Assembly (NCBI RefSeq): GCF_000025505.1
Contig: NC_013849.1
Coordinates: 240,001-272,000, forward strand
Source: Ferroglobus placidus DSM 10642
GTDB taxonomy: Archaea > Halobacteriota > Archaeoglobi > Archaeoglobales > Archaeoglobaceae
Length of the DNA: 32,000 nucleotides
Direction: 5' to 3'
The notes beneath the pieces were generated by a model, which was given only the letters and a program-made list of their open reading frames with translations, was not told the DNA's origin and searched no databases. A program made the translations under genes and the position numbers. The number at the start of each line of letters is the position of its first letter. The first letter of the stretch is position 1. Below are positions 1-32,000 of this stretch, piece by piece.

Positions 1-322
1 GATAATCGAGGCGGTAAAATCCGAAAGTAAGTGGAAGAAAGCGATAAGCGTTGGAGGAACGCACTACGCTCCGAGACAAACGGAAATAGTTCTCGAAACA
101 ACCGTGACTTTCGGACACATCTTCGCAAAATACACCTTCGAATCGCTAACGCCGGAATTTCTCGTCAAAGCTTTTGAGCTGAGCGAAGCTGAATTTATTG
201 TTATAGACGAGAAGTCAGTGAATGCGAAAGTGAAGGAGAAAATCTTTTCGGCAGCTCAAAGGATTGAAGCGGAGGTTTTGAAAAGTAAGGAAGTTAAGAG
301 GAATTTCAGACTTTCCAAATAG
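1..322 (+). CDS. dtdA: D-aminoacyl-tRNA deacylase, archaeal DtdA type (3' part; the ORF runs off the left edge)
   Basis: The frame is open from nt 2. The translation ...AISVGGTHYAPRQTEIVLETTVTFGHIFAKY... matches the GG(G/T)HYAP...FGH core I recall for the archaeal DtdA/tRNA_deacylase family. The 104 start in the ORF track is only the first in-frame start-like codon. Confidence 0.6.
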   Translation, partial: IIEAVKSESKWKKAISVGGTHYAPRQTEIVLETTVTFGHIFAKYTFESLTPEFLVKAFELSEAEFIVIDEKSVNAKVKEKIFSAAQRIEAEVLKSKEVKRNFRLSK

Positions 323-353
323 CTTATTATAGTTATATTCTTAACACACATAA

Positions 354-596
354 ATGCTTGCGAAGAGAGTACTATTAATCGGAGGAGGAATACTGCTGGT
401 TTCTATTCTTGCCATTCATTTAATTATCGGTGCCGTTGCTTTCGACACGGCAGATAAAATAGATGTCGCAATCGCAAAAGAAGAGGTTGAAAAAGCAAAT
501 ACCTCTCTGAATTATATCTTAGAGAACATAGACAGATTTTGCTCGGATTGGGCAGAATGGGACGACACCTACGAATTTATTTTAAACAATAAATGA
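354..596 (+). CDS. N-terminal fragment of a CHASE4-type sensor histidine kinase (TM anchor plus start of the sensor domain), cut off by TGA at 594-596
   Basis: It has the TM helix VLLIGGGILLVSILAIHLIIGAV, then FCSDWAEWDDTYEFI, the typical start of a CHASE4 sensor domain. The domain continues in the next ORF in a different frame. Confidence 0.6.
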   Translation: MLAKRVLLIGGGILLVSILAIHLIIGAVAFDTADKIDVAIAKEEVEKANTSLNYILENIDRFCSDWAEWDDTYEFILNNK

Positions 597-603
597 GGAA
601 TAT

Positions 604-1941
604 TTGAGATCAAACTGGGTTAACGAAACTTATCCAACTTTAGGAATAAACTACGCGATATATTTCGACAAGAGGGGAAACGTGGTCTTTGCGGGAGGCT
701 ATAACCTTCTGGAAGATGAACCAATGAAAGTTCCACCCAGCATTATCGCTGAATTCAGATATCTCCTTGCTAAAAGCGACGAAGACGTAAAGAAGGGCTT
801 TCTGAGAATAAACGATGAAATTCTTATATTTTCTTCGAGACCGATACTACACAGCAATGAAACCGGACCGTTTGTTGGAACGCTGATATTTGCGAGAGTT
901 CTGGATGAAGAGATAATCAATGCGGTTCGAGAGATTTCTGGAATCAATGTCTCTATCTCGTTGACTGCTAAAAATAATACTGAGACTACACAGAAATTCG
1001 TAATGGCTACTTATCCTTTAAAAGACTACAGGGGTGAGCAGATAGCGAGCATAGTAGTGTTGAAGGATAGAATTGCCAGAAATATCCTCTATCAGTTTTA
1101 CTTACCCTTCGCATTATCTGCTGGAGTGGTCGGAGGGATAGTCATTCTTAGCTATCTTGTTTTTGTTAAAAAATACGTTGTCAAGAGACTTGAAAATGTT
1201 ACGAGCACTCTGCAAGACATTACTTTGAAAGAGGATTTCGAGAGAAGAGTTTCCGATACTGGCGACGACGAAATAGCTGTGCTGAGTAGGAACATTAACG
1301 TTCTACTCGACAAAATCTCAAAAAATTTAAAGGAAATCAAGAGTTTGAACGACGATTTAAGGCTAATTAATAGAATAATGCGGCATGACATTTTGAATTC
1401 TCTGACAGCGATTCAGTTTTATGCCGACCTTCTGGAGGAAGAGTATAAGAAGGATTACGTAGGGAAAATTAAAGAGAGCACAGAAAAAATTGTTGATCTT
1501 ATAAAGAGAATTAGAGTTTTCGAACTTTCCTTAGAAAAAGGAATTAAAATGAAACCTGTGGATTTGGAAGAGATAATTCTCGAACTTTCCAAAGAGTACG
1601 GGGTTGAAGCTGTTGTTAAGGGAGATCTTAAGGTTTTAGCCGACGACTCTATCAAAAATGTCTTCGACAACCTCATATCGAACTCCGTAAAACATGGAAG
1701 AGCAAAAAGAATTTTTGTTGAAGGCAAGAGAGAAGGGGATTTTGCGATTATAACTTTCTACGACGATGGAATCGGAATTAGGGAAGATATAGCGGATAAA
1801 ATATTCGAAGAGGGTGTAACCACTGGAGGAAGTGGTTTAGGGCTCTACATAGCTAAAAGAATCCTTGAAAAATACGGTGGGGAGATAACATTAGCGGATC
1901 GAAAACAAGCTAAGTTCCTAATAAAATTAAAGGCATCGTAA
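604..1941 (+). CDS. Sensor histidine kinase (rest of CHASE4, TM, HAMP, HisKA, HATPase_c); the ORF-track start is TTG 604
   Basis: The second TM is LPFALSAGVVGGIVILSYLVFV. A HAMP-like linker follows, then the H-box RIMRHDILNSLTAI, the N-box NLISNSVKHG and the G-boxes DDGIGI and GGSGLGLYIAKRILEKYGG. The frame is already open from 586 (TINEEY...), which continues the upstream fragment. Confidence 0.85.
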   Translation: MRSNWVNETYPTLGINYAIYFDKRGNVVFAGGYNLLEDEPMKVPPSIIAEFRYLLAKSDEDVKKGFLRINDEILIFSSRPILHSNETGPFVGTLIFARVLDEEIINAVREISGINVSISLTAKNNTETTQKFVMATYPLKDYRGEQIASIVVLKDRIARNILYQFYLPFALSAGVVGGIVILSYLVFVKKYVVKRLENVTSTLQDITLKEDFERRVSDTGDDEIAVLSRNINVLLDKISKNLKEIKSLNDDLRLINRIMRHDILNSLTAIQFYADLLEEEYKKDYVGKIKESTEKIVDLIKRIRVFELSLEKGIKMKPVDLEEIILELSKEYGVEAVVKGDLKVLADDSIKNVFDNLISNSVKHGRAKRIFVEGKREGDFAIITFYDDGIGIREDIADKIFEEGVTTGGSGLGLYIAKRILEKYGGEITLADRKQAKFLIKLKAS

Positions 1942-1975
1942 ACATTTAAATTTCCAGCAGCATCTACTTGAAAAG

Positions 1976-2917
1976 ATGAGTTTCAGTGCCAAAGAGCTGC
2001 CCACAGTCCTGACCGCTCAGGAAATAATCGATAAAGCTTACAGAAGGGCATCAAGGGTAGGAGGAAGAACGAGTAAGGAGAGAGCTTTAAACAAGCTCGC
2101 TACTATATCCAACGTGTTGAGAGACTACTTTAAAAAAGTTGTTGAAGCTCATCCCTCTTACGATAATCTGCCCCCTTTTTACAGAGAGATGATAGACATT
2201 ATAGTCGGAGTCAGGAGGATAAAAAAGAGCTTGGCAGCTATAGCATGGGCTGACAGAATGACTCAAAAAGTAATAAGCAAAGGTGTCGCTCAGATAAAAG
2301 GCGGAAAGGATCCGAGGATCGTGCTGAAGGAGGTTTATGGGAGAGTTGCTTCCATAATCGAGCAGATAGACGACGAGCTTAAATTTTTAAACGAGGCAAG
2401 AGAAAAACTCAAGGAGATTCCTACGCTAAGCGAAGACTTTACGGTAGTTTTAGCGGGCTACCCTAACGTTGGAAAGAGCAGCATAATAGCCGAAATATCC
2501 TCAGTAAAGCCGGAGGTGGCGAGCTACCCTTTCACTACGAAGAAGATAAGCGTTGGGTTTGTCGAAGATAAGGACGTAAGAATCCAAGTTATAGACACTC
2601 CCGGAATCCTCGACAGACCAATCTCCAGAAGAAACGAGATAGAGAAAAGAGCGATAGTCGCTTTAAAACACCTCGCCGATCTGATCGTCTTCGTAATAGA
2701 CCCAACGGAAACCTGTGGCTATTCATTGGAAAATCAGCTCAACTTGTTGAGAGAGGTGAAAGAGACTTTCAAAAAGCCCTTAATTGAAATATACAGCAAA
2801 TCCGACCTTCACGATTTCAAAGACAGGATGAGAGTTTCGGTTGTGACGAAAGAGGGGATAGCTGAGCTCCTCAACCTGATAAAGGAAGAAGCGAGGAAAT
2901 CAAAAAGCCGAGGATAG
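1976..2917 (+). CDS. NOG1-family GTP-binding protein
   Basis: It has a NOG1-like N-terminal helical region, G1 LAGYPNVGKSS, G3 DTPGILDRP and a G4-like SKSD. The size and architecture match archaeal Nog1 homologs. Confidence 0.8.
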   Translation: MSFSAKELPTVLTAQEIIDKAYRRASRVGGRTSKERALNKLATISNVLRDYFKKVVEAHPSYDNLPPFYREMIDIIVGVRRIKKSLAAIAWADRMTQKVISKGVAQIKGGKDPRIVLKEVYGRVASIIEQIDDELKFLNEAREKLKEIPTLSEDFTVVLAGYPNVGKSSIIAEISSVKPEVASYPFTTKKISVGFVEDKDVRIQVIDTPGILDRPISRRNEIEKRAIVALKHLADLIVFVIDPTETCGYSLENQLNLLREVKETFKKPLIEIYSKSDLHDFKDRMRVSVVTKEGIAELLNLIKEEARKSKSRG

Positions 2918-3629
2918 CCGCGGAATTTAAATAAGGTAACCCGGGAGTCGGTTTATCCACTTTTTTGAGCAGAAGAATTAGAGCAGCCGAACTGAAAGCC
3001 AGAGTGAAAATCGCCTGAATTAAGGAGGAGTAGTAAGCGGAAGATATGAAGAGGACATTCGGAATCACCACATCCCCTACACCCATGTAAGAGTTTCTCT
3101 CCTTACCCGGGACGATGAATAGCAACGGCAACTCCATCTCGCTCAGAGATTCGGCAAGCTTAACCATGTGCCCTGTTTTGTAAACCGAAACGTAATCGTA
3201 AATCGCAAGGATAGCAAGAAGGATTATAGCCGGAAGCGGCTCTAGGCTTATTCCGAAGATAGCTATAACTCCAGCAGAAACAAAGAGCGCGACGAAGTTG
3301 ACGAAGATGGGATTTTTCTTTACTGCCAAAATAAGAGTTAACACAAGGGACGGAATTAAAGCGAAAAAGCCGATGAAAGGTGTGAGAACGAAGTATATCG
3401 TAAGGAAGATTAACAGATAGAAGATTAGCTTGACGAATAGCTTGGAAAGTTTAATGAGGAATATTATCAGTGCTGTAAAGGCGAGGATTAGAAGGAAGTA
3501 GTAAAAAGAGTTCGAAACGTCCGAAGGGTTTTCGAAAGCGAAAAAGCCTTCTTCGAAAAATTTTCCAGAAAAAAGGTAAGCTAAGAAAGCTGAAGTTGTG
3601 TAGAAGAAGAAAAATACCAGCGTTCTCAT
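2871..3629 (-). CDS. Presenilin/signal-peptide-peptidase-like intramembrane aspartyl protease (A22 family homolog)
   Basis: It is a polytopic membrane protein with the YD motif (AIYDYVSVY), the GxGD motif (MGVGDVVIP) and a PAL-like motif (PGLPYLN) in the canonical order. Its 3' end overlaps the convergent GTPase gene by 47 nt. Confidence 0.7.
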   Translation of the reverse strand: MRTLVFFFFYTTSAFLAYLFSGKFFEEGFFAFENPSDVSNSFYYFLLILAFTALIIFLIKLSKLFVKLIFYLLIFLTIYFVLTPFIGFFALIPSLVLTLILAVKKNPIFVNFVALFVSAGVIAIFGISLEPLPAIILLAILAIYDYVSVYKTGHMVKLAESLSEMELPLLFIVPGKERNSYMGVGDVVIPNVLFISSAYYSSLIQAIFTLAFSSAALILLLKKVDKPTPGLPYLNSAAILGFLISSLLPLSG

Positions 3630-3631
3630 TC

Positions 3632-5413
3632 TCAGTATCTCAGGTATATCTTCTCACCCTTTGCAAGAGCCAGCTTTATTCTCTTCCCGGCATCTCTGTC
3701 TTTTCTCACCCTTACAAGCCCTCTCTTTCCGACTTCCACGGTCGCAACGTAATCGTCTCCGGCAAAGATGTCGACGGTTTTTCCCTCAAGCCCCTCGGCA
3801 TGGATGACGTAATGCTTGCCCTTTTCCTCAACAAAAGCCTCAACAACGTTTTTTCTCTCCGCCTTCAAAGGCTCAACGTCTATGGAAATTCCGAGCTCCT
3901 CCTCAATAGCCTTTATCTTCCTACCTCTCCTCCCGAGGAGGTGGGGAATTTCATCTTCAGGAACTCTGACGACGACTTTCTTATCGCTCAAAGCCTCTAT
4001 TTCGTACACAGAAACGAGATCTTTTATCTTGTTTTCAACAGCGTTAACAACGATCTTGCTAACCTCGCTCTCTTTAACCGGCATCACAACAACCTGCTCT
4101 CCGTAGGTGTAAATCTCGTATTCAACTTTCTTCGTTTCGAAGTCTATAACCTCTATAACCGGTCTCGCCAGATCCGCTTCAGTCATTCCGTAGGGAACTT
4201 TCACCGTGAAATTGAGCTCGTACACCTTTCTTATCTTTCCGGCGTCGATGAAAATGACGGTATCAACTACCTGAGGAATAACTCCAAGTTCAACTCTCCC
4301 TATCATCCTCTGTATCGCATCTATCGCTCTCGTCGCGTGAGTTACTCCTATCATACCCACTCCAGCTAAACGCATGTCAGCGAAAACTAAAAAGTCACTC
4401 GTCTTTCTCACCTCGTCGTAGATGGTGTAGTCGGGTCTAACAAGCAAAAGGACGTCTGCCGTTAAAGTCATGTCCCCTTCGAGAGGAGCATATTGTGTTA
4501 TTTCATCTCTAACCATCAGATCCCTCGGACTTTCCATCGTCTTTACCATGTACCCGTTTTCCATTAAGTAGTTGGCTATGCTCGCTGCAAAAGTGGATTT
4601 TCCAGCTCCAGGAGGACCTGCTATCAGTATTCCCCTCTGCCTCTCTATTATCCTTTTTTTCAGCTCCTCACTTATACCAAAATCCTCGAGAGTAGCCTTT
4701 GCTATCGGTCTAACAGCGGTAATCTCCATTCTGTCGGCAAACGGTCTTTCGGCTATGGCTATCCTAACGTCTCTAAGCTGAACGACCGTGGCACCTCTCC
4801 TTTCAATTTCTATGTTGCTGTCTCTATCCTGAGAAGCAGCTTCGATGATCTCGTGAGCTATTTCTCTCAGCTCTTCAAGAGTCATCGGCTCGTCCCTTAT
4901 CTTCACGAGCTTCAGTTCTCCAATTCTCCCCCTCTTAGCCATCGGAACGCATCCTTCTCTCAAATGGACGCTCGCTGTGTCTGGAGTGAAGAACTGCATA
5001 ATCTTCGTTTCCTCCGGCTTTATCACTCTCTTCTCAAGGTAAATCGCCTTTATTCCCTTGGAAATTGCCACGTAATACTGCACTCTGTCGCATGTTATGA
5101 GAACAGCCTGTTCCTCTTCAGCCACTCTTCTTATCAGATTGTCTATCTCTCCCCCCCTCGCAAGTTTAACGTGCTCAAGGGTCGGTCTCTCTCCGAGGAA
5201 AAGAACGTCAAACCCTTTCTTTTCCGCAAGCTCTCTTATTCTTTTTATCTCCTCCAGCCCCTGCAAACCCGTTATCTTTCCAAAGTTCGCCTGAGCTTCC
5301 AGTTCAGCCACAACAGCTTCCGGAATTATTATCGTTCCCTTAAGCTCTCCTTTCTCTATCATCTGGGAAACTCTGCCATCTATAATTACGCTCGTGTCGA
5401 GAACGTACTTCAT
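3632..5413 (-). CDS. PIN-domain / PilT-like ATPase with a C-terminal KH domain
   Basis: The N-terminus is PIN-like (MKYVLDTSVIIDGRV). Walker A is IAGPPGAGKSTFA. The C-terminal KH-like GxxG segment is [22 protein letters not shown]. Confidence 0.75.
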   Translation of the reverse strand: MKYVLDTSVIIDGRVSQMIEKGELKGTIIIPEAVVAELEAQANFGKITGLQGLEEIKRIRELAEKKGFDVLFLGERPTLEHVKLARGGEIDNLIRRVAEEEQAVLITCDRVQYYVAISKGIKAIYLEKRVIKPEETKIMQFFTPDTASVHLREGCVPMAKRGRIGELKLVKIRDEPMTLEELREIAHEIIEAASQDRDSNIEIERRGATVVQLRDVRIAIAERPFADRMEITAVRPIAKATLEDFGISEELKKRIIERQRGILIAGPPGAGKSTFAASIANYLMENGYMVKTMESPRDLMVRDEITQYAPLEGDMTLTADVLLLVRPDYTIYDEVRKTSDFLVFADMRLAGVGMIGVTHATRAIDAIQRMIGRVELGVIPQVVDTVIFIDAGKIRKVYELNFTVKVPYGMTEADLARPVIEVIDFETKKVEYEIYTYGEQVVVMPVKESEVSKIVVNAVENKIKDLVSVYEIEALSDKKVVVRVPEDEIPHLLGRRGRKIKAIEEELGISIDVEPLKAERKNVVEAFVEEKGKHYVIHAEGLEGKTVDIFAGDDYVATVEVGKRGLVRVRKDRDAGKRIKLALAKGEKIYLRY

Positions 5414-5728
5414 TCAGACCTCCTCCAGCTTCCTGAAAAAGCAAGAGTAATTGCCAGTGTGACAGGCAACGCCCTTCTGCTCCACAAGATAAAGAATTGC
5501 ATCCCCGTCGCAATCAACCCTAATCTCCACAACTCTTTGAACATTTCCCGACTCCTCTCCCTTCATCCAGAGCTTTTTTCTGCTTCTGCTGAAGTAATGA
5601 GCGTAGCCGGTTTTAATAGTGCGTTTTAAAGCTTCTTCGTTAGCGTAAGCTAACATTAACACCTCTTTAGTTTTTACATCTTGAACGATGACCGGAATAA
5701 GACCTTTTTCGTTGAACTTGAGATTCAT
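5414..5728 (-). CDS. hisI: Phosphoribosyl-AMP cyclohydrolase
   Basis: The sequence [52 protein letters not shown] is the conserved HisI core. Its stop abuts the next gene's start at 5413. Confidence 0.9.
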
Positions 5729-5800
5729 CGTTAAGGTTTTGCAAGTAAGGTTTATAAATTATGCTGAGGAGTTTAGTAAAAATTTTATCAGGGTGATCGA

Positions 5801-6496
5801 ATGGAAAGGCTTTCAACCGGAATACTGAGTTTGGATTCTCAGCTCGGTGGTGGTTTTCCTGCTGGTAGTTTCATCGTTTTACTCGAAGATCCGGGAGCTG
5901 GAGCTGATTACTTCACTTACCACTTCGTAGCCGAGGGATTGAAGAGGGGTGAGAAAGCTCTGTACATAAGTACTGAAGAAACCGAAGAAGAGATAAAGAG
6001 AAACGTTCAGATGATCTCTGGAATTAATCCCGAAGGGCTTGATATTGTCGATTTGCTTACCCCAAAAGTTTCCCCAAAAGGAGACGCAAAAGCATATCTA
6101 AGAGCTATCACTCAAGACCCGTATAAAAGAGTTTCAGATGAAATATTCAAAAGCGATCATCAAAGAGGAGTTCTCCACAGCCTGACATACTTCGTTGAAA
6201 ACTACAGATGGGAAGAGGTAAAGGAACTTATAAATAAACTGACGATTCAAACGAGAAGAAACAACAGCGTTTTCCTTGCCACCTTTACAAAGGGCATGTT
6301 CGATCAAAAAATAGAGACAGCTATAAAGCACTACGCTGACGGTGTTATAGAGCTGAGCTTGAGGGAAGTTGAGACGGAAATCCAAAGGAGATTGAAAATA
6401 ATAAAGATAAAAGCGACGATAGTTCCGAAGAGCATACTGAGATACGACATAACAGATAAAGGAATTAGAGTAGAATCGCTGATGAGAGTTCTATGA
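5801..6496 (+). CDS. KaiC/RecA-superfamily (COG0467-like) protein with degenerate Walker motifs
   Basis: The N-terminus LSTGILSLDSQLGGGFPAGSFIVLLEDPGAGADYF follows the KaiC-like pattern, but the P-loop reads DPGAGADY instead of GxxGxGKT. The Walker-B-like strand reads GVLHSL, with no Asp. Confidence 0.6.
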   Translation: MERLSTGILSLDSQLGGGFPAGSFIVLLEDPGAGADYFTYHFVAEGLKRGEKALYISTEETEEEIKRNVQMISGINPEGLDIVDLLTPKVSPKGDAKAYLRAITQDPYKRVSDEIFKSDHQRGVLHSLTYFVENYRWEEVKELINKLTIQTRRNNSVFLATFTKGMFDQKIETAIKHYADGVIELSLREVETEIQRRLKIIKIKATIVPKSILRYDITDKGIRVESLMRVL

Positions 6497-6960
6497 AAGT
6501 AGTTGAAGGAGTTGTGGAGATAAAAGACGTGAGAGATTTCCTCTCCAAGCTCCCATGTGAAGCCACATTTATAAACGCCGAGTACGTTTTGGACAAAGAA
6601 GTTGTGGAATTTGCAGCAAAGAAGGCAAAGAAGGCTTGGGAAGAAGGGAGAAGGGTTGCAAGAAACTTTTCCACCGAAATCCTCCTTTACGTTGCCGCCA
6701 CAAGACAGATAAGAGACGCTGTGAAAATCGGGTTAAAAGAGGGAAGAAACGAGGTTGTCGTTGTAGCAGAAGAAAACTGCATAGAAAAATTGAAAAAGCT
6801 CGGATTTAAAGAGGAAAATGTTTTGAAGATCGACGAAGAAAAAGTTGAGAAAGTAATGAAATTGTATGGAATAGAAGAAAAAGAAGTTGAGATCGTTGGA
6901 AAAGAAAAACTTCCCCTCCTGATTAGGGAGAGAATAGTTTTGTTCGATCTCAGTAAGTGA
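6493..6960 (+). CDS. cgi121: KEOPS complex subunit Cgi121
   Basis: STEILLYVAATRQIRDAVKIGL and the C-terminal ERIVLFDLSK resemble archaeal Cgi121 (compare M. jannaschii ...EILVRASGQRQIHEAIKIIG...EKIALIELNK, from memory). It has an ATGA overlap with the upstream gene. Confidence 0.7.
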   Translation: MKVVEGVVEIKDVRDFLSKLPCEATFINAEYVLDKEVVEFAAKKAKKAWEEGRRVARNFSTEILLYVAATRQIRDAVKIGLKEGRNEVVVVAEENCIEKLKKLGFKEENVLKIDEEKVEKVMKLYGIEEKEVEIVGKEKLPLLIRERIVLFDLSK

Positions 6961-7553
6961 TGGTTATGCTGAAGTTAAAAGAGTCCCTTGAGTTACTGAA
7001 AAAATACGGAATTCCGGTCGTTGAAACTTTAGTAGCTTCGAACGAAGAAGAAGTTTTGAAAGCAGCGGAGAAAATAGGATATCCGGTTGTCGTAAAACCG
7101 AACGTTAGCGAGCACAAATCCGAGATAGGTGTTTTTCTTGACGTAAAAAGCGATGAAGAACTTTTAAAATGCTATAAAAATCTCGGAGGAGAGGTGGTCG
7201 TTCAGAAAATGATTAGAGGATTCGAAATTTTCCTCGGAGCTAAGGAGGACAAATTCTTCGGGAAATACGTAGCCCTCGGCTGCGGAGGAGTTCTCGTTGA
7301 ACTTTTTGAAGATGTTTCCTTCAGAGTTCTTCCATTGAGAAGAAGAGACGTGCTCGAAATGGTAGAGGAGACGAAACTTAGCAAAGTTGCGAGAGGGTTC
7401 AGAAGCTATAAACTTGACGTGGAATCTCTCGTCGAAGTAGTTCTGAGATTTTCGGAGCTAATCGAAAAAGAGAACGTTAAGGAAGCTGACGTGAATCCTT
7501 TGATCGCTAATGAAAATGGCGTATTTGCCGTTGACGCGAGAATCATTCTCTAA
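6957..7553 (+). CDS. acdB: Acetate--CoA ligase (ADP-forming), beta subunit (ATP-grasp)
   Basis: LLKKYGIPVVE...AAEKIGYPVVVKPNVSEHKSEIG...ADVNPL...AVDARIIL is the ATP-grasp module of ADP-forming acyl-CoA synthetases. In-frame ATGs at 6960 and 6966 are alternative starts. Confidence 0.7.
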   Translation: MMVMLKLKESLELLKKYGIPVVETLVASNEEEVLKAAEKIGYPVVVKPNVSEHKSEIGVFLDVKSDEELLKCYKNLGGEVVVQKMIRGFEIFLGAKEDKFFGKYVALGCGGVLVELFEDVSFRVLPLRRRDVLEMVEETKLSKVARGFRSYKLDVESLVEVVLRFSELIEKENVKEADVNPLIANENGVFAVDARIIL

Positions 7554-8922
7554 CTCTTTTATCGTATTCCCTCAAAGCCCAGAGGGATTTCGCAGCTATT
7601 TCAGGTGTTGAGAAGACTGGGATACCGTTACTTTCGAGTTCTTCCTTCACGTCGTCCCAGAAGCCTGGCGGGTAATTTAAGCACATGGTCAGCGGTTTTT
7701 CCTTCGAAGCTTTAATTATCGCTTTAGTCGGCACCTCAAGAAACTCCTCCGACCAAGAGAATATGTAGTTTATCACCGCCCCGTCCACGTTTTCGTCACC
7801 CACAGCTAGCTCAATAACTTCTCCGCAAGTTTTAGTATCGTTAGCTACGAAACCGAGATCGATAGGATTGTCTCTTATCGTGTAGGGTGGTAAAATTTCG
7901 TAAATTTGCTTCTGAGTTTCTTCAGTGAATTTTGCTAACTTTAAACCTTTTAGCTCGCAGTAATCAGAGGCTACCATCCCGAGTCCTGCAACGAGTGATA
8001 TTACTGCTACTCTATCCCCTTTCATCGGCTTCTGCATAGCCAACGCTTTAGCGAAGGACACAAGCTCGATTAAATCTTCCGCTATAACTGCTCCGTGCTG
8101 CTTTAAAGCGGAGACGTAGAGTTTGTAATTTCCAGCCATTGAGCCGGTATGAGATTTGGAAGCTTTATCAGCCTTCTCGAACCTTCCGGCTTTCATAGCC
8201 ACTACCGGCTTTACCCTGCTGACTTCTCTGATTTTTTCACACAGCTTCTTCGGCTCGTCTATTCCCTCTATGTACAGAGCTATGCTCTTCGTTTCTTTAT
8301 CGTCCTTCAAATACTCGAGCATGTCGTGGAAGTCCACGTTAAGCCTGTTTCCCAACCCAACTATCTTGCTAAAACCTATCCCCTCTCTCATCGAGTAGGG
8401 AGCGATTAAATGGCAGACTCCTCCGCTCTGACTAATTAGAGCTATATCTCCTTTCTTCAAAAGGCTTAAAGCCGGAGTAAAGCTTGCGTTTAAGTCCGCT
8501 TTCAAGTTCACCATACCGAACGTGTTCGGGCCAATAACCACAGCATTATAGCTATCAACCAACTCCTTCAACTTTTTGTGCAACTCCTCCCCATCGGCTA
8601 TCTCAGCCTCTCTGAAACCGGCTGATATTATCACGAAGGCTCTGCAACCCTTTTCAAGAAGCTCCCTCACGCTGTTGTATATCGCATCTCTCGGCACAGC
8701 GAGAATAGCCAAGTCCGGAGTTTCGGGCAGATCTTTGACGCTCCTATAAGCTTTCACTCCGAGTATCTCATCGTAGTTTGGATTTACGGCGTATATTTTT
8801 CCTTTGAACGTTTTTACAAGACTGTTCAAAGCGTGAAATCCCATCTTTTTTGGATTTTTCGTCGCTCCTATTACAGCGACGCTCTTCGGATAAAACAGCT
8901 TCTGGAAGTTCTCGATTTTCAT
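7543..8922 (-). CDS. acdA: Acetate--CoA ligase (ADP-forming), alpha subunit
   Basis: It has LFYPKSVAVIGATKNPKKMGF (CoA-binding), ISQSGGV and the phospho-His loop SKSHTGSMAG. It is convergent with acdB, with an 11-nt overlap. Confidence 0.85.
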   Translation of the reverse strand: MKIENFQKLFYPKSVAVIGATKNPKKMGFHALNSLVKTFKGKIYAVNPNYDEILGVKAYRSVKDLPETPDLAILAVPRDAIYNSVRELLEKGCRAFVIISAGFREAEIADGEELHKKLKELVDSYNAVVIGPNTFGMVNLKADLNASFTPALSLLKKGDIALISQSGGVCHLIAPYSMREGIGFSKIVGLGNRLNVDFHDMLEYLKDDKETKSIALYIEGIDEPKKLCEKIREVSRVKPVVAMKAGRFEKADKASKSHTGSMAGNYKLYVSALKQHGAVIAEDLIELVSFAKALAMQKPMKGDRVAVISLVAGLGMVASDYCELKGLKLAKFTEETQKQIYEILPPYTIRDNPIDLGFVANDTKTCGEVIELAVGDENVDGAVINYIFSWSEEFLEVPTKAIIKASKEKPLTMCLNYPPGFWDDVKEELESNGIPVFSTPEIAAKSLWALREYDKRVRE

Positions 8923-9053
8923 TGATGAAAGTTTTGAAAGGAGGATATAAAGTTTTGTCCAGCACTTTTGTTTAATTGTTGAGATGATATTACGATGAGC
9001 TGTAGATAAAAGAAGTTGTCAAAGTCAATTCAGATATTGTTATTTCCCCCCTC

Positions 9054-9068
9054 AGCATTTCGCCTAAC
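9054..9068 (+). repeat. Copy A of the short motif AGCAtTtCGCCTAAC in the left flank of the cas island
   Basis: Read directly: agcatttcgcctaac. It shares the exact 9-mer TCGCCTAAC plus an AGCA prefix with 13093-13108. Confidence 0.4.
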
Positions 9069-9215
9069 GTTCTGGGGTATGTGAAGTTTGTGATAACAAA
9101 TTTGGTCGCAGCCTAACACGGTGGAGACACATATCCACCTGTTGTCCGAGTGCGATAGCACCGAAGCGAGCGATAGCGAGCGGAGAGTCGTGGACTAAGG
9201 GCACATATTATTTTC

Positions 9216-9977
9216 CTATATCCTGCGAATATCTATCTGAACATCTCCAAATCCTTTTGACTTGTATCCACCAAGTTTAGTTATGGCTTTAATCCGGTCT
9301 TCTATTAATTCTTTGAGTATTTTCTCTTTTGTCCATCTCCCAGATTCAAGCCATTTATCACCCTTACTTTCTGCCAAATCTCTTGGTTCTCCAAGTTTCC
9401 AGCCAATTATATCATCTTCTTCTAGAATGGTCATGACTCCTTTAAAGACACTACCTTCTGGAACAGCTTCATATTTTCCTAAGGCACCTTTTTCACCTTT
9501 TGCTGATGTACCTACAACTCTATCTTCTCTGATAAACTGTAAAAGTGCTACATCTCCCTTTTCCATTTTCAAAAACGGCACCTCTACAAATCCGACAAGT
9601 CCTCTTGCACCTAGCAGATAACAGACAGGACAGATGTAATCATCCTTATTGGGGTAAGAGCAACTATATTTGTACAATCCTCGTTCTATGAGTTTCTTTT
9701 CATCTGGAGAAACTGTTTTTACATCTGCCGGAATGCATGGTTTCATCCATTCCTCTGTCCATCTTTTATTTTCCTTGTCGAAGAATTGGTCTATAAGATA
9801 TCTTTCCAGTTCAGCTCTCAATGCACCTTTAAGCGATGTTCCCTGCACTACCACTTTATTGCCCAGTTTCACTATCGGGCTGTCCACATCCGTTGTTCCC
9901 GGTACTGGTCTCACTCCGCCTATTCTGAACGGAGCTTTTGTCACCAACTCTATTTTATATTTTATGTATTTTCTCAT
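9216..9977 (-). CDS. cas7: Type III Cas7-like RAMP protein (Csm3/Cmr4-like backbone subunit)
   Basis: KIELVTKAPFRIGGVRPVPGTTDVDSPIVKLGNKVVVQGTSLKGALRAELE follows the RAMP pattern (hIGG...D.P...IPGSSLKGALR). There is a Cys-rich insertion ending CPVCYLLGARG (compare CxxC.lFG) and a C-terminal G-rich loop GGYKSKGFG. The ATG at 9977 lies 6 nt after GGAGGTG. The ORF-track GTG at 9986 is an alternative start. Confidence 0.75.
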   Translation of the reverse strand: MRKYIKYKIELVTKAPFRIGGVRPVPGTTDVDSPIVKLGNKVVVQGTSLKGALRAELERYLIDQFFDKENKRWTEEWMKPCIPADVKTVSPDEKKLIERGLYKYSCSYPNKDDYICPVCYLLGARGLVGFVEVPFLKMEKGDVALLQFIREDRVVGTSAKGEKGALGKYEAVPEGSVFKGVMTILEEDDIIGWKLGEPRDLAESKGDKWLESGRWTKEKILKELIEDRIKAITKLGGYKSKGFGDVQIDIRRI

Positions 9978-9982
9978 TTCAT

Positions 9983-10252
9983 TCACCTCCTTGCAAATTT
10001 TATGGCATTTAACTTCTTGAAGATAAGTGTGCCAATCTCCACAGACAAATTTCTTTCCACAATCATATCTAGAACTTTCAAAAGAGCTTTTGATTCATTA
10101 TCATCCCTACCTAACAAAAATAATCTTGTGGCACCATAACCATATCTGCTGCAAATTTCCCCCACGGTATTAAGGAATTTGTTACTAAATCTCGTACTCC
10201 TGATTTGTGGGTCATTTCTTATCTTTTCAATAACTTCATCTACTATATCCAT
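9983..10252 (-). CDS. Small, apparently helix-rich protein, putative Cas11-like small subunit (called on position and size only)
   Basis: It encodes 89-92 aa and sits between the two RAMP genes. It overlaps both neighbours and has a GGAGG 8 nt upstream of ATG 10252. I recognise no sequence motif. Confidence 0.35.
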   Translation of the reverse strand: MDIVDEVIEKIRNDPQIRSTRFSNKFLNTVGEICSRYGYGATRLFLLGRDDNESKALLKVLDMIVERNLSVEIGTLIFKKLNAIKFARR

Positions 10253-10850
10253 AACCAACACCTCCTTTTATAAGAAACCATGGAGCGTAAACTTCACTCC
10301 CTTCAAACAACGACTTAACATAAACAGCTTTAGATAAAGATACTGGCTTAAGCAAATATCCATATACGGGTTTAACTGTCTTTACGAGGAATTTATCCAG
10401 ATGTTCTATGGGTATTCTTGTATTCAATTCTCCATACATTAACTGATTTTCATTAACTTCAATTATACCATTTTTTGTAAACTGTGTGTAACCCAAACCT
10501 TTAACCCGCAAAGCTCCCATTCTTAATTCAAATTTATCTGGAAGTCTCTCTGTTTCTGTGTTTTTGAGTATATACACGTGACCTCTGACATTAACTAAGA
10601 ATTCAAGAGAAATAGGAATTTTACTTACCCCGACTCCTCTATCTCTTGGGGAATAGGTTAAGTAATCCTTAGCATCGTAACTTTCTATGCAACCTACAGC
10701 GTGTATTTCATCCCCACCAAAATAAGTTTTTAATGCCCCCGTTATTGTTGTATAAGGAATTGTCATTACAGTTGGTCTAAAAGTTCCCTTCTTAATTCGT
10801 TCCCCAATACATAGCGTTTCGCTCTGAAATGTATAATGAAGGTACTCCAT
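10236..10850 (-). CDS. cas5: RAMP protein, Cas5/Csm4-like
   Basis: YLHYTFQSETLCIGE...TIPYTTITGALKTYFG is a degenerate RAMP N-terminal motif. The G-rich loop is LRVKGLGYTQF. The gene directly follows the cas10-like gene. ATG 10850 lies 1 nt after the cas10 stop and has a GGTGG RBS. The ORF-track start at 10874 lacks an RBS. Confidence 0.55.
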   Translation of the reverse strand: MEYLHYTFQSETLCIGERIKKGTFRPTVMTIPYTTITGALKTYFGGDEIHAVGCIESYDAKDYLTYSPRDRGVGVSKIPISLEFLVNVRGHVYILKNTETERLPDKFELRMGALRVKGLGYTQFTKNGIIEVNENQLMYGELNTRIPIEHLDKFLVKTVKPVYGYLLKPVSLSKAVYVKSLFEGSEVYAPWFLIKGGVGYGYSR

Positions 10851-10851
10851 T

Positions 10852-12831
10852 CTAACCACCCATAATTTTTGCATATGTTAACACATTTTGAAAGCCAAAC
10901 TTTTTAACAGCCTTCCTTAGTGGCTCATATTCCCTATAATCCCTGTCGTTTTGATCATATAATGTAATTTCTGCTAATTTTTCCGAAATTTCACTTATAG
11001 CGGCCAATTTATGTAGTAATGCTTTTTCTTTTATCTTAATTCTCAAAAATGATGTGAGTTGTTGCATGCTAAGTTTAATTTCTCCCTTGCCAATCACAGA
11101 AACGTGGACATCGTATTTTAAATCTGAAAGAATTCTCCAAGATTCCAAAAATGGATACTTTATGTTTGAACACACAATTCCTAGTTTTATTGGCGATGAT
11201 ACTTCTTTGAATTTGGGGAAGAACTTAGTAAAAGCCTCATCGAATATTTTCAATACTAAATGAATGTCCCTGAGGTTTTTTATTCTTACTGAGACAAACT
11301 CTTTCAGAATTTGTTGAAAACTATCTTCTCCAAATTTTTCCAAAAGTTTATTTCTAAATTCATCCAAAAATTCTCTGTAATCCAAATTAAACTCTGATAA
11401 TACAGAAAATCTTATCTCCGCTCGTTTTTCCGGTTCTTTTACCCCTAAATTTCTCAAATATTCAGTATAGAGTTCCTCCAAAACATTTATCAATTCATCA
11501 GTATCTAAATCTATCCTAATCCAAAGTATTCTGTCCGCTCCCTCTTTTTCCCATTCATCTAGTTTTGGAAACTTTGATCCTCTTTTTCTAATGTTAAAAC
11601 AAACTGTACATAGTTTTTCAACTATTCCACTTTCTTCATCTACCCATTTTTCAGTAGCTTGTTTCAACTGGCAAATCTCACAAATGGGTGGATCGATTTG
11701 TGAGGGAAAATCACCGTAAACTGAGCCTTTCTTGTACACACCTTCCTCTAATTCCTCATGGTATTGTTTCCAAAGTTCTGCTATTTTCTTTGCTTCGGGC
11801 TCCTTTTCAAATACACTTTTTTTGATACTTTCCTTCACTTCTTCTCTTTTGTTTAGAGGTACTTTTGGTATCGTTTTTCTAAATTTCTCTTCGAGTTTTT
11901 TGTATAGTATTTTTTGCATTTTGTTTATTAATCTCATTGTTCTATCAGGATCTGGATATGGTTGATCTAAATTTTGAATTCTTTCAACATATTCGAACCA
12001 AAAGCCATATTGCGATACGATCTCTTTTATTTTATCGAGCTTTTCATTTAATGGAAGAATTAGTAGCAACTCGGTAAAGCCTACAAAAATTACATTATTT
12101 GGATATTCTTTCAGAATTTTTCTTTTTACTTCTTCCAAAGCATCAAAAACATTAAGATCTCTTATTCTAACGGGACGTTGTGGAAAATTTATTTTAATTT
12201 TTACTATTTTTATTTTTGTTTCTTCTTTTATCCGATGGATATAAGCTCTAATTTTATCTTTAGTTGTTATCTCAAACCACTTATCATCAACTTTTTCGAG
12301 ATAGTCGTATAGAAAGTTGTAAAGTCGTGCTGTTAGATTACTGTGCGTCCATAATGAAGTAATATTAGCTCCCGGGGTAGCATCTTCAGCTCTAACCTTA
12401 AGGTATTCTCCAAAAGTTTCGAAAAACTCCTTTACAGAAGGATTTCTGTTTACAAATTCTACAATCTTAGCAATCCATTTAGGATTTGTTGCGTCTTTAT
12501 TTATCACTTCAGATAATTTATGAAAATTGCTACGTGGAGGATTCCAAAGCTTATAAGTATTGTATCTTGGAGATTTTCCTCTCACTTCTATATGCCTAGA
12601 AGTAGCAGATGCTACGCTATCGGCTATTGACAAAACAAGAGTTTCGAAGCTTTTGGGGTATTCTTTATCTCTTTCAGTACAATGATGTTGTAGAATCCCC
12701 TCCCATACAGGATTCATTTTAATAGGTGGGACATCTTTAAGTCCATCAGGATAATTTTCAAAATTATGTTTGATTATAGAACTATCTATGAGTTTTCCGA
12801 TATCATGCATCTCTGGTTTTATATCTTTCAT
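10852..12831 (-). CDS. cas10: Cas10/Csm1-like large subunit (HD - Palm1 - zinc finger - degenerate Palm2 - C-terminal helical domain)
   Basis: The N-terminus has EMHDIGKLI (compare Csm1 LLHDIGK), then LQHH, SIADSVASATSR and ITSLWTHSNLTARL. The Palm1-like strand is NVIFVGFTELLLILP. The zinc finger is CEICQ-x19-CTVC. Palm2 begins ILWIRIDLDTD, followed by RFSVLSEFNLDYREFL and PIKLGIVCSNIKYP, but there is no GGDD. ATG 12831 has a GGTGG RBS 6 nt upstream. The ORF stays open to 12924. Confidence 0.75.
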   Translation of the reverse strand: MKDIKPEMHDIGKLIDSSIIKHNFENYPDGLKDVPPIKMNPVWEGILQHHCTERDKEYPKSFETLVLSIADSVASATSRHIEVRGKSPRYNTYKLWNPPRSNFHKLSEVINKDATNPKWIAKIVEFVNRNPSVKEFFETFGEYLKVRAEDATPGANITSLWTHSNLTARLYNFLYDYLEKVDDKWFEITTKDKIRAYIHRIKEETKIKIVKIKINFPQRPVRIRDLNVFDALEEVKRKILKEYPNNVIFVGFTELLLILPLNEKLDKIKEIVSQYGFWFEYVERIQNLDQPYPDPDRTMRLINKMQKILYKKLEEKFRKTIPKVPLNKREEVKESIKKSVFEKEPEAKKIAELWKQYHEELEEGVYKKGSVYGDFPSQIDPPICEICQLKQATEKWVDEESGIVEKLCTVCFNIRKRGSKFPKLDEWEKEGADRILWIRIDLDTDELINVLEELYTEYLRNLGVKEPEKRAEIRFSVLSEFNLDYREFLDEFRNKLLEKFGEDSFQQILKEFVSVRIKNLRDIHLVLKIFDEAFTKFFPKFKEVSSPIKLGIVCSNIKYPFLESWRILSDLKYDVHVSVIGKGEIKLSMQQLTSFLRIKIKEKALLHKLAAISEISEKLAEITLYDQNDRDYREYEPLRKAVKKFGFQNVLTYAKIMGG

Positions 12832-12958
12832 TTCATACCACCTATAGTATCTATTTTTGCGCCCGAAGTCTACAATCACACCTACACCTGGTAGGTATAC
12901 GAAGTGCGAGGTGAAACCGAGCATTTGGGCAGAGCGAAGTGCAGCCGTATGTCCGCTA

Positions 12959-12973
12959 TTAGGCGATGTTGCT
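12959..12973 (-). repeat. Copy B (inverted) of the flank motif: AGCAACATCGCCTAA on the minus strand
   Basis: Read directly (plus strand ttaggcgatgttgct). With copy C it forms an imperfect inverted repeat (13 of 16) separated by 119 nt. Confidence 0.35.
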
Positions 12974-13092
12974 CTTTAGCATTAATCTTTCCATCTTTCT
13001 TTCATAGTTCGCCCAATTCTTTGTGCCTCATACTCGCTTCTTGAATTTGAGATAAAGCATGTTCTTCACCTCTCACCTATAGGTTTTGAGTT

Positions 13093-13108
13093 AGCAATGT
13101 CGCCTAAC
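13093..13108 (+). repeat. Copy C of the flank motif: AGCAATGTCGCCTAAC
   Basis: Read directly. It is in direct orientation relative to copy A, on the other side of the cas operon. Confidence 0.4.
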
Positions 13109-13584
13109 TTGTTTTCCACGAAATTTTTATTCGCATAATCTTCCGAATGGGGACTAAAGCGAAATTTTATAAAGCTAAATTTCATACTGTTTTGTACAAG
13201 TTTGAATATTAAAAAGCTTACGCCACAAGAGCAATACGAGTTAATAGACAAGCTTATAGAGGAAATAGTAACTGAGAAAATATTTTTATCAAACAGACAG
13301 AGCATACATTTCAATTGTTAAAAGATTTTAAAATCCGGTAAAGCACCGAGAGAGTTTTTACATTCTTACTCAAACAAAAGCAAGTCAACGATGAGAAGCG
13401 TTTATTTTGCTTTAGATTTTTCTATGAAAACGCACTTAATTAAAAATTCGATGAGAAATTATCCTTAGCTAAGAGGGATTTAAAACTGTCTGTGATGTTA
13501 AGTAGAGAGATGATAAATAAAATGATCGAAGTATCCACAAAAATAAAACACAAACTTGTTTTGATGTTTCCTTATTATGATGTC

Positions 13585-13865
13585 CTACTGTTGAATAAAG
13601 TTAGAAATTTGAGGTGCGAGCATTTCCTTAACAATTTCCAACAACACAACCGCACTGTTGCATTTCGTACCTCTGGCTGAATAAAGCAGAGTTGTCCTCT
13701 TCTGTTCTTTAATTATTTCAATTAGCTTCTCCAAACTCTCTTTATTTCTCTCCAACTCCTCTCTGTATCTTTTTCTGACTCCTCCCATTTGGCAAGATCG
13801 TTGGGAAACCACTTTCTTCTCCTTAAACATTTCCAGAACTGGACAACATTTTTATAGCGAATCCG
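13585..13865 (-). pseudogene. Decayed DUF488 (YeaO-like) gene: 5'-truncated and frameshifted
   Basis: The ORF 13585-13830 ends ...VRKRYREELERNKESLEKLIEIIKEQKRTTLLYSARGTKCNSAVVLLEIV (compare E. coli YeaO ...FREQYLAELA...LTLLYSAKNTTQNHALVLADWL, from memory). Upstream, the homologous LRRRKWFPNDLAKWEE is in the +1 frame (open only to 13865). The N-terminal ~35 aa (RiLVDRlWPRG part) are absent because the L15e promoter and gene begin there. Confidence 0.5.
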
Positions 13866-13901
13866 CTAACAACTCCTGATCACGCTAATGGAGGAGAGAA
13901 G

Positions 13902-14489
13902 ATGAAGTCGATGTACGCTTTCATAAGAGAGGCTTGGAAGAAACCCTGGGATGGCTACGTAGGAAAGCTGATGTGGGAAAGATTGCAGAAGTGGAGAAGA
14001 GAGCCGGCGGTGGTAAGAATAGAGAGACCAACGAGATTGGACAGGGCAAGAGCCTTGGGATACAAAGCGAAGAAGGGAGTAATCGTCGTTAGAGTTAGAA
14101 TCAGGAGAGGTGGAAGAAGAGCTACGAGACCCAACAAGGGAAGAAAGACGAAGAACCTAATGGTAAACAGGAAAACTCCGAAGAAGAGCTTGCAGTGGAT
14201 AGCCGAAGAGAGAGCTGCGAGGAAGTTCCCGAACTGTGAAGTTGTCAATTCCTACTGGGTAGGAGAGGACGGAAGATACAAGTGGTTCGAGGTAATATTG
14301 GTCGACAGAAGTCATCCAGCGATTCTTTCAGACCCAGAGCTTTCCAGAATAGCTAAGCAAAGAGGAAGAGTCTTCCGCGGACTGACTTCAGCAGGAAGAA
14401 AATCGAGAGGACTTAGGAGGAAGGGAAGGGGAGCTGAGAAGGTAAGACCGAGCCTCAGGGCAAACTTCAGAAAGGAGAAGGATGAGTAA
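13902..14489 (+). CDS. rpl15e: 50S ribosomal protein L15e
   Basis: It has [12 protein letters not shown]..., a highly basic sequence, an eL15 signature throughout, and an RBS (GGAGGAG) upstream. Confidence 0.95.
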
Positions 14490-14928
14490 GCGAAGTTGGA
14501 AAGTTGAGAGAATTACAGTCTCGGCGATAGTCCATTCAACCGAAGATAAGGAAAAGGTTGGCGAAGCTATTTCCACCCTTTTTCCCTTCGAATTCGAAAT
14601 TTTTGTTTCGGAAGCTAAGGGGCATTACGGAAATCCGATAAAGTTTTTGGAAGTTCCCATAGAAGATAAGAGGAAGATAAAAGAGTTCTGGAACTATTTT
14701 ATTGAAAAGCTCGAAGATCGGGATTTGCTTTTAAACTTGGTTGAGGACATCGTCGACGAATTCGGGGTTTTGCACATAAGGGTTGACAAGCAAAAAGCCT
14801 ATCAGGGGAGGCTCGAATTGTCCTACGGAGGGGACTGCATAGCTGTAAAGGTTAAGTTGGTCACTTATCCATCGAAAAGAGAGAAGTTCATAGCCGCTGC
14901 GAAAGAACTAATAGAAAAGGGGCTATGA
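14482..14928 (+). CDS. Conserved archaeal RNA-binding protein of the exosome superoperon (COG1325/DUF54-like)
   Basis: Its position between L15e and the RNase P subunit genes matches the conserved archaeal superoperon. The ~150 aa size fits. I recognise no specific motif. Confidence 0.5.
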
Positions 14929-15497
14929 TGGATTTTCTCAGATTCGAGCCGGAGTACTTGCTCGAAGGCTTTGACGACTGCGTAGTTTTCGGGGAAACCG
15001 AAAAGTACATTCAGGGCTGTATGATCTACGCCACTTCAACCAAAGAGCTCGTTTCGAAGCTGAGAAAGTATTCCGGATTTATTGGAGTTCTCAGCCCGAA
15101 GGTTGAGGTAAACAGGCTGGCTGTGATGAGAAAAAAAGTGTTCGTTCTTCTGGATTCAGTTGAGAGGGAGCTGGATTATACGACCGTGAAGCTTGCGGCA
15201 GAGAAGGATGTTGCGATAGAGGTTTGCTTCGCTAAGTATTTGAAAGTGTCCGGAGTTAAAAGAAGCCAGCTCTTCGAGAGGGACAGAATTCTTTTTAAAA
15301 TCGTCGAAAAGTTTGACGCTCCCTTCGTTCTCACGAGCGGAGCTGAAAACTTCTACGAGATGAGGACAAAAAAACAGATATACGACTTCTTCCAAACCCT
15401 CGGAGCAAATGTCAAAAGAGCTGAAGAGTGGATGAAGAGGTTTGAAAGAATTTTAAAGGACGAAAAGTTCATAATGGACGGGTTTGAGGAGTTATGA
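14925..15497 (+). CDS. rnp3: RNase P protein component 3 (Rpp30 homolog)
   Basis: The call rests on its superoperon position and on ...VAIEVCFAKYL...FDAPFVLTSGAENFYEMRTKKQIYDF, which resembles the Rpp30 C-terminal pattern (vpivisSGA....lR.P). Confidence 0.7.
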   Translation: MMDFLRFEPEYLLEGFDDCVVFGETEKYIQGCMIYATSTKELVSKLRKYSGFIGVLSPKVEVNRLAVMRKKVFVLLDSVERELDYTTVKLAAEKDVAIEVCFAKYLKVSGVKRSQLFERDRILFKIVEKFDAPFVLTSGAENFYEMRTKKQIYDFFQTLGANVKRAEEWMKRFERILKDEKFIMDGFEEL

Positions 15498-15822
15498 AAG
15501 GCTTACCTCCAGCTTTAAAGGAAAAAAAAGATATATCGCTTTGGAATTTATCGGCGATAGAGAAATAAGCAGAGAGGAGATTTATGAGAAGCTGAAAGAA
15601 CAGCTTCTCGAACTTTACGGCGAGTTTGGTTACGCTGACTTCAGGATAATTCAGTTTAGAGATAACAAGGGAATTATCTCCGTGAAGCTTAGGGACTTGG
15701 AAAAAACTAAAAATGCAATCACGCTGATAAGTGATGTTAATGGAACGAAAGTTGTTCCCGTAATATTGGGAGTTAGCGGGACGATAAGATCCTGCAGAAG
15801 GAAGTACTTAGGAGGTGATTGA
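15484..15822 (+). CDS. rnp2: RNase P protein component 2 (Pop5 homolog). The conserved N-terminus is in another frame, starting at ATG 15494.
   Basis: ...KKRYIALEFIGDREISREEIYEKL... is Pop5-like. The canonical Pop5 start (M..LPPtLr.KkRYi) is encoded as MKGLPPALKEKK from ATG 15494, which forms an ATGA overlap with the rnp3 stop, in the frame one nt ahead. See the A8 run feature. Confidence 0.75.
   Translation: MRSYERLTSSFKGKKRYIALEFIGDREISREEIYEKLKEQLLELYGEFGYADFRIIQFRDNKGIISVKLRDLEKTKNAITLISDVNGTKVVPVILGVSGTIRSCRRKYLGGD
15522..15529 (+). other. A8 homopolymer / A-AAA-AAA slippery heptamer where the two Pop5 reading frames meet
   Basis: Read directly: aaag-gaaaaaaaa-gatat. A -1 slip (or a 9th A) after GAA AAA AAA joins MKGLPPALKEKK to RYIALEFIGD... 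Confidence 0.8.
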
Positions 15823-16548
15823 ATGCATCTTCCGCAGATGGGATACGATAGAGCCATAACCGTATTCAGCCCGGACGGAAGACTGTTTCAGGTTGAATAC
15901 GCAAGAGAGGCTGTTAAGAGAGGAGCAACAGCAATAGGTGTGAAAACGAAGGAAGGAGTCGTGCTTTTGGCAGACAGAAGGGTTGCGAGCAGGTTGCTCG
16001 AAGCGGACACTATAGAGAAGATATACAAGATAGACGAGCACATCTGTGCCGCAACTTCCGGCTTGGTGGCTGATGCGAGAGTTCTGATAGACAGAGCAAG
16101 GCTCGAAGCCCAGATAAACAGGCTGACCTATGATGAGCCGATAAGCGTTAAGGAGCTTGCCAAAAGGATCTGCGACTTCAAGCAGCAGTACACCCAGTAC
16201 GGAGGAGTGAGACCTTTCGGTGTTTCCTTACTCTTAGCCGGAGTAGACGAGAAGCCGAGGCTGTACGAGACCGATCCGAGCGGAGCGATGCTCGAATACA
16301 AAGCTACCGCCATAGGCTCGGAAAGAAACGTTGTAATGGAGTACTTCGAGAAGGAATACAGGGAAGACCTGACGCTGGATGAAGCTATAATTCACGGGCT
16401 AATAGCCATGAAAAAGGCTATTGAAGCCGATTTAATGCCGGAAGGAATTGAGATAGGAATAGTTAGAGTCGAGGACAAAAAATTCAGAGAATTGAGCGTG
16501 GAGGAAATTGCCGAATACATCAAGAAAGCAAACGAGGCTTCACAGTAA
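15823..16548 (+). CDS. psmA: Proteasome subunit alpha
   Basis: [27 protein letters not shown] is the alpha-subunit N-terminal signature. Confidence 0.95.
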
Positions 16549-16559
16549 GGTGAAGCCTT

Positions 16560-17267
16560 ATGGTGTCCCTTGAGAAGGCAGTGGTGGCGAGGTTGAAAAA
16601 AGGGGGAATGGTTTTTGAGGTTCTCGTAGACCCTTATTTAGCGAGGGATCTTAAGGAAGGAAAAGATGTGAACTTCGAAGAGCTTGTGGCGGTCGAAGAA
16701 ATCTTTCACGATGCGAGAAAAGGTGAGAGAGCTTCGACAGAAGATTTGCAGAAGGTTTTCGGCACGACGAACGTCAGAGAGATAATAAAGAAAATCGTGA
16801 TGGAAGGAGAGGTTCAGCTAACAGCAGAGCAGAGGAAGGAGATGCTCGAACAAAAGAAAAAGCAGATAATAGAGTACATAAGGAGAAACAGCGTTGATCC
16901 GAGAACCGGCGCTCCACACACATACGCGAGAATAGAATCGGCTTTAGAGGAGGCTAAGGTGAACATAGACATATTTAAACCGGTTGAAGCTCAGGTGAAG
17001 GACGTCGTAAAAGCTTTAAAGCCGATTCTTCCTCTGAGGTTCGAGGAGATAGAGATAGCCATAAAAATTCCGCCCGAACATACTGGTAGGGCTATAAGCG
17101 CTCTCTATTCCTTCGGAAAAATTTTGAAAGAGGAGTGGCAGAGCGACGGTAGCTGGATCTGCGTTATGAGAATTCCAGCCGGGATGCACGGAGAATTGCT
17201 CGATCTTCTCGGAAAAGTGGCGAAGGGAGAGGCTTTAACAAAAATCTTAAGGAGGGTTCAGGGATGA
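16560..17267 (+). CDS. SBDS-family ribosome maturation protein (Sdo1 homolog)
   Basis: [17 protein letters not shown]... is an FYSH-domain-like start. Its position between psmA and rrp4 matches the archaeal superoperon. Confidence 0.85.
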
Positions 17268-17944
17268 GGACGATAGTTCTCCCCGGAGATTTGCTCGCCA
17301 CAAATCCGAAAGTGGCTGGACACGGAACTTACGTGGAGAACGGAAAGGTTTACGCTAAGTTTCTGGGATTGCTGGATAAAACGGAAACTTCCGTTAGAGT
17401 AATTCCCCTAAGAGGAAAGTACATTCCCTCGGTAGGAGATGTAGTTGTGGGAGTCGTGAAGGAAGTTACCGTAAACGGATGGGTTGTTGAAATAAATTCC
17501 CCTTACATGGCTTTCCTTCCCGCTCAGGAAAATCCGGAGATGAAGCCGAACAAAAAGCCCAACGAAGTTTTGGACATAGGAGACATAATAGTTGCGAAGA
17601 TCATCAACATAGATCCGAAGATGAAGGCGACGCTGACGATGAAGGATAAGATGTGTCGCCCGATACGCTTCGGAAGAATAGTGGCGATAAATCCGGCGAG
17701 AGTGCCGAGAGTTATAGGCAAGAAGGGAAGCATGATAAAGCTCTTCAAAAACGAGCTTGGAGTGAACGTGATAGTCGGTCAGAACGGCTTAATCTGGTTA
17801 AACGGTGACAGGAGGAAGGTAAACATAGTGGAGGAGGCGATATACATAATAGAGCAGGAGGCACATACCGAAGGTTTGACGGATAGAATAGCCGAGTTTA
17901 TTAAGAAAAAGAAGGGTGAGCTCGAAAATGCAGGAGGAAGTTAA
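17264..17944 (+). CDS. rrp4: Exosome complex RNA-binding subunit Rrp4
   Basis: The S1-like segment is [23 protein letters not shown]. The KH GxxG segment is IGKKGSMIK. Confidence 0.9.
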
Positions 17945-18665
17945 GCTTATAGTCGATGGAAGGAGAATTGATGGAAGGCTGCCCGACGAACTGAGACCGA
18001 TAAAAATCGAAGCTGGAGTTTTGAAAAACGCTGACGGGAGCTGTTACTTGGAAATGGGGAAAAACAAGGTGATGGCAGCAGTCTACGGACCGAGAAAAGT
18101 TCAGCCAAAACACTTAGCAGACCCAACGCAGGCGATAGTTAGATACAGATACAACATGGCTCCCTTCAGCGTTGAGGAGAGAAAAAGACCCGGTCCGGAT
18201 AGAAGGAGCGTCGAAATTTCCAAAGTGAGCAGAGAAGCTCTCGAGTCGATAATAATGAAAGAACTCTTTCCGAGGAGCAGCATAGACATATTCGTTGAAG
18301 TCCTTCAGGCTGACGCTGGGAGCAGAACGGCTTGTTTAAACGCTGCAAGCGTAGCATTAGTAGATGCGGGAATTCCGATGAAGGGAATTATTACGAGCGT
18401 TGCCGTGGCAAAGGTAGATGGAGTTTTAGTTCTCGATCCGATGAAAGAGGAGGACAACTACGGCGAGGCAGACATTCCCTTTGCTTTCTTCATAAGAAAC
18501 GGAAAAATAGAGTCGATAGCTTTACTGCAAATGGACGGAAGAGTCACAAAAGAAGAGTTGATGCAGGCTGTCGAATTGGCTAAAAAAGGTGCGATGGAGA
18601 TTTACAAGCTCCAGAGGGAAGCGATAATGAGAAAGTATAGAGTTGAGGAGGAGGAAGAGGAATGA
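17916..18665 (+). CDS. rrp41: Exosome complex exonuclease Rrp41 (RNase PH fold)
   Basis: It has [15 protein letters not shown] and [22 protein letters not shown]. The start is either GTG 17916 or the in-frame ATG 17928. Confidence 0.9.
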
Positions 18666-19441
18666 ACGATGACATTCTTGCCGAAGTTAGAAGGGATTAC
18701 GTTCTCTCAAAGATTAGGGACGGAGAGAGAATAGACGGTAGGAAGTTCGACGAAATAAGGAAAATAGAGATTCAAACCGGAGTAATCGAGAAGGCTGAAG
18801 GTTCCGCTTTGGTAAAACTCGGCAATACCCAAGTGTTAGTTGGAGTGAAAATGCAGCCCGGAGAACCTTTTCCAGATGCTCCAAATAAGGGAATTATCAT
18901 CACGAACGCCGAGCTCGTGCCTTTAGCTTCTCCAACTTTCGAACCCGGTCCTCCGGATGAGAACGCTATAGAACTTGCGAGAGTCGTTGACAGGGGAATT
19001 AGAGAGAGCGAAGCCGTTGATTTGGAGAAGCTTTGCATAGAGGAAGGTGAGAAGGTCTGGCTGATATTTATAGACATCTGGGCTTTGGATGATGACGGAA
19101 ATCTGCTCGACGCTTCTGCTTTGGGAGCAATAGCTGCTTTGCTTAATACGACAGTTCCGGCAGAAAGATTTGAAGTTGGAGACGACTTTCCCTTGCCAGT
19201 TAGAGATCTGCCGGTTGCGATTACCTCGCTTATAGTTGAAAACAAAATACTCGTGGATCCGATAAAGGATGAGACGAGCGTTGCAAAGAACTTTTTGACG
19301 ATAACCACCGACAGCGAAGACAACATCGTGGCGATTCAGAAGAGTGGCTCTTACCTACTCCCAGAGGAAAAGTTTTATGAAGCGATCGAGTTGAGCATTA
19401 GGAAAGCGAGAGAAGTAAGAAAACTGCTGGCAGAGGTGTAA
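18662..19441 (+). CDS. rrp42: Exosome complex subunit Rrp42 (RNase PH fold)
   Basis: [41 protein letters not shown]. It has an ATGA overlap with rrp41. Confidence 0.9.
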
Positions 19442-19444
19442 GAA

Positions 19445-19705
19445 ATGGCAAGGACGAAGAAGGTTAAGATGGCTGGAAGGTTTGGACCGAGGTACGGACT
19501 TAGGATCAGGAGGGCCGTAGTTGAAATTGAAGTTCAGCAGAGAAGAAAGTACGTTTGCAGAAGATGCGGAAAGAGGGCTGTGAAGAGGGTCGGAACGGCT
19601 ATCTGGGAGTGCAAGAGCTGCGGTTACAAGTTCGCCGGGGGAACGTACATTCCGGAAACATCCGCAAGAAAAATCGTTGAGCAAGCTATAAGCAGGAGGG
19701 AGTGA
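19445..19705 (+). CDS. rpl37ae: 50S ribosomal protein L37Ae (eL43)
   Basis: It has GRFGPRYGLRIRR and the zinc ribbon CRRCG...CKSCG. Confidence 0.9.
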   Translation: MARTKKVKMAGRFGPRYGLRIRRAVVEIEVQQRRKYVCRRCGKRAVKRVGTAIWECKSCGYKFAGGTYIPETSARKIVEQAISRRE

Positions 19706-19707
19706 GT

Positions 19708-19845
19708 TTGTACATCTGCGTCTTCTGCAAATCCGAAGTGGACGTGGATCTCGTGAGGAACAGGATACAGTGTCCCAAGTGCGGAAGCAGAATAGTCATG
19801 AAGCCGCGCCCGCCGGCTATGAAAAAGAGGGTTAAGGCAATCTAA
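19708..19845 (+). CDS. rpoP: DNA-directed RNA polymerase subunit P (Rpo12). The 45-aa ORF is below the ORF-track cutoff.
   Basis: Own translation: (L/M)YICVFCKSEVDVDLVRNRIQCPKCGSRIVMKPRPPAMKKRVKAI*. It has a CxxC...CxxC zinc ribbon, an AGGAGG 8 nt upstream of TTG 19708, and the expected position after L37Ae. Confidence 0.8.
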   Translation: MYICVFCKSEVDVDLVRNRIQCPKCGSRIVMKPRPPAMKKRVKAI

Positions 19846-19857
19846 CTCTTTTGTTTT

Positions 19858-20679
19858 ATGGAATGGTTCGTCGAAGAATATAACGGAGCAGCTTTAAAAA
19901 TTGCGGTAAAAAAGAAGATCGTCGAGAAATTAAGCAAATTTCAGAAAATAGAGATATACGAGACTGTTAGCTTCGGAAAAATGCTCGTTTTAGACGGAAA
20001 AATTCAGCTGACCGAAAAAGACGAGGCTTTTTACCACGAAATGCTCGTTCACGTCCCTTTAATTTCCCACAAAGATCCGAAAAAAGTTCTCATCGTCGGT
20101 GGAGGAGACGGAGGAAGTCTTAGAGAGGTTTTAAAGCACGATCCGGAAGAGGCTGTTCTCGTTGAAATAGACGGAGAAGTTATAGAGCTAAGCAAGAAGT
20201 ACCTCGGAATAGACGGAGGAGCGTTTGAAGACAATAGAGTGAGCGTTCTCGTCGAAGACGGATACGAATTTTTAAAGGAATCAAAAGAGAAGTTCGACGT
20301 GATAATAGTTGACGGCACCGATCCAAATCCTTTCAGCATGAGAATTTCGGAAGAGGAATTTTACGGGCTCTCAAATAAAAAGTGCGACATCTTCACAACC
20401 CAATCCCAATCTCCCTTCGCTCAAAGGGATTACTTCAAGCAAGTTGTTAGGAGTTTGAAAAAATCTTTTGAAAGCTTTAAAATCTACCTCGGTTTCGTTC
20501 CAACTTACCCGCTCGGCTTGTGGAGTTACGCAATAGCGAAAAACTTTGAGCTTGATTTAGATGTCGTCAAGGAAAGATTCGAAAGTAGAGAATTGAAAAC
20601 GAAGTACTACTCTCCGGAAGTTCACGTTGCAAGCTTTTCTCTGCCGAGATGGATTGAAAAGTTGATAGAGGAAGCTTAA
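19858..20679 (+). CDS. speE: Spermidine synthase / polyamine aminopropyltransferase
   Basis: It has FQKIEIYETVSFGKMLVLDGKIQLTEKDEAFYHEMLVH, VLIVGGGDGGSLREVLKH, VEIDGEVI and IIVDGTDP. Confidence 0.85.
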   Translation: MEWFVEEYNGAALKIAVKKKIVEKLSKFQKIEIYETVSFGKMLVLDGKIQLTEKDEAFYHEMLVHVPLISHKDPKKVLIVGGGDGGSLREVLKHDPEEAVLVEIDGEVIELSKKYLGIDGGAFEDNRVSVLVEDGYEFLKESKEKFDVIIVDGTDPNPFSMRISEEEFYGLSNKKCDIFTTQSQSPFAQRDYFKQVVRSLKKSFESFKIYLGFVPTYPLGLWSYAIAKNFELDLDVVKERFESRELKTKYYSPEVHVASFSLPRWIEKLIEEA

Positions 20680-20689
20680 AGTTTAAGTA
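20678..20689 (+). promoter_or_regulatory. TATA-like box (aaagtttaagta) about 21-32 nt upstream of the RNase P RNA 5' end
   Basis: It is an A/T-rich box at the distance expected for an archaeal promoter. This is an inference only. Confidence 0.3.
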
Positions 20690-20709
20690 CTCTGAAAGCT
20701 AACATTTCT

Positions 20710-20964
20710 GGGGGGAGAGGTGGGGGGCGGCTTCCCGGGAGGAGGAAAGTCCCCCCACCGTTAACGGCGGGACGCCGCAAGGCGTCACGCCGAGAGGCGT
20801 GGCTCCGGCACAGAAACGACACCCGCTTGGGGATACGCGAGGAGGCCGAAAGGCTGAGATCACCCAAGCGGGATGAAACGCGCCGTCCCCGCCGGTGCAA
20901 GGCGTAAGCCGCTGAGACGAATGCCGCCTTAAACAGAAGGGGGCTTACCACCACCTCTCCCCCC
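20710..20964 (+). ncRNA. rnpB: RNase P RNA
   Basis: It is a G+C-rich block in an A+T-rich spacer. It has the universal GGAGGAAAGTCC (CR-I), CACAGAAA, and ACAGAAGGGGGCTTAC (CR-V). A perfect 14-bp terminal P1 helix pairs ggggggagaggtgg (20710-20723) with ccacctctcccccc (20951-20964). The 96-aa minus-strand ORF here is spurious. Confidence 0.9.
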
Positions 20965-21036
20965 AAATCGGAATATTTTTATTCAAGAAAAGACAGAAAA
21001 GATTAAAACTGTTCTCACGATAACGGAGGTGAAAAT

Positions 21037-21216
21037 ATGCTGGAGCTGATGATAGAGAGGTACGGATTAGGCGTAAAGAGGGTGTATCCAGAAGATTGCC
21101 AGCTCTGCATTTCCGGCTACACAGGAAAAAGGTGCAAGTATCTGAAAAAAGTTAAGAGAGAATACTTCTGCGTTAGAGACGCTGTAAAGGATGTAGACAA
21201 CAGATTGCTCTTCTAA
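21037..21216 (+). CDS. Small hypothetical Cys-containing protein (59 aa, below the ORF-track cutoff)
   Basis: Own translation: MLELMIERYGLGVKRVYPEDCQLCISGYTGKRCKYLKKVKREYFCVRDAVKDVDNRLLF*. A strong RBS (GGAGGTG) lies 5 nt upstream of the ATG. I recognise no family. Confidence 0.35.
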   Translation: MLELMIERYGLGVKRVYPEDCQLCISGYTGKRCKYLKKVKREYFCVRDAVKDVDNRLLF

Positions 21217-22061
21217 TTTTTTACGAACTTTTCTCCTACCTTCGCAACTTTACCCTTTCGCATCAGAATTTCGAGGTGCTTTTTGATCATGTTTCCTTCG
21301 AAGTAATCCAGCAGATCTTTGAAAAGACTGTTCTTCCTTCCGTAAATTAAGGAAAGTTTCACGAGTTCCTCCAAACTCTTAGGAGTTCTTAAAGCCTCGA
21401 GAATTTTCTCTTCCCGCTTTTTAAAATGAGAAACGAACTCTTCGAGCTTTTTAAGAGCTTCTTCTCTGCTGAAAACCCCTTCGTGAGAGCTGACGTAAAC
21501 TTCGAAGTCGAGAGTTTCAAGTTTTCTTACGCTCTTTTCGAACTTTTCTGGATCGCTTTCCGGATTTCCGTACCAAGGTCCGAATTTCGTCAAGTCGACG
21601 TCCGCTCCGAACAGAATTTTTCCATCTATTAAAAACACGTGCATGTCCCTCGTATGCCCTTCGACTTTAATCGCTTCTATCTCGTGATTCGAGGCTCTTA
21701 TGACTTCACCGCTTTCGTACTTTTCAGCTTTAAATGATCTGAGACCCATAACTTCAGAAACAACTTTCATCCACTTTTCAGCTAAAGGCGGAGCAAACCT
21801 CTTCGCGAGCGTCTCTATTTCAGTCTCAACGTCCGGAGAAAGAACTTTTTTCCCAGTTTCGTTGAAAATCCAAGCTCCAGCGGCGTGATCAGGATGGGTG
21901 TGAGTTAAAAGGAGAATATCAACTTTTTGAGAGAGCTCTCTAACGATATCTATTCCGCATCCAGCATCTATAATGACGTTTCCAACTATCAACGAATTGC
22001 AGTAAGGATACTTTCCTTTATTTTTCCCTTCAACGAAGTAAATTCCGTCAGCCAGCTTCAT
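21213..22061 (-). CDS. MBL-fold metallo-hydrolase
   Basis: It has the HxHxDH motif LLLTHTHPDHAAGA and downstream His/Asp ligands. It has an ATGA overlap with the leuS stop. Confidence 0.8.
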   Translation of the reverse strand: MKLADGIYFVEGKNKGKYPYCNSLIVGNVIIDAGCGIDIVRELSQKVDILLLTHTHPDHAAGAWIFNETGKKVLSPDVETEIETLAKRFAPPLAEKWMKVVSEVMGLRSFKAEKYESGEVIRASNHEIEAIKVEGHTRDMHVFLIDGKILFGADVDLTKFGPWYGNPESDPEKFEKSVRKLETLDFEVYVSSHEGVFSREEALKKLEEFVSHFKKREEKILEALRTPKSLEELVKLSLIYGRKNSLFKDLLDYFEGNMIKKHLEILMRKGKVAKVGEKFVKN

Positions 22062-24847
22062 ACAACGTATATCGCCGGTTTACCTGGCATAGCAGCTTTT
22101 CTCTTCTCCTCCGGCACCTTGCTCTCGTCGAGGTATACTTTAACCTTAAGCTCCTTTTCGAAGAATTCCAGAGCTTCTGAAATCACCTTTCTCTCATCGA
22201 TCTCGTAGAAATCGAAGCCCTCTTTGAAAAGTCTCTTCACGAAAGAGGGGATTTCCTTCTTCAAATCCTTAAACCTCTCGTCGCTCATTATCACTTTCAT
22301 CGCCTCTTTCATGTTTCCGGTTTGTTTGGCTATCTTAGCCACCTCCCTCTTCCATTCCTCAGCAACAGCAATATAAACTTCCTTCGCATCCTTAACGAAC
22401 TTCATAATCTCAGAAATGTCCTTCAAAAGAGTTCTGATGTAATTTTCCGCCACTTCAGCCTTTTCATCAACCTTAGACTCATCGTATTCGGGATACTTCT
22501 CAAGGCTGACAAAGTTATCGTGCTTCATACTCCAAAGCTCTTCGCAGATGTGGGGAGCGAAGGGGGCGAGAAGCCTGATCCAGTCGTCGAGAATTAAAAC
22601 AAGGTTCTTTCCACCTCTCCTCAGGTACCACCTAACATCGTTCATCATTTCGAAAAACGCAGCATTTACTGCTCTCCTCGTTTGTAGTTTTTCCATAGCA
22701 TCTCTCGTTTCCTTTATTGCTTTCTGCATTCTGCTAACAAGCCACTTATCGAGAGTCGTCATCTCCTCAGGCTCTTTGAGGTAGTTCTCCTTCACTATTT
22801 CGTAAAACCTCCTCAGATTGCTTGCCAAGCCTTCAACATCCTTCCTCCTCCAGTCAGCGTCGCTATCGTATTCGGCAGCGTGCAGGATGTAAAGCCTCGT
22901 AACATCAGCTCCGAACTCCTCAACAGCCTTCTTCATCGTCAAGAGCGGACCTTTACTTTTGCTCATTTTCTGCCCTTCCAAACTGACGTAGCCGTTTACG
23001 GCTATAGCTCTCGGCCAGTACTTTTCCGGGAATAGCGCTACGTGATGGAAGAGGTAGAAGAGGAGGTGGTTAGCGACTAAATCTTTTCCAGAGCTTCTCA
23101 GGTCTACCGGATACCAGTACTCGAACTCCCTCTTTACCTCTTCAATGACTTCTCTGCTCAAACCGCTCTTTTTGGCGACTTCTTCGACACTTCCCTTGCT
23201 TAAAAACACGTAGTCGAAAAACTCTGGAACGAGGTTTTCCGGCTTTAGCTTTCCGGAATTGACGAATTTAGCGATTATGTAATAAGCCATGTAAATCGTC
23301 GAGTCCGAAAGGCTTTCTATGAGCCATTCCCTATCCCAAGGAATTCTCGTTCCCAGTCCCTTTCTCCTCGCACAGGCTTTATCCTTCAACCACTCGATTT
23401 TATTTCTGAACTCCTTCTTGTAATATTCGGGGATTATCGTCATTCTTTCGAGATGTTCAAGCACTTTCTTCTTCCACTCTTCGTTTGAATAGTTTATGAA
23501 CCACTGATCCTTCACAACTTTAACTACGCATTTCGTTCCGCACCTGCAAACAACAGGCTTTTCGCTGAACTCGTAAAAGACGTCGCCAAGGTTGTTTTTA
23601 ATCAGGTAATCGTGAACCTTTTCCTTAGCTTCCGAAACCGGAACTCCGGGGAAGAGGGTGTTGTCGAGCATAACTCCTTTATGGTACTCTTTCTTGTAAA
23701 TTATCTTCGTAGCTTTTTCCAAAGCTTCATCCTTCTGATCTTTTATCCCCATCTCCTCAACTATCTCTTTAGCCGGAATTTCGTAATTCTCCTCCTCTAT
23801 TTTTATCAGAACTATAGGCTTCAAGCTCTCAACGAGCTTCTTATCGATTCCGTATTTTTTCAAAGTTTCTTCGTCCTCCGCAAGCTGTTTTAAGGCTACG
23901 TAATCGTAGGGAGCGTGAGCGGGGACGCTCATAACAACTCCGGTGGCATTGTCGGTGTCAATGAATTCTGCTGGAAGAATCGGCACCTTTTCTTTAGTCA
24001 CCGGATTTTCGACAACCTTTCCAAAGAACTCCTCAGCATCAACTTCTCCAAGCTTCTCGACTTTCTTATCAAAGTACTTCAACTTCTCAAATGCTTCAAA
24101 ACTCACGATCCACTTCTCCCCATCGACTTTAGCCAAAACGTACTTCGTAGGCTTCAACCAGATGTTAGTGACTCCGAAAACTGTCTCGGGTCTAAGAGTT
24201 GCACACGGAAAGATGATGTCGCCTAATCTGAACTTTATAACCGTGTACTCAACGATCGTAGCCTCTTCGCCCATTAAGAGGTCGTGATCTTCAACCGGAT
24301 TGTTGTCGTTCGGACAGAATCTGACGGGATGAGAACCTTTAACAATCAGCCCCTTCTCCTTCAACCTCCAGTACTGCCACTCGATAAATTTCTGGTAGCA
24401 TTCATCCATCGTCGTGAATTTTCTCCTCCAGTCTATGGAGTAGCCGATCATCTTCATAGCCTTTTCCGCTTCCTTTGAGAAGTACTCGACTATTCTCTCA
24501 GGAGTCGTTAAAGTCAGAAGGATTTCCTCGGGGACGTTGTGGTATTGAGTGTAAACTTTAATCGTTCTCTCGTCTCTCTTTTGTATAAGCTCAGCCAGAC
24601 CGATTATAGGAGTGCCAGTGACGTGAAATCCCATAGGAAAGAGAACGTTGTAGCCAAGCATTCTCTTATATCTCGCAACAGCATCTCCTATCGTAAACGT
24701 TCTTGTATGACCAGCGTGAAGATTTCCGTTCAAATACGGGTACGGGATGGTTATGAAAAACTTCTCTCTGTCATCCGGATCAGCCTGAAAAATTCTGCTT
24801 TCCTCCCACTTTTTCTGCCATTTTTCTTCAATCTCCCTAAAATCCAT
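22058..24847 (-). CDS. leuS: Leucine--tRNA ligase
   Basis: It has MDFREIEEKWQKKWEE, a HIGH-type LNGNLHAGHTRT and the KMSKS motif GQKMSKSKG. ATG 24847 fits the conserved N-terminus. The ORF-track start at 24886 adds 13 non-conserved residues. Confidence 0.95.
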   Translation of the reverse strand: MDFREIEEKWQKKWEESRIFQADPDDREKFFITIPYPYLNGNLHAGHTRTFTIGDAVARYKRMLGYNVLFPMGFHVTGTPIIGLAELIQKRDERTIKVYTQYHNVPEEILLTLTTPERIVEYFSKEAEKAMKMIGYSIDWRRKFTTMDECYQKFIEWQYWRLKEKGLIVKGSHPVRFCPNDNNPVEDHDLLMGEEATIVEYTVIKFRLGDIIFPCATLRPETVFGVTNIWLKPTKYVLAKVDGEKWIVSFEAFEKLKYFDKKVEKLGEVDAEEFFGKVVENPVTKEKVPILPAEFIDTDNATGVVMSVPAHAPYDYVALKQLAEDEETLKKYGIDKKLVESLKPIVLIKIEEENYEIPAKEIVEEMGIKDQKDEALEKATKIIYKKEYHKGVMLDNTLFPGVPVSEAKEKVHDYLIKNNLGDVFYEFSEKPVVCRCGTKCVVKVVKDQWFINYSNEEWKKKVLEHLERMTIIPEYYKKEFRNKIEWLKDKACARRKGLGTRIPWDREWLIESLSDSTIYMAYYIIAKFVNSGKLKPENLVPEFFDYVFLSKGSVEEVAKKSGLSREVIEEVKREFEYWYPVDLRSSGKDLVANHLLFYLFHHVALFPEKYWPRAIAVNGYVSLEGQKMSKSKGPLLTMKKAVEEFGADVTRLYILHAAEYDSDADWRRKDVEGLASNLRRFYEIVKENYLKEPEEMTTLDKWLVSRMQKAIKETRDAMEKLQTRRAVNAAFFEMMNDVRWYLRRGGKNLVLILDDWIRLLAPFAPHICEELWSMKHDNFVSLEKYPEYDESKVDEKAEVAENYIRTLLKDISEIMKFVKDAKEVYIAVAEEWKREVAKIAKQTGNMKEAMKVIMSDERFKDLKKEIPSFVKRLFKEGFDFYEIDERKVISEALEFFEKELKVKVYLDESKVPEEKRKAAMPGKPAIYVV

Positions 24848-24886
24848 ATGGATTAGGGTTGAAAAAGTGAATAAAAAATTAATCAT

Positions 24887-25116
24887 CCCGAATATTTTTC
24901 AAAATCTGAATGAACATATACAATGATAATCTGTAGACTGTATTTTCGAAGGTTTTCGGGAAAAAGTACATATTTTTTCATGACATTTCGTAAAAACCAG
25001 TCCCAAATTAAATAATGATAGATAATGATATTTTAGTGTAAAAGGTGCGTGATGGAGAGTGACGGAAGTTAGAGGAGGTAGATAAGTTAAGGATTTTTAG
25101 TTTGGAGGTGTAGTGT
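24887..25116. promoter_or_regulatory. Divergent leuS / nar operon control region with repeated AATGATA motifs and a palindrome
   Basis: AATGATAAT is at 24922-24930. The tandem ATAATGATA-g-ATAATGATA is at 25012-25030. The palindrome GAAAAA-n8-TTTTTC is at 24960-24979. The GGAGGTG RBS is at 25104-25110. Confidence 0.4.
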
Positions 25117-25896
25117 ATGATTGTTGGAGGAAATAATTTCGTAAGAAGCTTATTCTTGATGCTTGCGGTGACGCTACTGCTATCTCTATCCGCTGGAACC
25201 GGCTATGCGCAAACAGGAGAAGAGATCTTTTCGAGAAAGTGCGTAAGCTGTCATACAATAGGCGGAGGAGACTTGGTAGGTCCAGATCTCCTTGGGATAA
25301 CTGAAAAAAGGGATCGGGAATGGTTAATAAAAGTAATCGTTGATCCCGATTCCTTTTTAGACGATCCAATTCGTCAGGAGAACATCGCCAAGTACGGAGT
25401 TAAGATGCCAGATCTCGGTTTGAGCGAAGAGGAAGCTGTTAAAATAATAGAATTTCTGAGTCAGTTTGCAGCACAGCCTTCCGAAGTAACTCCCGAAGAA
25501 ACGCCAGAAGTCCCGCTGGGAGACCCGGAAATAGGTAGAGCTCTATTCATAGGGGAGATAAGGTTCGCCAATGGCGGACCTCCTTGTGTGGCTTGCCACT
25601 CTGTGAGAAGTGCTGGAATAAACGGGGGAACGCTCGCTAATGATTTAAGCGACCTCTATGCGAGGCTTGGAGACAGAGGAATCTACGGAGCTCTTAAAAG
25701 TCTTCAATTTCCGGTTATGAAGGACGTTTATGCTGGAAAAGAGCTTACTGAAGAAGAGGTTGCGAACTTGGCAGCTTTCTTTAAGGAAGCTTCCGAGATG
25801 AACAGAGCTAAATCTGACATCTATCCGTTATCTGGAATTATCTTGTTTTTAGTTGCAATTGGAGTCGCGACAGTTTATTTCAGGAGGGTGGGTTAA
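25117..25896 (+). CDS. narC: Membrane-anchored di-haem c-type cytochrome, NarC-like
   Basis: It has an N-terminal signal-like segment (FLMLAVTLLLSLSAGTGYAQ), two CxxCH motifs (CVSCH, CVACH) each in a class-I cytochrome c-like context, and a C-terminal TM (LSGIILFLVAIGVATVYF). It sits directly upstream of narG. Confidence 0.7.
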   Translation: MIVGGNNFVRSLFLMLAVTLLLSLSAGTGYAQTGEEIFSRKCVSCHTIGGGDLVGPDLLGITEKRDREWLIKVIVDPDSFLDDPIRQENIAKYGVKMPDLGLSEEEAVKIIEFLSQFAAQPSEVTPEETPEVPLGDPEIGRALFIGEIRFANGGPPCVACHSVRSAGINGGTLANDLSDLYARLGDRGIYGALKSLQFPVMKDVYAGKELTEEEVANLAAFFKEASEMNRAKSDIYPLSGIILFLVAIGVATVYFRRVG

Positions 25897-28800
25897 ATGG
25901 CTGAAAGGATAAAAGATGTGTATTCTCCAGAGTTGAGAAGCTGGGAAGAGTTTTACCGAAACAGATGGCAGTACGATAAAGTTGTTAGGAGCACTCACGG
26001 AGCTAATTGCACGGGAAGCTGCAGCTGGTTTGTTTACGTAAAAGACGGAATAGTTACTTGGGAACTCCAAGCGACCGACTATCCGAGTTTCAACCCAGAT
26101 GTACCTAACTACGAACCAAGAGGGTGTCAGAGGGGAATTAGTGCATCTTGGTATCTCTACAGTCCGTTACGCCCGAAGTATCCTTATGTAAGGGGAGTTC
26201 TCCTCGATCTCTGGAGAGAAGCAAAGGAGAAGCACAAAGACCCGGTGGAAGCTTGGAAGAGCATCGTCGAAAATCCGGAGTTGAGGAACAAGTACGTCAG
26301 AAAGAGAGGAATGGGTGGATTCAGAAGATCGAGCTGGGATGAGGTAGTTGAGATAATAGCCGCTGCAACGATTTACACAGTTAAAAAGTACGGCCCAGAC
26401 AGAGTTATAGGATTCACGCCGATTCCAGCGATGTCGATGATAAGCTACGCCTCTGGAGCAAGATTCCTCCAGCTTTTAGGAGGAGTTTGTCTGAGCTTTT
26501 ACGACTGGTATTGCGATTTACCTCCAGCCTCTCCCCAAATATGGGGTGAGCAAACGGATGTAAACGAGTCGGCAGATTGGTATAATGCCGGATTCATCGC
26601 AATCATGGGTTCGAACTTAAACATGACCAGAACTCCAGACACCCATTACTTATCGGAAGCCAAGTATAGAGGAGCTAAAGTCGTCGTTTTCTCTCCAGAC
26701 TATAGCCAAGTTAGCAAGTTTGCTGATGTATGGATACCAATAGAGCAAGGACACGACGCAGCCTTCTGGATGGCAGCCAACCACGTCATAATGAAGGAGT
26801 TCTACTTCGATAAGGAAACTCCCTACTTCATCGAATACGTGAAAAAGTACACCGATCTACCTTTCTTAGTCAAGTTAAAGCAAGAAGGGGATGTTTTCGT
26901 CTTTGACAGATTTTTGAGGGCATCCGAAATTGAAAGAGGAAAAGATCTGAAAAATGCGGAGTGGATTCTGTGCGTTATGGACGAGAAGGGAGAGATTAGG
27001 ATTCCGAACGGAAGCATTGGATTCAGGTGGGGAGAAGAAGGAAAGTGGAATCTTGAGATGAGAGATGCCGTTGACGGAGAAGAAATTGACGTCAAACTCA
27101 GCCTCTTCGGAGAAGATTACGTGATGGTGAAGTTTTATTACGAAGACTACGGAGAGAGCATACGAGCCGTTCCAGCGAAGAAAATTAAGACAGCCAATGG
27201 AGAAGTCGTAGTCGCTACCGTCTTTGACCTCCTCGCAGCACACCTCGGAATTTCCAGAGGATTGCCAGGGGATTATCCTAAAGACTATGACGACGACAAA
27301 CCTTTCACTCCAGCTTGGCAGGAGAAGTACACGAAGATAAGCAGAAAGACGGTCATAAAGATCGCAAGAGAGTGGGCTGAGAACGGAGAGAAAACTAAGG
27401 GAAGAAACCTCGTGATAATCGGTCCCGGATTGAACCACTGGTACCACAACGATTTAAATTACAGAGCCGTTATCACGGCGTTGATATTAACTGGAAGCGT
27501 CGGAAGAAACGGAGGAGGGCTTGCTCATTACGTTGGACAAGAAAAGGTAGCTCCTATTGCCTCTTGGGCTGTTGTTGCCTTCGCACAGGACTGGGTTAAG
27601 CCACCAAGACTGCAAAACTCACCAAGCTTCTACTACGTGCACACGGATCAGTGGCGATACGATGGATGTAAGTATATAGACAAGGTCGATGGACTGCCGA
27701 AGCACACAATAGACTTCAACGTGAAAGCTGTTAGGCTTGGCTGGTTACCCTTCTATCCTCAATTCAACGAAAATCCTTTGAAGCTCGTGGAAGAGGCTCA
27801 AAAATCGGGAGCTAAGAGTGACGAAGAGATCAGGAGATGGATAGTCAATAAACTGAGGGAAGGAAGTTTGAAGTTCGCAATAGAGGATCCGGACGCTGAA
27901 GAGAACTGGCCGAGAGTATGGTTCATATGGAGAGGGAATGCCATAGGATCGAGCCCCAAGGGTCACGAGTTCTTCCTAAAGCACTTCGTTGGAGCTCCAA
28001 ACAGCAACGCAATGGCTAAAGAGGTCGCCAAGGATCTGGTTGAGGAGGTTGTTTGGAGAGAAGCTCCGGAAGGTAAGCTGGACTTAATCGTTGATTTGAA
28101 CTTCCGAATGGACACAACTGCCGTTTACTCGGACATCGTTTTGCCAGCTGCCCACTGGTACGAAAAGAACGACATTCAATCCACAGATTTGCACACATTC
28201 ATTAACTGTCTTGGAGCTGCAACATCTCCAGCTTGGGAGGCAAAATCCGACTGGGAGATTTTCAAGCTCATCGCAAAGAAATTCAGTGAGCTTGCTGAGA
28301 AGCACTTCCCGAAGCCGGTTAAAGATGTTGTAATGGCACCTCTCCTCCACGACACTCCGGAAGAGATAACCCAGCCGGAGGTCAAGGACTGGAAGAAAGG
28401 AGAGACGGAGCCAATTCCTGGAAAGACCATGCCCAAACTCGTAATAGTCGAAAGGGACTACGCCAACCTGTACAAGCGATTCATATCCTTAGGACCGGGA
28501 ATTAAAACTCTCGGAGCTCACGGAGTTAGCTGGGATGCAAGCGACATTTACGAGGAGCTTCTTGAGAAGTATCCCACGGCGAAGTGGAACGGAAACAAGT
28601 ACATTTCCCTTGAAGACGAGGTGACTGTTGCCAACGTAATTCTGACTTTTGCTCCCGAAACGAACGGAGAGATTAGCTATCGAGGATTCAAGAATTTGGA
28701 GAAGAAGGTCGGTAAAAAGCTTAGTGAAATTGTCGAACCCTACAGAAGCTACAGAGTTACTTTCGAAGATGTCGTGACGCAGCCGAGAAGAATTATCACA

Positions 28801-29466
28801 AGCCCCGTCTGGAGTGGAAACATCAACGATGGAAGAACATATTCCCCCTACACCCTCAACGTCGAATTCGAAATACCTTGGAGGACTCTAAGCGGAAGGC
28901 AGGAGCTCTACCTTGACCATCCCTACTACATAGCCTTCCACGAAGCTTTGCCAACATTCAAGCCCAAGCTCAGCCCCAAGCTTCTTGACGAGCTTGAAGG
29001 AGAAGAAGGACTGATTCTAAACTTTATAACACCTCACGGGAAGTGGAGCATTCACTCAACCTACTACGACAATCTGAGAATGCTAACTTTGTCGAGAGGA
29101 GGGCAGGTAGTCTGGATAAACGACGAAGATGCGAGGAATGCTGGAATAAACGATAACGACTGGGTAGAAGTTTATAACAACAACGGAGTCATAGTTTGCA
29201 GAGCTGTCGTTTCTTCAAGAGTGCCGAAAGGAATGGCAATAATGTACCACGCTCCAGAGAGAACTCTCTACATTCCGAAATCGAAGAAAACTGGAAGGAG
29301 AGGAGGAGTTCATAACAGCGTGACGAGAACGAGGCTCAAACCGCTTCTCATGGTTGGAGGGTATGCGCAGTTCAGCTACTACTTCAACTACTGGGGACCG
29401 ACGGGAGTGAACAGAGACACTTACGTTATTGTTAGGAACGTTATTGTTAGGAAGCTTGAGAGGTGA
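25897..29466 (+). CDS. narG: Respiratory nitrate reductase alpha subunit (no Tat signal)
   Basis: It has the [24 protein letters not shown]0 motif and [21 protein letters not shown], which includes the Mo-ligand Asp context. It appears collinear with E. coli NarG (judged from memory, not aligned). The N-terminus [16 protein letters not shown] has no twin-arginine. Confidence 0.95.
29425..29454 (+). repeat. In-frame 15-bp tandem duplication at the 3' end of narG (VIVRN|VIVRK)
   Basis: Read directly: gttattgttaggaac followed by gttattgttaggaag, identical at 14 of 15 positions. Confidence 0.9.
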
Positions 29467-29471
29467 TTGTA

Positions 29472-30929
29472 ATGGATGTTAGAGCTCAGCTTGTTATGGT
29501 TTTCAACCTTGACAAGTGCTTAGGCTGTCACACCTGCAGCATAGCCTGCAAGAACATCTGGACAGACAGAAGAGGAGCGGAGTACATGTGGTGGAACAAC
29601 GTTGAAACCAAGCCCGGAGCAGGATATCCGAAATTCTGGGAAGATCAGAAAAGGTACAAAGGTGGATGGGTTCTGAGGGGGGACAAGTTAAAGCTAAGGG
29701 CTTTCAGCAAGCTTTCAACCCTTTTAAACATATTCTACCAGCCCCACATGCCCAGACTCGAAGACTACTACCACCCCTGGACTTACGATTACGCAAAGCT
29801 ATATGAATCCCCAGAAGAAAGCGATCAGCCTGTTGCCGAGCCCATTTCACTCATTTCTGGAGAGAAAATAGACATAGAGTTCGGTCCGAACTGGGATGAC
29901 GATCTTGGAGGTTCGCCCCTTTACGCTGAAGAGGACATCAATTTGGATGAGAGAAGAATAGTCACGAATTTTGGAAGCATCTTCATGTTCTACTTACCAA
30001 GAATTTGCAATCACTGCTTAAATCCAGCCTGCGTAGCAGCTTGCCCCCAAAGAGCCATATACAAGAGAGGAGAGGATGGAATCGTTCTCGTCGACCAGAA
30101 CACATGCAGAGGATGGAGATTTTGCGTAACAGCTTGCCCCTACAAGAAAGTTTACTACAACTGGAACACCGGAAAGTCTGAAAAGTGCATATTCTGCTAT
30201 CCACGAACGGAAACTGCTCAAGCCAACGCCTGTGCTCATAGCTGCGTTGGAAGGATTAGGTACGTTGGAGTAGTTTTGTACGACGCAGATAGAATTGAAG
30301 ATGCTTTGAAAGTTAAAGACGAGGAGCTCGTTGAAGCTCAGAGGAAAATCATCCTCGATCCGAGGGATGAAATGGTTAGAAAAGCTGCCAAGGAAAACGG
30401 AGTTCCGGATAACTGGCTCGAAGCCGCTTTGAAATCACCGGCATATGCTCTAATTAAGGAGTACGAGCTTGCTTTACCTCTGCATCCAGAATTCAGAACA
30501 ATGCCGATGACTTTCTACATTCCACCACTCTCTCCAGTTTTAGCCGTTCACAGAGCAATACACGATGTTGAAGAGCATGAGGAAGTTCCGGACAAGAATT
30601 TGCTAAGAGTTCCGGTGAGGTACCTCTCCAAGCTTTTCGCCGGCGGAAACGAGAGAGTTGTGACTGAGGCACTTGAAAGACTCGTCGCTTTGAGGAAGTA
30701 CATGAGAGCGAGAAACGTCGGAGAGCAGCCAGATGAGGATAGCTTAAGAAAAGCGGGTCTTGATGCTGAAAGCGCTGAAAAGCTGTATCGATTACTCACC
30801 ATAGCGAGCTACAATGAGAGATACGCTATTCCATCTCTCCACAGAGAATACCTTGACGTCACACCCTCAGAGGAAAGGAGGGGAGGAAGTGGTTTCGGTA
30901 TATCGATCAGACCGAGGGGAGGGCAATGA
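29472..30929 (+). CDS. narH: Respiratory nitrate reductase beta subunit
   Basis: It has MDVRAQLVMVFNLDKCLGCHTCSIACKNIW (compare E. coli MKIRSQVGMVLNLDKCIGCHTC), CNHCLNPACVAACP, CRGWRFCVTACPYKK and CIFCYPR. The AGGTGA RBS lies 5 nt before ATG 29472. The ORF-track GTG at 29463 is an alternative start. Confidence 0.95.
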   Translation: MDVRAQLVMVFNLDKCLGCHTCSIACKNIWTDRRGAEYMWWNNVETKPGAGYPKFWEDQKRYKGGWVLRGDKLKLRAFSKLSTLLNIFYQPHMPRLEDYYHPWTYDYAKLYESPEESDQPVAEPISLISGEKIDIEFGPNWDDDLGGSPLYAEEDINLDERRIVTNFGSIFMFYLPRICNHCLNPACVAACPQRAIYKRGEDGIVLVDQNTCRGWRFCVTACPYKKVYYNWNTGKSEKCIFCYPRTETAQANACAHSCVGRIRYVGVVLYDADRIEDALKVKDEELVEAQRKIILDPRDEMVRKAAKENGVPDNWLEAALKSPAYALIKEYELALPLHPEFRTMPMTFYIPPLSPVLAVHRAIHDVEEHEEVPDKNLLRVPVRYLSKLFAGGNERVVTEALERLVALRKYMRARNVGEQPDEDSLRKAGLDAESAEKLYRLLTIASYNERYAIPSLHREYLDVTPSEERRGGSGFGISIRPRGGQ

Positions 30930-31498
30930 AGAAGATGAAAGATTGCTACAAACTCCTATCAAAACTCTTGCAGTATCCAAGCGATCTCTTAGAAATGAGA
31001 GATGCTGCTAAAAAACTTTACAAACTGATAAGAGGCATTGAAGCTGAGGAAATAGAAGAGGCGAAGAAAGAGTTTGAAAAATTTATTGAATTCCTCGAAA
31101 AGTCCACTATAGAAGAAATCGAAGAGGAGTACGTAAGAACTTTTGATTTATTCCCACTCTGCCCCCCTTACGTTTTTCACCACGTTTGCGGTGAGAGTTA
31201 CAGAAGAAGTGAGTATCTGGTTAAGCTCATGGAAATCTATAGAAAGCATGGATTTGAACCAGATAAAACTCTGAAAAAAGAACTTCCCGATCATATAGCT
31301 GTGATCGTAAGCTTTTTGGGAGAGTTAGATGATAGACGAGACTTTCTGGAGTTTATCATAAAAGGTATTAATAAAATGACTGATACTGTGAAGAAGAAAG
31401 AAACTCCTTACAGAGCACTTATTCTCTTAACTCATGCTTTATGCTCTGCAGATTTGAAATTTTGGAGTAAAAAATTGGAGGGGGTGATCGAATGTTAG
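30926..31498 (+). CDS. narJ: Nitrate reductase assembly chaperone (delta subunit)
   Basis: It lies between narH and narI and is about 190 aa, acidic and helical in appearance. It has an ATGA overlap with narH. Confidence 0.75.
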   Translation: MKKMKDCYKLLSKLLQYPSDLLEMRDAAKKLYKLIRGIEAEEIEEAKKEFEKFIEFLEKSTIEEIEEEYVRTFDLFPLCPPYVFHHVCGESYRRSEYLVKLMEIYRKHGFEPDKTLKKELPDHIAVIVSFLGELDDRRDFLEFIIKGINKMTDTVKKKETPYRALILLTHALCSADLKFWSKKLEGVIEC

Positions 31499-32000
31499 AT
31501 ACGTTAATTTTTGTAGTTCTGCCGTACGCTGCGATAGCTCTCGCCTTATTTGTTACACCCTATAGATATTTCAAGAATAGACTTGACTGGAGCGCTTTCT
31601 CAACCCAGTTCTTGGAAAGAAGAAAGCTCTACTGGGGTAGCATTCCCTGGCATTACGGAGTTGTAATTGTTCTTGCCGGTCACCTGATAGGATTTCTGTT
31701 TCCGTCAGCAGTGCAGAGCGCTTTGTCGAATTTCTCCATGCTTATCGTACTGGAAAGCATAGCGCTAGCTCTCGGATTGCTTGCATTGGTTGGTAGCGTT
31801 ATCTTATTAATTAGAAGAGCTTCCGGAATCGTCAGAGCTGTCACAAGCTACTCTGACTGGATAGTCCTTCTACTTGTACTCAACCAAGCAATAACCGGAG
31901 TTTACATGGGAGTTTTCGCCAGATGGGGAATGGAATGGTATTTATACACAGCAGTTCCCTGGCTTTATTCGCTGCTCACGTTAAATCCGCAAATAGGCTA
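31492..32000 (+). CDS. narI: Respiratory nitrate reductase gamma subunit (di-haem b membrane anchor), 5' part; runs off the right edge
   Basis: Own translation: MLDTLIFVVLPYAAIALALFVTPYRYFKNRLDWSAFSTQFLERRKLYWGSIPWHYGVVIVLAGHLIGFLFP..., with the NarI-type His pair (WH..G......GH). It is absent from the ORF track because no stop is reached. Confidence 0.85.
   Translation, partial: MLDTLIFVVLPYAAIALALFVTPYRYFKNRLDWSAFSTQFLERRKLYWGSIPWHYGVVIVLAGHLIGFLFPSAVQSALSNFSMLIVLESIALALGLLALVGSVILLIRRASGIVRAVTSYSDWIVLLLVLNQAITGVYMGVFARWGMEWYLYTAVPWLYSLLTLNPQIG

Follow-up and report, generated by a model that had tools for sequence, protein, structure and literature searches.

A type III-F CRISPR effector module of Ferroglobus placidus lying between two attC-like sites

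The effector module of F. placidus was first described in 2014 by Vestergaard, Garrett and Shah as 'variant subtype VIII-2', with proteins of 659 aa and 89 aa whose sizes match the present locus (PMC3973734), and it is now classed as subtype III-F. III-H has been described as distantly related to III-F. Elsewhere in its genome, F. placidus is known from published work to carry six CRISPR loci, a I-A system that includes cas6, and one of type VII. Ghaly et al. (2022) found archaeal integrons only in MAGs, and the main text of their paper mentions neither Archaeoglobi nor CRISPR cassettes (PMC9668308). The operon itself is, thus, already known; the apparently new and unreported part is that it lies between two integron-style recombination sites. 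No experimentally characterised III-F complex was found in the literature searched, and the activities of the module given below are therefore all predictions from motifs.

ORF calling in the window, i.e. the whole 32-kb stretch of DNA that was analysed, gave four tightly coupled minus-strand ORFs spanning 9216-12924. With RBS-supported starts, the genes are as follows.

10852..12831, minus strand: cas10, 659 aa, III-F large subunit, RBS GGTGG
10236..10850, minus strand: cas5, 204 aa, Csm4-like, RBS GGTGG, start 1 nt past the cas10 stop
9983..10252, minus strand: cas11, 89 aa, III-F small subunit, RBS GGAGG
9216..9977, minus strand: cas7, 253 aa, single Csm3-like backbone subunit, RBS GGAGG

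Cas10 and cas5 are separated by a 1-nt gap, cas5 and cas11 overlap by 17 nt, and a 5-nt gap lies between cas11 and cas7. The first-pass annotation had described four packed ORFs with overlaps or 1-nt gaps and GGAGG or GGTGG RBSs. Its upper limit of 12924 (a 690-aa ORF) was over-extended into a non-coding attC-like site; a start at M32 (12831) is backed by the GGTGG RBS and by conservation among relatives.

All four proteins matched III-F profiles of PADLOC. Cas10 scored 1040 bits (Cas10a/Cas10f), Cas5 362 bits with Cas5 and 315 bits with Cas5_IIIf, Cas11 112 bits with Cas11f (E 2e-33), and Cas7 370 bits with Cas7_IIIf, the last also matching Pfam RAMPs at 29 bits, above the cutoff. An AF2 model of Cas10 (pLDDT 91.5, pTM 0.90) matched Csm1 chains over its full length in Foldseek (E 3e-13, probability 1.0). 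The earlier reading of the 659-690 aa protein as Cas10-like, the 204 and 253 aa proteins as RAMPs, the ~90-aa protein as Cas11-sized and the whole as subtype III-F, therefore, stands, as does its claim of a single Cas7, since only one cas7 occurs in the window. About 30 loci share the order cas10-cas5-cas11-cas7. Judged from their sequences, the four genes form an intact type III-F effector module without an array.

When Cas10 was aligned with 33 homologues, the HD residues H9, D10, H49 and D71 were invariant (33/33), as was the Zn finger C384/C387/C408/C411. GGDD was absent from this alignment, and L-K-E-F sits at the Palm hairpin turn. The HD nuclease domain is thus intact and the Palm/cyclase motif lost, in agreement with the claim that the protein is cyclase-dead. 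Cas7 D35 (TDVDSPIVK), which is conserved across the close clade, aligns to the Asp of GGIDNPVIK in Csm3 of T. onnurineus (6muu_C). The retention of this catalytic Asp makes RNA cleavage likely, beside the 'DNA?' target of classification tables.

Repeat searches found no CRISPR-like repeats in the 32-kb window, RNase P RNA was the only Rfam match in it, and the Cas/CARF models of PADLOC had no match in its other 28 sizeable ORFs. These searches bear out the statement that an array, cas6, cas1/2 and CARF genes are missing from the 32 kb. Pfam likewise confirmed the isolation of the module among housekeeping genes: ADP-forming acetyl-CoA synthetase domains flank it to one side, and L15e, two RNase PH, KH, proteasome and SBDS domains to the other. 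The GC content of the module (0.32-0.35, against ~0.45 in the flanks) suggests that it was acquired horizontally. Comparison of neighbourhoods placed the modules of the close clade in unrelated genomic contexts. The gene families near III-F relatives include Cas6, Cas1, Cas4 and Cas3, and CARF was not among the top 25 neighbour families.

The position of the module between two integron-style sites would explain why it stands alone. The features outside the four genes are as follows.

9058..9151, minus strand: 3' attC-like site with R'' GGACAAC, L'' GGATATGTG, a centre of ~55 nt, L' CACATA-CC and R' GTTAGGC
9152..9215, minus strand: conserved non-coding segment from the cas7 stop to the attC-like core, with the tandem motif GCGATAGCGA
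12832..12885, minus strand: conserved 5' cassette leader, AGGTGTGATTGTAGACTTCGGGCGCAAAAATAGATA...GGTGG, beginning at the R'-core position
12876..12968, minus strand: decayed upstream attC-like site with stems kept, AAC changed to AAT and the GTT core mutated
13100..13231, minus strand: second conserved non-coding block, ending in AAGTTAGGCGA (R'-like)
13408..13620, plus strand: tyrosine-recombinase pseudogene fragment with an internal stop and a degraded AGLR motif, divergent to the cassette

The first-pass annotation had listed no recombination-type sites beside the module. The two bracketing sites are co-oriented, ca. 95 nt long, of the pattern xxxxAAC…stem…GTTRRRY, and less than 4 kb apart, within the CALIN criterion. 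The 3' site, whose crossover-equivalent G is at 9068, scored 81 bits with CM R1, and its structure is backed by alignment A6 and pair counts. A homologous site lies directly past cas7 in the relatives' loci L002, L042, L043/L044, L168/L169 and L170; the segment 9152..9215, which contains a TRF repeat (9152-9182), is kept downstream of cas7 in L002, L042 and L043. The upstream site, which was outside the training set of CM R1, scored 31.2 bits (E 2e-7 to 4e-6), and equivalent sites occur directly upstream of cas10 in L002 (41 bits), L168 (35), L001 (19) and L043 (74). The bracketing sites delimit the sequence that is conserved among close relatives: 5' of cas10, conservation begins in five loci exactly at the GTT-AGG junction, with divergence 5' of there.

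In nine copies of the site, 75.5% of cells were paired in the attC-like structure as compared to 18-41% with slid partners, and covariation was 0.31 as compared to at most 0.095, with none of 500 shuffles reaching the observed value. In 137 distinct copies, pairing was 86% (31-45% with slid partners) and covariation 0.43 (at most 0.10), in an alignment that was fitted to the model and thus leans towards the modelled structure; AAC/GTT was retained in about 95% of these copies. The whole element of ~165 nt folds no better than shuffled sequence (z = -1.3), limiting structural support to the core of ~95 nt. Conserved extrahelical bases were not evident in the L stem.

Seven independent loci have a site immediately 3' of cas7, and five have one immediately 5' of cas10. 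Co-oriented cassette arrays with the same site occur in more than 120 metagenomic contigs; it is absent from the III-F clades L045 and L167 (Cas10 62-65% identical). L043 has a tyrosine integrase upstream of six co-oriented sites, which separate the gene sets III-F, ParE, Metallophos+AAA_15, MNT-HepT and MTase-MjaV. This integrase has about 15 residues in place of the IntI-specific additional domain (VchIntIA 182-238) and aligns unbroken to XerA. The pseudogene fragment of the window matched residues 152-222 of the L043 integrase in tblastn (32% over 71 aa, E 4e-9). Whether the fragment belongs with the cassette is uncertain, and it is divergent, whereas the integrases are co-oriented in six other loci.

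The ~95-nt elements could instead be a MITE/REP-type intergenic repeat, a terminator or an RNA-stability element, given that they form stems in 3' UTR positions, that the neighbouring recombinase lacks the IntI-specific domain, and that neither an empty site nor a circular form was found, so that recombination was not seen directly. We consider this unlikely, since in all 37 contigs with at least two sites the copies share one orientation (strand-mixing in 0/37), the same as that of the ORFs (111/125 co-oriented; median spacing 1.2 kb, coding fraction 0.91), and the compact gene sets that they separate are functionally unrelated. Besides, the AAC...GTT triplets are invariant at the attC R''/R' positions, conservation breaks exactly at the GTT core, and integrase genes or remnants lie upstream of the cassette arrays in six loci. 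The block at 13100..13231 shares 83% identity with L002 (239-375), and divergence sets in right past GTTAGGCGA, beyond which L002 has an extra 150-aa ORF and an attC-like site. L002 and F. placidus, thus, differ by whole-cassette content, which also argues for recombination sites. The block, which did not resemble the block found 3' of the integrase in other loci, could represent either one end of a further site or an attI/promoter region. Taken as recombination sites, these elements make the module look like a fossilised integron-type gene cassette, and we infer that its mobility was recombinase-mediated.

Since the core of the upstream site is mutated, the nearby integrase is a pseudogene, a dedicated array is missing and the GC content is still foreign, the module could also be a decaying, non-functional relic dropped by a mobile element, unexpressed and unused. 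This seems quite improbable when none of the four ORFs is disrupted, each has an RBS, the genes are translationally coupled, all family-invariant catalytic and structural residues are retained, and the predicted Cas10 fold is confident.

Guides are likely to be ordinary crRNAs supplied in trans, because six CRISPR loci and the I-A cas6 exist elsewhere in the genome and III-F relatives often lie beside arrays. An adjacent array with canonical repeats was present in six of the 11 relatives whose Cas10 is 30-36% identical (L005, L006, L013, L023, L034 and L038); these arrays are co-oriented, with 37-nt repeats mostly ending in ATTGAAAC. The statement that III-F is typically array-less is, thus, only partly true; in the close clade of the F. 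placidus module, an adjacent array never occurs. Array-less derived CRISPR systems with new roles are known, such as Tn7-associated systems and type IV, and the lack of adjacent arrays in the close clade, together with the conserved structured element always found downstream of cas7, could point to a complex guided by a non-CRISPR RNA, or to a regulatory rather than defence role. One candidate guide would be a transcript of that element. Such a guide or role, which had been raised as an option before, is very improbable: the same element stands behind unrelated genes in more than 100 contigs and is therefore not III-F-specific, III-F loci at a greater distance are accompanied by canonical arrays oriented like the operon, and neither a repeat-like remnant nor an Rfam family was found in the flanks.

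In many cases the parts of a type III locus are scattered over the genome, and F. placidus has arrays and cas6 somewhere, yet the module can hardly be a fragment of an ordinary III-A/III-B locus with its array, cas6 and accessory genes just outside the window, because its neighbours are housekeeping genes for 9 kb to one side and 19 kb to the other, the top profiles of Cas5, Cas11 and Cas7 are III-F-specific rather than those of III-A/B, the four genes of close relatives also stand alone, without an array inside 10 kb, and the flanking sites mark clear limits of the module.

Taken as a whole, the locus is probably best explained as an intact III-F module that uses crRNAs in trans and is carried on an attC-bounded cassette. 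Cas5, Cas10 and several copies each of Cas7 and Cas11 would assemble on a mature crRNA with the usual 8-nt repeat-derived 5' tag, made by Cas6 from CRISPR arrays elsewhere on the chromosome. The complex would bind complementary transcripts and cut the RNA by Cas7 (D35), and target binding would activate the HD domain of Cas10 to degrade DNA at the transcription site. A cyclic-oligoadenylate signal would not be produced, in keeping with the lack of CARF effectors. The module would be a portable effector-only unit and for this reason lack its own array, cas6 and adaptation genes. The cassette would extend over 3.8 kb (12885 to 9068 of the window), ending in the co-oriented attC-like recombination sites; it was presumably acquired horizontally and is now immobilised in F. 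placidus because the upstream site has decayed.

The module matches the III-F prototype (Thermotoga lettingae Tlet_0097-0100) in its four genes and their order, in having only one cas7 and in its small Cas11f, and shares with III-F a Cas10 with HD and without the cyclase motif, no ancillary effectors and usually no array. The effector genes do not differ; the kept catalytic Asp of Cas7 and the bracketing attC-like sites are added here. As compared to III-A Csm (structures from S. thermophilus, S. epidermidis, T. onnurineus and L. lactis), the Cas10 model matches Csm1 at full length and the HD motif aligns, at an overall identity of ~13%, and Cas7 aligns to Csm3, including the catalytic Asp and a Cys-rich insertion. 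The module has one Cas7 paralogue where III-A has Csm3 plus Csm5, and its lack of the GGDD cyclase site implies neither cOA signalling nor Csm6. In III-G/H, too, the cyclase is inactivated, the HD is apparently active, an adaptation module is missing and crRNA is proposed to be recruited in trans. The catalytic Asp of Cas7 is missing in III-G/H and kept in the F. placidus clade; III-G uses Csx26, and in III-H Cas11 replaces the Cas10 C-terminus, whereas the F. placidus Cas11 is a separate 89-aa protein.

With integrons and CALINs, including archaeal ones (PMC9668308), the sites share co-oriented compact cassettes, each followed by a structured R''(..AAC), L'', L', R'(GTT..) site, a boundary at the GTT core, diverse cassette functions rich in TA and RM genes, an upstream tyrosine recombinase with a SAM_4 N-domain and, right past this gene, a conserved block. 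The recombinase here differs in lacking the IntI-specific additional domain, and the L stem in lacking evident conserved extrahelical bases. The four-gene CRISPR cassette is, at 3.8 kb, far larger than the other cassettes here. In recent work on Vibrio, bacterial sedentary chromosomal integrons reportedly store anti-phage defence systems in their cassette arrays. L043 resembles these as a defence store, holding III-F, two toxin-antitoxin pairs, RM and a nuclease/ATPase pair, and differs in its archaeal host, its other attC sequence family and recombinase type, and its CRISPR effector cargo.

Four minus-strand ORFs were mapped at 9216–12924 of the window, and gene starts were chosen by inspecting the sequence upstream of every candidate start for a ribosome-binding site (RBS). 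The genes are as follows:

Start at 12831 (M32 of the ORF), minus strand: cas10, 659 aa, GGTGG upstream
Start at 10850 (M9), minus strand: cas5, 204 aa, GGTGG upstream
Start at 10252 (M4), minus strand: cas11, 89 aa, GGAGG upstream
Start at 9977 (M4), minus strand: cas7, 253 aa, GGAGG upstream

The map and the RBSs agree with the first-pass annotation, which had described four packed minus-strand ORFs preceded by GGAGG or GGTGG. It had given the junctions as overlaps or 1-nt gaps; along the operon, a 1-nt gap and a 17-nt overlap were found, but the third junction is a 5-nt gap. Its upper limit of 12924, the start of a 690-aa cas10 ORF, was abandoned in favour of M32 at 12831, as it reaches into a conserved non-coding site. 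Both this start and the public start of a 675-aa protein (12879) lie inside an attC-like site upstream of cas10 (12876–12968, minus strand). Since M32 is the conserved, RBS-linked start, both longer versions are probably wrong, and the database protein would be over-extended at its N-terminus. The GC content of the module block was 0.32–0.35, as against ca. 0.45 on either flank.

The PADLOC subtype models assigned the four proteins unambiguously to III-F (Cas10a/Cas10f, 1040 bits; Cas5, 362 bits, and Cas5_IIIf, 315 bits; Cas11f, 112 bits; Cas7_IIIf, 370 bits). The order cas10-cas5-cas11-cas7 with a single cas7 in the window was the same in ca. 30 related loci. The original reading of the operon as cas10-cas5-cas11-cas7 was thus borne out, all four proteins being placed in III-F families by profile searches, and profiles, gene order and Cas10 features together agree with its interpretation as III-F. 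With Pfam and NCBIfam, Cas7 alone of the four proteins was matched, and weakly, which accounts for the annotation 'hypothetical protein'.

Across 33 aligned Cas10 homologues, E7, H9, D10, K13, H49 and D71 of the HD site and the Zn-finger cysteines C384/C387/C408/C411 were invariant. A GGDD-type motif was absent from the window Cas10 and from 30 of the 33 aligned sequences, the three incidental matches lying at non-homologous positions; the turn of the Palm β-hairpin reads L-K-E-F. The absence of GGDD and the invariant HD residues fit the cyclase-dead Cas10 proposed at first. An AlphaFold2 model built from the 33-homologue alignment (pLDDT 91.5, pTM 0.90) was compared with the PDB by Foldseek, and the Cas10 reading held here too, as the best 50 matches were without exception Csm1 or Cmr2 chains, the first of them at E 2.7e-13 over the full length. 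The Cas10 sequence profile reached Csm1 through the HD region only. As modelled, the large subunit adopts the Cas10 fold, which comprises an HD domain, a pair of Palm-like domains, a Zn finger and a helical C-terminal domain. D35 of Cas7 (in TDVDSPIVK) was aligned with the Asp within GGIDNPVIK of T. onnurineus Csm3 (ToCsm3), the counterpart of the catalytic D33 of S. thermophilus Csm3. The close clade has D at this position, most loci of the clade with 30–36% Cas10 identity have D or E, and the most distant clade has lost the residue. Cas7 is accordingly a backbone subunit predicted to cleave target RNA by means of this Asp. The HD motif, the lost cyclase motif and the lack of ancillary genes for cOA signalling in the window are as expected of III-F and agree with PMC11229360. 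The enzymatic activities of the module (HD DNase, Cas7 RNase, no cOA signalling) are predictions.

The closest database protein to the Cas10 was 100% identical, from Ferroglobus placidus and annotated as 'hypothetical protein'; the operon had already been published as the III-F module of F. placidus. Its lineage is now subtype III-F, with Tlet_0097-0100 as the prototype and a predicted target given as 'DNA?'. According to Makarova et al. 2025, arrays are absent from most III-F loci, with exceptions, and F. placidus also has a type VII system. The first-pass annotation had held that III-F has little or no experimental characterisation; no experimental study of III-F was found in the literature searched. 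The III-F Cas10 gave zero tblastn matches on annotated plasmids or phages. The operon alone adds little, being a published module whose predicted HD DNase, Cas7 RNase and lack of cOA fit known type III biology.

No CRISPR-like array was detected in the 32 kb by tandem-repeat and direct-repeat searches or by a custom array detector, and PADLOC gave no Cas or CARF/Csm6/Csx1 match among the other 28 sizeable ORFs of the window. These searches confirm the absence of an array, Cas6, adaptation genes and CARF effectors from the 32 kb that had been noticed earlier. By Pfam, the 28 flanking ORFs are housekeeping genes, including those for ADP-forming acetyl-CoA synthetase domains, L15e, two RNase PH exosome subunits, KH proteins, a proteasome subunit, SBDS and tRNA synthetases. 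Over the whole window, Rfam identified archaeal RNase P RNA only (RF00373, 183.6 bits; 20715–20959, plus strand), inside the ribosomal/exosome gene cluster, and an Rfam family in the module flanks was discounted, one sub-threshold snoRNA match being all that was obtained. A degenerate array in the ca. 1 kb 5' of cas10 or 3' of cas7 was also rejected, the repeats of 20 arrays adjoining relatives giving no more than chance matches of 10 nt (E ~0.5). Two ATTGAAAT motifs, at 13308 and 13715, had no flanking sequence in common.

A scan of species-representative genomes yielded 41 related loci, some with cas5-cas11 fusions and 17 with CRISPR arrays. In six of the 11 relatives with 30–36% Cas10 identity, an array lay directly 5' of cas10 or 3' of cas7 in the orientation of the operon. 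The subtype had been called typically array-less, which is true of the window but not of these six relatives. Their arrays have 37-nt repeats with 3' ends that are mostly ATTGAAAC (or ATTGAAAC/G), from which the usual 8-nt 5' tag derives. Cas1 (8 proteins), Cas3 (7), Cas4 (6) and several Cas6 families were encoded within 5 kb of the relatives' operons, and no CARF family was among the 25 families listed there. The adjoining arrays and the Cas6, Cas1, Cas3 and Cas4 neighbours suggest that the III-F family is an ordinary crRNA-guided effector. Six CRISPR loci are given in the F. placidus genome paper, and a recent survey gives a I-A system (cas1-7) with arrays in the F. placidus strain. With arrays and cas6 known from these papers, the most economical explanation is that Cas6-processed crRNA is supplied to the module in trans.

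Among the related loci compared (numbered with the prefix L), cas5 and cas11 are fused (ca. 340 aa) in L006, L007, L010, L013 and L034, from Methanoperedens, Bathyarchaeota and an unclassified archaeon; arrays lie directly 5' of cas10 in L006, L013 (63 repeats) and L034 (57 repeats). A distant clade with Cas10 22–34% identical (L003, L016, L017, L022, L024, L025, L027, L028, L030 and L035) has a ca. 180-aa gene between cas5 and cas7 and a Cas7 without the catalytic Asp, and 30-nt-repeat arrays occur near L016, L022, L024, L030 and L035. This clade may be another subtype or variant than III-F proper.

A non-coding stretch just 3' of the cas7 stop was kept in place in the close clade (L002, L042 and L043/L044; Cas10 identity 69–81%) and was found five further times in the contig L043. 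Its 3' ca. 95 nt have the layout of an integron attC site, for which the criterion was an imperfect inverted repeat R''(RYYYAAC)-L''...L'-R'(GTTRRRY) of 57–141 nt with structure kept above sequence. The core of ca. 93–99 nt begins with an outer box xxxxAAC (GCCTAAC in L042 and L043, GGACAAC in F. placidus) and closes with GTTAGGC. Spacers of 4 nt on the xxxxAAC side and 7 nt on the GTTAGGC side separate these boxes from two complementary arms, GGATATGTG (9 nt) and CACATATCC, and the centre of ca. 55 nt between the arms includes an inner hairpin. In nine copies, 75.5% of the pair cells were standard pairs, as against 18–41% with slid partners, and covariation was 0.31 as against at most 0.095, the observed value being reached in 0 of 500 shuffles. 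Conservation in these copies was confined to the AAC/GTT triplets within the outer boxes, as is likewise the case in bacterial attC sites. In 137 distinct copies, whose alignment was fitted to the model, pairing was 86% (31–45% with slid partners), covariation was 0.43 (as against at most 0.10), and the triplets were present in ca. 95%. The L stem was 91% paired, with double changes in eight of nine pairs and controls far lower. In integrons, strand choice depends on extrahelical bases of the folded attC; in the model, the L stem has no conserved bulge, and the unpaired spacer between the R and L boxes is asymmetric (4 vs 7 nt). The whole element of ca. 165 nt was rejected as one hairpin (DNA fold z = -1.3, consensus energy -5 kcal/mol), and the supported structure is confined to the 95-nt core. 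Between the cas7 stop and this core, a tandem motif GCGATAGCGA (period 10, 3.3 copies) occupies 9152–9182 of the minus strand; the segment bearing it is common to III-F cassettes and absent from most other cassettes.

A covariance model of the site (R1) was built from the nine copies. Copies outside its training set were found directly 5' of cas10 in the window (12968–12876; 31 bits, E ~1e-6), L002 (864–953; 41 bits), L001 (467–551; 19 bits) and L168 (3959–4052; 35 bits), and the model found copies directly 3' of cas7 in L168 (54 bits) and L170 (69 bits). With filters off, the window contained two sites only below E 0.01, co-oriented and 3.7 kb apart. Conservation among five loci began 5' of cas10 exactly at GTT/AGGYGTAATCGTGGACTTCGGGCGC and was lost beyond, and downstream it stopped a few bases past GTTAGGC; the unit bounded by the sites runs from 12885 to 9068 of the window (3.8 kb). 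Among the close-clade loci compared, the III-F unit occurs in unrelated contexts. These observations make it likely, as far as comparison of the sequences goes, that the flanking sites are recombination-type cassette boundaries. Neither recombination products nor empty sites turned up in the comparative sequence data, and the R1-type family was absent from the III-F clades at 62–65% Cas10 identity (L045 and L167). Long direct or inverted repeats around the island were discarded, since a gapless repeat finder gave nothing convincing; the bounding sites were not evident from such a search and emerged only by comparison with relatives. A tRNA as the integration target was dismissed, the window having no tRNA gene.

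The upstream site of F. placidus retains its stems, while AAC has become AAT and the GTT core is mutated; this copy is probably immobilised. Further upstream, a block at 13231–13100 shares 83% identity with L002 as far as its end at AAGTTAGGCGA (GTTAGGC); from there the loci diverge, L002 having one ORF and one site more than F. placidus. This block, matched in L002 only, showed no similarity to the block that lies next to the integrase in other arrays; it may be the end of another site or an attI/promoter region. Within the ca. 130 nt between the GTTAGGC of the block and the decayed site (12969–13099, minus strand), an RBS-like GGTGAGAGGTGA precedes an ORF of nine codons, which may be the stump of a deleted cassette. 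The III-F module of L167 (GCA_002010155.1, MTMS01000042; Cas10 65% identical) has no R1-type site and lies in a mobile-element-like region with genes for an integrase, an Orc1/Cdc6-like ATPase, SNase, a Holliday-junction resolvase, SIR2, PIN, dNK and PCNA.

In L043, six co-oriented sites lie within 12 kb, all downstream of a tyrosine integrase gene, and separate the gene sets III-F, antitoxin-ParE, Metallophos and AAA_15, MNT-HepT, and MTase-MjaV. An exact-pattern scan of metagenome contigs returned at least 120 stretches, and the pattern was absent from the viral contigs searched. Among the matches listed, the covariance model found 140 sites in 80 loci; 37 contigs had at least two sites, and none had sites on both strands. 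The 68 inter-site segments among these matches had a median spacing of 1.2 kb (range 441–4791) and a coding fraction of 0.91, 111 of 125 ORFs were co-oriented with the sites, and 37 segments held a single ORF. Cassette functions were mixed, with 175 Pfam families over 113 ORFs of the matches listed, including methyltransferases, RM subunits, TPR proteins and MBL-fold proteins. The PADLOC model 'mad2' matched one window ORF (E 7e-19) and eight of the 113 cassette ORFs in alignment A8 (best E 7e-53), but the matches may be due to generic domains and not to true MADS-system components.

Six loci, the III-F locus L168 among them, have integrase-like segments 5' of the first site and co-oriented with it. 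In four of these, only the last ca. 50 codons of the L043-type integrase remain:

L049, 6159–6335: 76–86% identity (range for the four)
L053, 4167–4319: as above
L085, 3565–3669: as above
L109, 2814–2963: as above

A block just 3' of the integrase was common to five loci, the next gene was variable, and no conserved accessory gene was found between the integrase and the first site. The window has an integrase pseudogene fragment at 13408–13620 (71 aa) matching residues 152–222 at 32% identity, with an internal stop and the AGLR motif degraded to DVLL. The fragment runs divergent to the cassette and has only weak similarity, which makes any association between the two uncertain. Abutting it, an 81-aa ORF (13585–13830, minus strand) covers the C-terminal half of DUF488 only (profile positions 56–117 of 131) and is apparently a truncated gene.

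The cassette context of III-F appears unreported, and at the level of sequence anatomy it is well supported. Whether the F. placidus-clade III-F is a portable plug-in effector, moving as single 3.8-kb cassettes on a XerA-like integron-variant platform whose sites are widespread in metagenomes, we regard as evenly balanced. If so, III-F would be array-less by design, exploiting crRNAs already made by a new host, and F. placidus, with its fossil copy, would be the first archaeon in culture to carry such a cassette. The flanking sites offer a testable reason for an effector-only III-F scattered across unrelated archaea and bacteria, and they would tie CRISPR effectors to integron-type gene capture, a link absent from the archaeal integron paper (PMC9668308) and the other literature searched. 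The covariance model already recovers ca. 150 sites, in co-oriented arrays, from public metagenomes among the matches listed. Cultivation of F. placidus puts both RIP-seq of the complex and recombination assays with the sites within reach, which would give the first experimental data on III-F.

Integrons in Archaea were defined by a spacing below 4 kb between two or more attCs, with co-oriented cassettes of mostly promoterless ORFs and many TA and RM genes (Ghaly et al. 2022; PMC9668308); they were described in MAGs only, and the main text of that paper names neither Archaeoglobi nor CRISPR. The present system resembles such integrons or CALINs in the two co-oriented sites within 4 kb in the window, in the arrays of L043 and in the co-oriented ORFs. 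The L043 integrase has Phage_int_SAM_4 and Phage_integrase domains, and its best PDB match was the integron integrase VchIntIA (180 bits), with a split alignment. With NCBIfam, it scored 254 for XerA_Arch (cutoff 220), a family named 'site-specific tyrosine recombinase/integron integrase', and 243 for the integron integrase TIGR02249, below the cutoff of 265. Unlike IntI, it lacks the IntI-specific additional domain of an integron integrase, with ca. 15 residues where IntI4 has residues 182–238, and it aligns without a break to archaeal XerA. The platform is therefore called integron-like, not a classical integron.
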